From positions 164,310 to 228,309 of the forward strand of contig CDMY01000989.1 in the NCBI GenBank assembly GCA_001179505.1: a stretch of DNA of 64,000 nt. Direction: 5' to 3'. The translations under genes were made by a program, and so were the position numbers. The stretch is from Vitrella brassicaformis CCMP3155 (taxonomy: Eukaryota > Protista > Chromerida). The notes under the pieces were generated by a model. It saw only the letters and a program-made list of their open reading frames with translations, ran no database searches and had not been told where the DNA came from. Positions 1 through 64,000 of the stretch are shown here, in pieces; position 1 is the first letter of the stretch, and every line of letters begins with the position of its first letter.

Positions 1-701
1 CTTCCCCCCTACTGACCTGTACCTCTTCACTCGCTTCCCTGTGGTCCTCCACCCCCGCCAAGTCATTCTCCTCGATGACGAATTCCACTCTTGCTCGCCC
101 GTTGTTCCTTACATTCTTGAACGGCGACAGATCAACAATTTCAGCCCCTGGAGATGAGGACTCACGCACCCTGCGCTCAGGAGTGGTGGGCGTCATGTCG
201 AACCGTGTGAGACGCCTCCGGGGACGCCGAGGCCCCCACCGCGATCTCAAAGTCGATCCCTCGGCAGATGCCGCCCTCTCCTGACCTCACACCTCATCGC
301 TTAGCTCTACAGGATGATGATTATCGGCGTCCTCACCTTCTTCGGTCAACAGAAACGGAGATTCGGCGAAGATTTGCTCAGATATGTATCGTCCGTTCCT
401 GGCTGTGCGTGATTGCAGGCTTCACCAAGAACAAATCCAACTCTTATCTGCCGTGCATTCACGGGGACCGCCAAATCACGCCGACAACCACATTCTCCCG
501 CCCTCCCTGCAGGCCCCCCGGTGTGCTCTGAGAAGACACGGGTGACCATCTGAGGCATCTCGGCTCATTTCTCTGAGGCCCACCTCCCACCAGGAGCCCA
601 GGAGAGCCCCTGTTGGCTGTCGCGTGATTTGTCCCGCCCCGCCATCCGTCCATACGACAACACGTCCCTCTGGTCAGCACAAGGGGCTGGCAACGTAATC
701 A

Positions 702-3690
702 ATGGGTGCGGTCACTTTGTGGAGCGTCCTACCTGGGGCCCTCCAGCCTGTCCTTCTCATCGCTCTGCTCTGGTCTGTGGGATTCCTACTCGGTCAGCCA
801 CACACACCAAAACACACGGCACTGTCTCAGGTTTTTTCTTCCATCTCAGGTACGTTTCCCCGTGGCAAGCCTGTGTTGGATGATGGGTTCGTCAAGAAGC
901 TGAGCCGCCTGACGACGGAGGTGCTGCTGCCGGCTCTTTCCTTTCTCTCCCTGTCGGCGTCATTCTCTGTGGAGAAAGTATCGACTCTGTGGCCGCTGGT
1001 CGTGTGGGGCGCCTTCCAGCTGTCACTGTCCTTCTGCCTCGGACAGCTGGCCGTGCTGACCCTCAAGATCGCTGCCAGGAGGTGGAACCTACCATCGCTC
1101 CCACCGCCTGTGCTCGCACTGATTCCTATGGTAAATGTGTGCAGATGAGGGAATGCACTGGGTCTGTCCTTAGAGTCATTCGTGTGCTGCTGTCTGGTGG
1201 TTTGGTTGTCTGGTCGTTGTTTGTGTCTGTGTCTGTAGGTGTGTACGTGGCACAACGCTACAGGGTTTCCCGTGCCAGTGGCTCAGGCGCTGTGCGACTT
1301 CCTGGACGACCCTGAGGTCAGTAGATGTACCAAACGGACCGCATTGGCCTCGATGTGAGAATGTGCCATATGTGTGTGGGCTGTTGATTGGTTCAGGAGT
1401 GTGCCGAGGAGATGAATGGGTATTCGTTCATGTACACGCTCATGTGGCGCATCACCATCTGGTACGCAGAGAGAGACACAGACATCAAAACATTGGAAAG
1501 GCAGACATGTCCACGTGTGGCTCAGGTCCATCGGCGACTACCTCATCAGACGGATAGCCACACTACTCGAGAGAGAAAAGGAAAAGACCCAACTGCCGCC
1601 CCTGCCCTCCCCCTCCCCATCCCCCACCCNNNNNNNNNNNNNNNNNNNNNNNNNNNNNNNNNNNNNNNNNNNNNNNNNNNNNNNNNNNNNNNNNNNNNNN
1701 NNNNNNNNNNNNNNNNNNNNNNNNNNNNNNNNNNNNNNNNNNNNNNNNNNNNNNNNNNNNNNNNNNNNNNNNNNNNNNNNNNNNNNNNNNNNNNNNNNNN
1801 NNNNNNNNNNNNNNNNNNNNNNNNNNNNNNNNNNNNNNNNNNNNNNNNNNNNNNNNNNNNNNNNNNNNNNNNNNNNNNNNNNNNNNNNNNNNNNNNNNNN
1901 NNNNNNNNNNNNNNNNNNNNNNNNNNNNNCCCCCTTTCCCCCCCACCACCGCCCCCTCTCCCCGCCCTCGCCGCCATGGCCAGCCTGGCGGAGATAGAGA
2001 TGACCCGCTGCAGCAGCGGGCCCACTGCATCCACTGCTGTCTCACCCTCCTCGAGAGACCCCGCCGTGCCGCTCTCCAGTGAGAACTCGCAGGCCTCCAC
2101 GCCATCGCAGCAGCCCAAGAAGACCACCAAGAAGGCCTCCCCGAAACAGAGACGCCGCAAGGCCATGCGGTTCAGGAGCCCCGACGGCCACAACAAGGAC
2201 CACAAGCTGGCAACGATGCGTAACAAGTCGTTTCACGTGAGACGCGGGTCGGACGGCACGAAAACACCGCTGCTGAGCGACGCCGAGAAGGGTTTGCCGC
2301 GGTCGGCGGTGAGCGAGCGGCTAGTCAAGAACATGCCGGCCTTCGAGGCCCTGTCGAGACACAACAGGGCCAGGTGTGGCTCTGCGCAGAGCGACTGTGG
2401 GGCGGAGGGGGAGGGCGCCTCACCTTCAGCTGAGGGTGGGGCGAATGGTGGGAGGGAGAGGGAGGGGAGTAGGGCGTCCACACGGGAGGGGAGCGAGAGC
2501 GATAGCAGGGTGACGGAGGCAGGCAGGGGCCTTAAGGCGTGGGCCGCGGTCAAGAAATGGTGGTCACAGGGTAAGCAGACAGAGAGAGAGAAGACACCAA
2601 GTAGACGGAGCAACGGGGCGCCTGATCTGTGTTTTGTGTTTTTTCTGTTGTGTGTGTCTCTGTGTGCCGTGCAGTGTGTCGTTGCGTGGCGTGGGTGTGG
2701 GGTATGATGGGCCCGCTGACCAACCCGATGATGATGTCGACGTGGCTCGGCATCCTGTTCGGCCTCTGGCCCGCATTCAAGACACAGCTCTACGGAGACA
2801 CCGGCAGATTCAAGTGAGGAATTGACCTACCGACCCACCACACACATGGGAGACACTGAGGCACATTCTGTGTGTCTTGTATATGATACAGGGTGTTGGG
2901 TAAGGCGTTAGAATTCTACGGTGAGCCGGCCACGTGTGTGAGTGTACTCGTCATGGGCGCATCCCTCGCACACGTAAGGACACGACAATCTGACTCCGCA
3001 TCGCATTCCTCCACACAACACACACACGCCCCATTTCACCGTCCTTTTCTGTGGGCCTGCAGAGTTTTCGGGATCGCCATTCGCCCCGCTCGTCGGACAC
3101 ATCCAGTTCATTCAGCAACTTCCCATGGTCAGCCGCCAACACATGACCCACACACACCACACACACCATTGTGTGTGTGTTTCTCTTTTGCCAGGCATGC
3201 ATTGATCGCTCTGTTGGCCGTCAAGATCATCCTCATCCCCTCAGCGGCCATCCTCTCCTTCTACACACTCGACCACCTGGCTGGCCTGACCTACCCGGCC
3301 GCACTCGAGACGCCCCACCTCGACATACGCCCCACCGCCGCCAGCGCACCACACGTACATACGCCGGCCCCGCTGCCGCCCCACACGAGATCCATCTTCT
3401 CTGTATTGCCGCCGTCCACTTATGTGCGGCTTATCGTACTGGTACGCAGACACACACATAGACACACACACACAGAGAGGGGAAAGGAAAAGGAAACCCG
3501 CGTTTGTGTTGTCTCTGTTTGTTGAGTGTAGATTGAGTTTTGCTCTCCCCCGGCCAACACACACGTGGTGATGGCGCGGAAGGTGGGGTTCAACCCCTCT
3601 GGGGTGTATTTGTGGCTGGTGCCCTTCACGCTCCTGCCTTTGCTGACCGTGACGGCCTTCTTCCACTGGTGCTATGCCTCCGGACCATAG
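702..3690 (+). CDS. Auxin efflux carrier (AEC)/PIN-LIKES-type membrane transporter, multi-exon, interrupted by an N gap
   Basis: Manual splicing gives MGAVTLWSVLPGALQPVLLIALLWSVGFLL..VKKLSRLTTEVLLPALSFLSL..HNATGFPVPVAQALC..ECAEEMNGYSFMYTLMWRITIW, then a long hydrophilic loop, then NPMMMSTWLGILFGLWP..LEFYGEPATCVSVLVMGASL..LAVKIILIP..IEFALPPANTHVVMA..stop TAG at 3688-3690. This is the two-TM-bundle layout and motif order of AEC/PILS proteins. Confidence 0.8.
1630..1929. other. Assembly gap of 300 N. Gaps of identical size occur at 51330-51629, 53228-53527, 55323-55622 and 62254-62553
   Basis: Runs of exactly 300 n, i.e. placeholder gaps of unknown true length. Confidence 0.98.
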
Positions 3691-4925
3691 ACAGCGAGGG
3701 AGGGAGGGAGGGAGGGAAGGAAGGTGTCACACGCTCACATATGCGTCTGTATGTATGTATGTATGGGCACATATAGCCACACGCACAAGGGGTGTGTACG
3801 CATGAGTGAATGAGTGAATGGACTTTTTCCACCAGAGCGTCTGTGTGTTGATTGGATTTTTCGCGTGAGGGGTGAGGAGGGGAGAAAGGAAGGAAGGAAA
3901 GGACGGAAGAGATGAGATGAGGTGAGGTGATACGAGGGAGGAGATGGTTTCAATTTGACCGGCGCTAGCTGTCTGTCTGTGTGGTAAATGTCTGTCTGTC
4001 TGTCTGTCTCCCCGCTGATTTTTATTAAGCCCATGGTGATGACCATTTGTTGCAACGCGCTGAGTGCTCTCCACTGCTGCCTATGATCCAACTGACACAA
4101 CAATATCAGAACACGCACCTGCCACGGGTGCGTCCGTATGTGCATGCATTTCACTATTGTGTGTTTGTGCTGGGGCGGTCTGCCTGTGCCGCCGTAGAGC
4201 GAACGGCCGGCAGGCAAGTTGGTGGGGTGGATGTGTGGGATTATTGTTTTTCAACAAGACCGGTTTTGTTGAAGATCGATTCATTCTTTTGATTAAGTGC
4301 GTATGTGGATGCGTGTCCGTGTTCTTGCCCTGCCTGCCTGCCTGCCTGCGTGGCTACATGCCTTCTCATCTCATTAGGGAGAAAGGAAAGAACACAGCAC
4401 AAACGCACTGCATATACAGTACACACACATACATATACACATATATCAGTGTGCGAGTGCTGTGCTGTGCACGTGTGTGTATGTGTGTGTGTGTGTGTCG
4501 CCGCTAGCTAGGCTTTGCTGCGGGCGGGGCGTATGCATGCCATGCGTGCCCTTGGTTGAGGCGCACCGGGGGTCGGGGCGATGGGACACACCCAAACACA
4601 CGCACATCCACACATCCACCCACACAGACGTTGGTATCAATCACGTGATATCGATGGACTGGACGGATGCTCATAGACATCATTCACCATTCATTCAACG
4701 AATCTGACCACCATCCATGGCATGGACAGCAAGCAGTGCAGTCTGCACACACAATTCTCTCTTGCCAGCAATGCATTGACTGATCCATCCATCCCCACAG
4801 GCAGGCATAAGACAACACACGAGCCAGCCAAGTGCCCGCCCTCCACCCACCACCCCGCCACACCACACCACACCCCGGCCAGCCACCCAGGTTGGTTGGT
4901 GAGTGAGCGGCTGAGTCCGTGTGTG

Positions 4926-7845
4926 TCACTTTTTCTTCTTTTTCTTTTCGGCCTTGAGTCGTGTCTCTTCCTCCAGCTGCTTCTTCTCAACCAACTGGGT
5001 TTCAAGAATGCCCAACTGGGACCTGCACTAGAACACAAAGAAAGAGAGAGGGAGGTCAGCCATTATATTCACACAGCGAATCAATCAGCGGTTTCTCTGT
5101 CTGTCCACAATGAATGCAATGCGATGCGTCCGCTCACTGACTTTGCCTGCTCCAGCAGCTGAGGCGGGACGTCATAGTGCTCCGCCTCGGACACATTCTT
5201 CTGCACACACACACACGCACACACACACACCCCAGACAAGCAAACACCCATTCATGCGGGTCTTGATTCGTGTCTCGCTTCGTGTGGTCTGAGTCAGGTG
5301 ACTGACTCACCCTGTATTCCTCGAGGTATGCCTCAAAGGCCTCCGAGTTGGCGTGCCATGACGGCAGGGTCGCGGCCACATAGTCAGGGATGCCCTCCTC
5401 GCCCAGCAGCGACTTCAACGCACACGCAGGGGCCACCTCGACCACACGACCATGCAGTGACCTAAGGACACAGACAGACACACAAATGTACAGAGCAAAC
5501 CCTCAGGGAGGAATGAGACATGAGCCATTGGCATGGGAGGAGAGTGAATGCTCACTTCTGGGATCTTAGAGTGCCGAGAAGTCGGTCTGCGCGTTGCAGC
5601 AGTGCGTCTGTGGCCTGCTCTTCCTTGGCCACTTTGAGCTGCTCCTCAAGCACCCTGCGGGAACACCAAGACGGTAGGTACATGACACGCAGGCAGACAG
5701 GCAGACACTCACTCAGCTTTTTGGCCTACCGCATGAATGAATCGGACGGCCTGAATGCTGCCGTGGATGCCGCAGCTGGGAGGGAGGTCTTCTTGCCAAG
5801 GGTCCTTGTGAGGTCGCACTCCGCCTTGAGACGCCGCACGAGAGCCGTCGCACGACTCAGCAAGTGGGAGTCGGCCTCCTGTGTGTGGCCAGCCACGAGC
5901 AGGAAGGGAGTCATATAAGAGCTTCATTGGCATATGGATGCCTACATGTTTGAGGGCTTCTGTTTGTGCCTCCTTGAGCGTCGCCATGGCGCCGAAGAAT
6001 GTCTCCACATCCTCGATGGCCTGCAGACGGCAGCATACACACGCATATCGCACGAGATGCAGACATACACCTCACTGCCACCCTTACAGGGAGGTCCATG
6101 GCCTTGCTGAGGGCGATTTCGCTCTCCAGTTTGGCCTTCATCCTGATGCACTGGTCGTAGAGCTTGACGTCCACAGGTTTGTCCTTGGCGCCCTCGAGAG
6201 CCTGCTTGATGGACGACAGCTGGTGCGGCGCCTCCACGTTGAGCTGGTAGGCGTTGGACAGCTGGTGCTCGGCCTCCTGGATGGTGCTCTTGACAGGCTG
6301 AGACCTTGGCTCGCGAAAGGAGGAAAGACGATGTCAAGAAGGAGAGGTTGGTCAGAGGCCATTTGTGTATCCTACCAGGTGACGGGTTTCTCCTTGTCCT
6401 GCGAGTCGACCTCTGCATGTGCGTATGTCTTGATGACGGCCTCCTCGCTGAAGAATTCCTCCGTCCAGCTGCACATGAAGCGAAGCACCTGGATGGGCAA
6501 GCAGACAGACAGACAGACAGAGACAGAGAGCAAAGGAAACACATGAAAGAGAGAGAACCGTGCCCTGGATTCAGCCACCTTGTATGAGAACTGCTTGTGA
6601 GTGATTTTGCACGACAATGTGGCCATGGCCCGCTCCAGCAAGGACTTGACTGCCGGCGCCTGCAGCCGGCAGTGAGGGAGACAGACATGTCAACAGCCGG
6701 CCACGCAATCAGTCATTTGTGTGCACCCACCTACCGTGGCCAGTTCGAGGGCCTTGTGTCCTCTGTCGTTCTTGCAGGATATGTCGATCCCCTGCGAGAG
6801 GACACACTTGACCGTCGTCAAATCTCCGCCCGCCGCAGCTGCATGTGCAGGAGGATGGAGAGATAATGTCATGTCAAAGCAGTGAGCGAGTCTCTCCTCG
6901 CTCACCTGAGTGAAGGACGGTGTTGCCAAGAGCGTCTCGTGTCGAGACGTCAAGATTGGCTCGCAGCAGCAGCCACAGGACGCGCAAATGACCCTTGAAT
7001 GCAGCCCAATGCCTGCCGCAGCAGCAGCAGGCAGCATCACAAAAGCGCCCATATCCTCCCAATATTCCAGACTGCGCCTCACGCACTTACAGCGGCGTAT
7101 GTTTCCTTCTGGGTCTCTTGTGGTGTGTCCTGTCATCGCCTCCTTCAGCGACCCTGGTGGCCGACCTGCCTGCAGCCCCCATCTTGGTGTCTGATGCCCG
7201 TGCGCCCCCTGCGTGGCCCTCTCTGGGCCCTTGGGACGCTGCAATGCCCGGCGTGGTTGGCAGGGTGGCTTGAGCGATCAGGTCGTCTCTGTCTCCTCTC
7301 GATTTGTCGCGGTAGATGTCCGCCGCCCCACAAGAGAGGAGGTGACGGGTGAGAGAGACATTGCCGTTGCAGGCCGCCCATGTCAACGCGGACCACTGCT
7401 TTGAGTCCTGCACACCCATGCACACATAAAGACAGACGGCAGACAAAGTAGGCATCCGTGTTTCTATGTATCCATCTCCCTCTCGCTCACCTCGTAGTCC
7501 ACATGTGCGCCCTTCTCTATGAGCTGGATGGCCTCTTCCGTGTCGTTGCGGCGACACGCCTCTAACAGCAGGGGATTCAGCTCATCAGCTGGAAAACAGC
7601 AAAACACATTGCTGTGGTGGAATGGCGTCAGTTAGGAGCCCACTTACCAACGCCTTTCTGTTCTGCCGCCTGCAAAAGCAGCCAGTGACACACGATGATA
7701 TTCGTCGTCGAAGATATGATCAGCGTGCATACCTCTTCGTCGTCATCGAAATCTGCCGCATTGGCACCGCCCAAGTCGCCCAGCCTGTAGCCATGCAAAG
7801 CACATGAGCCTCCATTCGTAGAGAGGAAGCTTCTTCTCACCTCAT
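4926..7845 (-). CDS. Ankyrin-repeat protein with a C-terminal coiled-coil and Lys-rich tail, multi-exon
   Basis: Spliced MRLGDLGGANAADFDDDEE..LNPLLLEACRRNDTEEAIQLIEKGAHVDY..WSALTWAACNGNVSLTRHLLSCGA..RDALGNTVLH..GDLTTVKCVLSQGIDISCKNDRGHKALELA (ANK repeats), then helical exons ending LEEETRLKAEKKKKKK-TGA at 4926. Confidence 0.75.
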
Positions 7846-7990
7846 TTTCCCGAGATGGTGGGGGCTGTGTGGGGGCCTGGAGCGAGCTCAATTCCTTTTG
7901 AGTCGTTGCTGGCCCTGTACGTGCAAGCCCACTTTCGAGTCGGAGGAAGCGATGAGCCCCCCGTTCTTTCCGTCCTCTCGCCCTTCAGCC

Positions 7991-10228
7991 ATGCTCCCAC
8001 TGCTGCTGCTCTCTTTGTTTCTCGTCGCGCAGCCGCCTGCAATTCGCGGCCAGCCAGCGGAGGTGACATCAAGTATGCGATTCTCACCTACGCAATATGG
8101 GCTCCATGGCCCCAGCAGAACATCTTCCCAGCCTTCGACTACTATTCTGAGCGCCTCAACAGCGGCCACTGGAATGGCAAACGGCTCACGGCGGGGAATA
8201 CGACGATTCGCCTCGAACGAGACATCATTGAATATGATCGCTCTGGCTGGACCGCGGAGCAGATGGATGCCCTGACCAACGACACCTATTGCGCTGATAA
8301 GCTATGGACTCCTTCCCGATGTTATACTCCCTCTTGCGCAGCACAAGAACCTCCTGCATGTCGTGGGTTGGTCGCTCGACGCCGTCTCAGCGGATTCATT
8401 CGTGTTTGACAAATATCCCTTACCTCCTGAAGTCGGTCAGGGCATCCTCTCGCCCTTCAAGACACGCGGCTACACCAAGTGTGCAGTGATAAGCTCCAGC
8501 AATCCGTACTGGCGTCCGTACGCTGATCTGATCATAGACGCCATCCGGAGAGAGAACATGACGCTCACGCTGCTTATGGACATACCCGGTGACCCAGCCA
8601 ACAATCTCCCCCTTATAGCACTGGGCTATGCGGCCGATGAGGCGATAAACGATACATACGGCAACTGGACATTCGAGCATCAAGATCCGCTCAACCCGGG
8701 AACAAACAAGACCTACGGGCCCAAATTGCTTGGGAACAATCATCTTGGAGAGGACTTTGCCCAGGGCCTCAAAGATACCGGCATCGAGGTTCTCTTCCAT
8801 CATGGTTTTGCCGATTCATTGACCTTGGGGCCTGACAATTATGATAAGATGAATATGGACGTCGAGAATGAATTCAACCAGATTCTCATCGACAAGGGCG
8901 TCGACCTGAAGGCCAGTCGATCAATTAATCAGTCAGTCAGTCTGTCAGTCAATCAGATAGCGAGTCAGGCCAGGAGAAGGGAGGGAGGGATCCGTGTGAC
9001 GTGTGATGTTTCAGTCAGTAGTGTCTCTCTATCTGCACACGACGACACAACCCCTTTCTCTTTCTCTGTGCGTGTGTGTGTGTGGTCAGGGCTGGTACGT
9101 ACGACCACTGACTGGATCAAATGAAAGCGTTACTTAAAGAACTCTGTTGCTGGACACACAGCTGCATACGTCGGCTTCTGCTGGTGTTGGTTGGTGTGTT
9201 TGTTGCTTGGTGTAGGTTCCGTGACGCTCAAATCGCGACAGCCGACACCTACTACCAGTATGGCGCCCACAATCTGACGGATTTTCTCCTCACAAATGCC
9301 GAGTGGACGTCCAAGGTCAACTGTTACGATGCCTTCCTCGACGTTTGGAGCAGCGACCTGATCGCCGATTACAACGCCTGGCCCAACCGCACCACCGACT
9401 ACGATAGGATGGTCAATCAGCACCTCCACGCAGGTAGGCAAGCCACCCACCCATCCATCCATCCCCAGCGGGCAGCGGGCGAAGGGATGACATGTTTATT
9501 TGTGCGTGTTTGCACCTTCATTCATCAGCGCATCTGCTGGCGATTGCCATTTCAATGTTGACCGAGTGGAGTCCCGACATGGACACGAACCGGGCGGCCA
9601 TCAAGGCGGCGCTTTAGAACAACAGCTTCGACACCTTCTGGGACACCAACATGTGGTTCGACAAGGATAACCGACTGAACGGCGACTTCATCACGCTCCA
9701 GCAGTTCCCAGGGACCACCAGCTTCGACGACTTGAAGGTCGTGGCACCTGAGACCGTCGCAGAGGTGCCCATCCAGATCCCCTTGCCGAGCTTCCAATCG
9801 AGGTTTGAGGGCTGCCCCCCTGGCACGTTTAACAACGGTACGTACAGCTGAGAAGTGTCGACTCTTCTGTTATAGCTGCAGATAGAAACACACTGTATCG
9901 ACGGCTCGTGTCTCCCCTTGGTTTGTCATCTGTCGGTCTGCTTGCAGGGTTGGAGTGCCAAAACTGCTCGGCCAACACCTTCAACGACCGCATGAATGTC
10001 TCAGCGTGTGACTCGTGTCCCGCGGGGTCGGTCCAGCCCGCAGCGGCGGAGACGGCATGCGAGTGCGCGATAGGCTTCTACAGAGTATACAGAGAGGGCT
10101 CGGCGAACTACACGGCCTGCCGAGCCCGCTCGACGACCAACACCACAGGAGCGACGTCCATCCACCACTGCGAGTGCGAAGCGGGATTCTACCTTCTGGC
10201 CGGGAGTAAGTACTGCCAGCCAAAGTAA
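7991..10228 (+). pseudogene. Interrupted secreted or receptor-like protein: signal peptide, type-1 periplasmic-binding (Venus flytrap, LIV-like) domain and Cys-rich (GCC2/GCC3-like) repeats
   Basis: Signal peptide MLPLLLLSLFLVAQPPAIRG. PBP1-like segments AFDYYSERLNSG..IEYD and IKAAL*NNSFDTFWDTNMWFDKDNRLNGDFITLQQ..VVAPE. CPPGTF/CSANTF/CPAGS repeats follow. Restoring the protein needs a frameshift near 8063, a compensating one near 8282, and reading through TAG at 9615-9617. Confidence 0.6.
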
Positions 10229-11247
10229 GTACTCCCACGTGGCGAGACATTGTATGTGTGGTTGAGCACTAAGGGCCATCTATCTGTGTGTGCCTAGTGA
10301 CGAGTCGTCCGCTCGTTCCTCAGCCATGCTGCTCCCGTTGGTGCTGCTCCTGCCGTGTCTCGCCATGCTCCTCCCTGCAGCGCAAGGGGTGGTCCACTGA
10401 TCAACTGAAGCGCACAAGCTTGACAGCAGGGGAAGGAGAGGGAGAGGGAGATTGGGTGTGTGTACAAAGGCATAGGTACACAGACAGATGAAAGTGTGGC
10501 TGACTGACCGCTCATGCATAGGCACACGAACCGTGGTCCCTCGCATGCCGGCCCATCTGCCTGTTCTGACTGCATTTATTTATGGATTGTGTGTGGATGT
10601 GGGTCTTTATCTCGACCCTCTTGTGTGTCTGTCTGTCTGCTGAGTAGATAACAGTGGTCTAATTAGTACGGTAGACATGGGTAGGGACCGGCACGCGGGT
10701 AGACAGACAGCGTGTTGCCACCGGTTGTAGCGAATGTGTGAGGCCACCAATAGCGTGGCCTGGATGTATTTTTCGTCCCTGTCTGTCGGTGTGCGTACTG
10801 GACATATCCATCCAGGTGCGTGTTGGCCAACCAATTCATCCCCCGGTGGATGCTTTTTGCGCACGTGTGTGTGGATGGACGGACCAGCTACCGCTAGGCC
10901 GCTGTGTGTGTGTTGTGCAAGTGCCTGCGTTCATGGCTGCCGGCTGTCCTGGGAATCGGTTCTGTCTCGGATGTATGAGCGCCATGTGTGACGGTGTGTG
11001 TGGCAATTAATTATCTGCTGTGAAACCCCGGTGCAGCTAAGCTACCATCTCGAGCGTGGTGTCCCCACCTCACCGCGCAGATAGACACTCGCGCATAACG
11101 TATATACGGAAACAAACAAAACGAGCACCCATCGCAGGATTGTTCACCTTCCAAGATGCCTCTCGACCTATGCGATGCGATCCATATGTATATGTACATG
11201 CACACACCGGCCGGCCGGCGGGTGAGTCTGTCTGTCTTTCGTATGAC

Positions 11248-12111
11248 TCATTCGTATCGCACCCTCTTGGCCGGATGAGCTGACCACAACGTGTCACAAC
11301 AGAACACCACACACCCGCCATACAGACACACTCACTCAGAAGCTGTCTGTGTTGACTGACAGGTGTGGTGTGCTGTGCACCTGTGGAGAACTCCGGTTTG
11401 AGACGATAGTACTGCTTCTTGTCCCCAGGCTGCCTGAGAGCCGATACATGTACACACCACATCCATCTGTCACTGCTCATCAATCACCCTCTGTCTGGCT
11501 GGCTTACTTGTCATTGTCGGCGATCAGCTCCACCACACTCTTCAGGTGCGTCTGCCACACACAAACACAAACACACAAACAAACAAACAAACACACACAC
11601 ACGCACACACGCATGACGCGCCGCGCCGTACCTCACACCGCCCCACAGACAGACACAGCCACACAAGCGCAGCGTACGTGTGGCTGGTTGGTGCGGCCGA
11701 CGAGGTCCTTGATATTCCACGCATCCTGCGACTCGAACAGGCGGAACAACACATCCTTCAACTTGTCGGGGTCCATCGGCGGGTCACGCTGCTTGGCTGC
11801 CGAACACGACACATGGATAGAAGAAACCTCATGTGGTGTGGTGTGCGAGTGCGGGTGTGTGGGTTGCTGCGTGGCGTACGCACATGGAGGTTTCCTGGAG
11901 GCCTGCTGTGCGACTGCAGCCCTGGCGGGGGCGGGGCGGCCCTCATCCGAACTGTCGTCGTCTGCACACACACACATAGAAGGGCAGGGCGGGTGGCCAA
12001 GTAGGTGAGAGCAATCGACAGATGGGTGCATTTCGCGGCCGTACCGTCGCCTCCAGGGCCTCCTGCCCTGATGGCCACATCCGGCTTGTAGTAGCTGAAC
12101 AACTGACCGTT

Positions 12112-12142
<31 letters not shown>

Positions 12143-13114
12143 ACATACACACATACACAGGGGGCATCAAGTGTGTGTGTGTGTTCGAATCAGTCATTCC
12201 CCGACTGACCCTGGGTTGGTGGACACCCGACGTCCGCTCATTGGGGTTGGTCTCGATGGTCTGCACGCGACGCTCTGATGCACACATCACATCCACACAC
12301 AGACACACCGACACACAGACACACCGACACATCGAGACAGGCACACGTGTGTGTGAGTCGGTGTGTGCATGGGCCTACTGACCAGGTTGTGCCAGCTGTA
12401 CCCTCTTTTTCAGTTTCTGGCAGACACAGATACACACACAGGGCTCACAAGTGATGCCATCCGTCCGACCTGACCTCCCCTGTGTGTCTGGACCTACCTG
12501 TTGTGCGGCGAGGTCATCACTGAAGGGCACAAGGGTCGACGTGGTTTGCACCTCACCCTCCAGACTCATCACGGCCTCGCCACCCTACACAAATCAGTGC
12601 ATTCCTCTACCTGTCTGTCTGTGCTCTTTGCTGTGCGGCTGGTGTTGCTGAGCGACCTGTGTGGCGATTCCCTTGACGTAGACGCCCTCGGTGGGTTTGC
12701 TCTGCACCTTGTACTGCCGTATCGACGACCCGTCCACCCCCATGCTGCTGCTGGCGGGCGTGTGCGGAAGCACCAGACGCTCCTGCCAGCAGCAACGCGC
12801 ACACAACACACACATACACAACACACGATGATGTGTATTGCCGGTTGTGTGGATGTTTGTGTGTGTGTCAATCGCACCATTTTCCGTTCCCTGACAATGT
12901 GTCCGAGGATCTCTGAGGGCTGCGCCTGGTTCCACCGATCTGCCACAGCCTTGGGCACCTGCAGGCAACACAGATCTCATCAGATCAGCGTCAGCTCATG
13001 GTTGCGTGGCGTGGGTTTGTGTGTCAGGTGAGTGACCTTGAGCAGCCTGACAGGCAGTGGGTGGACCTGCACCTGCACGGGCGGATTCAGCCCGTTGCTG
13101 GCGCTCTCTGACAT
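11248..13114 (-). CDS. GTF2F2: Transcription initiation factor IIF beta subunit (RAP30/Tfg2)
   Basis: N-terminal RLLK|VPKAVADRW (family motif VWLVKVPK..W). C-terminal winged helix LKDVLFRLFESQDAWNIKDLVGRTNQP and YYRLKPEF. Stop TGA at 11248-11250. Confidence 0.85.
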
Positions 13115-13385
13115 CCCTGGCGACGAAGAGGAAGGGCCGTTCCCAGGGGAAGAGATTCGTCCAAGCTCGCAGATCGGCGAGGGGGGAGATTTTTTGAATG
13201 CTGAGCGCATCCACCTCATCCGTATGTCCAGTACCAACCAGGATGAATGAATATCGCCATGGTGAATTGTCTTTCACGCAATGGACGGGTGGATGGATGA
13301 ACGGACGAATCAGATCTGATTCAATGCACAATGCGTCACGTGCAGACAACTCTCATCTCTCCTGCAGTGATAAGGTCACATCTCA

Positions 13386-13412
<27 letters not shown>

Positions 13413-13416
<4 letters not shown>

Positions 13417-13552
13417 GTGTTGTGTTGTCTCTTGTAGTCGATGAATGCCTCAAGGTTGTCGGCCACCTCCTCCACACGACACACACTCGACTCGTCAAAT
13501 GCCACTGACCTGCCCCGCACCTGCACGCATCAATGGCCATGCAGATCTGCTG

Positions 13553-13586
<34 letters not shown>

Positions 13587-16500
13587 ACCGCTCTCTTGAG
13601 TGGCCCCTTGAGTTTGCCGAGGGTCTTGAGTGCATCCGCGTCACGGAGCAGATCGTTGCTGTCATCCTCTGACCACACGCACACACACGCACCGATGCAT
13701 GGCGATTCGTGTGTGTGGATGCCCCAGCACACTGACCAGCAAAGACGTCGAAGAGCGCATCGAGGAGTTCAACGAGGACGAGTGTGGGCGTCTTGCTGTC
13801 GGCCGCACACTCCAACACAATCCACAGAAACCGCTGAATAAACGAACCAGTGGCCGACACACAGAGATGAATCTCCTTGGCGTGTGTATCCGTCTGCTAT
13901 CCATGCCTGTCTGAGTGCCCTGTTGGGGTGGGTGACGTTGGCCGCGTTGAGCAGAACGTTGACCACACCAAAACACGCAGACCCCTACACAACACAACAC
14001 AGACGCACACAGAGAGAGATACCCACACAGACAGCTAAATATTGCGTGAGACGAGACTGCCACACCAACCAAACCAGCTGACCTGCACTTGAGCGTTCTT
14101 CCACATGGAGCTGACGTCTTCGCTGCTGCCGTCATGGGACCGCTCTCTCGCCCTCGACACGAACGGCTCGCGCGGCGATATGAACCACTCGAACAAACGG
14201 TCCAGCAACTGACGCAACTCATCGGCTTCGTGGGCGTCCATCTGGGGCTGCTGTGGCTGTGGCTGGGCTTGTGTCGTCGGCAGGAGGGAGGTGGCCTTCT
14301 TGGCTGCGCGCATCGTCAGCTGATAGTGTGGATGACATTGACACACACATGGCACTCACATGGTGGCTGCAGGTTTGTGTTGTTCCATGGGTACGTGTGT
14401 GGCGGCTTCCATGAGAGCGATGATGGCCATCTGCCCACACGGCGGCACTCGCACCCCCTCTGCCGTCTCGTCGGCCGCACTACTGCTGCACACACACACA
14501 CACACGCACGCACACATACGATATCGACACACACATGGACGGTGTGTGTGCGGATTCACCTGGCCGGCTGTGCCTCTGTGTCCGTCATGTCTGTCTGGTT
14601 GTCTGCGGCATCAGCAGGGGGAGCGCTGAAGTGGTGCGGTGCGGTGAGGTGGATGAAGCGCATGGCACCCGACAGACACCGGAGGGGCACATCCACAAAC
14701 CACGACAGTGAAGGGCCGGTGGTCCCTGCACCAATCAGTGCCCCACACACACACACATCCATGTGAATGGCGGACAACGCGGCGGGCTGTTACCCACCTC
14801 TGTCTGATGCCGTGAGGGCAGCGGTGAGTTGCAGTGCGGTAGCGAGGGTCTCCAAACACACAGACAGCTCCTCCCACCAATCCCTGCACATGAGGCATCC
14901 ATCCATCCATCCATCAGCCATTGAGTGCATTCCGGTAGATCTATACGTGTGCTGCGTGCAGATGGCCCGCAGCCAGGGGGCATCCAGAGAGTCGCACCAC
15001 CGCACACACGAACCACACAGCTGACGACATGACACACACAGACACATGAAGCGTGTAACAGTATCTGTGTGCTGTTGGCCGACCTCCGTGACGACGTGTT
15101 GGTCCGACTCGATGAACTGCGCCATCTGCTGCGACAGGTCTGTGCTGTCGTTGCCTCCCTCCATCGACACGTCGCCGTCATGCTCACCCTCAGTCGGCTG
15201 GGCGTCTCCTGACATTCGCACAGAGAGAGAGAGAGAGATACGCCACCAGTTGTGTCTGCTGTCTGTTTCTGTGTGCGGATGTTGCCCCCCTCCCTCACGG
15301 CTCACCAGAGATGTTGACGAGTATCTCGAGCGCCGTCTTGACTGCCTGCGCCTGCACTGCCCACTTGCCGCACTCCTACACACCATATCATCGCAGACAG
15401 CCAGTGGTTTCCCCCTCTCTCTCCGTGTGTCTCTCTGTGTGAGTATACCGTTTCCACTTCCTTGGTCCTTCCCTCCCTGGTGCCGTCCTGCATCTTCTCC
15501 CCTTTGCGCAACACCAACCCCTCACCCTCACCACCACCACCACCACCAACCGCACCACCACCCACAGCTGCCTTATCTCCTTTGCTGCCCTTGTCAGCAG
15601 GGGCTGCCGTGGCAGCACTCAGCAGGGGCTGCAGCAACACAAAGGGGTCGACAGACAGGGAACCAAACAGCAGCTGCATCGTGGTGTTGCTGAGGGCATG
15701 GGCGCCTGAGAGATTGTATAGGGCACCTGCAGACAGACAGGGAGATGTGTGTGTGGAATGTCTGAATGAACCAAGGACATCTCTACCTGTCAGCTGCACA
15801 GCGTGCAACATGCTTGTGTCGGGCGTGGTCTGCTGCTGCTGCTGCAGCCGCACGATGCACTCCTCGATCGACCGAATGCCCTCACTGCCGATGGCCGATG
15901 CCTAATCGACACATACACACACACACACACACACACAAGGGCATCCCTCAACCCTCCCTCCCCCCTGGCTGCACCAGACATGTCGACTCACCGCCTGTGG
16001 GTTGTCGTCAGTGACCACCAGCAGCAGGCCGGCCGCGGAGCCCATCACGAGGGCCTCCACACAATAGGAACCATCACCTGCAATCGACTCAGGGGGGAAG
16101 GAAGGGAGGGGCGTGCTTATGTGTGAGTGGGTGCCTTGCTCAGCTCAGCACAGCTTACCAGTGGCCAGCTGTGTGACGTTCTTCAGCAGTTGCTGCCCGC
16201 CCTCAGCCGACGATATGCGGCTCGTCACCTCGGCGAACTGACGACTACAGCCAGCAATCAGCAACCGACATGGAGAGAGCCACATCTTGCGTGTCGTCAG
16301 GTGTGTGTGGTTACCACAGGTGTCTGAGTGTGTTGAGTATGTGGTCGATGGCCAGTGAGTGCGCCGCCATGGTGTCTGCCGCAACGACCACCACGCCATC
16401 GTGCTTCACCTGACCCAAGCTCTGATGATCAACGGACGGAGAGAGAGTGAAAATGAATGGCATTTGTCTGCCTGATGTAGGGAACTCTCTCTGTGAATGG

Positions 16501-17087
16501 CAGTGCACCTCATTCATGGCGTCGATGAGGCTGTCAACGATGTTGAAGTGCTCCACCAGCTGGCGTGTCACCTTTTCTGGCGCCCATGACGTCACACCAC
16601 GGATCACCTGCACACACACACACACACACTCACACACACAGGTATAACCACGGTTGCACTCCTGTCCGGTCCGCACCAAAATAACGCAACGCACCTGCAG
16701 GGCGCCGAGGCGCACTTGTGTGTTGTCCTTGAGGAGCGGGAAGAGCATGCCCAGTGCCGATGTGTGATTGAGGAAGTAGTGGGCGGCCGGCGATGGGTCC
16801 GAGAGGATGTTGCTGAGAGCGATGCACGACAGCTCTCGCGTCCGCCAGTCGGTGCTGTTCAGCTGATGGAACCACACAGACAGCCATTAACAGCCATCCA
16901 TCCACCTCTTGTGCTTGCTGTATGGCCTTGCCTTTGTGACGATGGTCTCGTCAAAACAGTCGTGCCCTTTGGTCATGATCTCCTGCATGGCATGCTGCTC
17001 GGCCGCCTCCCGCAGGTCCTGACCCGTGACCATCGGCTGATGGGCTCCCTTGCCGGCACGACGACGCTGCCGCTGCTGCTTACCCAT
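13413..17087 (-). CDS. HEATR3: HEAT/ARM-repeat symportin HEATR3/Syo1-like (ribosomal L5/L11 import adaptor)
   Basis: Basic N-terminus MGKQQRQRRRAGKGAHQP, then LNSTDWRTRELSCIALSNIL, a central acidic loop, and C-terminal LLDALFDVFA|EDD..VADNLEAFIDYKRQHNT-TAG. These match the termini I recall for HEATR3/Syo1. Confidence 0.7.
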
Positions 17088-17630
17088 CAGAGATCTCGCT
17101 CTACTGATGGATGAATCGGGCAGACGACTGGCAGACGCGGTGGACGAGAAGAAGAACTCCGTGAAACCGCTCGACGAGAAAAAGCTCGCACAAAAAATGA
17201 ATTCTCGGCGAGACGGGACGGAGACGATGCTTGTGGAGAACACGTGGAACGAAATAGGATCCGCCGCTCTCCAAATCCTCCATTCTCCGCGGCGAGGCTC
17301 TCCTCCTTCTCCCTCTGGCTGCCGATTATTTTCCTGGTTATCTCCATCTTCATATACGGCACTAGCGGACAGCACTTCCACGGCGGCTTCTGAGGCCGGC
17401 CACTCCCCCTGCAGCATCCAGCCCAAGAACACTCCCATCCCCGGCCCCATCCAAAATGTCCTGCCCTTCGACGGCAACACCGAAATCGAGGAGGAGGCCA
17501 GCGATCATGTGAAGCGAGGAAACCGAGGACGTTCACACTGCAAGGAGCCATCAGGTAACGATTCACACCGTCAAGAAATCAAGAGCCTCGGGATTGTTCA
17601 CCGCTGCAGAGAGCGAGCCCACACAATTAA

Positions 17631-17815
17631 GCTGCTCATTCAGAGCTGCTCACTCGTCTTTATCGCGGTCTGAGAACAACTTGTCAGTCTGTGACGCTTT
17701 CGTTATTGGTTTATAGGCAGAGGAGCCGCAGAAGACAGAGGCGGCGCTGGCCGAAAATTGACAGCCCACACAACAAGAGCTGCTCATTCAGAGCTGCTCA
17801 ATCGCTGCTCAATCG
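17631..17815. repeat. 22-bp direct repeat gctgctcattcagagctgctca (17631-17652 and 17779-17800), with further gctgctca units, in the divergent intergenic region
   Basis: Read directly from the sequence between the HEATR3-like ATG (17087, -) and the OB-PARP ATG (17875, +). Confidence 0.85.
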
Positions 17816-17874
17816 CCTGCGCAGAGACGTCGACAGGAGCCGACAGGGCCCTGCAGGAGAGGAGGAGACAGTCA

Positions 17875-20041
17875 ATGGCGACGGCAACGCCATTGGACAT
17901 AGTTGGGTTGCTCACGGGGCAAGGGAGGGAGTCCAAGAAGCTGCGGGTGGCAAAGATCATCAACAAGACCCCCGCTGAGCTCAAGTAAGCAATCCACGAG
18001 AGTTATCTGCATGTGTGCATTGCCAATAGCTGACAGATGATGTATGACGGCATGCATTATGCATGCAACTGTAGCTGTAAAGTACACGACGGGAGTCGCA
18101 CCGCCTCATAGCCACCGACCTGCCGGCGGCCAAGGACATCGATAAGGGGGACTGCATAGTCATCAAAAACGTCCATGTCCGAGGCGACGGGTAGGATTCC
18201 ATTGCATGCATGCACACATGTATGATGTGTATGTGTGTGCTCAGGCCTGGCAGGCACCTGCACGCCACCGCCGCTGAGCGGCAGCCCATGCTGCTCGCCG
18301 ACCTGCGGGTCGGGCGGTCGGCGATGCAGGTCATTGAGGCCACGGTGACGTCAATGTGAGTGCCTGCAAGCACAGGATGGGATGCAGCGAGGGCTTGCGG
18401 CCGCCATTTCATTCCTTCTCTATCACCTGATGTGTCTCACTGTCCAGATCGCAGCTGGGCACCTGCAGCAACGGCAGCAGCATGTTTTTCTCTACACTAA
18501 GACAAGGGCAGGTGAGCACAGAAAGCGCTGATGACCATTCGATGTGTGTGTCGCATTCATGACTTGTGTGCTGATGTCAGGAGGAAATAAAAGGTGTGCG
18601 CCTTCGGGCAGGCCGCCACCGCACACTACAACAAGATGGCCAAGGACAAAGTAAGATGGCGACATTCACGGACACACAGGAGGCCTTGTATTTCTTTATT
18701 GGTCTGTGTGCTGTTGACAGAAATACTGCCTAGCCGACTTCACCGTCAAACACAAAAACAAGTCAACACGATTATGGACAGAGACGTGGACGCGCCATGC
18801 AACACACTGTCTGTTTCTCCTTCCTCAGGCAATACAACACGACAGGCCATCGCTACGAGATATACCTCGAGACCGACACCATCATACGAGAGTGTACGCA
18901 TCCATCACATGATATGAAGCCCCCGTTGCACGCATACACACGGATGGAACTTCATGTTCGATGTCTCACTCTGCAGGTGCCCTCCCCCAGGCTGCCCCCG
19001 CCCCACCTGCTGCTCAAGCTGCCCCAGCCCCCGCTGCCGCTGGTGGTGCTGCTGCTGGCGCCCGACGACAGCGACAGATCCATGTAGGTTCAATCCTCAA
19101 ATGCCTCTTTGCCGAAATGAGCGTCTTCTCCTTGCTCATTTCATCAGATGGTCGCCGTTGTGGCTGTCAATGGCGTTGCTGCCGCTCCCCCCGCCCTGCA
19201 GGGGCCAGGGTACGTCCTGGAGGACGTGACGGCCGCGATGGTGGCGCACATCAGCGACCTCCTGCGCCGCACTCCCATACGCACCGCCGCCATGGCCACT
19301 GCCGCCACCTTAGGGCTCCCTCCTCAACACACCGGCGTGGTGCAGACAGGGCGATCGTTGCCTGCATTTTATATCGCGGTCGGTGTACGCAACGAGCTCC
19401 GATGTTCTGAAACCGAATGCTGTAGGGGTAAGAAAGGACACGGACATAGATCCGTCGACTAATGAGTACTACATGTCCCACGGCACGATGAACAATGCAC
19501 TGTGATGCGTCGACTTGTGTGTGTCCGTACGTGTGTGCAGGGGATTTGGGGCGGCCTCGACCCACCCATGAGTAGCGGAATGCTGAGACACGCATCATAC
19601 TTTGCCACCCAGGCCTGCAAAAGGTGAGAGAAACACGTGACAACCATCAGCGCAGTCATTCATTGATGTATGTCGTGCCCACCAGTGAACTCACTCACCT
19701 TGGTGTGTGTCGATGCAGCGCACGCGTTTACGCAGCCGGGCAGAGGCGGTCTGAGGGTCATGCTGCTCTGCCGCGTGACGCTCGGCCGCCTATTCGACGC
19801 ACACGGGAATACCCGCAACGATGCGCCGGCGGCACCGCACGGCTTCGACAGCGTGCTGGCGAGGGAGGGGAGTACGGCCATCCGACTGCACCACCACGAG
19901 GTGAGCTGAGCAGCACAGACACGGACACACGCAAGCAGGGATGTGATTGACGCGATGTCCCTCTCTCTGTGTGTGCAGATGGCCGTCTACGACGTAGCCC
20001 AGTCGTATGTAGAATACCTGCTGTATTATCGTGATGTATAG
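17875..20041 (+). CDS. RPA70-like OB-fold(s) fused to a PARP-family ADP-ribosyltransferase domain; splicing unresolved at 19.3-19.55 kb, possibly disrupted
   Basis: Spliced QVIEATVTSISQLGTCSNGSSMFFSTLRQGQEEIKVCAFGQAATAHYNKMAKDK..RYEIYLETDTII resembles RPA1 DBD-A. Downstream: DPSTNEYYMSHGT, GGLDP..RHASYFATQACK, VMLLCRVTLGR and HHHE|MAVYDVAQSYVEYLLYY-TAG, the PARP catalytic motifs. Confidence 0.65.
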
Positions 20042-20942
20042 ACGGGAGAATTCCTGTGAGACGGACGTGCCGTCGATGAGTAGAGGCGACTCATCTGCAG
20101 AGGACGTGAAGTGATACGACTGTCAACGTGGCTTAGTCGCATGTACGCGTGGATGAATTGGCCGGGGACACGTTCCGCTTCATTTGATTTTTCGATTCTC
20201 AACCATTTCCTGCAACGACATTTTCAACGACATGATTCGACTGATGCTGCCGCTCAAGACTGACATCAGTCCAGGTTCGGCAGAATGCAGACAGAGACGA
20301 TAGGACAAATCATGTCTGTCTGCCTGTCTCCCACGCGCAGACGACACAGGGCGCACTCTTCTGGCCTCCTCGGCCTTCGAGATAGCTCGCGTCTCTGTAT
20401 GCTGTATACCGTCTCTGCTACGATGGGCGGCGGCCTGGTCATCAAGGGGATCTTTCTGGGGAACAAGAAGGAGTTTTCTCAGGGGTGGCGCCAGCCATCC
20501 CTTTTTACGAAGAATTACCGTCTTTTCCGTCGGGTGTGGCAGACTTATACGAGGGGCATAGATGTGGATTTCTCCCAAGTCGGCCAGGACGGAAGCCCTC
20601 CATCATCGGATGGAGACGGTGGGGGTGGAGATGGTGGGGGTGGGGGTGGTGGGGGTGGAGGCGGGGGTCCTCCGGCCACAACCACAGCTGCCGCAGCTGC
20701 CGCAGCTCCCTCAGTTGGGACGTCCTTGCAGCCGGCACCTTCGGTCTTTTGGCAAATCTACTCAACAAAACATCGATAGACCGAGCCTATAGCGTAGGCA
20801 GTGCTCCTGACAAGAGGTGAGTGAGCGAATGAGGACAGATCAGCATAGCACTGAGCACAGCACTAGTAATGTGTCGTTCACTCTGTTGTCAGGAATGGAA
20901 ACGAGCAGAAGTGTGAGGGTGATTCATACCGCACAACCCCTC

Positions 20943-21362
20943 ATTGTGCATTCCTTCCAGCTGCTGTGCTGTTGAATTCTTCGCCAGCTGCTGCTGCCAT
21001 CGTGCCGCCGTGCCTCCCAAAGGCAAGTTGCTGCACGAAGCTGATAAAATAGGTACAGAAGGACCACGAGGAGAAGCCAGATGAGAAGCCGACCCGCAGC
21101 GATGATGCACCGCATGGCTTTGTGGGATTCCTACGGTTTAGCGAGATATTCGGCTATGTTCTGCACTTCAGCGCCTGCAACCACCGCACCAACGAGCACG
21201 TCACGCTCCAGCTCGAGAGCGTCATCCCCCGTGTGTTGGACTACCCCGAGGTGACTGACGGCCAGACGCACACCAAGGGCCCCCTTTATTTTTTGTGGGT
21301 ATTCATCGACATCCTCACCATCATCTGGCGCGTCTGCCCGAAGTAAGACCTGCACAGATGCA
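20943..21362 (+). repeat. Copy A of a diverged ~400-bp repeat with coding-like content (KPDEK..HGFVGFL..NHRTNEHVTLQLESVIPRVLDYPEV..IDILTIIWRVCP); inverted relative to copy B
   Basis: Aligns by eye with the reverse complement of 32716-33112, with substitutions and indels. Confidence 0.9.
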
Positions 21363-21431
21363 TGTTGTTTTTTTCCCAGGCCACCACAATGACGGTGTGA
21401 CACTGTATGTCCCTCAGGGAAAGGCCCCATT

Positions 21432-21641
21432 GCAAGCGCAGCTATTGATGCGGCACAGAGCAGTGGCATCATCCTCGTAGACGAGATCGACAAGATCTGC
21501 AATAATCAGGTGCGTGTCGGTCAGCGTTTTCCAGGCGTGTCTCTCCACTTCATGGCCACTCATCTGTTGCGCAGGCCGGCCAGGCACTCCAGCATGCGCT
21601 GCTACCCCTGTTGGATGGCACAGACATCAAGACGAGCCTCG
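21432..21641 (+). pseudogene. Isolated two-exon fragment of an HslU/ClpX-type AAA+ ATPase (Walker B region)
   Basis: Spliced AIDAAQSSGIILVDEIDKICNNQ|AGQALQHALLPLLDGTDIKTSLG resembles HslU AVEQHGIVFIDEIDKIC..GVQRDLLPLVEG..STKHG. No Walker A or other exons are seen nearby. Confidence 0.65.
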
Positions 21642-21935
21642 GTGAGGCGGAGGACGCATTGATTTGACATCTCATTTGTGTGTCCATTCAGGTACCGAGG
21701 TGGCGTCAGTGCTCAAAACACGGCAGAGGTTGCGGAGCGCCACTACCTCTACACGACCGGGAATGGTACAGAACCGCTCAATTTGATGCGAGGAACCCAA
21801 TGATTATTCACAACAGGTTATTAATGGGTTTGTTTGACTGTGTGTGCACATTCACTGGAAAGTCCGTCCACTGGAGAGGCGGAGACTGATCGGAGAATTC
21901 TGTCAAATCAGTTGGTTGGCCTTTCTTGCGTGCAG

Positions 21936-22461
21936 TTCAGAAAGGCATCTGCGGATGGGAATTTGGTGGAGGCCTTCAAACAGTACAACAAGATGAAAGA
22001 TGACTTCGTGAGTGAGGGAGGGCATAGGTGGCGGGCAATGGTGCGACAGGAGATGGCTCTCTTGCCTGTCTGTCTGTCTGTCTGTCTGCAGGCGGCCCTC
22101 GTCGCTCTAAGAGAGACTGAAGAGGCGGAGCATTGCTAGTGACCTACTCTGTGTTGGTTCGTTCGTGCAGGGCACCAGCACACTGGCTGGCAGTGCTCCT
22201 GCAGAAGCACCGACATCATCACCAACAGCGCCAGCAGCCGACCAGCAGCAGGGTGAGCGCGTTATGTCAGCAAGTGTCTGTGCTCGAGAAAAGAGCAGGC
22301 AGAAGGAGACGAAAGATGAGTGTGTATGTGTCTCTCCGTGCGCCAGGAAGGGCTATCGCTGCCTGCTTTTTATATCGCGGTCGGTCTTATATTGGTCTTC
22401 CATCGCTGCCTATGACCTGCTGAGCAGCTCAACTGAACGGAGAGGAAGGTCGATTACGTGA
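21936..22461 (+). other. Short exon-like fragments of an unidentified gene family
   Basis: Segments RKASADGNLVEAFKQYNKMKDDF, AALVALRETEE and RKGYRCLLFISRSV have GT/AG borders and internal stops. The last shares a ~31-nt motif with 19355-19385. Confidence 0.35.
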
Positions 22462-22917
22462 GACATCGCATGGATTCGCCGTCGATGCTATATGCCGGAT
22501 CTATCTGTGAGTGCCGCGGTCGTTGTCTGATGGCGATCAGGGGCCTCATTACGCAAGTGTAAGTGACGTCTCTTTTGCTTCTTCATTGTTGGTGCACTGG
22601 ATGGTTCTTTCTTTGCTGTAAGACGTGTGTAGGAGCGTGGCCGAGGCATGGGGTGTGTGGCAGTGCTTGAGTACTTGGACGCTCGCTATGTCTTGGTGCG
22701 CTAGCTGTGACCGAGGCTTCTTTCTTTCCCTGGTGTGGACTCTTTAATTGTGTGGAAAGGTGACAGACAGTGCGGATTGATTCGATTCGCATCCATCGAT
22801 CGATCTTTACATAAGAGGTCGGAGTCAACACAAGCCACAAGCGTGTCCGTCCACCCATCTTGGTTTCACAAGCCACACACATATCCACCCACCCCACAAC
22901 ACTCGATGTGACGTCGA

Positions 22918-24661
22918 TCAAAGGCCAAAGTCCTTCCACCGGAAGTGGCGCAGCTCGAGCTTCTCAAACTCGTCAGCCTGCACGCGCCGTATGGCGGCCG
23001 CCAGGCACTCCCGCGGAGAAAACCCACACACCCTCAGCAGCTCGCCCACCACCTCCCACAACACACTCTCATCCACTTGTGGGCCGGTTTCATCATCCCG
23101 GTGGTCGCCGCCCGCACCTTCTGTCGCATCCGTCTGCACCAGAGGCAGCCTCGCGAGGATCTTCCTTCTGGTGCAGCAGATGACCTCGGCTTCGGCACTC
23201 CTGGTTGGGTGCAGCAGAGCAGCCACACAGACACCCAGAGAAGATACTTACAAGTGTGTGGATGAGTGTGTGGGTGGGTGGGTGGCTGACTTGATGAGTG
23301 CGTTCTTTCGTTTGCCGTCTTCTGGTGCGAAGAGCTGCTCCTCTCTGTCAACGAGCCACTCGTCAGCCGACACGTACTTGGGGACGAGGGCGGCCGTGAT
23401 GTTGGGGTGCAGCAGCGTACGGCGACCCAACAGATTCGTGTACACCTCCTGAACACACACACACACAGGGAGAGAGAGAGTGTGTGATCAGTGTCTGCCT
23501 GTTGTCTGCTTGCCTGTCCACCGTACCTCCTTAATTTTCGGTTGAAGCAGCCCACATTCCCTCCGGAGCCACTCGATGACTCTGTTGTAGACCAACCCAT
23601 GGTCGACCTGCCGCTTGGGCTGCTCCGACGGCAGTGGGAGGCCGGCCAGTCTTGCCTCCTCGTCCATGGCGGCCTTCTTGGCCTCCTCCCACGCGTTGCG
23701 GAAACGACCCGCCCACCGGCCCCCACCCCGCCCCTTGAGCGTCCAGGATGACGCCAACGCCAGCAGCAGGTCGGCTTCAGACTCGTACCCTAACACAGTC
23801 ATACACACATATACAAAAAAGGGTATCGCATCCATCCATCCATCCCCATCTGATCTCTCTCGGGTGTGGTGTGTGCGTGTGTCGGGAGGGGGGAGGCACC
23901 TCACCTGCTTGTCTGATAGCCGCTTTGATGACGTCATCTGCGAGTTGGGGGTTCATGGCCACGGCGACCTCCACCAAGTTGGCCCGCTCCTTCATGTCCA
24001 TCGCCTCCCACTCCTCGTCGCCCACCTCATCTCCCCCTCCCGCTCCCCCTCCCCCTTGCCGCACGGCGAACTCCCTCAGCTCCCCAAGCACCGAGTTGCG
24101 CAGCAGGAGCACGCGGCACCGGTCATGGACCTCTGGCGGCAAGCCCGTGTACATGGCCTTCATGTACCGGCTGAGCGCGATGTCGAGCAGCCGGTCGCCC
24201 AGGATGGCTCGGTTCTTGTCGTCGTCCTTGAGAGTGAGAGGGTAGATACCGCGGACATCGGCGATTTCGCTGCGGAGGTTGTCCGGGTGGATCTTCAGCG
24301 CGTGACCCACGATCTCAAACACATCCGCCTCCTGCACAGCATAACACAACATACCATACGCACCATGAGCATAGCAACTCACCTGGTCTTTGCCCTCACC
24401 CACCGTTTTGGGCTCATAGCTCTTCAGCCTGGCCATCAGGAAGCGCCGCGGCCGCCTCGCTGCTCGAGTGAGCGGCCGCCTCATGATGAGTCCGTCGACT
24501 GACCCTGATCTGCCGGTCCTCTGCAGCGGCATGAAGGCTGACAGCCACTGGGCCGCCGGGTGCGACACGCTCCACGCCAGGCGGCATAGATGGAGGGCCA
24601 GCACCCACCGGAGATGACATATGCGGTGGGTCACTGTCGGAAATCGCGGGAAAACCGACAT
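22918..24661 (-). CDS. Degenerate RNase III-domain protein with a probable bipartite plastid-targeting presequence
   Basis: KNRAILGDRLLDIAL resembles the ERLEFLGD signature. RVLLLRNSVL and KERANLVEVAVA resemble the ADxxEA motif region. The N-terminus is hydrophobic and ends WLSAFMP. Stop TGA at 22918. Confidence 0.6.
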
Positions 24662-24969
24662 CCCTCGGCAGGCGACGATCAGAAGGCTTGTCCGGTGCCC
24701 CTTCTATGCTTCTTCTGGAGGCAGATCTGCGGGTTTAGCTCGCAATTCAAGCTCGCAGTTTGTGGAAGGGGTGGTCAGGCAAAGAGCGTGGCTTTGAATT
24801 GACGACTCCCCAAGAAGCACCACACCCACAAAAGGCGCCGCAGCTGCGTATTTCAGTGTCAAGTGCGTGGTGAGTCAGGAAGCAAACACACACTCACAGA
24901 GAGAGCAAAGCCGAGAGGCGGATGGGATGAGTGTATGTATCTGGGCAGGTGTGATTGTGCAGGGTCAAG

Positions 24970-27700
24970 ATGCCGTCGGGGATGAAAGGGCTGACAGTGT
25001 TTGTGGCGGACATTCGGAACTGCCCCAACAAGGAGGCCGAGCAGAAGCGCGTGGACAAGGAGCTCGCCAAGATACGCCAGAAGTTCACCAACAGCAAGAG
25101 CCTCTCCGGCTACGACCGCAAGAAGTACATCTGGAAGCTCCTATACGCCTTCATGCTCGGCTACGACATCGACTTTGGCCACATGGAGGCCGTCAACCTG
25201 GTCTCCTCCAACAAGTACAGCGAGAAGAACGCGGGGTACCTGGCCTGCAGCCTGCTGCTAAGCGAGAACTCGGAGATCCTCCGGCTCATCACAAACATGG
25301 TCAAGAACGACATCCTCCACGGCAACGAGCACCAGACCGCCCTGGCCCTCAACACCTGCGCCAACCTGGGTGGCGAGGAGTTCAGCGAGAACCTCTTCTC
25401 CGACATTGCCAAGCTCATCACCCCGGGGGCGTCCAGGCCCTCGTACATTCGGAGGAAGGCGTATGTGTGCCTCCTGAGGCTATACAGAAGGGACTACGAC
25501 ACCATCCAGCCTGACACCTGGGCGGCCAGGCTCGGACAGGTACGAGATGTTATGTGGTTGGGGCGATTGACTGGCGGAAGAGCCATCCATCCATCCATCC
25601 ATCAGTCGAGAGTGCGCGGATCAGATCAGCATTGTGGTTGGTTGGTGTGTGTTGTGTGTTGGATGGGCTGGTTGCAGGCGCTGCAGAGTGAAAAGGACAC
25701 CGGCGTGTTGACGTCGATGTGCAGTCTGATCCTGGGGGTGCTCGAGACCGACCCCAATGGCTGGGACGACCTCGTGCAGCCGGCCATTCTCACTCTCGCG
25801 AGGTGATCTGATCTATCCACGCAACAAAGACAGACAGACAGACATCGTGTGTGTGTGTGTTGTTTAGGGTGATGGGAGGCGACTGCCCGCCGTTTTATGT
25901 ATACTACTCTGTGCCGGCCCCGTGGCTGCAGATCAAGCTGCTGCGGATCCTCCAGTTCTTCCCCGCACCCACTAACACCACGTACGCCACGCCACCTCAC
26001 ACAGACAGACAGACAGACAGACGCTGCGTCGATGCACCGCACCCACACGAGTACGTGTGTGTGGGTATTAACGAATGTCAGTTTGCTGAACCGGATGAAC
26101 GACATTTTGTATCGCATTCTGTCCAAGCCGACTGTGAGCGCCCACGCCCCCCACCACCACGGCAAGAAGCGCACCAAGGCCGACGCAGAACGTCTTAACA
26201 GATCCAACACAGTGAGTAGTGAGGCACTCACTGATCTGATCCATCCATGAGTCCATCCATCCATGGTTCCATCGCAGGAGCACGCCGTTTTGTTTGAGGC
26301 GCTCAACCTGATCATCCACCTGGAGATGGACTGCGACCTCACCACCAAGAAAATGGCATCGAGCCTTCTCGGCAACTTCGTCGCATCAAAGGTCGGTCGG
26401 GTCGGCCACACGCACCAGACGCTCACACGGGGGGAACGGAATGGACGCTCTCCTTGCACGCGCATCTCTGTGCTGTGTGTGTGTGTCTGTATGTTTCTGT
26501 GTGCGTCAGGAGGCCAACATTCGCTATTTGGGTTTGGAGACGATGGCGCGTTTGGCATCGGACCCCGACGTGCTGCCGCAGCTGAAGCGGCACACGGAGC
26601 TCATCATCGGGCAGCTGCAGGAACCTGACATCTCAATCAGGAGACAGGTGAGTGACGGGCATATGCACACGCGCAAAGTCATCCCTCTCCCTCTCTCTCC
26701 CTCTCTCTCTCTCTCTGTGTGTGTCTGTGTGTGTGTGAAGGCGTTGAATCTGCTGTACGGCATATGTGACCGCGACAACTGGCAGCAGATCGTGGACGAG
26801 CTCCTCGAGATCCTCAAGGGCTCAGACGTCCTCATGCAGGAGGAACTCGTTCTCAAGATCGCCATACTCGCCGAGCGAAACGCACCAGACTACACCTGGT
26901 AAGTCGGTCAGCCACACACACACACACCGACCCCCCCTCCCTCTCTGTGCAGGTGTGTCTGTGTGTGTGTGTGTGTGTGTTGAAGGTACGTGGATGTGGT
27001 GTTCAAGATGATCGAGTATGCGCCCGAGGTGGTGTCTGACGAGATCTGGTACCGAGTGGTGCAGGTCGTCACGGGATTCGACGACAACACCGACAACGCT
27101 GAGCTGCAGGTGGGCACACACACACACACACACACACAGGTGTTGACCATGTGGTGTGTATAGTGTGGTGTGGTGTGGTGTGTTGTGTTTCATTCAGCAA
27201 TACGCGGCCAAGAAGGCGATAGAGTATCTGAATGACAGGTTCGCCGACGAGACCATGGTCAGGTGAGTGTCAGTGAGTCAGTCAGTCAGCTGCAGGCATA
27301 GTGCACACACCTCTCACCGCACTGCAGGGCGAGGCGTTTGCCTCTGTCTGCCCACGTGTCTGTGTCTTTCATGGATGCGATGCGTCGTGCGGTGGGTGTG
27401 GTGTGGTGTGTTATGCAGGCTGGGGGCCTACCTGATAGGCGAGTTTGGCCACCACCTGCAGAGCCAACTCTCAAGTAACTAACCAAAACCAGCCCCCTTC
27501 CCTCCCAGCCTCTCTATCCATCCATCCATTCATCCCTCTCTCCCTCTGTGTGTGTGTGTGTGTGTGTGTGCACCAGCGTCGCGTCAGTTCCAGACGCTTC
27601 ACCGGCACTTCCCCAGGGTGGGCTCCTCCACTCGGTGCATCCTGCTGCTCGCATACGCCAAACTCCTCAACGCTGATGAAGATGTCTCGGAAGAGGTACA

Positions 27701-27735
<35 letters not shown>

Positions 27736-30370
27736 GGAGAGAGAGAGACAGATGCCGCGTATCTGGCGTGTGTGTGTTTGTGTGTGCGATAGGTGTTGGC
27801 AGTGTTGGAGGAGCAGCAGGACTCGGTTGACCCCGACCTGCAGCAGAGGGCTGTGGAGCTCTACAGGCTCTGCAACGAAAGCACCGCTACCATGGAAAAC
27901 GTCCTCGGTACGTGTCTGTGTGAACCATGGATGGATGGATGTGTCGGTGTCTGTCTGTGCGCAGCGATGATGCCCGTCTTCAGCGAGAAGATCCAGAGCA
28001 ACAACCCCCTCATCAGACGAATGAAACAAGCCTCAAAGTCACGGTACGCAAAATACCACTGCCTCTTACCCATATGGTATGCTTATGTGAGTGCCCTCCC
28101 TCTCTGCGTTGCCTGCCTGCCTGCCTGTCTGCAGTGCCGCCCCCCGTCAGCAGCTGGAGGAGGCGGCCAAGACGGAGGGTGTGCTCTTCAAGACCGGCGT
28201 GGGCCCCGCAGCCAAGGCAGAGGAAGACGACGATCACGAAGAAGAGGAGGAGGAGGAACAGGACGAGCGAAACGGGTGAGTGTGGTGTGGTCCTCTCCCC
28301 CTCCCCCTCCTCCTGGCCGTGACCCCCCCCCACACACGGACACATTGAGTGTTGATGTGGCAAAGGATTTACTGGTGGATTTCTTTGTTTATTTGTTTGT
28401 TCAGCCGCCGTGATGAGCACGATGAAGATGAAGAAGAGGACGAAGAAGAGGAGGAGGAGGACGAAGAAGAAGAGGAAGGTCAACTACCGCCCCACGCCGC
28501 CCCACCCCACCCACACACCACACACATCACATACACGCCATTCTCGCCCCCCTCTGTGTGTGTGTGTGTGTGTGTGCAGAGGAGGAAGAGGATCGTCGGA
28601 ACGGCCCACGGTCAAGGGGGGCTGCTGGTGGCGGTGGGAGGGGCCGGGGAGAGGCTGACAGCGGCCCTGCGGGCGGTGGGCTGCAGCTGCCCCCCACTGC
28701 GCCAGGGGACATTCAGGGAATGTGGAAGAACCTGTGCATCACTCCGCAAGGTACGTCTGTGCGCCCTGCACGTGTGTGTCGGCAGTGAATGTGCTGTGTG
28801 TGTGTGTGTCAGGTCCGATGTTCCAGTCGAACTCGTTGGTCATTCAGCTGCGGCACGAGTACAGGCTCAACCAGGGCCGCATCGCCATCAACTACGCCAA
28901 CAAGAGCCCAAACGTCGTCGTACAATTCCCCAGGTAGATAGAAAGAAAGCATCACACCCACACATCCACACACACATGGGAGGGACATCCCTCATGTCGG
29001 TCTGTCTCCTGTCTGTCTGTCTGTCTGTCTGTCGGTCTATCTACGGTGCAGCGTCACCATCTCTGAAGCGCCGTTTATGAGGCACCAAGCGTCAAAGGTG
29101 AGATAGTGAGTGACCCATGCCATTACGCACATTACAGCTAATCATTGCCCTGGCGTGTGCATCTGCCTGTGTCTGTCATTGATGTGCCTGCCACACAGCC
29201 GCCGGATGTGCTGCGTCCCGGGGAGACGTACACCCATCAGGTGATGGTCGACTGCCTGCAGCCGTACCTCAACCCGCCTAAATACATCGTCAACTGCGTC
29301 TTACAAACCCCACAAGTAAGTATCACACACGCACATACACGGATGGATGTCAGGTGCCGTCACGCTTGCCTCTCTGTCTGTCTGTCTGTCTGTCTGTGTG
29401 TCAACGAATGACCAGGGCCCGCCGAGCAACCAGAATCTGCCCTTCACTCTGCCGGTGTGTCTGACCAAGTTCTTCTCGCCCGCCAGCCTGTCAGCGGAGC
29501 AGTTCACGAGCTACTGGGAGAGCATGTCGGGGCCGGGCAGGGAAATGCAGCTCATGGGGCCGCTCGCCAGCGGCTTTGTGGCCGACGTCCAGAGGGCAGC
29601 CGGGGCGCCACAGCAGCTGAGTCCGCAGGCCATCATGCAGCGCTTTAATGCCTATCTCTCGCAGGGCTTCAACCTCGCCATCATCCCACTGTCCAACGTA
29701 TGTGTGTGTGGGAGGGGGAAGGGGCGATTGTGGTGTGTGGATTCCTCTCGCTGCCGTGTGTGTGGTGTGACTGATTTCATTGGTCAGGCGCCCGGCGTTT
29801 TGTTTGGCGCCGCCACTTTCCACACGGGCACACCCCAACCGGTGGGCGGGGTGGGTGACAGGAGAGAGGCAGCCCAGCCATCAATGAGCTGTCTCTCTCT
29901 GTGGGGGCGTGCGTCCCGTCCGTGTGTCACTCACTCCCTGACGGTGTGTGTGGTTGTCTGCTTGCTCTGCCTGTCCTGTCCTGTGTGCCAACAGAATGAC
30001 CCCAGCAAGAAGGTTGTGGTGGCCTGCATGATGAAGCTCGAGCTCGACCCATCGCGGTAAGTAAGGTACCGTACCCACACATAGACGTCAGTCACACGAC
30101 AGACAAGACACACAGCCACTGAAATGTGAAGTGAGTGGATGGCCTCACTGTCTGTCTGTCTGTCTGTGTCTGTCGGTCTGCTTCGTGTGTGTTGTTCGGT
30201 TCGATGGATCGACCAGCATGATGGCGCGGCTGACAGCCCGCACGGCCCACCCCCAGGTGACGACATCCTTCGCCCAGATCCTTGCAGCATACTTCATCAC
30301 ACCACAGCAGCAGCAACAACAGCAGCCAGAGCAGACGCCCCAGCAGCCGCAGACCGCATCGCTCATCTAG
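24970..30370 (+). CDS. AP2A: AP-2 adaptor complex alpha subunit (alpha-adaptin), multi-exon
   Basis: MKGLTVFVADIRNC..EAEQKRVDKELAKIRQKF..YDRKKYIWKLLYAFMLGYDIDFGHMEAVNLVSSNKYSEKNAGY; PAPWLQIKLLRILQ; EANIRYLGLE; DISIRR|ALNLLY; DLQQRAVE; then an acidic hinge and appendage exons. Stop at 30368-30370. Confidence 0.97.
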
Positions 30371-31355
30371 ACCTGGACGGGACGATGGGGGGATGAATGG
30401 ATGGCCCGAGATGGGATGGGCGCTGCCGCCTTGTCAGTCAACGGATTGATGGGAAGGATGTGTGTGTGTGTGTGTGTGTCAGTACGTCAATTCAGCTAAC
30501 TTTATGTGTGTCTCTCATGAGAGAGAGTGTGTGTGTGTTTAAGGCAAGGCGACCTCAGCTCCGTGGAGTCAGTCGTGACAGACAGCCAATGGATCGATGT
30601 GATGCGTGCTGCTCAAGAAGTGTACGGTGATTGCATTGCTGTCCATTCCCTGCACACATGAATAAACAATGCTCCATCAGCACACACAGGCCGGCTGTAG
30701 CGGTCAGATGAGGGCACACACTTGTGGCGAACCACGAGTCTGACCACACATTTAGATGCGAGAAGCGGACAGATGCACGACCGATACTGCATGACACACC
30801 GATGCACCCACAGTGGAACAGTCGTCAATTTGAAGAGATGATAACCGTAACACTCGTCTGTGCTTTGAAGAGATGATTGTTCAATCGCAGATATACACGT
30901 CCATGGCCAGAGAATAGAATGACTCGCCTCGACGCTCTCAATTCACCGGAGAAGCGGCCATCTGCTCACTATCTGCCTCACACTTTGTTGCTGCCAGACA
31001 GTTCCTGTTGGCTGCGACACCAACCAACACGTAACCAATGCGTAAACAACTACGAGAGAGACCGAGCACAATATAAAATGTAGGCAGTGATTCCCCTTGG
31101 GGCCACTCACACAGACAGACAGAACGAGACGGACAAGGGCTCGAGACATATCAACATATGTACAGCAGTCAGAAGGACCGACCACAGGCACAAGCCAGAC
31201 GACCGACCGACCCGCAGGTACACTGACTGATAGGGAGTACGAGCAAGCAGGCAGAGCAGGCAGGCTTATCAAAACGCACGCCCGAATTCGGTCTGGATGT
31301 CGAGCTATCCGTCCAACAGGCCGCCCCTCTCCCTCCCTCTCTCTCTCTCCTCCCC

Positions 31356-31386
<31 letters not shown>

Positions 31387-31497
31387 ATGAACAACATGAA
31401 TAGGCTACCTGTCGATCTCTCTCTCTCCCCTCTCCCCCCCTCGGCTACATCACATTACCCCTCTCGCATTTGGTTCTTGTGTTGGTGGCGCCCCCAC

Positions 31498-32620
31498 TCA
31501 CGCGCCTCTGCCCCTGCCCCTCCCTGCCGCATCAGCGCTCGGCGGCGTCACCACCGGCTGCCCCTCGGTTGGCGCATTCTCCTCCTCCTCGGCGCCCTGG
31601 CTGCCGTCTCGGTCGACCTTGGCAGCAGCGAAGAGGGAGAGGAGTCCGAAAGTCAGCGATCCGGGCAACTCTGACCCACACCACTCTACACACCACTCTA
31701 CACACACCACTGCCCGCCGTTCAGTTGCTGCCGCCCCTCCGCGCCGCCGCCCGTGTGTTGGGCTTGGCCTCCACCTGCAACCTGCGGAAGGTATCCGACA
31801 GGCGCAGGTGGCCGAGCGTGTTGCGGTCCGTGCAGTAGCGGGCAGCATTGCGAAGGCGGCGCTCGACGAAGGACGACTCGCCCTCGTTGCCGCGGCGGGG
31901 GCAGGGGTTCTCCTTCTCAAACCTGAAGAACATACAGCCAACGCATACACCCGTCGCCCATCGGTCCAGATTAATTTGTGCCTTTCATGATTCGCTAACT
32001 TGTCCAGCACGTGGTCGAGTTGGGCGTTGGTGAAGTCCCAGCCCTGCGGCACTTTGCCGTCGCTGCCGGCCACTCCGAAGAGCGCCGGCAGCAGGCCGAG
32101 GCCGCGGGCAGGGTCCGACAACAACCACGCCATACTCAGCACCTCCTCACTCCACTGCCCCCTGACCACACAACAGACACACACACAGACAGACGATGAC
32201 TGATTGATTGCTCGACTGACGACTCCCGTGGCGCCCTCACACTTACGGGAGGAGGGGACCGTCGTCGAGGATGCCGCTGATGAAGGGCGCGTACGTCTCC
32301 TTGTCGATGTGGCTGTTCGCCACCTTGTCCCTCGCCCTCTGCACCCTCTCCTCCTCTCCTTCCTCCTCCTCCTGCCTCTTGGTGGCGTTATCATCGTCGC
32401 GTGACGGGCGGTCTTCTCCTCGCAGCTCGGCCGTCTCTTGGTGGTCCAGGCCGAACAGCTCCTTGATGGTGCCATATCGGCCCGGCAGCTTGATGTCAGG
32501 CTGGCAGTCGACGGTCCTAATCCACCAGTGCCCACCTGCTTTGTAGAGTCCTACACACCCGTCGACGATGACAGGTTGCAGCCCCGACTCTTGAATGATC
32601 AGGCAGATGGGCACCACTAC
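31498..32620 (-). CDS. Hypothetical protein (partial); its upstream exons may include repeat copy B
   Basis: GC3-rich exon-like segments (IKLPGRYGTIKELFGLD.., WSEEVLSMAWLLSDPARGLG.., FEKENPCPRRG..) bounded by splice-like sites. No family recognised. Confidence 0.4.
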
Positions 32621-32715
32621 ACACCACCATCAGATAATTATGCACCACTCCCACCTGAGACGAACACACATACAGATACGACAGAGGGTTCCTCTTTTGC
32701 ACTGCACCCATACAT

Positions 32716-33112
32716 GCATCTGTGCATACACGCGGCCAGGTCTTACTTTGGGCAGACGCGCCAGATGATGATGAGGGTGTCGATAAAAACCCACAAAAAA
32801 TAAAGGGGCCCTTGGTGTGCGTCTGGCCGTCACCTCGGGGTAGTCCAACACATGGGGGATGACGCTCTCGAGCTGGAGGGTGACGTGCTCGTTGGTGCGG
32901 TGGTTGCCGGCGCTAAACCACAGGAATCCCACAAAGCCATGGGGTGCATCATCGCTGCGGGTCCGCTTCTCATCTGGCTTCTCCTCGTGGTCCTTCTTTA
33001 TCTTGTATCAGCTTCATGCAGCGTTCGCCTTTGGGAGGCATGGCGGCACGATGGCAGCAGCAGCAGGTGGCGAATGCAGCAGTGCAGCAGCTGGAAGAGG
33101 ATGCGCACAACT
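32716..33112 (-). repeat. Copy B of the diverged inverted repeat (partner of 20943-21362)
   Basis: Its reverse complement matches copy A. It lacks a ~24-nt segment of A (FSEIFGYVLHF) and is frameshifted near its 3' end. Confidence 0.9.
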
Positions 33113-33727
33113 GAGAGGTCGATGCAGCCATGACATTGTCTCAAGAAAGTCGTCTCGCCGTCTCCATTCTCGCCGCCAGCTCAAATTCTCGCCGCCGGCT
33201 AAGATCGTCCGAATTCAACGACCGCATCGCTGCCCACATGCAGCCACGTACCCAGATGCGGGAAAGACGTACAAGGGCCAAAGGTAAGCCGTACAAATGT
33301 GTGTGAATCGTTTCGGTGATCATGCAGCAGTCTGAGATCGTGTGTCGATCGAGGGAGCATTCTTCTCGCTCCACTTTGCCACAAGATGGCATCTTCACGC
33401 ATCATCCGGCCCTGGCCCGGAGTGACGACTTGAGTCTCTTTTGGGGCAAGACTGAGTGAGTCGGGGCGGTATGTCCGCGTCCGTCTCTTGATTATCTGCC
33501 TACATGCCACTGAAGGGTTCTGCCTACCATATGCTCCACTGAATTGATCAATCAAGACGTTATTCACCACACAAGTCAGTGATCGATCACTGATGTATCT
33601 CACAAATACGAAGTAAGCAACCGCCCTTCAACACACTCACACGGACAGCAGCCGGCAAAAGCAAATATTCCGTCTGTCCGTCCGGGAAGCAGCCACACCC
33701 ACACCCGCGATTGCCGACCAGACTGAG

Positions 33728-34449
33728 TCAGATGAGCAGTTGTTCGATGGTGTCCTTGAGGTCAGTGATCTGTGAGTTGAGGTTGCTGCCCTCCTTGGAG
33801 ATGACCGAACACGCTATCACCGGCCGAGTCACACCTGCCGCACGACCCAACGCCACCTTCGACCGCACAAAGACATACGGCACGTTCTGAACCCAACCCA
33901 CACACAGACACAGAGAGAAAGACAGAGAAGCAACCAACAGACGAACGAATGCACACCTCTCTCCTCTCCTTGCGTCTCCAGTTTGTTCTAGCTGCTTCTC
34001 TGCAGTTGCCTTGCTGAGTGGCTGACCTTGTCTTCGCACACAAGCGGCAAGTGCAGGAGGATCTCGAGAGGCTCCGCGTCGGCCGCAAGGATGATCAACT
34101 CGCTCGTCCCGCGATTCAGCGTCTTGGTGGCTGATGAATGGACGCACCGGAAGTCACAGACCATCACACACTCATCCCGTCGCTCAAGGAGTGTCTGTCA
34201 CCCATGCCGTATATCCATTCACAGCGTATGTACCTTCGTTTGCTCCCTTTTTGAGTTGCTTGTAGTTGACGGCCTGCTGCACGACATCGAGGATCTTCTT
34301 GGTGACGTCGGGGTTGGCCAGAGGATAGGCCTTGGGGTTCACCTGGTGGCCAAACAGAACAAACAGGTGAGGCAAACACATGCACATACATGCTATGCTG
34401 CGTGGATGTCCGCATTCACTGTGGCCTTTCTCACCTCCTCGTCATCCAT
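33728..34449 (-). CDS. SNU13: Snu13/15.5K (NHP2L1), L7Ae-family box C/D and U4 snRNP protein
   Basis: Spliced MDDEE|[36 protein letters not shown]|[35 protein letters not shown]|[37 protein letters not shown]. Confidence 0.97.
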
Positions 34450-34750
34450 GGCTGCGGCTGCGGCTGCTCACTCACAATTCGGTCAGTCAATGTGCTGACT
34501 GCCTGATCTTCCGAACGGATGTATCGTCAATGAGAGGCATCAAACACACAGATCCTTCCCAGCGGTTTTTTGAGCTCGCCAAATGCGAGCTGAGAAAACC
34601 AGCAGCGCTTTCAACCAACAGCACTCCAAGGAATTTGGTAGCGGGATGAGGACGCGGTGTGCTGAGACGACTGCCTCCTGCGCAGATTCAGATGCAGAGC
34701 CATGCAGCAGTCGGAGATCTCATCCCTGCAGATCTCGTCCTGTGAGGCCC

Positions 34751-36712
34751 ATGTTAGCCTCCCTCCTCTGCCTGCTATCGGCGCTCCCCTCCCTCCTTCA
34801 TGCCTTTCAGCCTCCAGCCAGCGTCTCGAGGTCACCTCTCGCGCGGACCCTGATGCGCAGATGGGCCAAGCCAGCGACGGCCGTCGACGCGCCTGCAGCT
34901 CCCGCCGCTGCCTCGACAGACGGCAAGCCGCGGCTGCGCAAGACACGGCAGGAGATAGAGGACGTATTTGCCCCGTTTGTTGAGAACTGGTTCGACGGCC
35001 GTCCCAACACGAAGCTCTATGAGAGGGACGTCATCACTGCCAAGGACATGCTGTCGCGGCAGCAGCGCATCCAGGCGGTGCTCAAGGAGGAGAAGGAGCG
35101 GCAGGAGGCGGCCGGCGACGGCCGGGCTGAGCTGGTGCACACGGCCGAGGAGGCGGGGACGCGCTATGACCTGCACATCCTGCCCGACTATGACCACCCC
35201 CCGCCGACCTTCGAGGAGCAGGCGAAGAGCTACCCCAATGGCACCTTTGCTGAGGTGTGGCAAGACCACCAGAAGATGGAGCAGAGGAAGGCAGACGAAA
35301 TGCAGGTAAGATAGGAAGCGCACCACATGCGATGCGTTGGTTCTCCTGCAGCGCATCACGGCTCGGTGTGTCCATGCGTGTGCACAGGAGGGCCCGACGG
35401 CAGTGGAGCGGTTTTTGTTCAGCAGCGGTTTTGAGGGCGTGCGGCAGTACCTCAACAGCAACCTGTTTGTTGGTGTGGAGCTGCTGCTGCTCTTCCTGTT
35501 CTTCTCGTCTGTGGACTGCGGCTGGACGGGCGACTGGTCCATGCTCGGCTGGCTCACCAACGACGTGGAGGCATACGCAAGACAGGTAGTCCTGAACCTT
35601 TGTGCGCAATGGTGCTGGTCTGGTGTGGTGGTGCATCCGTGGGGGTGTGCGGTGCGTGTCTGTGTCTGTCCAGACGGTGTATGCCTTGTTGGGTATTCGG
35701 TTGTTCGCTGCCCCCGTGTCTGCCTTCCTCGCCGTCAGCAAGGGACTCGACTGGCGCGTCAACGCTGCCAGGACATTCCTCTTCGGTGTCGCCGACATGA
35801 TGAGGGGTACACACCGCACCCTCAACAAACCCGAACTGAAATGTGGTTGATATATCGCCTGTGTGTGTATGTGTGGCTGCAGTTGGTCTGGCTGACGACA
35901 AGGAGACCCGTGAGTATAAGCGGTTCAGGGAGACAGAGCCCCTTCACGACATCTTCACCAGCGACCAACTCCTGGACAAGTGAGACAGAAACGAGTGCAC
36001 ACGCATGGGTGTTGTCTGGTTTATATCTGTGTGGGACGTCAGTGTGTCTGAGCGCGGTTTGATGCTGAGTATGGTGCTCAAGTCTCGCAAGGAGAAGGCA
36101 CCGGTCACACAGGAGCTCGTCAGGAAATACTACGAATAGTAAACCACACACACAGACAGCATAGCATAGCATTTGCGACACACGTGTGGTTTGTGTCGAT
36201 ATATCAGCGTGAAGCAGGTGGATGTGGAGACGATGCACACGGTGTCGGCCATCAACGTCAACCAGGACCCGAGAGGGCGGCTCGACTTCATCATTGTGGA
36301 GCGATTCGCAGACATCCCACACCTCATCAGACACCAAAACGAGCCCGCCTTCAAGGCAAGCACACAGACACTTGGCAATCGATGGACTGTACGTGTGTGT
36401 GTATGAGACGATGTGTGTACGTATGTGTGTGTGCAGTCGTTTGTGGCGGCGCTGCAGGATGATGACTGTCTAGAGGAGCCCATCAACCTGCACATCGTCG
36501 GAGACGCTGACGGACAGGTCCAAATCAACAGGTACGCGCATACACACACACAGAGAGAGAGACCCGCACACACACACAGACCCATCTACTGTCTTGTGTG
36601 TGTGTCTCCCTTTCTTCCTTCCGTCAGGTATCCGTTTGGCCCTGGCGGTGAGGGCGGCCGTGACGACGCCCTCTTCTCGTCGCCCATCAACCTTAACGCC
36701 AGGCAGCATTAG
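34751..36712 (+). CDS. Hypothetical, probably plastid-targeted membrane protein, multi-exon
   Basis: Signal peptide MLASLLCLLSALPSLLHA-F followed by an S/R/A-rich transit-like segment. Two hydrophobic helices flank DCGWTGDWSMLG. Consistent exon phases run to TAG at 36710-36712. Confidence 0.6.
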
Positions 36713-37589
36713 CGGATTTTTGTGTACATAGCAGACAGACCTGGACGGATGGCAGATAGATAGACAGGATAGGATATCTACATGGGCGGATTACGATTTT
36801 TGTACCGACCGATGATTGGTTGCAGCTGCGAGGGAGGGAGACATTACCTCACTTTGACATGTGTGGTGACACACACAGTATCCACTTGTTCAGGCAGCCC
36901 TGCGCGCCGTTTCGCACCGTTTTGCCCCAGGCACGAAGTGCAGCGGTCGATGTGTCTCACTGCCACGCAATGCATACCCAGCCTGTCTTTCTGAGTGAGT
37001 GAGTGAGTGAGTGAGTGACGCGCAGGCATTTGTTTTCCTTGGGCGGCCATCCACACGCACACACACAGACACACATATACAAACACGCAGTGTTGGCGAG
37101 AGTGATTTTTTCCCCACTGGGTTACCTTACTACCACCATGTGGCTTGGAGTGTAGTGTCTCTGGAGCTGATTGGCGCTGCTGTCCTTGGTTCACACACAG
37201 ATGCGCCACACGGCACGATGTGCCTGCGTGTGTGTGAGAGGGGGCAGCCAGCTATGCTATGGCTGGCCGGCCGGCTGTGCATGTCCGTCGCCATGTTGTC
37301 TTTTCGCGTGCAGCCGCTGCTGCTTAGCCTAGCCTGCATATCAACTGCGTGCACTCATCACTCTCTGACTGATGAAGGGAACAAACGAATGCCACGCGTC
37401 GCGTGTCTATCGTATGTATGTCCAGTCCAACACATAATATGCCTGCCATGCTGCTGCCAGCCACATTGAATACATCACTAGCCATCACTCTGAGAGCGCA
37501 GCGCTGTCACGACCTTGTGTCTGTCTAATGACGCAGTACAAAGCAGAAAATCCTACCGATGAGCACACAAACGGCTTAGCTGCCCATCA

Positions 37590-40500
37590 TCACTTGACTG
37601 CGCTCTGTCCCAGGCCATCCATGTGGGGCTCTCCCTCCCCCTGCTGCTGTTGATGCAGGTCCTGAGTTTTCTTCCTCTTGAGTTCGTCCCTGGCCGATTG
37701 GACTACACGCTGAATCTCTGGCAGCGCCTGCCCACTCTCTTCCAGCAGCTCCAGGATCGATGTGTGCCGCCGGTCACTCACACGGACACTCTGCACGGAC
37801 AACACACAACACCTCATGGCATGTATGTTTCGGGGTGGGTGAATGAGCCCTTGAAGCTTACGTGCACGAGGTTAGCGAATCGTATCTTAGCCCGGATGAC
37901 CTTGAGCTTCTGTCTCGACACGTGCCTGCGCCAGTTGGTTTGTATGTTGATGATGGACACCAGATGGGCGCTGCGGTAGCGGGAGATGGTGCCGCACACC
38001 ATGGACACCTTTTTGCCCAACTCGACCCTCAACCATTCCCCTAGGGACGCCGGGACGGGCGTCTGCAGACTGTCAGACCAAGCAAATCAATGCGGAAACA
38101 AAGACACACACTTGTGTGAGCCATTTGCGTGTGCGCGCATCGGGCGATCTGTGTGCATACCAGCTGTCAGCCATTGCTTGTATGGTGTGGTAAAAAGAGG
38201 CCACATTGCCGTCGCCAATCATCTGCACGTTCAGCCTCTTGAAGAACGCCAGAACGTTGTCGCGCTGCCTGTGCTGCCCTGGCCCGTATCTGAACAGAGG
38301 GTCGCCCTTCCTGCGCAGTCCCATCGGCGCCGGCGTGGCCAGAATGAACAGCAGCACCTTGTCAAAAGGAAGCGCCATCGTGTAGTGCTTGTCCAGACAG
38401 AACCACAGATCCTTCAGACGTGCCAGGTCCTGCCTCCTCAGCTGGAGAGAGAGATGCCCGGCAGACGCCACACCACTGTTTGCGTAGGTGAAAGCCTCCA
38501 TCATGATGGCGATGAACAAATTGGTCATGAGGAAGGTGACGCAGAGGACAAACGCCACACCAACACGGATGCCACCACTGGATTCCCTCCTCTAATACAG
38601 TCCCACATCACCACTTGCCAGTCCTCACCTGAGTGACATTCACCGAAATGTACGCAGAGAGAGACCAAAGTGTCGTGGCACTTTTCCTGCGTCTGTGGGC
38701 TTGCGTTCTACCGCTGCCAATCTAAGTGAGCACCAGGAGGGACCTCTGAGATGTAAAGAACACAGCACGAACAAGGCATCGAGCGTCTGCCACACGAGGA
38801 ACAACATGCCTGAAAATTGGAGAAATTGAACTTCTCGTCGATGAAGTCGCCATCTCGGATACTCCCGAACATATTCATGGCCGAGATGGCGGCCGCACAG
38901 TATATCTGCATAGTGACACACGATCGAGCCGCACGCACCATCACATACGCCTTCCTCTCTGTATGGGCTCTGCGTACGCACCAGGAAGATCAACAGGGCG
39001 AAATTGCCCACACTGGGCAGCACCAAGAGCAAGGCGCTGAGGATGGATCGGACTGAACGAAGGAATGCCAACCTGACACAAGACAGAGACAGAAAGGAGG
39101 CAGTCTCTGGCTCATGAGTGCACTGCGATGTGCGTGTCTCACTCACTCTCCGAGAAAAGTAATGATCCTCAAACAGCAGAACGCGCCCAAACATCTGAAG
39201 TAATACGGCACGCCGAACTGCTCCAGCTGAATGCCGACGTAGCAAAGCAAGGCAAGGATCACGCACAGTTTCTCCGACCTGAAATGGAAACATATGACAC
39301 AGCATTCCACACAACTACATCACAAAGTGAGATGCGTATTCTTTAGTTGACGGACGCTGGTCTGAAGAAGGCTTTGGTGCCAGCGGAAGACCACTTGAGG
39401 GCAATCTCTACGAAGTAAATGACCGTAAAGAGGTAGTGCAGCCTGAACTGCTGCTCGGTAGTGCCTTCCTCCTGCCCCAGGTGAAAAGACGATAGCACAC
39501 TGATGTGGACGGTCACTAGTACGGCCATGAAGGCGCCGAAAGCATCGGAGAAGACGTATCGGCCCCACCATGCCACAGAGCCCAAGAGCACATCTCGCCA
39601 CTTGTCTTCATTGGGCATGAGCAGATGTTCCATTGTTTTGTACCACCGTCGCTGCTTCACCGTCATCAGGACGCGAAGCCGGTCTGATCGAAAAACACAC
39701 AGACAGAGACAGTTTTGCCGAGAGGAGACACGCATCGCCGTGAGTGTCCTCACTTCTGTGCGCTCTTTTTTCCCTTTGAGCTTGGTATTGGTCGATCATG
39801 ACGGAGGCAAGGAGGTTGAGGACGATAAAAACCCCAAGCCAAATGAATAGCACAAAGAATAGGCTGGCAAACGGATTCGCCTCATGTTTGGGGCCCTTGT
39901 TGTAGCCTTCGATATCGATGGCACGGTACATGATGTCCGTCCAGGACTCAAGAAAGGCCACCTGCCACACACACCACAGGCACAAAGCTACGCACATCTC
40001 TTCACAACTCACCATACCTCAAACATCGCAGATGCTGCCCCGAAAAACGAATTAAAGTTGGGCCAGTGGTGCACCCACTCGCCTCCATATCTCTCACATT
40101 GATCTTTGTCCACCAGATCGTCGGGTGTGAGGCCCTCTAGGGGATTTGTCGGCGTAAAATCGTCGCCCAAAAGAGACAAGAGACCTTTGTCGCTCACGCC
40201 AATTGCACACTCGCCAAAACGGCCTGCAGACGCGGCGCAAGAGAAGTGGTGTGCTTCATTTGTTGTGCAGCGAATTGGCTGACCAATAAAGAAATGAAGA
40301 CCCAGCAATATGAACAGAAGGTACCTGCAAGGGGTCAATAATGCGAAATATCACACCATATTCTGCTATTGACACCATGCTTACGTCATAAGCACCAGTA
40401 GCAAAATATTCCCCGTTTTTCTTAAGCTTATCAGCACACACGATGTTGCTTTGCGGAGTCCATCCAGGTGTCGAATCATGCGGAAAGGCCGCATGCCCCT

Positions 40501-43500
40501 TGCGCCCACGACAACGTGTGCCTGTGTGTGTGCAGCCATCAAGCCCCGCACCCAATGTCTCTGTTTGCACCGGTTCTGTACTTATGCGTACAAATCTGAG
40601 CCAGCCAAGGCCAATCTTCTCTTGCATCGCCGATATTTCCTCGGCCGCCACATCGTGGCTGCTGTCTGCGAAGATGGACGCAGTAGGAACGATAGCGAAT
40701 GTGACATAGTAACATGTGATCAAATCCACCCAGGCTGCAGAAATGGTGCCCAGAATGTTGAAATAGAAAGAGTGCCTGGCCCTCATCATCGAGCTCACCG
40801 ATGAGGGTCATGACGGCGTCAAAAATGTTGAAGCCAGAACGGAAATAGCTGTCGGGCTCTTTCCACATCCCGTAGATCCATACTTTGACGCCGATGTCCA
40901 CGGTAAAGAAGGGAACGAACAGTGTATCTGCGGCTGCATATAGGTACTGCATGCAACCATATATAAGAATACGGGCCCTCATTGTACGAGAAGATATGAT
41001 CGCTTAGTTTTTTCTACACGCACCTGCATGGCCCAAAGAGCGAAGAAGCCCTCACTATGGTTGGCGTCAGAGGCAGCTACGATGACGTGAAGCAGCAGCG
41101 TAATGTAATATAAACGCCAGTACCACCTGCTGCTAACTAACATTCTCGCCTTCTGCCTTCTTCTTTGGGGTGCATCGCCAGCACTCTCACTGACGGCCGT
41201 CTGCAATGAAATCACTGCAGGCTGGTTATTGGCTGAGCCACTCCATGGTTTCGCCTCCTCCTTCATCCCAGTATCATCAATCGACATGGCGGCCTCAGCG
41301 GGCAGGCCGTACAGTGAGGCACCGTTTCTGTTGCTCCGTCTCGGCGGCCTGGTGGTTGTATGGACTGAGATGCCAAGCGATGCAGCAGGGGCCGAGGGAT
41401 ATTTCCCAAGATCTTTGTCTGTGCAGCTTTTGAGCCGTTTGATTTGCCGGAGAGTAAGCGGATCCCAGTAGAGAAGAGTCTGGAAGCGGCTCGGTATGCC
41501 CGTCTCGGTCTTCTTACCGCCGGTTAGCTCGTTTTCCGTCTCTATGGATTCTTTTGCCGGTATCGTGCCCGCTGTCCGACGCGCATAATAGTGCTCAATC
41601 AGGATGGCGAGGAAGATGTAAAGTAAGAGCCAGTTGTTGAACGCGAGAAGAAAAACAAAGTACAAGACAGCGGCAGACCCGCGGGCTGCAATCGCCTCGT
41701 ACATGATCTCGGGCCAGTCCTCTTCAGTGAGGACTTGAAATACCGTGAGAAAGGAGAAACCAGTGGTGTTGAAGTGGCTGCGGACAGATGGGGAGAACAT
41801 CTGATGAAGGGGTCATAAGATGAGAGACACACACAGAAGTGAGACTCACAGGAACTGACTTCTGTGCATATCATTCAGCTGTCCCCGCTCCATGCTTACG
41901 TTTCGAAAGAGCGCCGTTCCAAGGACTCCACTGCATACAAGATTCAACACCATCTATGGGTGGATGGGAGGGGGCATAGACACGCAATAAGACACTCTAG
42001 GGATGTAGGTATAAATGTGTCCGTTGCCCACCACCACAATCAATGCCGCAAGACCCTTGAGAGCCGCCCCCAGGTCGGTGAGGAGGTCTTTTAGGGCGCT
42101 AAGCCTTCGAAAATTCTCCAGGAGCCAATAATACACCCGAAGGATTCGAAATACTCCCATCGGTCGATAAACCCCAATCGGAATCACGAGGAGGACATCC
42201 AATTTATCCACCCAAGGCCTCTTGAAGATTGTCAGCCTCAGCGCACTGAGCCGCATCAGTGTGACGAAATAAAACTCGAGCTCAGCAAAGGACACGACTT
42301 CCTCCAGCGATTCTATGAAGCTTCGAGGCTGCTCATAATTATAGATGCCCAGGCAGATGACGTGGGCAAATGCAGAAGCGATGTCGAGGGCCTCAAAGAT
42401 GGGATGGCTGATGAGTGCAAAGAGAAAGCGACGGAATCCAGAATAGGACCACGCTCTGGCATCGAGCAGGGCAAGACGAAATCTGGCAATATCGATTATA
42501 TCCTCAAGTATTTTCAGCCGGGTCCTAAGGCGCTCGTAATCTCCCTCTGTCCGAGCTGTTGAGTGCCAGATGAACGATGCCCATTTTCTGTGTCACACCG
42601 GACATGATGGTGCGCGTGAAACAAACCTGAAACAAAGTCGCGATTAAGGTGACTTTGTATCCCCTCCAACTGGCCGCGAAGCTCCTCGTTCGATTTCTCG
42701 GCGATGTCACGTCGAGCCGCATCAAGCCTGCATGCAGATTCGGATCATGGGGGCCGGCGTCGGCAAAATATACGAAACTTACTTTGTTTGAAGCCTAATG
42801 CCCTCAACGACGTCGTCGTCAGGGGAGTGTCCCTTAAGTGTCTGTGTCTGCAGCAAAACGAGATATGCATCCATTCATGGCATTACTACCAGGCTGACAC
42901 AGGACAGAGAAGCTGTGTCTCATTGTGCCTTACGTTGCTGCTGCTCAGGAGTGCAAAAGCGTCGATGCTCTTCTCTCTCTGGCGTGTTGCAATCTTGTCA
43001 GTTTTTGCCACTGGCTCCTTATTGAAAATCCCAAAAAATGCCGGTTTACGCCTCCCGTCTGTGTCTCGTAAGCGAGCCAGCTCTCGTTGGACGAGCTCTT
43101 CTCGCAGCTTGTGATTTCTTTTCGCCTCGTGGATCATCGCCCGATTATTCTCAGCATAGGTGACAAAGACAGTCGCCGCAATCGAGGTGATTATGAAGAA
43201 GAAAGCTGCGCGAGACATGACAGCGACAAGGTTTTCGACACAGCAGCCTCTGTGTCCGTACCGATGAGGTAGAGCGGGATGAAATATAGGTAGATGGCAG
43301 GGTTGCCTGCACCGTCCTCGTACCATTGAAGGATATCTCTCCAGTTCTCCAAGCTTATAAAAACGAACAGAGTCAGCCACGCATCGGCTTGAATATGAAG
43401 ACGAATTATCCCCGACACAAGACAGAAATAGAAAGGATGCAGTGTCTGTCTTGTGTGTCTTGTCATTTCGTAAGAAAGAGCCCGACCTATTTGGTCCATT

Positions 43501-46500
43501 CCAATCAATCCTCCGTTGGGATTGATCCCGTACCACATGCAGCGCTAAGAACAACACATAGCAAGGCAGCAGAGGCTGAGATCTGGACTTCACACGTCGC
43601 TTTTCATACCTGTGTAGCTTCACAGCTGCTGCGTCGGATGGCCGACATCTTACCAGAGCACACGTGCTCCACATCCCATGTCGCTGTCGTTACATTGTTG
43701 GCAAATGCTGGCACACCGCCTCGCGTCGTGATCCCTAGCTGTACAAATTTACTTGCACCACCGCCTGTCTCCTCTTCTCCTGTGACTGTAACATTGCTGA
43801 GCCGATTCACAAGAATGCTGCTGATGCGATGCTGTAACGCCTCAAAGGACGTGACGAACCCAAGCAGGGCCATCTGAATCTCGGCAAGGACGCCAGACAG
43901 AGGGAAAAACCAAACGAAAGACGCCGTAGTCGACGCGAGTCTCCTCTCTGAAAACACAGAGAATGCTGCACCCGCCCTGAGCAGCTTGAAGAGGTCCTTC
44001 TCGTGGACTGGTGTGAGGAACTTCCTAAATCCTGGCGATGACGCTCCTCCGTAGGTGGACAGGTGTCCACCTACAGAAACTGTCTGGTTGTGGAAGAGAG
44101 TGACGCTTGTCCTCAGCCGCCACATGCGAGACGTCTCGTAGGGTAGAGGTGAGGAGGATCCTGCTGAAGAAGAGTCGCAGTAGTCTCGCGCGTTGAAAAC
44201 GAACCATGACTGGGCGATCTCTTCAGACAGCTGTTTAGCAGCGGAATGCTGATCGAACGCATGCAGCTGCGCCACAGCACGGACGACGAAGAAGGGTGTG
44301 GTGGTGAGATTATTACATAGCTGCTGAGTCCCCGCCCTGGACATCGTTTGGTTCATCGGCGTCGCCCGTCTCAGCATTTCGGCTGGTGTATGGAGCTCAA
44401 AACTCACCTCCGCCCACAGCCCCACTGCCAAAGAGACAAGATGAAGAAGACGGAGATGCTTTCGTAGACACGAATGCATCTGTGTAGGTACTTTGCAGCG
44501 GAGGAAAGGACGTTGTCCCCCGCAGATCGTCCATGTGAGGCGGCGCTTCGTGCTCGACGAAGAAACGAGACATTGGAGAGGGAAGTTGCTCTGTCTCGGT
44601 TCCATTGTAGGCAAACATTCTCCCTCTCGACAGCCAGATGCCAGCGTTAAGCGTCGCAAACTGGTCAAGGGACTGAGGGTAATAGAAAGAAGCTTCAGCA
44701 GCGATGTCGGCAGCTGCTTGCTCGGCAGCGAGGAATGGATCGGGAAATCGAATGTTGTTCAGGAAAGAAGAAGACTCCCGGAGAAACATCATCACCTCAG
44801 ACGTGTTGGTTTCCTCATTCTTGACAGGTCCCTTCATGCGGACTCGCCCTTTTCCAGTCAATGTCTCGTTTGCTGCGTCCGTTATGGCGCAAAGCATCTC
44901 AAAGAGCGAAAAGTCTGGCGCCATCTGCAGTGATCGCCAAACGAAGTCGTCTGAAGCGAAAAAAGGTATTGGAAATGTTGGAAAGGTGAACGGAAATGAC
45001 ACAATTGCCGACCAGCGATCTCGGAGTCCCTGTCGACAACGGTGGTCCACTCGCCGTCTTCAACAGTCACTCGAATAGGAGGCAAGTCAAATATGGCTGG
45101 GAAGTTGATGGTGCCAAGAGGGGTAAAACCGTTGGGTGTCAACTCATAGCTAGTCGTTGCCTTGCACCTGCAGCAAGACACCAAAGAAGGTAGCGCGCGT
45201 CGCTGATTCCATTGCCCTTGAGCATATATATCATTTATGTTCCTCTAATACGCGTCAGTCTCACCTGTGCAACAAGAGTCCGCTGAACATGTGGATGCCT
45301 ATGATCCTGAGGGCGTAGATGACGAAGAGTGGACGTTGTGAACAAATATTGGACATCTTTTCATACCCAAATACGACGAACATCATGAGGGAGAGAAGAA
45401 GGACTTTCCACAGTTGTGCTGTAGAGGTTCCAACACAAGCCACAATCATCCGCGTATGAGGGATGTAGATAGAGAGCATGAAAGGTCGCCAGTTGAGCAG
45501 CACACGAAAACTCATCCACACGGGGGAAAGCCTATCGACATCAACAAACACCAGCTCACTTATTGTCTCAAGCGTGCCGTACATTCAATTGCTCACGTAC
45601 ATAAGGATCGTCCGCCAGAGGGCGTCATGGCTTTCATCTGTGTCAGCTGCTCTCTCTTTCCAGTCCATGAGGCTCATGCGATGCAAGTCCTCTCCCTCCA
45701 GAGATAGTCTCGAGGCGAAATTGTACACGATGCATGCCAGCACCAACTCAACGACGGAGACAAGGTACGCGGCAAAGAACGGCATCTCGTCTGCTCTGCG
45801 AAAAAAGCCTCCCTTTTCGCCCAGAAGGCCGAGGCTGACAACCTCGAGACATATCTTGACGGTGAGAAAGAAGAGGAAGATCGCGTTGATGGCAAAGCGC
45901 CTTTGGAGGTCGAATGGGTTTTGGGTGAGGACACACAGAAGATCCAGGGCGAAGCACGACAAAATGAAGAAATCCCTAGGGACACGACAGCAAAGGAAAA
46001 CAGACACTACGAGCAATAGAGCAACAGCCAAGAAAGTTTTTTTCTTCTTCTTCTTCACCACCAGCGAGCGATGAGCACTTTGAAGCACCTGAGGAAACAG
46101 AAGGAGCTGCAGGTGTGGAAAAAATGACCTTTGGCCAGCTTACCATTGCCTCGCTTTGTCCGTCATTTTCAAGCCAAACACCGAGGCGAGCTCAATCTGT
46201 GAGTCCCCTGGTGATTTGTCACTGAAAATGTCTGAGAAACCGGCGGCCGTCCTGCGCTTTGCCCGGAGATTCATGATAGCGGGACGGCGGTTTTGAGGAG
46301 TGGTTGACTTTTTCAGCCTTCTGGCCGTCCCAACGCGTGAGCGCCGCTTCAACCGCCTTTGCGCGGACCTCAGCTGATGAGAGGTAGAAAAATCATCCAT
46401 CGACGAAAACAGGACAAGACATATTACCTTGTTGTGCGTACCAGCTCTTTTTGGTAGTCATAGGCCGCGGCGGCTAGTTGATCGATTAGTCGACTAAGGC

Positions 46501-49180
46501 CCTGGTTCTTCGTGTTGACCGATGTCAACACTTCATGACACCCTCGTGCATGCTTGATCAACGCCAGAGTGTCCTGTGCAGCCAGCTCAGCCTGGGTAGC
46601 CTTGCCCGTCGAAAGGCTACCCACCTTGACCGTGCGGCGAAGGGCCGTCATCTTCCTGATCCTATCTGCCAGCCCGCTGATGGCCTTGTTCTTCATGTCT
46701 CCAGATGTGTTTGTCGTCCTCCTCGATTCTCCCCGCTTCGATGGAGCCGCACTCGATGACACGTCAACCATATAGTTGCTCACCCTCTGCTGGCTCTGCT
46801 TGGGGAACAGATGACCGCTGAACCAGCCCCGTATCATCGAACTGAGTCTCTTTCCAATCTCCCGCACCGAGCCTCTGACGCCTGTAGGAATCGATGCTCT
46901 TTGAGTTGCTGAGTTCTCATGAGCAGCTGGCAGAGACACAGGTGGCTGGCTTGGCGGCTGTAGCTGCTGAAGTCGTTGTGCGTCTCCGAAGGGAATGGGA
47001 GAAGAGCGGATGTACATGTATCTGTGCTGTCTTGTTAAGGCTGATACTCTTCTTGTCCTCGAGACCTTCACATGCGGGCCATCAATGTCAATCACGACCT
47101 CAGAAATGATACGTCTCTTTCTCTTCTTGCGGGGTAGAGTGAGGTTGAGCTCGTCTTCGGCAGGATCCTTTGTGAAATGATGATACTTGTGAGCGGCATA
47201 CTCTGCATAGCCGTTGCTGTCATCGTCCTCACTTTCGTCAGACCCCTCAGTGCAGCTGCCGTCGTCCTGCGACTCATCGTTTGGTATGGGGATCTCCAGC
47301 CATAGCTCCCCAACTGAAGCATCCTCGTCCTCACTGTGAGTTGTCGGCGGCTTGGCCATATGCATGATCTCTGCCAGCCTCATCTCAGGAGTGCGGCCTC
47401 GTGGTTATTCGTAGTCTGCTTGACGCCCTGCAGTGGGTGACTCTTCACTGCCCGTCTCTTCACTGCCCGAATAATATTGGTAGTCAGAAGAGGACTCGAA
47501 CGTGAAGTTTTCATAGGAAGGCGGCCGTCGATCTTGGGGCGGGAGGCGGGTGGTTAAGACCGGCCTGTCCTCGCCTGTCGGTGTGCGAGGGCTGAAGCTC
47601 TCCGACTGCTCGTCGTGCTCATCCTCTGATTCTTCTTCCTTCTCGATCAGATTTGCTGCCAAAGAGGGAAATTGAGAGGGGGTCGTCAGGGTCAAGCGTG
47701 CCGAGATCTGCTTGGCGGAGCTGCGTCTTGTGTCTTGTGAAGCGGCCGGGAAGAAGATGGAAGGCGACAACGGGCGTATTGTTTCTTGTGCAGCGCCTGC
47801 AGTGCTTCTCCGCTTCGTGGTTGGCTGCTGGGGTCTCTCAAACTGAATGGACGATCCCTGCGACGAGCGTCTCGCTGCCGAGACACGCCCACGCGCCTTC
47901 ACCAGGACAGGAGAGCCATCCGCGGGGCTCGACACCGGCTGGGTCTCGTCCACGGAATACGAATATGCCACCAGCTGATGCTGCCGTCTCCGCCAGCCTT
48001 GATACTCTCGGGTGAGACAGAACGAGTCAACGTCGCAAGGGAAACGGCGACTCTCAAGGTGCACGTGCTGTGGCAAGACGGACCCCCTCCGCCTCGGTTG
48101 CTCGACAGTCAGCAGGAACGCAAAGGGAGATTGGCTGTCTTGCTGCTCTCCCATTGCCAGGCGCATCAGGTCGACGTCGAAGATGAAAAACGGCAGATTG
48201 CCATGAAAGGGGCGAGGCCCGCCGAAGAGCCTGTCATGCCGCTTCCTGGCCTTGTATCGAAGCACCTCACCAAGCTGCACCCACAGCTCTAGAATGGCAT
48301 AGAGCCTTCGATATGCAGCCCCGTAAAGCGCCGTCACCATCACAGGCAAATCGGGGGCTGCAGGCAGGGTGCTCGACTGAGAGTTACTGGGCGGAGAGGC
48401 GATTTGGAAGGCGAAGAGGACGGCGATGGGCCGGTGCATGCGAGTGAAAGGGAAGGCACCGATATACTCACGGGAATGAAGATCCAGCTGTACAAGGAAT
48501 GACAGCATATGTGGCTTTTTGTGGCATGTGCATTTTCATCGATATGTGTCGTACCGCCCATGTAGCTTGATTGGACATTGTGCTGAGAAACTCAAGGAGT
48601 GTCGGCCCAACCAAGGGCACAGCAACCAGACAGAACAGCCATGGAGCGCACAACGGCACCACGAGGGGCATGGCCAGGAGAGAAAGGATAGATGGGGAAA
48701 GCGGCGGCTCAGAATCTGGGTTGGGATACGCTGCAGTGGCAGCTGCCAACTCGGCATCGATGGCAGCATCGCCTGGAGCGCCGTTCAGCCACTGCAGATT
48801 CAGTGCAGAAGCATCCAACCCAAGCAGATCTGTCTGTCAAGATCTGTCTGCCATACCAAGTACTGCAGATGCAGTGCGAACTCCTCCTCATCCAGGCAGC
48901 CGCTGTGTCGCTCGAGAAAGGGTCCCACTCCGCTCGAGAATGTATCGCAGAAGAGATCCTTGTCCAGCACGTGTCGGGCAAACACGAAGCAGAAGGCCCT
49001 GTCTTCAACCACAGATGGGCGAAGCACAGGCGCCGCCGTCCGCACATCAGCTGTGCCTGACAGCCGCGCAAAGAAATGCATCAACACACAGATGTAAGAT
49101 GTGTGTATGGCTCCATAACTGCCTGCTTGTACCTTCTTCGAGGGACGAATCCTCATCGCCTTCTCTATCTGCCGCAGGTC
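37590..49180 (-). CDS. Four-domain (4x6TM) voltage-gated Ca2+-channel-like alpha subunit with very large extensions; contains two in-frame stops, so it may be a pseudogene or null allele
   Basis: P-loops: ISLENW (I, ~43345), LTEEDW (II, ~41720), AFLESW (III, ~39945), GSGEDW (IV, ~38620). S6 segments: LLLYIFLAILIE, LNLLASVMID, MTNLFIAIMME. C-terminal IQ-like IINIQTNWRRH. The 5' limit is uncertain (49180 up to ~49450). Confidence 0.85.
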
Positions 49181-49801
49181 CCCTCGCACGGCTCTCCATC
49201 TCCCGCAGGTTCCAGGAACCCATCATGACCACAAATTCAACGTCTCAAATGATTCTCCCTAGTATGTTTGGAGTACTAGTATCTTCGACCGCCAGCCAAA
49301 CATGAGGGTCTGCTGTGCGACAGGGAGGCACAGCACGCCGAACGGGCCAAACCGACGTTCTTCTGATGGTATCTTATGGGGGGCTTGTGGGGGCCCGACG
49401 ATCTCCGAGTCTCGTGTGAGCACCTCGTGAGCCTCGAGCAAGTGAGTTGAAGTCGATATATGGATGCGAATTCTTCCATTCACCCATTCATTCATTCATT
49501 CATTGATTCCATCACTCAACATGCATGCAATGCCATGCATCATGCACAAGTTAGCAGGAACCGTCTGTGGGTGGCTGAGATCTCACCACCCACTTTCTTT
49601 CTGTACACTCACCCATCCACCCGCCCAACCGCGCGCACACACGCACGCCAAGCTGCTACCAGACACCGCCACTCGGCTAGTCAACAACCATTTCCCCACT
49701 GGTCGGTTGGCCGGTCGGCCGTCGGTCGATCTCCCCTCTGTCTGATCTGTCTCTCCATGCATCTGTCATGTCTGTCTGTCTGTCTGTCTGTCTGTAGCTA
49801 G

Positions 49802-51147
49802 CTACTCCTCGTCTGTGAAGTCCTTGGAGCTGTACTGCGTCACGGGCGACAGGCGCAGATCCGCCCACGTGCCTGTGATGCCAGAATACACATCCAAAAT
49901 CCTGATCAACCAACCAATCCACACACATGCGCAGCGCACAGAGAGAGTGGAAGGGCGCACAAAGCACAGCACAGCACAGCACGTGAGTGGGTACATGTAT
50001 ATGCGGTGCATGGGTTCCTGCTGGCTGGCTGCTGTACGTACGTGAGCAGATCGAGCTTATAGTGGACTCGTTTGTTGCCCCGGAACCCCTCACCACCACC
50101 GCCGCCCTTCTGCTGCTGCTGCTGCTGCTGCTGGTCATCGCCAGGCGTCCCGCCGGCCGCCACACCGATCTTGCGGAGGCCGTTGAGGACGCGCTTGACC
50201 TCCTGCCGGTCGCGGAAGTCGGGACTGTACACACAGATGACGTACATGGGGCCGCTGGGCGTCAGGGCGCACTTGGAGCAGTTGCCCAGCTGCCCCTTGC
50301 TGGTCGCCAAGGCCACACGACGCCACGCCTCATCTATCATGTCGTCACCTGCATTGCAATGCATGCATCAGCATCACACGGACGGACGGCAACACAACCA
50401 ACAAGACCCAGTAAGTAACATCAATGCATTGCAAAGAGGCCTTCCTTCCCTTGCTTCTGTCTTTCCTTCTCACCCACCGAAGTAGAGGAGCCACTTGCCA
50501 CTGACAAACTTGGTTTCGATGGCCAACTGCGTCAGTTGCTCGAGGGTCTCCTTGCGAATCACCCCCATCTTGGCCCTGGGCTGCTTGAGCTTCTCGCCAC
50601 AGTCGCGCAGAATGGCCTCGCCTCTGGCCTTGATGGCCTTGACCTCCTCCTCCGAGAACTCATGCTCAGGCCGGCCGCCGTCATGCCACACCCACCGCCA
50701 CCCGCGATGCAGCGTCTCGTGCACCTGATGGCTGGCGCGTGTGCTGCTGGGGTTGGCCAGGGGCAGATGCGATGAATGGTTGTCGCTGGGCGGGGCGGGA
50801 TGGGCCTGCTGCTGCTGCTGCTGATGGGTGCGGTCCGCCCCAGCGTTGATCTCCCTCATCAGCTGCATCGCCAGGGCATGGTCGGCATCCTCCTGGCGCT
50901 TGCGGCGACGCTCCTCGTCCGTCATGAAGGCATCCAGGTCCATGGCGGTGGGCTGGGAGGGACCTGCCGGCGCTGCGGCCGCTGCAGCAGATGCCGATGC
51001 ACTCACGGCGGGTGCGGTGGCGTCGGCTGTGGTCTTGGCGGCCTTGGCCTCCTTCTCGCCCTCCTCCTTGCGCTTCAGGTACTCCTCATTTTTGCGCTTG
51101 CGAATCTCCATCAGCTGCTGGTCCATGAGCGATGACTCCGCGTACAA
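49802..51147 (-). CDS. UPF0696/C11orf68 (Bles03, DUF1917)-like protein with an N-terminal extension; start codon uncertain
   Basis: FVSGKWLLY, IDEAWRRVALAT..GQL, VICVYSPDFRDRQEVKRV, HYKLDLLTY|LDVYSG..PVTQYSS match the family motifs. Stop TAG at 49802. Confidence 0.8.
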
Positions 51148-51629
51148 GTGATCACCACAGGCAGCTAAACAGCTCAGGTAGGAAGATACCCCTCGCGCGG
51201 TCTGTAAGCTGAGCGCGCAAATGGTGAAAAGGAAAGATCTCCGCTTCTCACGGGCTTTTGTGACCTTTCACGCGTCCATTTAGTCGACTCAAGTTGTACG
51301 TGAGGCAGTATGCACAGACCAGTTGGGCTNNNNNNNNNNNNNNNNNNNNNNNNNNNNNNNNNNNNNNNNNNNNNNNNNNNNNNNNNNNNNNNNNNNNNNN
51401 NNNNNNNNNNNNNNNNNNNNNNNNNNNNNNNNNNNNNNNNNNNNNNNNNNNNNNNNNNNNNNNNNNNNNNNNNNNNNNNNNNNNNNNNNNNNNNNNNNNN
51501 NNNNNNNNNNNNNNNNNNNNNNNNNNNNNNNNNNNNNNNNNNNNNNNNNNNNNNNNNNNNNNNNNNNNNNNNNNNNNNNNNNNNNNNNNNNNNNNNNNNN
51601 NNNNNNNNNNNNNNNNNNNNNNNNNNNNN

Positions 51630-52020
51630 CACACAAATGACATGAGGACAGCATCCATCCATCCATCCCTTCCTCCCTCTCTCTCCCGTTCTGTCGTGTG
51701 ATGCCTGTACCTTCGCCTTGGCCTCGTCGAGTTGGTGCTTGTCCGCCTTGAGCTGCTTGAGATGCGCGCGGGCAGAATCGTGAGCCTGACGCACACACAT
51801 TCATGCATTTGTGAGTGGTTGGGTTGGGTTGGTGGTTGTGAGTGTCGGTGTCTCACCTCTTTTGCAGCCTGGCAGTTCTTTCGTTCCTGGTCGATTTGAT
51901 TTTTGAGTATGAGTATCCGTGACTTGGCGTCGAGTACTTGGCCCTCGATCTTCTGCGTCTGCTCAGATGTCTTCTTGGTCTTGGCGTGGATCCATGTCCT
52001 TGAGCTGCTGCTGCTTGGCC
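51630..52020 (-). repeat. Duplicate of ~63610-64000 (fragment of the coiled-coil gene)
   Basis: Appears identical by eye from cacacaaatgacatgaggacag to ctgcttggcc. Confidence 0.9.
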
Positions 52021-54135
52021 TCGATGGACTCACGCACCATACGGATCGACTTGAGCATCGCCGCCTTGCTCTCCTCCTGACACCATACACACACACATAG
52101 ACGGATGACGGATGACACACAGACGACATGCAGGGAATGAGGATTTGTGACATCACCCGACCCGTTGCTTGAGCTTCTTCTCCTTCTGCACACGAACCTT
52201 CTCAATGCCATCTGATGATACAAGAGCAGTGCGTCAGGTGGCTTTTTGTGTAGGTGGTCTTGTTGCCTTCTGTGCCGACAAACACAAACGCCTGAAAGGC
52301 CATCTGTGCAAGGCTGGTTCTCGCCTTGGCAGTCATCTCGGGTTTGGGCCTGCTGCTGCTGCACCTTTCAGGCTGGTCAGCCCCAGCGTTGATCTCCCTC
52401 ATCAGCTGCATCGCCAGGGCATGGTCGGCATCCTCCTGGCGCTTGCGGCGACGCTCCTCGTCCGTCATGAAGGCATCCAGGTCCATGGCGGTGGGCTGGG
52501 AGGGACCTGCCGGCGCTGCGGCCGCTGCAGCAGATGCCGATGCGCTCACGCTGGATGGGCGGCGCCTGTTGTGGTCTTGGCGGCCTTGGCCTCCTTCTCG
52601 CCCTCCTCCTTGCGCTTCAGGTACTCCTCATTTTTGCGCTTGCGAATCTCCATCAGCTGCTGGTCCATGAGCGATGACTCCGCGTACAAGTGATCACCAC
52701 AGGCAGCTAAACAGCTCAGGTAGGAAGATACCCCTCGCGCGGTCTGTAAGCTGAGCGCGCAAATGGTGAAAAGGAAAGATCTCCGCTTCTCACGGGCTTT
52801 TGTGACCTTTCACGCGTCCATTTAGTCGACTCAAGTTGTACGTGAGGCAGTATGCACAGACCAGTTGGGCTGGCTCTGCTGCACAAACCCACTGCAGCAG
52901 AGGCTCCCCATGGATTCATCCATCTGCAGCGGAGATACAAGTGAGATCCACACACACGCCTGATCTCTCTCGTCGTGGCCTCGGTTCATGTGGTCTACTG
53001 TGTTTGTTGACGGCTGCAGGCATCCGGCACGGAGGAAGCGGCCGAAAAGGTGGGAGCCGCCGCGGACCAAGCCGCTGGACATCGAGCGGAAGATCAAGAA
53101 CCCCATTCTGCACGACCAGGCAAGTGGCAGTGGCCTCTTCCAGTTATGATGTCAATCAACGGATGAGTGGTCTGACTGACATGTGTCTGTCCGCAGAGGA
53201 TGGGCAGCGTCGAGACGCTCATGGAGGNNNNNNNNNNNNNNNNNNNNNNNNNNNNNNNNNNNNNNNNNNNNNNNNNNNNNNNNNNNNNNNNNNNNNNNNN
53301 NNNNNNNNNNNNNNNNNNNNNNNNNNNNNNNNNNNNNNNNNNNNNNNNNNNNNNNNNNNNNNNNNNNNNNNNNNNNNNNNNNNNNNNNNNNNNNNNNNNN
53401 NNNNNNNNNNNNNNNNNNNNNNNNNNNNNNNNNNNNNNNNNNNNNNNNNNNNNNNNNNNNNNNNNNNNNNNNNNNNNNNNNNNNNNNNNNNNNNNNNNNN
53501 NNNNNNNNNNNNNNNNNNNNNNNNNNNGCCCCAGCGTTGATCTCCCTCATCAGCTGCATCGCCAGGGCATGGTCGGCATCCTCCTGGCGCTTGCGGCGAC
53601 GCTCCTCGTCCGTCATGAAGGCATCCAGGTCCATGGCGGTGGGCTGGGAGGGACCTGCCGGCGCTGCGGCCGCTGCAGCAGATGCCGATGCGCTCACGCT
53701 GGATGGGCGGCGCCTGTTGTGGTCTTGGCGGCCTTGGCCTCCTTCTCGCCCTCCTCCTTGCGCTTCAGGTACTCCTCATTTTTGCGCTTGCGAATCTCCA
53801 TCAGCTGCTGGTCCATGAGCGATGACTCCGCGTACAAGTGATCACCACAGGCAGCTAAACAGCTCAGGTAGGAAGATACCCCTCGCGCGGTCTGTAAGCT
53901 GAGCGCGCAAATGGTGAAAAGGAAAGATCTCCGCTTCTCACGGGCTTTTGTGACCTTTCACGCGTCCATTTAGTCGACTCAAGTTGTACGTGAGGCAGTA
54001 TGCACAGACCAGTTGGGCTGGCTCTGCTGCACAAACCCACTGCAGCAGAGGCTCCCCATGGATTCATCCATCTGCAGCGGAGATACAAGTGAGATCCACA
54101 CACACGCCTGATCTCTCTCGTCGTGGCTTCCGTTC

Positions 54136-55322
54136 ATGTGGTCTGCTGTGTTTGTTGACGGCTGCAGGCATCCGGCACGGAGGAAGCGGCCGAAAAGGTG
54201 GGAGCCGCCACGGACCAAGCCGCTGGACATCGAGCGGAAGATCAAGAACCCCATTCTGCACGACCAGGCAAGTGGCAGTGACCTCTTCCAGTTATGATGT
54301 CAATCAACGGATGAGTGGTCTGACTGACATGTGTCTGTCCGCAGAGGATGGGCAGCGTCGAGACGCTCATGGAGGGCGAGCTCTTCACGCCCGAGTCGTG
54401 CAAGGCCCGGAAGCTCGCCATGCTCTTCAACCGCCTCCACTACTTCGGCTATGCCAACAAGATGCCCGAGCTGGTCCACCGATACGCCGACAGGGCGGTG
54501 CTGCTGGCGCCTGGCATGATGCCCAGGCAGTTTGCTCTGGTGCTCAACTCGCTGGCCAGGGCGGACCAACGGCACGATGGGCTGCTGGAGACCTTCGCGC
54601 GGCACATCCCTCCGCACCTCCCTGACTTCGTGCCGCAGGACCTCTCACTCACCTGCAACGCTTATGGCAAGCTGCTGCTGCTACCTGCGTCGAGTGACGA
54701 AGCACCTACTGGCCGGCAGGGCGGCATGCAGCACCAGAAGGGAAAAGGTGATGACGACCTTTCTCCTCTGGTAGCGGAGGAGAGCTCTGGGGTCTACTTG
54801 GGTCAGGGGCCGCCCCCCCGCCCCTCGACCTCTCCCCTCGTCAAGCGGCTCTTCAGGCGCATGGCGGAGGAGATCCCCCACAAGCTGCCCTACTTCGAGC
54901 CAAGGCACGTATCGTCCGTGGCCAACGGATACGCAAAGCTCAACTTCCGCGACCAGGTGCTGTTCGACGACATTGCCGATGAGGCCCTCTCACGGCTGGA
55001 GGAGTTCGGTGCCTGGCCGCTGTCCAACCTCATGCACGCTTTTGCGAGGGTGGGCTATGGCAAGCAACGCTTCTGGGTGGCGGCAATGGAGCGGGCGCAG
55101 GAGAGCCTCACAATGCAGGGGGCTGCCGGTGGTTATGGAGATACTGAGGCGAGCGACCATCCTCTGGCCTACGTGATGGTGACCTATGCGGTTGGCAAGG
55201 CGGGCATCCGGCAGGAGGCCTTCCTCGACTGGATGGCCGAGCGGCTGCTTGAGAGGCTGCCCGAGCTCCCACCCGAGACGCTGGGCGTCATTGTCAACGC
55301 ATATGCGAGGCTCGATCGGTTC
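54136..55322 (+). CDS. Helical-repeat organellar RNA-binding protein (HPR/OPR, RAP/FASTK-like), truncated by the gap
   Basis: An Arg-rich presequence exon (MWSAVFVDGCRHPARRKRPKRW..) and a GC-AG intron (54268-54344) precede repeats of type PRQFALVLNSLAR / PQDLSLTCNAYGK / PRHVSSVANGYAK / AWPLSNLMHAFAR / PETLGVIVNAYAR. Confidence 0.75.
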
Positions 55323-56426
55323 NNNNNNNNNNNNNNNNNNNNNNNNNNNNNNNNNNNNNNNNNNNNNNNNNNNNNNNNNNNNNNNNNNNNNNNNNNNNNN
55401 NNNNNNNNNNNNNNNNNNNNNNNNNNNNNNNNNNNNNNNNNNNNNNNNNNNNNNNNNNNNNNNNNNNNNNNNNNNNNNNNNNNNNNNNNNNNNNNNNNNN
55501 NNNNNNNNNNNNNNNNNNNNNNNNNNNNNNNNNNNNNNNNNNNNNNNNNNNNNNNNNNNNNNNNNNNNNNNNNNNNNNNNNNNNNNNNNNNNNNNNNNNN
55601 NNNNNNNNNNNNNNNNNNNNNNCGCTGGATGGGCGGCGCCTGTTGTGGTCTTGGCGGCCTTGGCCTCCTTCTCGCCCTCCTCCTTGCGCTTCAGGTACTC
55701 CTCATTTTTGCGCTTGCGAATCTCCATCAGCTGCTGGTCCATGAGCGATGACTCCGCGTACAAGTGATCACCACAGGCAGCTAAACAGCTCAGGTAGGAA
55801 GATACCCCTCGCGCGGTCTGTAAGCTGAGCGCGCAAATGGTGAAAAGGAAAGATCTCCGCTTCTCACGGGCTTTTGTGACCTTTCACGCGTCCATTTAGT
55901 CGACTCAAGTTGTACGTGAGGCAGTATGCACAGACCAGTTGGGCTGGCTCTGCTGCACAAACCCACTGCAGCAGAGGCTCCCCATGGATTCATCCATCTG
56001 CAGCGGAGATACAAGTGAGATCCACACACACGCCTGATCTCTCTCGTCGTGGCTTCCGTTCATGTGGTCTGCTGTGTTTGTTGACGGCTGCAGGCATCCG
56101 GCACGGAGGAAGCGGCCGAAAAGGTGGGAGCCGCCACGGACCAAGCCGCTGGACATCGAGCGGAAGATCAAGAACCCCATTCTGCACGACCAGGCAAGTG
56201 GCAGTGACCTCTTCCAGTTATGATGTCAATCAACGGATGAGTGGTCTGACTGACATGTGTCTGTCCGCAGAGGATGGGCAGCGTCGAGACGCTCATGGAG
56301 GGCGAGTCTTCACGCCCGAGTCATGGAAGTTCGTGTTTTCCCCCCCCCCGCCTCATCAGAGGAAGTATCTTTGCAAGGATCGCGACGTTCTATTGCTGAC
56401 CCCCATCCCCCCTTTTGCTCGGCCCC

Positions 56427-57041
56427 ATGATGTCGAAGCTGTCGAAGCTTTCGTCGCTTACAACACCCAGCCCCTTCATCCCCGCCCCTTGCAAGACCAC
56501 CGGACCGCAGCAGAGCCGCAGCAGTGACCGCAAACCCGCGAAGGACGGGAAAGTTCCCTCTGAGACGCATCGGCGCCGCGCTGAGGACTCGGCAGTGGGG
56601 GTGAAGGAGGCGGCTCTGCCTCAGGCCGACAGCACTCGGGTGCCCACTGTGGACACGGGCAACAGCACTCCCGTCGAGCCGCCGACCGTGCCCCCGCTGC
56701 TCGAGGTTCCTATCGACTATGGCGCCATGCATGCGGCTGCACTCCAGCGTTCATTCGTGTCGCCGCCCCCATCGCATTGTCCTCCCGTGCCACTGCTGCC
56801 GCTACCCGTCATCGGTGACCCCCGGCTGATGTCCTCATATCCGCCTTTCTCAGCCCCTCGCACACGCCTGCATTCCGAGACCGTCAAAAAGCTCATATCG
56901 TTCGAGGACATTCCCACAGGGCACCTCATCCCTGTGTATATGTTTTTCGGCGCACCTGTGGCTCTGTCCGAGGCCAAGTGGGTGGCTGATTTGGCGGCCA
57001 TGGGGCTCAAGGCGAGGATGAGGAGACGGGAGAGGCCGTGA
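56427..57041 (+). CDS. Hypothetical Pro/Ser-rich ORF (~200 aa)
   Basis: An uninterrupted ORF just after the breakpoint of repeat copy 4. No homology recognised. Confidence 0.3.
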   Translation: MMSKLSKLSSLTTPSPFIPAPCKTTGPQQSRSSDRKPAKDGKVPSETHRRRAEDSAVGVKEAALPQADSTRVPTVDTGNSTPVEPPTVPPLLEVPIDYGAMHAAALQRSFVSPPPSHCPPVPLLPLPVIGDPRLMSSYPPFSAPRTRLHSETVKKLISFEDIPTGHLIPVYMFFGAPVALSEAKWVADLAAMGLKARMRRRERP

Positions 57042-57803
57042 CGGGCGGATACTGGGTGGAGACCATGCAGTGACACGACACGATAGCGACACGAGGACAC
57101 AAACACAAAGGAGAGTGTGTGCGGGAATGGTGTGTGTGTGAGAGCGGCTTGGTATGCGGCTGGGTGGATAGATGGATGGGCGGGTCGTGTGTGGTGGGTG
57201 TGAGAGAGCTAATGATAAGGAGGGGGATGTGACGTGACACGTACGTGAACATCTGCCCTGTCTCTCTCGGTGTGATGGATGGCGATGGGAAGGATGGATG
57301 GGGGTTGACGGATGGGTGTGATGGTTTTCAACGAATGCGTGCAGCGCAAGCCTATACAGTAGTAATGCGCTGTGTGCATCCTCAGTGTGCATCACACATG
57401 TCGCTCTCTTCAAATTTGCTCTCTTGCTGTCATACCTGGTGCGAATTTGTGTGTGCGTGTCCAGCTGGGTGCGTGTAGCGATCATGGCCGTGAGCTGCCT
57501 ATTTTTCCTCTCCCTCTTGCACACACGAATGGATGGACACATCGATGTGACAAATGGATGGGTGTGGTGGATGGTGAGCCTCTCTTGCGTGCAGACGGAC
57601 GGATGTACATACAATAGAAAACCAAACAGATTGAGCGGTGTGTGGACAAGTCTGAGATTCTCCTCATACATGCATCATTCAAACACACACACGGACGATT
57701 TGGGGTCTTGCACTGCTTGTCACACATGGAGCACTGATGAATGTACGCACTTCCGATCGTCAGACAGGCGGCCGCGCTCTTCTGTGTGTGTGTAGATGGA
57801 CCC

Positions 57804-60800
57804 TCACAGTTCTCCGAACCATTCGTCTTCGTCTGCGGCCTTGCTGCTCTGGTGGTGCTTGGCAGGGGCGGCCTTGGGCTGCTGCTCCTGCTGCTGGGGC
57901 GGCTTGATCGGCACACTCGCTGCCTTGCGGCCGATGTTGAGTGCCTTCAATGCACACACACAGACACAGACAGAGATGACATGAAAAGATGCCACCACGT
58001 CCAGAGTGTCGCATTGGTGTCTCCTTACCTTTGGTTTCTGCCGCGGCTCGGCTGGTTTGGTGGCTGGCTTGGCAGGTGGCTTGGCATCGGGAGTGGGCTC
58101 CTTCCGTGCCTGATACCATGACACAACAACAGCAAGACGATCCATCCATTCAGCCCCCCCTGTGTGTGTGTGTGTGTGTGTGTGGTAGACTGACTGACCT
58201 GCAGGAGTGCTCTGGGTTTGGCGTGGCCTCGACTGGGTGCGGACGAGGCCACTGACTGGGGGCTGATGTTAGGCTGTTTGGGGTTGGGGTTGGGGGGGTT
58301 GGCGGCCGGAGTGGGAGCAGGTGGCTTGCGGTTGCCGTGTGATCGGTGGCGCTTGAGTTTCTGCGAGATGACGCTCATGGCGGCGGGGCTCTCCTCATCG
58401 GCATCGTCGCCCTTCTGTGCCTCGTCGCGAACACTCGCCCCCCGCACACCTGCATACATCCACACGAAAAGACACACATGGATGCCTGGCCAGCCAGCCA
58501 TCTCTCTCGTGGCTGCTAGCCTACCTGCCCCCTGCTGCTGTTTCTGGATGAGGGACGCATTGGACGCGTTGTCCTGGTTGAGCTGCGCCACCCTCTGCTG
58601 GTTGGGCCTTCGGTACACCTTGAGAGTCTGGTACACCTTGAGAGTCTCCACGACTTGTGTGGGTCGGTGGTTGACTTGCCGCCATTCAGGCGGGTCGTCG
58701 TCGCCGAATGGACGGTACCGCAGGTCGTCCACCACCACAAGACAGCTGCCCAGCACCTCCACGCGCTCGCTGGCTGCTAGCGGCCGCTTGTACTGCATCA
58801 CAACGGCCTCCTCGTCGATGGCTCCGTCTCTCATGATCCCCTCTCTGACCATCATGGCCTGCTGCCTCATCATGTCGGCATCCTCCAACATTTCGTCGGC
58901 CTGCTGCCTCATCTCGGCTGCTTCCTCCTCAATCATCTCGGCCTCAGCCTCGATCTCCATGGCCTCGTCCTCCGCCTCTTCTCGCATCATCATGGCCTCC
59001 TCGTCCTCCACCTCGCAGCCATCATCACACTCCTGGGGCATCGGCTCGCGTGCATCGTCGTCATGCTGATGCATGGGATGGTCAGGTGACACCATGCCCT
59101 CGTGCTGCTGCTGCTGCTGCTGCCTGGCCGGCCCCAAGCGAGACGGCTGGTGCTGCTGGTGCTGCTGGTGGTGGTTGTGGCCGTCATCGGTGCGATAGAT
59201 GAAGGCGCTAAAGTCGGCAGGGCAGGGCTTCTTGGCGGGTGGGGGCGGGGCGGCCGGGGGGACACGGGGCGTGTCGGCATGTGGACGCTTCTGCTGCTGC
59301 TGCTGCTGCTGGGGCGGCTTGATCGGCACACTCGCTGCCTTGCGGCCGATGTTGAACCCGAGCGCCTTCAATCCACACACACAGACAGAGACAGAGATGA
59401 AATGAAAAGATGCCACCACGTCCAGAGTGTCGCATTGGTGTCTCCTTACCTTTGGTTTCTGCCGCGGCTCGGCTGGTTTGGTGGCTGGCTTGGCAGGTGG
59501 CTTTGCATCGGGAGTGGGCTCCTTCCGTGCCTGATACCATGACACAACAACAGCAAGACGATCCATCCATTCAGCCCCCCCTGTGTGTGTGTGTGTGTGT
59601 GGTAGACTGACTGACCTGCAGGAGTGCTTTGAGTTTGCCCTTCGCCTGGCCCCCTGCACCAGCAGCAGCAGCACCAGCAGCAGCACCAGCAGCACCAGCA
59701 GCAGCACCAGCAGCAGCACCAGCAGCAGCACCAGCTGCTGCTGCAGGTGCGTCGCCGATGGGGAGGAAGGGCAGCTTGGTCTGCTTCTTGGCTGCCTGGG
59801 CGGGGGGCGTCTGTGCGGCGTTGGCAGGGAAGGGTTGGTGCGTGTGTGGGTGTAGGTCTCCAGTGGCGATGCCGTGTGCGATGTGGTCGGCCAGCCAGGG
59901 ACCGAGGAAGTCGATGTCGTCGAAACCGTGAGAGGGGTTGTCGGGGATGGGGTGCACGCGAGCCAGGCATTGCTGATGGACGCAGTGGAGACGCAGCAGG
60001 GTTGGGTGAGAGGTGTGTCCCCCTGGTGATGGTGTGGTGGTGTGGTGGTTTTGGGATACGCGCGTACGTGTCTAGGGTCGTATACGGTTTGGTGTGCGAA
60101 GGTCATCTTGGCCTGCGCGTAGCCGACGTCGTCGTCGTGCGGCACACTCAGACCCTGCAGGCGCATCGCTTTCATGATCCGCACACACACACAGCACGGC
60201 ACAGGGGGGATGCGCGGGATGCGGGCGGATCGGTCACCTCAACCAGACACTTATTCCCTCACTCCCTCACTGCCTCACCTTAGCGACGTCTGTCTTGAAC
60301 TGTCCCGCGAGTTCGGCAGCGTTCTTGATGCCGACCTTGTCCACGCTGCAGAGGTAGTCGCACCCAGCCATGATGCACACCTGCTGAAACAGATCTGATC
60401 AACGAATGGGAAGGAACAATGACACACAGAGAACGTTCCAGCCACCGGCGCGCGTGTGTATGTGCGTGTGTGTGAGCACCGACCGTGTGAGTATCTGCCG
60501 AGTGTCTTGAAGTCTCTGGCCTGCGGGATGTCCTTGAGGTCGATCAGACGGCCGCGGCCGCTCTCATCGTACTTGTACAGCACCTGAAGGCATGGCATTC
60601 ATCAAGGAGCCAAACCAACAGAGGCAGGAACACACACACGTTGTGTGTCGGCGTGGGTCCAGGTAGGTACCTTTGGGCATCCGTAAACGAGCAGGTCAGA
60701 GTCCTCAGAGATCACCAGCGACACCCATCCTATCAACTGCACACACACAACCACACACACATCTCCACCACGGCAGCAGCTCGGCTGTCGCCGTCTGTGT

Positions 60801-61561
60801 GGCTTCGGTTGGCTCACCGCTAAGAAGGTCATCTGTGCGCCCGCTTCGTAAGGTGCTACAATGAACTCGATATTCTTGGCACGCAGACGCTACCAACACA
60901 CCACAACAGGGAGGGGAGGGCACCACTACACGGTGCAATGCATCCTCCCCTCCCTCCCCTCCATCTCACTACCAGCAGCTCATGGGCTGCTCGGCAGTGA
61001 TCGTTACGGCCTGGGCGAAGAACTGCACAACACACACACACCCACACACACACATACTCATACACAGCACAACCACGACGCCTCCCGCGGTGTATAGGTG
61101 TGTGGCGAATGCATTGGTTGACTGACTGACCTTGTGAGCCTCCTCCATCTTTTGCATCTTCATGAGGCCCTTAGCCTTGTCACGGGCCTCACGACGGGAC
61201 CTGAACACCGCACACCACACCACCACACACCGACAGACAACCATCACAACACAGACAGTACAACAAACACACCTCCCTCCCCAGCCCCCTCCCGTCTGAG
61301 TGAGTGAGCTCACTGTTCCCGCCGCTGGTTCTCTTCGGCCTTGGCGGGCAGCGAACCACCGTCGAACACGACCACCTGCGCGAACGAGTATATATGAAGC
61401 GATGACAGACAGATCCGCCGGGTGTGTGTGTGTGTGTGTGTGGGTACCGGTGTGAGGCCGAATTCTATGAGTGAGTCGATTCGCCTGATGCAGTAGTCGA
61501 TGTGTCGGGTGGTCGGCTCCCCCAACACCAACGCCTTGGCACAGCTGTACGCACCCTGCAT

Positions 61562-61595
<34 letters not shown>

Positions 61596-61842
61596 CCTCC
61601 ATCGACTCGATTAATCGTCATCAATGGTTCTCTCTGTGCATATATCTCACCTTGTGGAGCCAAGACGAAGCCTATCACATCACACACACGCCCAGCACAC
61701 AGAGGCAGATGCATCTCCGAAACGTCCTTTAGGTGTGCGTGTGTCGCCTCACATCGATGGCAACTCGTTGCCCATTGAATGCGGTGATGTGAACGTCAAA
61801 CTGCACGCCCTCCAAGGCCTCCAACAGGCCCTGGATACCCAT
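57804..61842 (-). pseudogene. EXO1: Exonuclease 1 (XPG/Rad2 family) with an apparent 1-nt deletion and an EADAQ-to-EAGAQ change
   Basis: MGIQGLLEAL..QRVAID|ASSWLHK|GAYSCA..VVVFDGGSLPAK..IVAPYEAGAQM..ISEDSDLL..AGCDYL..TFAHQTVYDP. The frame breaks at ~60985: ITAEQPMSCW* versus the expected ITAEQAHELLV. Confidence 0.8.
57880..59629 (-). repeat. ~330-bp direct repeat inside the EXO1 tail (57880-58211 and 59292-59629)
   Basis: Both copies contain the exon ARKEPTPDAKPPAKPATKPAEPRQKPK, the exon start AL..NIGRKAASVPIKPPQQQ and near-identical introns. Confidence 0.92.
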
Positions 61843-62856
61843 CCGGGATGAAGGAAGCCTCTAGCCTGCAGCAGCGGAGCTCATGGCCGACGGAGGGGGG
61901 AGATGCGGCCGCCTATGCACTCGGCAGTCATCACACGTGAGATGCGGCGAGAAAAGTCAGAAAAATTTGATATAAGAAGTCGAGAGGATCGCGCGGCCAG
62001 GTTTTCGTTGTGCCAGGTTAACGCATGTGAATCCCGTGTCAACAAAGTCTCCTCCACGGACTTCGGACGAAAACAATCATCAAAACAACGCGTAAAGAGA
62101 AAATGGCAACAGGCCGGCTGCATGACGGGCCTCTTCAGGGAGAAAAAACACCGCATCAGAGCCGCTAGCCACTCACGCGCACGCCCTCATGTAACTCATG
62201 CAAGTAAGAAGCCACACGATTCGTGACACAATCAGACACACACGCACGGATGCNNNNNNNNNNNNNNNNNNNNNNNNNNNNNNNNNNNNNNNNNNNNNNN
62301 NNNNNNNNNNNNNNNNNNNNNNNNNNNNNNNNNNNNNNNNNNNNNNNNNNNNNNNNNNNNNNNNNNNNNNNNNNNNNNNNNNNNNNNNNNNNNNNNNNNN
62401 NNNNNNNNNNNNNNNNNNNNNNNNNNNNNNNNNNNNNNNNNNNNNNNNNNNNNNNNNNNNNNNNNNNNNNNNNNNNNNNNNNNNNNNNNNNNNNNNNNNN
62501 NNNNNNNNNNNNNNNNNNNNNNNNNNNNNNNNNNNNNNNNNNNNNNNNNNNNNACACGCGGCTCCTAAATGCTTTGCAGCACATGTCGACCGCGATCCCC
62601 AACAACACTCACTACCACTGACTGACGTGTGTGTGACATACGTTAACTCAGCGCGCAACGGCAGGCAGAGTCTGTCGGTCTCTCATGAAACGAACTGCGT
62701 CAACATCGACCAAGCCTCAATCATGCGACAAACATGCCAGCACCATCCTCAGCGCCCGCCTGGCGTACACTCACTCACTCAGATCTATAAACTCTCACAC
62801 CACACCACACCACACGATGGCTGGGTGGGTGCGCACTGCCTGCGTGTCATGTCGTG

Positions 62857-64000
62857 TCATGGTTGTCCGACTGTCAGTTCCTGCGCGTCGGTGCCTCCGA
62901 GTATGCAGTAGCCCCACCGCCGGGCCGTCTTGCGGTAGCACAGCAGCCACATCGACACGCACACCAAAGCAGTCACTACCAACCCTGACGCCACTGCAAG
63001 ATAATAGATGCCACACACACACACACACACACGCGCGCGCCAGCAGATGGACACGACGGAACGGTGGTTGCCCTGTGTGTGTGTGTGTGCGTGTGTGTTG
63101 TTACGTCCAAGTACGAAGACCCGTCCGTCGTCCATGCCAAAATCGACGCTTGTGTCATCGGACTGTTGGACGCCAGGCGCCTCGCCATCACCCTCGGGGA
63201 TTGAGTACCTTGATTTAGTTTCTGCATGTGTGTCTGCCTCTCCTCGTATGACGACAGTAGCTGCTCGAGCTGCTTCTTCTTGGCCTCGACCTGCCCCATG
63301 ATGTCTCCACCAGCATCTGCACATCGTGCACGCAAGGCAGACGCCTTCACAGGCCCTTCTCTGGCTATTTGTTTTGTGTGTGATTGCACCTGTTTCCTTC
63401 TGGTTGAGCTCGTCCAGCTGCTCCGTTGCCTCCTGCAGGCGCTGGCGGGCGGCGTCGGCCTTCGCACGGGCCGCATCGGTCTTGCGCTGCTGCTGCAGAT
63501 GAGAGAATGGATATGGCGTGGGTGTGTGGGGAATCTGAGGAGGCAGCTGACCGATTCGAGTGTCTTTGTGTTGCGTTGGCACGCTCCTGCTCCGACGCAA
63601 CCTGACACACACACAAATGACATGAGGACAGCATCCATCCATCCATCCCTTCCTCCCTCTCTCTCCCGTTCTGTCGTGTGATGCCTGTACCTTCGCCTTG
63701 GCCTCGTCGAGTTGGTGCTTGTCCGCCTTGAGCTGCTTGAGATGCGCGCGGGCAGAATCGTGAGCCTGACGCACACACATTCATGCATTTGTGAGTGGTT
63801 GGGTTGGGTTGGTGGTTGTGAGTGTCGGTGTCTCACCTCTTTTGCAGCCTGGCAGTTCTTTCGTTCCTGGTCGATTTGATTTTTGAGTATGAGTATCCGT
63901 GACTTGGCGTCGAGTACTTGGCCCTCGATCTTCTGCGTCTGCTCAGATGTCTTCTTGGTCTTGGCGTGGATCCATGTCCTTGAGCTGCTGCTGCTTGGCC
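62857..64000 (-). CDS. Coiled-coil protein with a possible C-terminal transmembrane anchor; 5' end lies outside the window
   Basis: Heptad-rich exons (KIEGQVLDAKSRILILKNQIDQERK, HLKQLKADKHQLDEAKAK, ARQRLQEATEQLDELNQKE) and a final hydrophobic LASGLVVTALVCVSMWLLC. Splicing near 63200-63250 is unresolved. Confidence 0.45.

Follow-up and report, generated by a model that had tools for sequence, protein, structure and literature searches.

Does the chromerid Vitrella brassicaformis CCMP3155 encode a protein in which a fold for binding single-stranded nucleic acid is joined to an ADP-ribosylating enzyme, and is the copy at this locus still such an enzyme? To our knowledge, every characterized PARP that depends on DNA recognizes ends or breaks, by means of zinc fingers and of WGR domains. 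A PARP domain joined to an OB fold of the RPA type would sense single-stranded DNA directly, and an intact member, if active, could offer a simple system for the coupling of ADP-ribosylation to replication stress or foreign single-stranded DNA. A preliminary description of the locus, made from the letters alone, had proposed one gene that unites RPA70-like OB folds with a PARP domain bearing the residues H-Y-E. The first part of that proposal stood, in that one annotated gene carries a predicted RPA1 DBD-A-type OB fold and a predicted tankyrase-like PARP domain; the intact H-Y-E triad did not, with the His and Tyr segments out of phase and omitted from the gene model.

The locus and its gene model

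The locus lies at CDMY01000989.1:182184-184350, on the plus strand, and corresponds to positions 17875 to 20041 of the window, by which we mean the whole 64-kb stretch of DNA that was analyzed, the final 64 kb of its contig; all coordinates below are those of the window. The gene is built of short exons separated by GT-AG introns of 54 to 98 nt (Table 1). Its annotated product, P0001, is 353 aa long, carries the UniRef name "PARP catalytic domain-containing protein," and was mapped back onto the window exon by exon. The model was produced by Augustus with RNA-seq intron hints, in a pipeline that labels genes with in-frame stops as pseudogenes, and Vitrella models tend to route around lesions for that reason (PMC4501334). 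Single exons or the database protein P0001 served as queries in all searches. Every peptide quoted in the preliminary description was recovered on the plus strand, at or near the place assigned to it.

Table 1. Features of the OB/PARP locus in window coordinates, with the exons of the annotated product P0001.
Feature	Position	Strand	Exon in P0001	Description
Tandem duplication	17631..17777			147 nt, in the 5' region; absent from some X2 and X3 contigs
Exon 1	17875..17984	+	17875-17984	ATG at 17875; MATATPLD..KLRVAKIINKTPAEL; contains KLRVAKII; ends in phase 2; donor GTAAGC; first exon of P0001
Candidate cassette exon 2	18083..18190	+		TRRESHRLIATDLPAAKDIDKGDCIVIKNVHVRGDG; contains DKGDCIVIKN; 108 nt; open frame; GT/AG borders; not in annotated model
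Exon 3	18245..18355	+	18245-18355	PGRHLHAT..MQVIEATVTS; 3' end opens the RPA-like OB fold
Exon 4	18448..18511	+	18448-18511	(I)SQLGTCSNGSSMFFSTLRQGQ; OB strands 1 and 2 by eye; IEATVTS/ISQLGTCSN straddles exons 3 and 4
Exon 5, frame-broken	18581..18650	+	18612-18650	EEIK (18581-18592) in frame 2; VCAFGQAATAHYNKMAKDK (18594-18650) in frame 0; 1 nt out of register
Exon 6	18721..18761	+	18721-18761	KYCLADFTVKHKN(K); within the TIGR00617 rpa1 match
Exon 7	18829..18893	+	18829-18893	QYNTTGHRYEIYLETDTIIRE(C); last OB strands; matches TIGR00617 on its own
Exon 8	18977..19083	+	18977-19083	Ala/Pro-rich linker, ALPQAAPAPPAAQAAP..RRQRQIH; joins OB to PARP in frame
Exon 9 as annotated	19148..19427	+	19148-19427	GYVLEDVTAAMVAHISDLL..AFYIAVGVRNELRCSETECCR; N-terminal PARP part; annotated donor 19428
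His segment	19426..19501	+		VRKDTDIDPSTNEYYMSHGTMNNAL; frame 0; His codon 19479-19481, in NEYYMSHGT; TGA 19503-19505 follows
Tyr segment	19541..19623	+		GIWGGLDPPMSSGMLRHASYFATQACK; frame 2; 83 nt; YFA at 19598-19606, in HASYFATQACK
Exon 12	19719..19900	+	19719-19900	AHAFTQPGRGGLRVMLLCRVTLGRLFDAHGN..PHGFDSVLAREGSTAIRLHHHE; PARP core strands; MLLCRVTLG starts at 19760; catalytic Glu codon, in HHHE, at 19898-19900; PARP matches in PDB phmmer
Exon 13	19979..20041	+	19979-20041	MAVYDVAQSYVEYLLYYRDV; last PARP strands; after HHHE reads MAVYD..YLLYYRDV, then stop 20039-20041; tankyrase-1 counterpart EYVIYRGEQAYPEYLITYQ

Candidate exon 2 may be used or skipped without effect on the frame, and its GC3 of 0.77 is coding-like against an intron GC of 0.50. 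Within exon 5, in-frame acceptors are available at 18593 and 18611, and the annotated model takes the latter.

An RPA1-type OB fold in the 5' half

Residues 38 to 150 of P0001 match the NCBIfam profile TIGR00617 (rpa1) with an E value of 3.1e-8; residues 96 to 151, encoded by exons 5b to 7, align to profile positions 237 to 292 (E=6.6e-8), and exon 7 alone aligns to positions 264 to 284 (E=0.026). Positions 237 to 292 we take to be the DBD-A region, going by RPA70 numbering. The OB part also matches Pfam DUF223 (PF02721, an RPA-type OB family) at E=0.0057, with 17.4 bits against a cut-off of 24.6, and P0001 matches yeast RFA1 at E=0.65 (PDB phmmer). In the ESM Atlas model of P0001, residues 42 to 153 have clusters of RPA subunits and of DUF223 OB folds as structural neighbors. 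These matches support the prediction that the locus encodes an OB fold of the DBD-A type. The predicted OB protein is not an RPA1 orthologue: where the family cut-off is 334.2 bits, its TIGR00617 score reaches 31.5, the match spans just 56 residues, and none of the 70N, DBD-B, DBD-C and zinc-ribbon regions was detected in P0001 in this comparison.

The N-terminal exons had been described as a second OB fold, a claim that found no counterpart in profile, sequence or structure. Exons 1, 2 and 3 and residues 1 to 100 of P0001 gave no OB match in Pfam, NCBIfam or PDB, a weak negative given the shortness of the pieces, and the structural look-alikes of the ESM Atlas model begin at residue 42.

A tankyrase-like PARP domain in the 3' half

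When all six frames of the 64 kb are translated, three PARP signature patterns (E..x.HG[ST], YFA....K and xL.C.V.LG) turn up a single time each, all at this locus, on the plus strand and in PARP order. Because each pattern is unique in the window, the three are collinear, and the RPA1 and PARP similarities are both statistically supported, we do not regard the cluster as a product of chance. Residues 285 to 351 of P0001 align with the catalytic domain of tankyrase-1 (E=0.001), including the catalytic Glu, whose codon falls opposite the Glu of tankyrase-1 "AEYVIY," and the C-terminal Y-x-EYL-x-Y. P0001 also matches PARP4 (E=0.0019), and PARPs make up 27 of its 33 PDB hits; exon 12 on its own finds PARP4 at E=0.02, with PARPs, including tankyrases and PARP3, accounting for all but one of 18 hits (17/18). 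PARP clusters are among the structural neighbors of the ESM Atlas model as well. Searches of PDB by phmmer with exons 3 and 9 and with the His and Tyr segments gave no useful hits, and no single exon found a match in Pfam, the pieces being too short. Taken together, the alignments support a predicted tankyrase-like PARP catalytic domain at the locus.

A Pfam search of the annotated protein, proposed earlier as a check, gave the sub-threshold DUF223 match in the OB half and left the PARP half below threshold as well: PF00644 reaches 11.8 bits (E=0.17) where 26.7 are required and is matched only over positions 171 to 198 of 199, in exon 13, the score being low because the annotated product is missing the middle of the PARP domain.

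Frame and phase lesions

The OB strand EEIKVCAF had been read as if its exons agreed in phase. In fact, EEIK (frame 2) and VCAF (frame 0, from 18594) are set apart by a surplus base in the run of A at 18586 to 18589. In the PARP half, HGT is read in frame 0, with the TGA at 19503 downstream; the His segment leaves two spare bases at 19501 and the Tyr segment starts at 19541 in phase 0, and the Tyr segment ends at 19623 in phase 2 where exon 12 (19719) requires phase 1. The Tyr segment is phase-incompatible on both flanks and the His segment with 19541. Both motifs are missing from P0001, in which the catalytic Glu is present. We considered a frameshift inside exon 12 (KSARVY, frame 1) and rejected it: frame 2 of this exon aligns to PARP4 throughout, and the mismatch therefore sits at the 19623/19719 junction.

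Upstream, frame 2 of exon 9 meets stops at 19459 to 19464, and to pass from exon 9 into the His segment one needs an intron of 43 nt (19383-19425) or else a frameshift at about 19430 to 19440. A frameshift there seems the likelier account of the ancestral state than the 43-nt intron. Read unspliced, VRNELRCSETECCRGKK followed by TDIDPSTNEYYMSHGT presumably has the usual spacing from N-x-x-L to HGT, judged by eye against tankyrase, which we treat as a lead only.

Two of these junctions, at about 19340 to 19430 and 19502 to 19540, had already been flagged as not splicing cleanly, and both are confirmed; the third, between the Tyr exon (19623) and exon 12 (19719), was missing from that list. The accompanying caution that this copy may be damaged was correct, given the mismatches at 18589, 19501/19541 and 19623/19719.

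Read assemblies and further copies

Assembly error is excluded as the source of the frame breaks, because contigs built independently from the Illumina reads of two studies agree exactly with the window at the PARP breaks. The X2 contigs (Logan) show 0 differences over 19119-19535 and 19506-19774, and the X3 contigs (Logan, from a different study) show 0 over 19198-19530 and 19506-19774; X2 also retains the extra base at 18589. A variant in X3, in which the joint 19303>19439 goes with a G added after 19272, was translated as a candidate route and discarded, since it gives no clean frame into HGT.

Alongside the window form, X3 carries a second copy, about 3% diverged, over 18248 to 19152. This copy is without one base at 18589, which places EEIK and VCAF in one frame. 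Relative to the window it has CTG added and 3 nt removed in linker exon 8, and a 33-nt insertion in exon 9, all of which keep the frame. The second form is also found in X13 and X14 with introns included; because the introns are retained, these sequences represent DNA or unspliced RNA and are uninformative on splicing. Differences between the copies, in a list that is incomplete, are few in the OB exons, more numerous in the introns and most numerous in the linker, and 4 of the 8 listed for exon 12 are synonymous. This pattern suggests constraint until recently and possibly still acting. Further contigs share only 19039 to 19134 with the window, or only the part from 19958 onward, and the 3' flank of the second copy leaves the window sequence at 20115; because of this partial sharing and flank divergence, we conclude that more copies exist. 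An exact look-up of five ATG-to-stop ORFs for variant copies in the read assemblies returned none on record.

One gene or two, and the state of this copy

The union of the OB and PARP parts in one gene is likely, on the basis of the gene model and of frame logic. The codon split at the end of exon 7 (phase 1) is completed by exon 8, which contains no stop and runs up to a GT donor in phase 0; the AG before exon 9 lies 64 nt further on, and the frame is open throughout. The alternative would have an OB gene end at about 19083 to 19100 and a gene for the PARP remnant start at the ATG at 19148, with the fusion an artefact of annotation. That ATG does open exon 9, and genes in Vitrella lie a median of just 92 bp apart (PMC4501334). 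Against two genes stand the absence of a stop in exon 8 and the continuing frame just described, the linker indels between copies, which come in multiples of three, and the public Augustus model, which unites both parts through the linker exon; we give the alternative very little credence.

What this one gene now makes is a separate matter, and we think it fairly probable that a member of a gene family specific to Vitrella has degenerated here, most likely into a pseudogene and at best into a non-catalytic copy, with the qualification that the pseudogene call was made by comparison with distant PARPs. A protein of that family would carry, on a single polypeptide, an OB fold of the RPA1 DBD-A type, an Ala/Pro linker and an H-Y-E PARP domain resembling that of tankyrase. 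From the known roles of such domains, the OB fold of an intact member would hold the enzyme on single-stranded nucleic acid, and the PARP domain would draw on NAD+ to attach ADP-ribose to itself or to proteins close by. At this locus, small indels appear to have shifted the His and Tyr segments out of phase and a stretch of the OB fold out of frame, and the annotated 353-aa protein is a stop-free model that keeps the catalytic Glu and omits both NAD+-pocket motifs. Loss of catalysis is the likeliest state of this copy, because the open annotated model is without the NAD+-pocket His and Tyr and without one OB strand. Two observations count against calling it a pseudogene: a formal stop-free path through all three catalytic codons, and the smaller number of listed exon than intron differences from the second copy.

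That path emerged from a search of all GT/GC-AG routes, and an intact H-Y-E enzyme made along it by odd splicing is something that we regard as highly improbable. It is stop-free, and the His and Tyr segments have kept a coding-like GC3 (0.67-0.68); it depends on a 43-nt GT-AG intron (19383-19425), a 44-nt GC-AG intron (19497-19540) and an acceptor at 19755 in place of 19718, whereas the remaining introns of the gene measure 54 to 98 nt and have GT donors. The GC donor, GCACTG, is weak, and acceptor 19755 has no TG/pyrimidine-rich tract of the kind found at the other acceptors. Every unusual choice also cuts conserved core residues: the route loses about 5 residues past HGT and 12 residues (AHAFTQPGRGGL) that align with PARP4. 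A functional pseudo-PARP, in which the 353-aa product is made and works without catalysis, its RPA-like OB part being joined to a C-terminal module that derives from PARP and is devoid of the His and Tyr motifs, is easier to accept and still unlikely in our judgment. The model has in its favor a stop-free frame and good GT-AG sites (donor GTAAGA at 19428 to acceptor 19718), exons better conserved than introns between the two copies, an enrichment of synonymous changes in exon 12, and documented proteins of comparable kind in PARP13 or TASOR (PMC11377751). It also omits the OB strand EEIKVCAFGQ and exon 2, however, and is missing about 50 residues of the PARP core, without which the fold is unlikely to form; word-index searches found no transcript-derived protein sharing words with P0001, and the AF2 single-sequence model of P0001 is unstructured (pLDDT 33), which is weak evidence.

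Relation to known systems

Among solved structures, the best match is to tankyrase (PARP5a/b), at the E value given above: LLCRVTLG here resembles LFCRVTLG there, E-x-x-V-Y..Q-x-Y-x-EYL-x-Y is aligned with the Glu in place, and codons for HGT and YFA are present in the DNA of the locus. Tankyrase carries ankyrin repeats and a SAM domain, whereas P0001 has no ANK or SAM match in Pfam at E≤10, has a predicted RPA-type OB fold at its N terminus, and derives from a locus in which neither the His nor the Tyr segment is in phase. With PARP1/2/3 the common concept is a nucleic-acid-binding module coupled to an H-Y-E PARP domain; those enzymes sense DNA breaks via zinc fingers and WGR and are regulated by a helical domain, none of which Pfam found in P0001, and the OB fold would read single-stranded DNA rather than breaks. 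What is shared with DBD-A of RPA1/RPA70 is the local 56-residue TIGR00617 match and the RPA subunit clusters among structural look-alikes, but not the family architecture of 70N, DBD-A, DBD-B and DBD-C at the cut-off. The RPA-like OB proteins of plants with DUF223 give the best Pfam match of the OB part and the top OB cluster among the structural look-alikes; a fusion of DUF223 with a PARP domain is not known to us. Pseudo-PARPs such as PARP13/ZAP and TASOR join a PARP fold without NAD+-pocket residues to a nucleic-acid-binding part, as here (PMC11377751), but have a complete fold with substituted residues, whereas whole core segments are gone from the open model of this locus.

Relatives outside Vitrella were not found, in searches whose short or low-complexity queries could miss distant ones. 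An exhaustive phmmer search with exon 12 against 1.84 billion representatives returned P0001 itself and one spurious repeat protein only; word-index searches with the whole of P0001, its OB region and its PARP region returned P0001 alone, the whole-protein query being swamped by the low-complexity linker; and scans of JGI metagenomes and IMG/VR gave no relatives. A literature search found no description of an RPA-OB/PARP fusion or of Vitrella PARPs, and one preprint names "OB-folds" among PARP accessory modules, giving no detail. The suspicion that this architecture is not among characterized proteins held up, as no described protein of such a layout was found, and the pairing of OB fold and PARP domain is apparently unusual and undescribed.

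The recurrence of the layout in Vitrella and the frame-preserving linker indels between copies, together with at least one decaying copy, point to a family that is young and dynamic and not to a conserved core gene. A bolder reading, which we offer tentatively and think doubtful as a whole, is that the locus belongs to a lineage-specific, multi-copy, fast-changing Vitrella family of single-stranded-DNA-sensing ADP-ribosyltransferases (RPA1-type OB fold with tankyrase-like PARP), that it was recently inactivated or is a regulatory non-catalytic member, and that the turnover of the family would be in keeping with a part in conflict, for example defense against viruses or mobile elements with single-stranded DNA intermediates, rather than in housekeeping repair. 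This copy alone would be a poor choice for experiments. Among the reads, a second copy at least is nearly identical to this one, and others are more distant.

Variant forms of the OB-PARP gene

Comparison with assembled contigs from sequencing runs X2, X3, X13, and X14 revealed a form of the OB-PARP gene, known from reads alone (X3, X13, and X14), that is ~3% diverged over window positions 18248-19211. Relative to the window, this second copy lacks 1 nt at 18589, a loss that repairs the OB frame, and it has three indels that keep the frame: CTG is added after 19006, 3 nt are missing at 19036, and 33 nt are inserted after 19200. This copy may be an allele or a paralog, and it seems to be the sole form present in X13.

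Other contigs break off into unrelated flanking sequence at 18590, 18869, 19039-19134, 19958, and 20115, which suggests that the Vitrella genome holds more copies of parts of the gene, either more distant or rearranged. One X2 contig appears to connect the 3′ flank of the second copy with sequence from 18590 onward. Another variant, a single X3 contig, skips 135 nt (19304-19438, with 19303 joined to 19439) and has an additional G after 19272; when this contig is translated, its frame still fails to run on into the His segment (19426-19501, which encodes the HGT motif), and the contig may derive from another family member.

Repeats and neighboring genes

Upstream of the gene, positions 17763-17804 match 17616-17656 at ~90% identity, as part of a tandem duplication. 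Contigs of both X2 and X3 join 17630 straight to 17778, and thus the number of 147-nt repeats differs among haplotypes or copies.

Features flanking the OB-PARP gene
Feature	Position	Strand	Remarks
SYO1-like TPR gene	13413-17087	-	neighbor
Tandem duplication, 147 nt	17631-17777		within 17601-17804; directly upstream of start codon
Short Gly-rich repeat (GGGGD/GGGGG coding run)	20600-20680		inside ORF 20285-20779, just 3′ of the gene
AAA_2-like gene model, 135 aa	21081-22139	+	downstream neighbor

The SYO1-like and OB-PARP genes lie head to head, with their starts 788 nt apart. On the other side, the AAA_2-like model resembles a piece of a larger Clp/HslU-type ATPase reading (..ILVDEIDKICNNQ..). 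Past its annotated end, at 22349-22385, a 37-nt stretch from the end of exon 9 (19348-19384) is found again, 3 kb downstream and at 92% identity; one reading frame of this second site gives GLSLPAFYIAVGLILVFHRCL and then a stop. The exon 9 stretch sits immediately ahead of the OB-PARP frame trouble, and its recurrence may reflect a short dispersed repeat, gene conversion, or a templated insertion.

What the first reader, a model, noticed from the sequence alone, without database searches (positions are those of the whole stretch)
43490..45180. ~480-500-aa extracellular insert in the domain I S5-pore loop of the Ca2+-channel-like protein
Seen: between IS5 (IIGIHMFSGLLLHR, ~45265) and the pre-pore motif GINPNGGLIGMDQI..ADAWLTLFVFISLENW (~43510-43345), three long exons (~45170-45012, ~44952-44497, ~44430-43608) join in compatible phases with ordinary GT-AG introns. 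They contain several N-x-S/T sequons (NET, NTS, NGT, NQT, NLT, NVT) and scattered Cys. Established: this turret is usually under ~100 aa in animal Cav/Nav channels. Inference: an inserted extracellular domain, possibly ligand- or mechano-sensing or replacing an accessory subunit.
Basis: partly seen in the sequence, partly recalled or inferred. Interest (0 to 1): 0.75.

Follow-up and report, generated by a model that had tools for sequence, protein, structure and literature searches.

The report
Giant orphan loop in algal channel
A calcium-channel-type gene of the alga Vitrella brassicaformis carries about 480 extra codons, unlike any known protein, in the loop that sits outside the cell above the pore; no RNA evidence was available, and the gene looks broken further downstream.

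Summary
On the minus strand, three exons (45167-45013, 44950-44492, 44424-43610) lie between segment S5 of domain I and the conserved turret base and pore helix of a four-domain Cav-like channel. The organism is Vitrella brassicaformis CCMP3155.

The S5-to-pore-helix loop is 495 aa. It is 42-178 aa in 41 retrieved relatives and 16, 59 and 18 aa in this protein's other domains. The exons are open in the frames that splicing requires (chance about 8e-8), show in-frame codon bias, and are flanked by introns typical of the gene.

The insert is an orphan. Searches of 1.84 and 5.8 billion proteins, metagenome contigs, Pfam, NCBIfam, PDB sequences and ESM Atlas found nothing. Two AlphaFold runs without an alignment were unusable, so the fold is unknown.

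Topology, an excess of N-glycosylation sites (8 against 3.1 expected, P=0.005) and a folded-type composition fit an extracellular domain. Sensor or accessory-subunit roles are untested.

Two caveats apply. No RNA data covered the locus. Domain IV carries an in-frame TAG and a 1-nt frame break, and the public annotation splits the gene there.

Verdict: a real coding feature and a new variant of a known channel type, of moderate interest.

The parts
45265..45306 (-). Exon coding the end of domain I S5 (IIGIHMFSGLLLH, first two bases of R587)
   Evidence: the piece matches Pfam Ion_trans positions 93-144
45168..45264 (-). Intron, 97 nt, GTGAGA...CAG, phase 2
45013..45167 (-). Insert exon a (P0001 residues 587/588-638; CKATTSYELTPNG...DSEIA)
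44951..45012 (-). Intron, 62 nt, GTCGGC...CAG, phase 1
44492..44950 (-). Insert exon b (residues 639-791; 459 nt, phase 1-1, the only single insert exon that could be skipped without a frame shift)
44425..44491 (-). Intron, 67 nt, GTACCT...CAG, phase 1
43610..44424 (-). Insert exon c (residues 792-1063; 815 nt). Its last ~20 residues already align to the Cys-containing turret base of Cav1.1
43835..43939 (-). Only strongly hydrophobic stretch of the insert (residues 954-988, Kyte-Doolittle peak 1.67). Probably a buried or membrane-dipping element, not a full span, because sequons and conserved turret Cys follow it
   Evidence: inference
43545..43609 (-). Intron, 65 nt, GTATGA...TAG, phase 0
43487..43544 (-). 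Exon d: conserved turret base RCMWYGINPNGGLIGMDQI, homologous to Cav1.1 [17 protein letters not shown]
43388..43486 (-). Intron, 99 nt, GTCGGG...AAG, phase 1
43262..43387 (-). Exon with the domain I pore helix, selectivity-filter Glu (E1096 in LENW, 43349-43347) and the start of S6
38722..47359 (-). Whole public gene model P0001/CEM38610.1 (28 exons, 2239 aa); it ends at the in-frame TAG in the domain IV pore helix
38722..38724 (-). In-frame TAG at the position of the conserved Arg of the domain IV pore helix (RSLLVLT*IGSG)
38618..38626 (-). Domain IV selectivity-filter motif (G)EDW, reachable only by reading through the TAG
38079..38591 (-). IVS6 and C-terminal tail ORF (GVAFVLCVTFLMTNLFIAIMMEAF...), 1 nt out of frame with the GEDW exon. 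The public annotation starts a separate 249-aa model inside it at 38501

Best explanation
The stretch encodes a species-specific polypeptide of about 450-495 residues with no detectable relatives. It is built into the extracellular S5-to-pore-helix loop (the turret, L5-I) of domain I of a four-domain Cav-like cation channel of Vitrella brassicaformis, whose filter is E/E/E plus a fourth E beyond a stop codon. Shown: it is protein-coding sequence in the frames that splicing requires. It is part of the only public gene model. It lies between S5 and a turret base and pore helix that align to rabbit Cav1.1. It is about 3-10 times longer than the same loop in every retrieved relative. Inferred: it faces the outside (or the lumen), is N-glycosylated, and folds into a compact domain. 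That domain would be tethered at both ends (Cys588 directly after S5; Cys1047/1059/1065 at the conserved turret base) and so would sit as a canopy over the outer mouth of the pore. The most likely mode of action is that of an enlarged turret. It would shape ion or ligand access to the vestibule and stabilise or traffic the channel, in the way long Cys-bridged turrets, the K2P cap or bound ectodomain subunits do. It would not form part of the permeation path. This copy may no longer make a complete channel, because domain IV carries a stop codon and a frame break in the assembly.
For: Exons, phases and introns are defined. The reading is identical to CEM38610.1. The chance of 475 open codons is about 8e-8. 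In-frame codon bias is +0.15 to +0.20 per codon, against negative values in the other two frames of that strand. The flanks match Pfam Ion_trans positions 93-144 and 176-217. The whole protein matches Ion_trans at E=3.5e-92 in 5 stretches. The turret base and pore helix are 33% identical to Cav1.1 over 90 aa, E=1e-14. The loop is 495 aa, against 42-178 aa in 41 relatives and 16/59/18 aa in this protein's own domains II-IV. Skipping exons a+b+c (1429 nt) or a-d (1487 nt) breaks the frame, so with the annotated splice sites a short-turret product is not available (arithmetic). There are 8 sequons against 3.1 expected, P=0.005. All three exons fall on the folded side of the charge-hydropathy boundary, while the cytoplasmic N-terminus and linkers fall on the disordered side. 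The insert has no low complexity and no internal repeats.
Against: There is no transcript evidence. The five runs that hold the locus give colinear contigs without joints, so they look like genomic DNA. One possible RNA run of the same species label covers nothing but a 34-nt repeat. No homologue exists anywhere, so no conservation or covariation supports a fold or a function. AlphaFold without an alignment gave pLDDT 32.7 and 38.2. The ESM recognition score was low. The public model comes from Augustus; RNA-seq supplied intron hints genome-wide, but support for this gene is not documented (PMC4501334). The gene has a TAG and a 1-nt frame break in domain IV, and it is split into two models.
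Confidence: 0.55

Rival explanations
1. Recently disabled gene. The locus is a young pseudogene (or a copy inactivated in culture), and the insert is a relic with no present function. It may have been tolerated only because the channel was already dispensable.
For: There is an in-frame TAG at the conserved Arg position of the domain IV pore helix. A 1-nt frame break separates the GEDW exon from IVS6, with no room for an intron. The public annotation splits the gene there. No RNA contigs cover the locus. Other follow-ups on this genome also report frame-broken channel-type genes (unchecked notes).
Against: 2232 codons and 27 splice-site pairs upstream, and 171 codons downstream of the breaks, are intact. 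The insert alone has a chance of about 8e-8 of staying open. Any decay must therefore be very recent, and the insert was kept as coding sequence until then. The two lesions could also be assembly errors or one allele.
Confidence: 0.2
2. Translated but functionally neutral expansion. This would be a fast-evolving, loosely structured spacer of the kind common in alveolate proteins, tolerated in a permissive extracellular loop and without a role of its own.
For: There is no homologue even in the exhaustive search. In-frame codon bias (0.15-0.20) is lower than in the conserved membrane exons scored (0.24-0.37) and close to that of the disordered N-terminus (0.17). AlphaFold confidence is uniformly low. 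Only 7 Cys are present, unlike the Cys-rich animal turrets.
Against: The composition is not disorder-like: F+W+Y is about 10.5%, mean hydropathy is -0.13, and it lies on the folded side of the Uversky boundary, unlike the cytoplasmic linkers of the same protein. Sequence entropy is high and there are no repeats. The sequon excess suggests an exposed, processed surface. Low pLDDT without an alignment says nothing about disorder.
Confidence: 0.15
3. Gene-model artefact. Some or all of the three 'exons' are not in the mature mRNA, and the real transcript uses other splice sites to give an ordinary turret. The open frames would be chance or belong to something else.
For: No RNA junction evidence could be obtained. 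Exon b is frame-neutral (459 nt) and could be a cassette. Ab initio predictors favour long open frames.
Against: The open frames match the required phases at P about 8e-8. In-frame codon bias is present, with no comparable signal on the opposite strand. Intron sizes and donor types match the other introns of the gene, including the unusual GTCGG donor used twice. Joining IS5 directly to exon d or to the pore-helix exon breaks the frame. No family match suggests a nested gene.
Confidence: 0.1

Closest known systems
Four-domain voltage-gated Ca2+ channel alpha1 subunits (e.g. rabbit Cav1.1, P0011)
   Same: It has four Ion_trans repeats, and a Glu two residues before the Trp in the pore loops of domains I-III (LENW, EEDW, LESW) plus GEDW in domain IV. 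Loop lengths follow the long-short-long-short pattern. The turret base and pore helix of domain I are 33% identical over 90 aa.
   Different: The domain I turret is 495 aa instead of about 55. Overall identity is only about 24%. Pfam found no GPHH or IQ domain in P0001 or in the tail piece. Domain IV is interrupted by a stop and a frame break.
Long Cys-rich S5-P turrets of Cav3/T-type and Nav channels (PMC4436565)
   Same: The loop and the concept are the same: domain I and III turrets are the longest and are proposed to build an extracellular structure over the pore that influences selectivity and toxin or drug access.
   Different: Animal turrets are roughly 100-130 aa and are defined by conserved Cys patterns. 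This one is about four times longer, has 7 Cys (most at the two ends) and shares no sequence with them.
K2P channel extracellular cap (M1-P1 linker, about 60 aa; PMC4436565)
   Same: The pre-pore linker is enlarged into a cap above the selectivity filter and restricts access to side portals. This is the nearest mechanistic analogue for a canopy.
   Different: It is a different channel family, helical, about 60 aa and dimeric. There is no sequence relation, and the fold here is unknown.
Cav alpha2-delta auxiliary subunit (VWA + Cache ectodomain)
   Same: It is a large glycosylated ectodomain sitting on the extracellular loops of alpha1.
   Different: It is a separate polypeptide. No VWA, Cache or any other Pfam domain is detectable in the insert. 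The analogy rests on position only.
Polycystin/TOP domain of TRPP and the luminal domain of TRPML channels (from general knowledge, not tested here)
   Same: A folded extracellular domain of about 200 aa is encoded within a channel subunit and forms a cap over the pore.
   Different: It is inserted between S1 and S2, not S5 and the pore helix. It has a defined, conserved fold and family. The insert here has no PKD_channel match.

Membership tests
[quoted passage not shown] | Four tandem 6-TM Ion_trans repeats in one polypeptide | tested here: met
   Pfam PF00520 at E=3.5e-92 in 5 stretches. Domain I is split in two by the insert and domain IV is cut at the model's end. IVS6 lies in the next ORF.
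[quoted passage not shown] | A pore loop with a selectivity-filter residue in each of the four domains | tested here: inconclusive
   E1096, E1490 and E1952 are present in domains I-III. The domain IV GEDW is present in the DNA but lies behind an in-frame TAG and before a frame break.
[quoted passage not shown] | S4 segments with Arg/Lys at every third position | tested here: inconclusive
   By eye in P0001, domains II (RPMGVFRILRV) and III (RGMRPFRMIRHLDGLRK) show the pattern. Domains I and IV are charge-poor. This was not analysed formally.
High-voltage-activated Cav1/Cav2 | C-terminal GPHH and IQ modules (and an AID in the I-II linker) | tested here: not met
   PF16905 and PF08763 are found in the animal hits and PF16905 also in several metagenomic hits, but not in P0001 or the tail ORF. 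The AID was not examined.
Cys-rich extended turrets of Cav3/Nav | A conserved pattern of core cysteines within a domain I S5-P loop of about 100 aa | tested here: inconclusive
   Cys at the loop base (1047, 1059, 1065) partly align with the Cav1.1 Cys. The intervening ~450 aa have only 3 Cys and no similarity.
Known extracellular or accessory domains (VWA, Cache, PKD/TOP, lectins, Ig, etc.) | A significant match of the insert to a curated family or a solved structure | tested here: not met
   Pfam: 0 families for the whole insert at E up to 10 and, exon by exon at E up to 1, only DUF5107 at E=0.11, below its cut-off. NCBIfam: nothing below E 0.19. PDB sequences: best E 1.5. ESM Atlas: no usable hit.

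The most novel reading that the evidence does not exclude
The insert is a self-contained ectodomain with a new fold, fused into the pore turret of a protist Cav-like channel. It would act as a built-in sensor or auxiliary subunit, for example gating or tuning Ca2+ entry in response to an external ligand, surface contact or ionic conditions. That would be an architecture not described for any four-domain channel.
Probability: 0.2. Interest if true: 0.7.

Novelty: new variant of a known kind. Interest (0 to 1): 0.4.

Why it matters
The turrets of four-domain channels are known to tune selectivity, toxin access and subunit binding, but they are short in every studied case. A folded domain of about 450 aa placed directly over the outer vestibule would be a natural experiment in how much the extracellular face of a Cav/Nav-type pore can carry. 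It could also reveal a way to couple an external signal to Ca2+ entry in the free-living relatives of apicomplexan parasites, whose Ca2+ entry channels are poorly understood. If instead the gene is a recently broken copy, or the insert is neutral, the finding is mainly a caution about an annotated protein (CEM38610.1) that is truncated in domain IV.

Tried and rejected
- **RNA evidence.** The run search found only DNA-like holders. Laying four runs on 42500-46500 gave colinear contigs and no joints. The one possible RNA run touched only a 34-nt repeat. Both tools were then at their caps.
- **Homologues of the insert.** The exhaustive HMMER search of exon c found only the protein itself. The word search of residues 588-1082 among long proteins found only the protein itself. 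The word search of exon c among proteins of 150-478 aa found nothing; it was meant to catch transcript-derived fragments. Metagenome contig scans with exons c and b found nothing. Proteins of about 480-1230 aa were not covered by any word search.
- **Family and structure look-ups.** Pfam, NCBIfam, PDB sequences and ESM Atlas gave nothing.
- **AlphaFold2.** The whole insert and exons c+d were run without an alignment. Mean pLDDT was 32.7 and 38.2. I ran no fold search on them because the matches would be meaningless.
- **Similarity to other long turrets.** The insert has no similarity to the longer turrets of other protist channels, and it has no internal repeats or second copy in the window.
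- **Ideas rejected.** A nested gene on the plus strand is unlikely, because codon bias there is weak or absent. An intein or mobile-element ORF is unlikely, because no family matches. A transmembrane hairpin in the insert is unlikely, because there is only one borderline hydrophobic stretch and it is followed by sequons and the conserved extracellular turret base.
- **Literature.** No paper mentions CEM38610 or A0A0G4H4M7. The survey of four-domain channels (PMC5824947) does not mention chromerids.
Full report
**What is there.** The window is from Vitrella brassicaformis CCMP3155, a free-living photosynthetic relative of apicomplexans (record CDMY01000989.1). A multi-exon gene for a four-domain Ion_trans channel runs on the minus strand from 47359 downwards (Pfam PF00520, E=3.5e-92, five matched stretches).

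I then mapped the public protein found by the exhaustive search (P0001 = CEM38610.1 / A0A0G4H4M7, 2239 aa) back onto the DNA.
- IS5 ends at 45265.
- Exon a is 45167-45013, exon b 44950-44492 and exon c 44424-43610.
- Exon d (43544-43487) is short and conserved.
- The pore-helix exon starts at 43387.

All 27 introns of the model are 55-99 nt and GT-AG (one GC-AG). The five introns around the insert are 97, 62, 67, 65 and 99 nt. Two of them share the unusual donor GTCGG.

I did not build or submit a joined model of my own. Searches used single exons by reference, or the public protein by its id. The only joining was a local check that each junction translates to P0001.

**Is it coding?** Four observations say it is:
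- The three exons are open over 475 codons in exactly the frames that the splice phases demand.
- Stops occur at 3.4% in the five other frames of the same DNA, so the chance of staying open is about 8e-8.
- A codon model trained on the other exons of the gene gives +0.15 to +0.20 per codon in frame and negative values in the other two frames of that strand. On the plus strand no frame exceeds +0.11.
- Skipping a+b+c (1429 nt) or a-d (1487 nt) breaks the frame. Only exon b alone (459 nt), or c+d together (873 nt, which would remove the conserved turret base), are frame-neutral.

With the annotated sites, a short-turret channel therefore cannot be made from this gene.

**Where the insert sits in the protein.** The piece before the insert matches Ion_trans positions 93-144, and the piece after it matches 176-217. 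The end of exon c, exon d and the next exon align to rabbit Cav1.1 at 33% identity over 90 aa (E=1e-14). Vitrella SGKMSAIRRSSCEATQRCMWYGINPNGGLIGMDQIADAWLTLFVFISLENW aligns with Cav1.1 [45 protein letters not shown]. This puts E1096 at the selectivity-filter position.

The true insertion is therefore about residues 589-1040, between the end of S5 and the conserved Cys-containing turret base. Measured from the S5 end to the pore-helix start, the loop is 495 aa. The same measure in 41 retrieved relatives gives 42-178 aa:
- animals: Cav1.1 55, an insect T-type channel 96, Nematostella 100;
- the one ciliate (Blepharisma): 44;
- also diplonemids, green algae, a foraminiferan and metagenomic sequences.

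In this protein's own domains II, III and IV the loop is 16, 59 and 18 aa. Published comparisons describe domain I and III turrets as the longest, at about twice the 60-aa K2P cap in T-type channels (PMC4436565).

**What the insert is.** No relative was found by any route:
- exon c against 1.84 billion representative proteins with HMMER: only the protein itself;
- residues 588-1082 against 5.8 billion proteins, long candidates: only the protein itself;
- exon c against candidates of 150-478 aa: nothing;
- exons c and b against metagenome contigs: nothing;
- Pfam, NCBIfam, PDB sequences and ESM Atlas: nothing;
- the longer turrets of other protist channels: no similarity.

Proteins of about 480-1230 aa fell outside the length ranges of the word searches. 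At over 50% identity they would also have been hidden behind P0001 in the representative library. That range is a gap.

Without an alignment, AlphaFold2 gave mean pLDDT 32.7 for the whole insert and 38.2 for exons c+d. I ran no fold search, because matches to such models mean nothing. The fold is unknown.

**What the sequence itself says:**
- It is not low-complexity (3.5-3.85 bits per 40 aa) and has no internal repeats.
- Mean hydropathy is -0.13 and F+W+Y is about 10.5%.
- All three exons lie on the folded side of the charge-hydropathy boundary. The cytoplasmic N-terminus and the I-II and II-III linkers of the same protein lie on the disordered side.
- There are eight N-x-S/T sequons against 3.1 expected (20,000 shuffles, P=0.005). 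The rest of the protein has 5 against 6.3 expected.
- One stretch (954-988) is hydrophobic enough to raise the question of a membrane span. Two sequons and the conserved extracellular turret base follow it, so a single span is topologically excluded. A buried or membrane-dipping element is more likely (inference).
- Cys588 follows S5 directly, and Cys1047, 1059 and 1065 lie at the base.

**Most likely mechanism.** The topology of the superfamily puts this loop outside the cell, or in the lumen if the channel is organellar. This rests on established knowledge of Cav/Nav structures, not on a test made here.

The best-supported reading is a glycosylated, compact ectodomain tethered at both ends above the outer vestibule: an enlarged turret acting as a canopy. 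It would influence access to the pore, and stability or trafficking. The long turrets of Cav3, the K2P cap and bound ectodomain subunits work this way.

Only the position and the coding status are shown. Folding, glycosylation and any effect on the channel are inferred.

**Caveats that lower the claim.**

First, there is no transcript evidence. The five runs that hold the locus give colinear contigs without joints, so they look like genomic DNA. A possible RNA run with the same species label covers only a 34-nt repeat. The public model comes from Augustus, and RNA-seq was used genome-wide as intron evidence. Support for this particular gene is not documented (PMC4501334).

Second, the gene looks damaged in domain IV:
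- The public model ends at a TAG (38724-38722).
- Read through that TAG, the DNA aligns without gaps to the domain IV pore helix and filter of other channels. RSLLVLT*IGSG, then an 82-nt GT-AG intron, then (G)EDWQVVMWDCI, matches Blepharisma KAMVTLFRCSTGEDWPTIMYDCV.
- IVS6 and the tail (38591-38079, 171 open codons, Ion_trans positions 211-237) are 1 nt out of frame with the GEDW exon. There is no room for an intron between them.
- The public annotation starts a separate 249-aa model inside IVS6, at window 38501.

These could be real lesions in a very young pseudogene or a culture-acquired loss, one allele, or assembly errors. Notes from other follow-ups on this genome also report frame-broken channel-type genes. 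I did not check those notes.

More than 2,200 codons and 27 intron boundaries upstream are intact. Any decay must therefore be recent, and the insert was maintained as coding sequence until then.

**Comparison and novelty.** The core is a member of the four-domain voltage-gated cation channel superfamily and is Cav-like by its acidic filter. It is not demonstrably Cav1/2 type, because no GPHH or IQ domain was detected.

The insert belongs to no known family. Its closest functional analogues are the long turrets of Cav3 and Nav, the K2P cap, alpha2-delta, and the S1-S2 cap domains of TRPP and TRPML. These are resemblances of position and presumed action, not of membership.

I found no paper on this protein, and the survey of four-domain channels does not mention chromerids.

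I rate it a new variant of a known kind, with moderate interest (0.4). The size and position are striking to a channel specialist. Against that, it is a single-species orphan without RNA support, in a gene that may be broken.

Noticed in passing
window 38500-38810 (minus strand): Domain IV of the same channel gene has an in-frame TAG (38724-38722) at the conserved Arg position of the pore helix. It also has a 1-nt frame break between the GEDW exon (38626-38594) and IVS6 (from 38591). A splice from about 38729 to the AG at 38593-38592 would restore the frame, but it would delete the whole domain IV pore loop.
   Followed up: partly
L001:14859-15770 = window 38501-37590: The public annotation has a separate 249-aa gene model with no Pfam hit. 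It starts at the Met-Met inside IVS6 (IAIMMEAF), so the channel gene is split into two models at the break.
   Followed up: partly
window 47405-49226 (minus strand); L001:4134-5955: A 537-aa model with no Pfam match ends with TAA at 47407-47405. That is only 45 nt before the channel's annotated ATG, and in the same frame. The two models may be one gene, or the channel's true N-terminus may differ.
   Followed up: partly
window 42557-42590: All Logan contigs of the three DNA runs laid break at this 34-nt element, which shows about twice the local depth and has alternative flanks. This points to a short sequence repeated elsewhere in the genome. It lies at an intron-exon boundary of the channel gene.
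   Followed up: no
window ~50400-56300 (minus-strand frames): There are at least four tandem copies of a unit of about 1.1-1.9 kb. Each encodes the same peptides (HHNWKRSLPLAWSCRMGF...; KVTKAREKRRSF...MDQQLMEIRKRKNEEYLKRKEEGEKEAK...). They are interrupted by runs of N. This is either a tandemly duplicated gene or a poorly resolved repeat in the assembly.
   Followed up: no
window 33731-34441 (minus strand); L001:18911-19632: An ordinary Ribosomal_L7Ae-family gene, Snu13/NHP2-like by its sequence ([35 protein letters not shown]), lies downstream of the channel.
   Followed up: no
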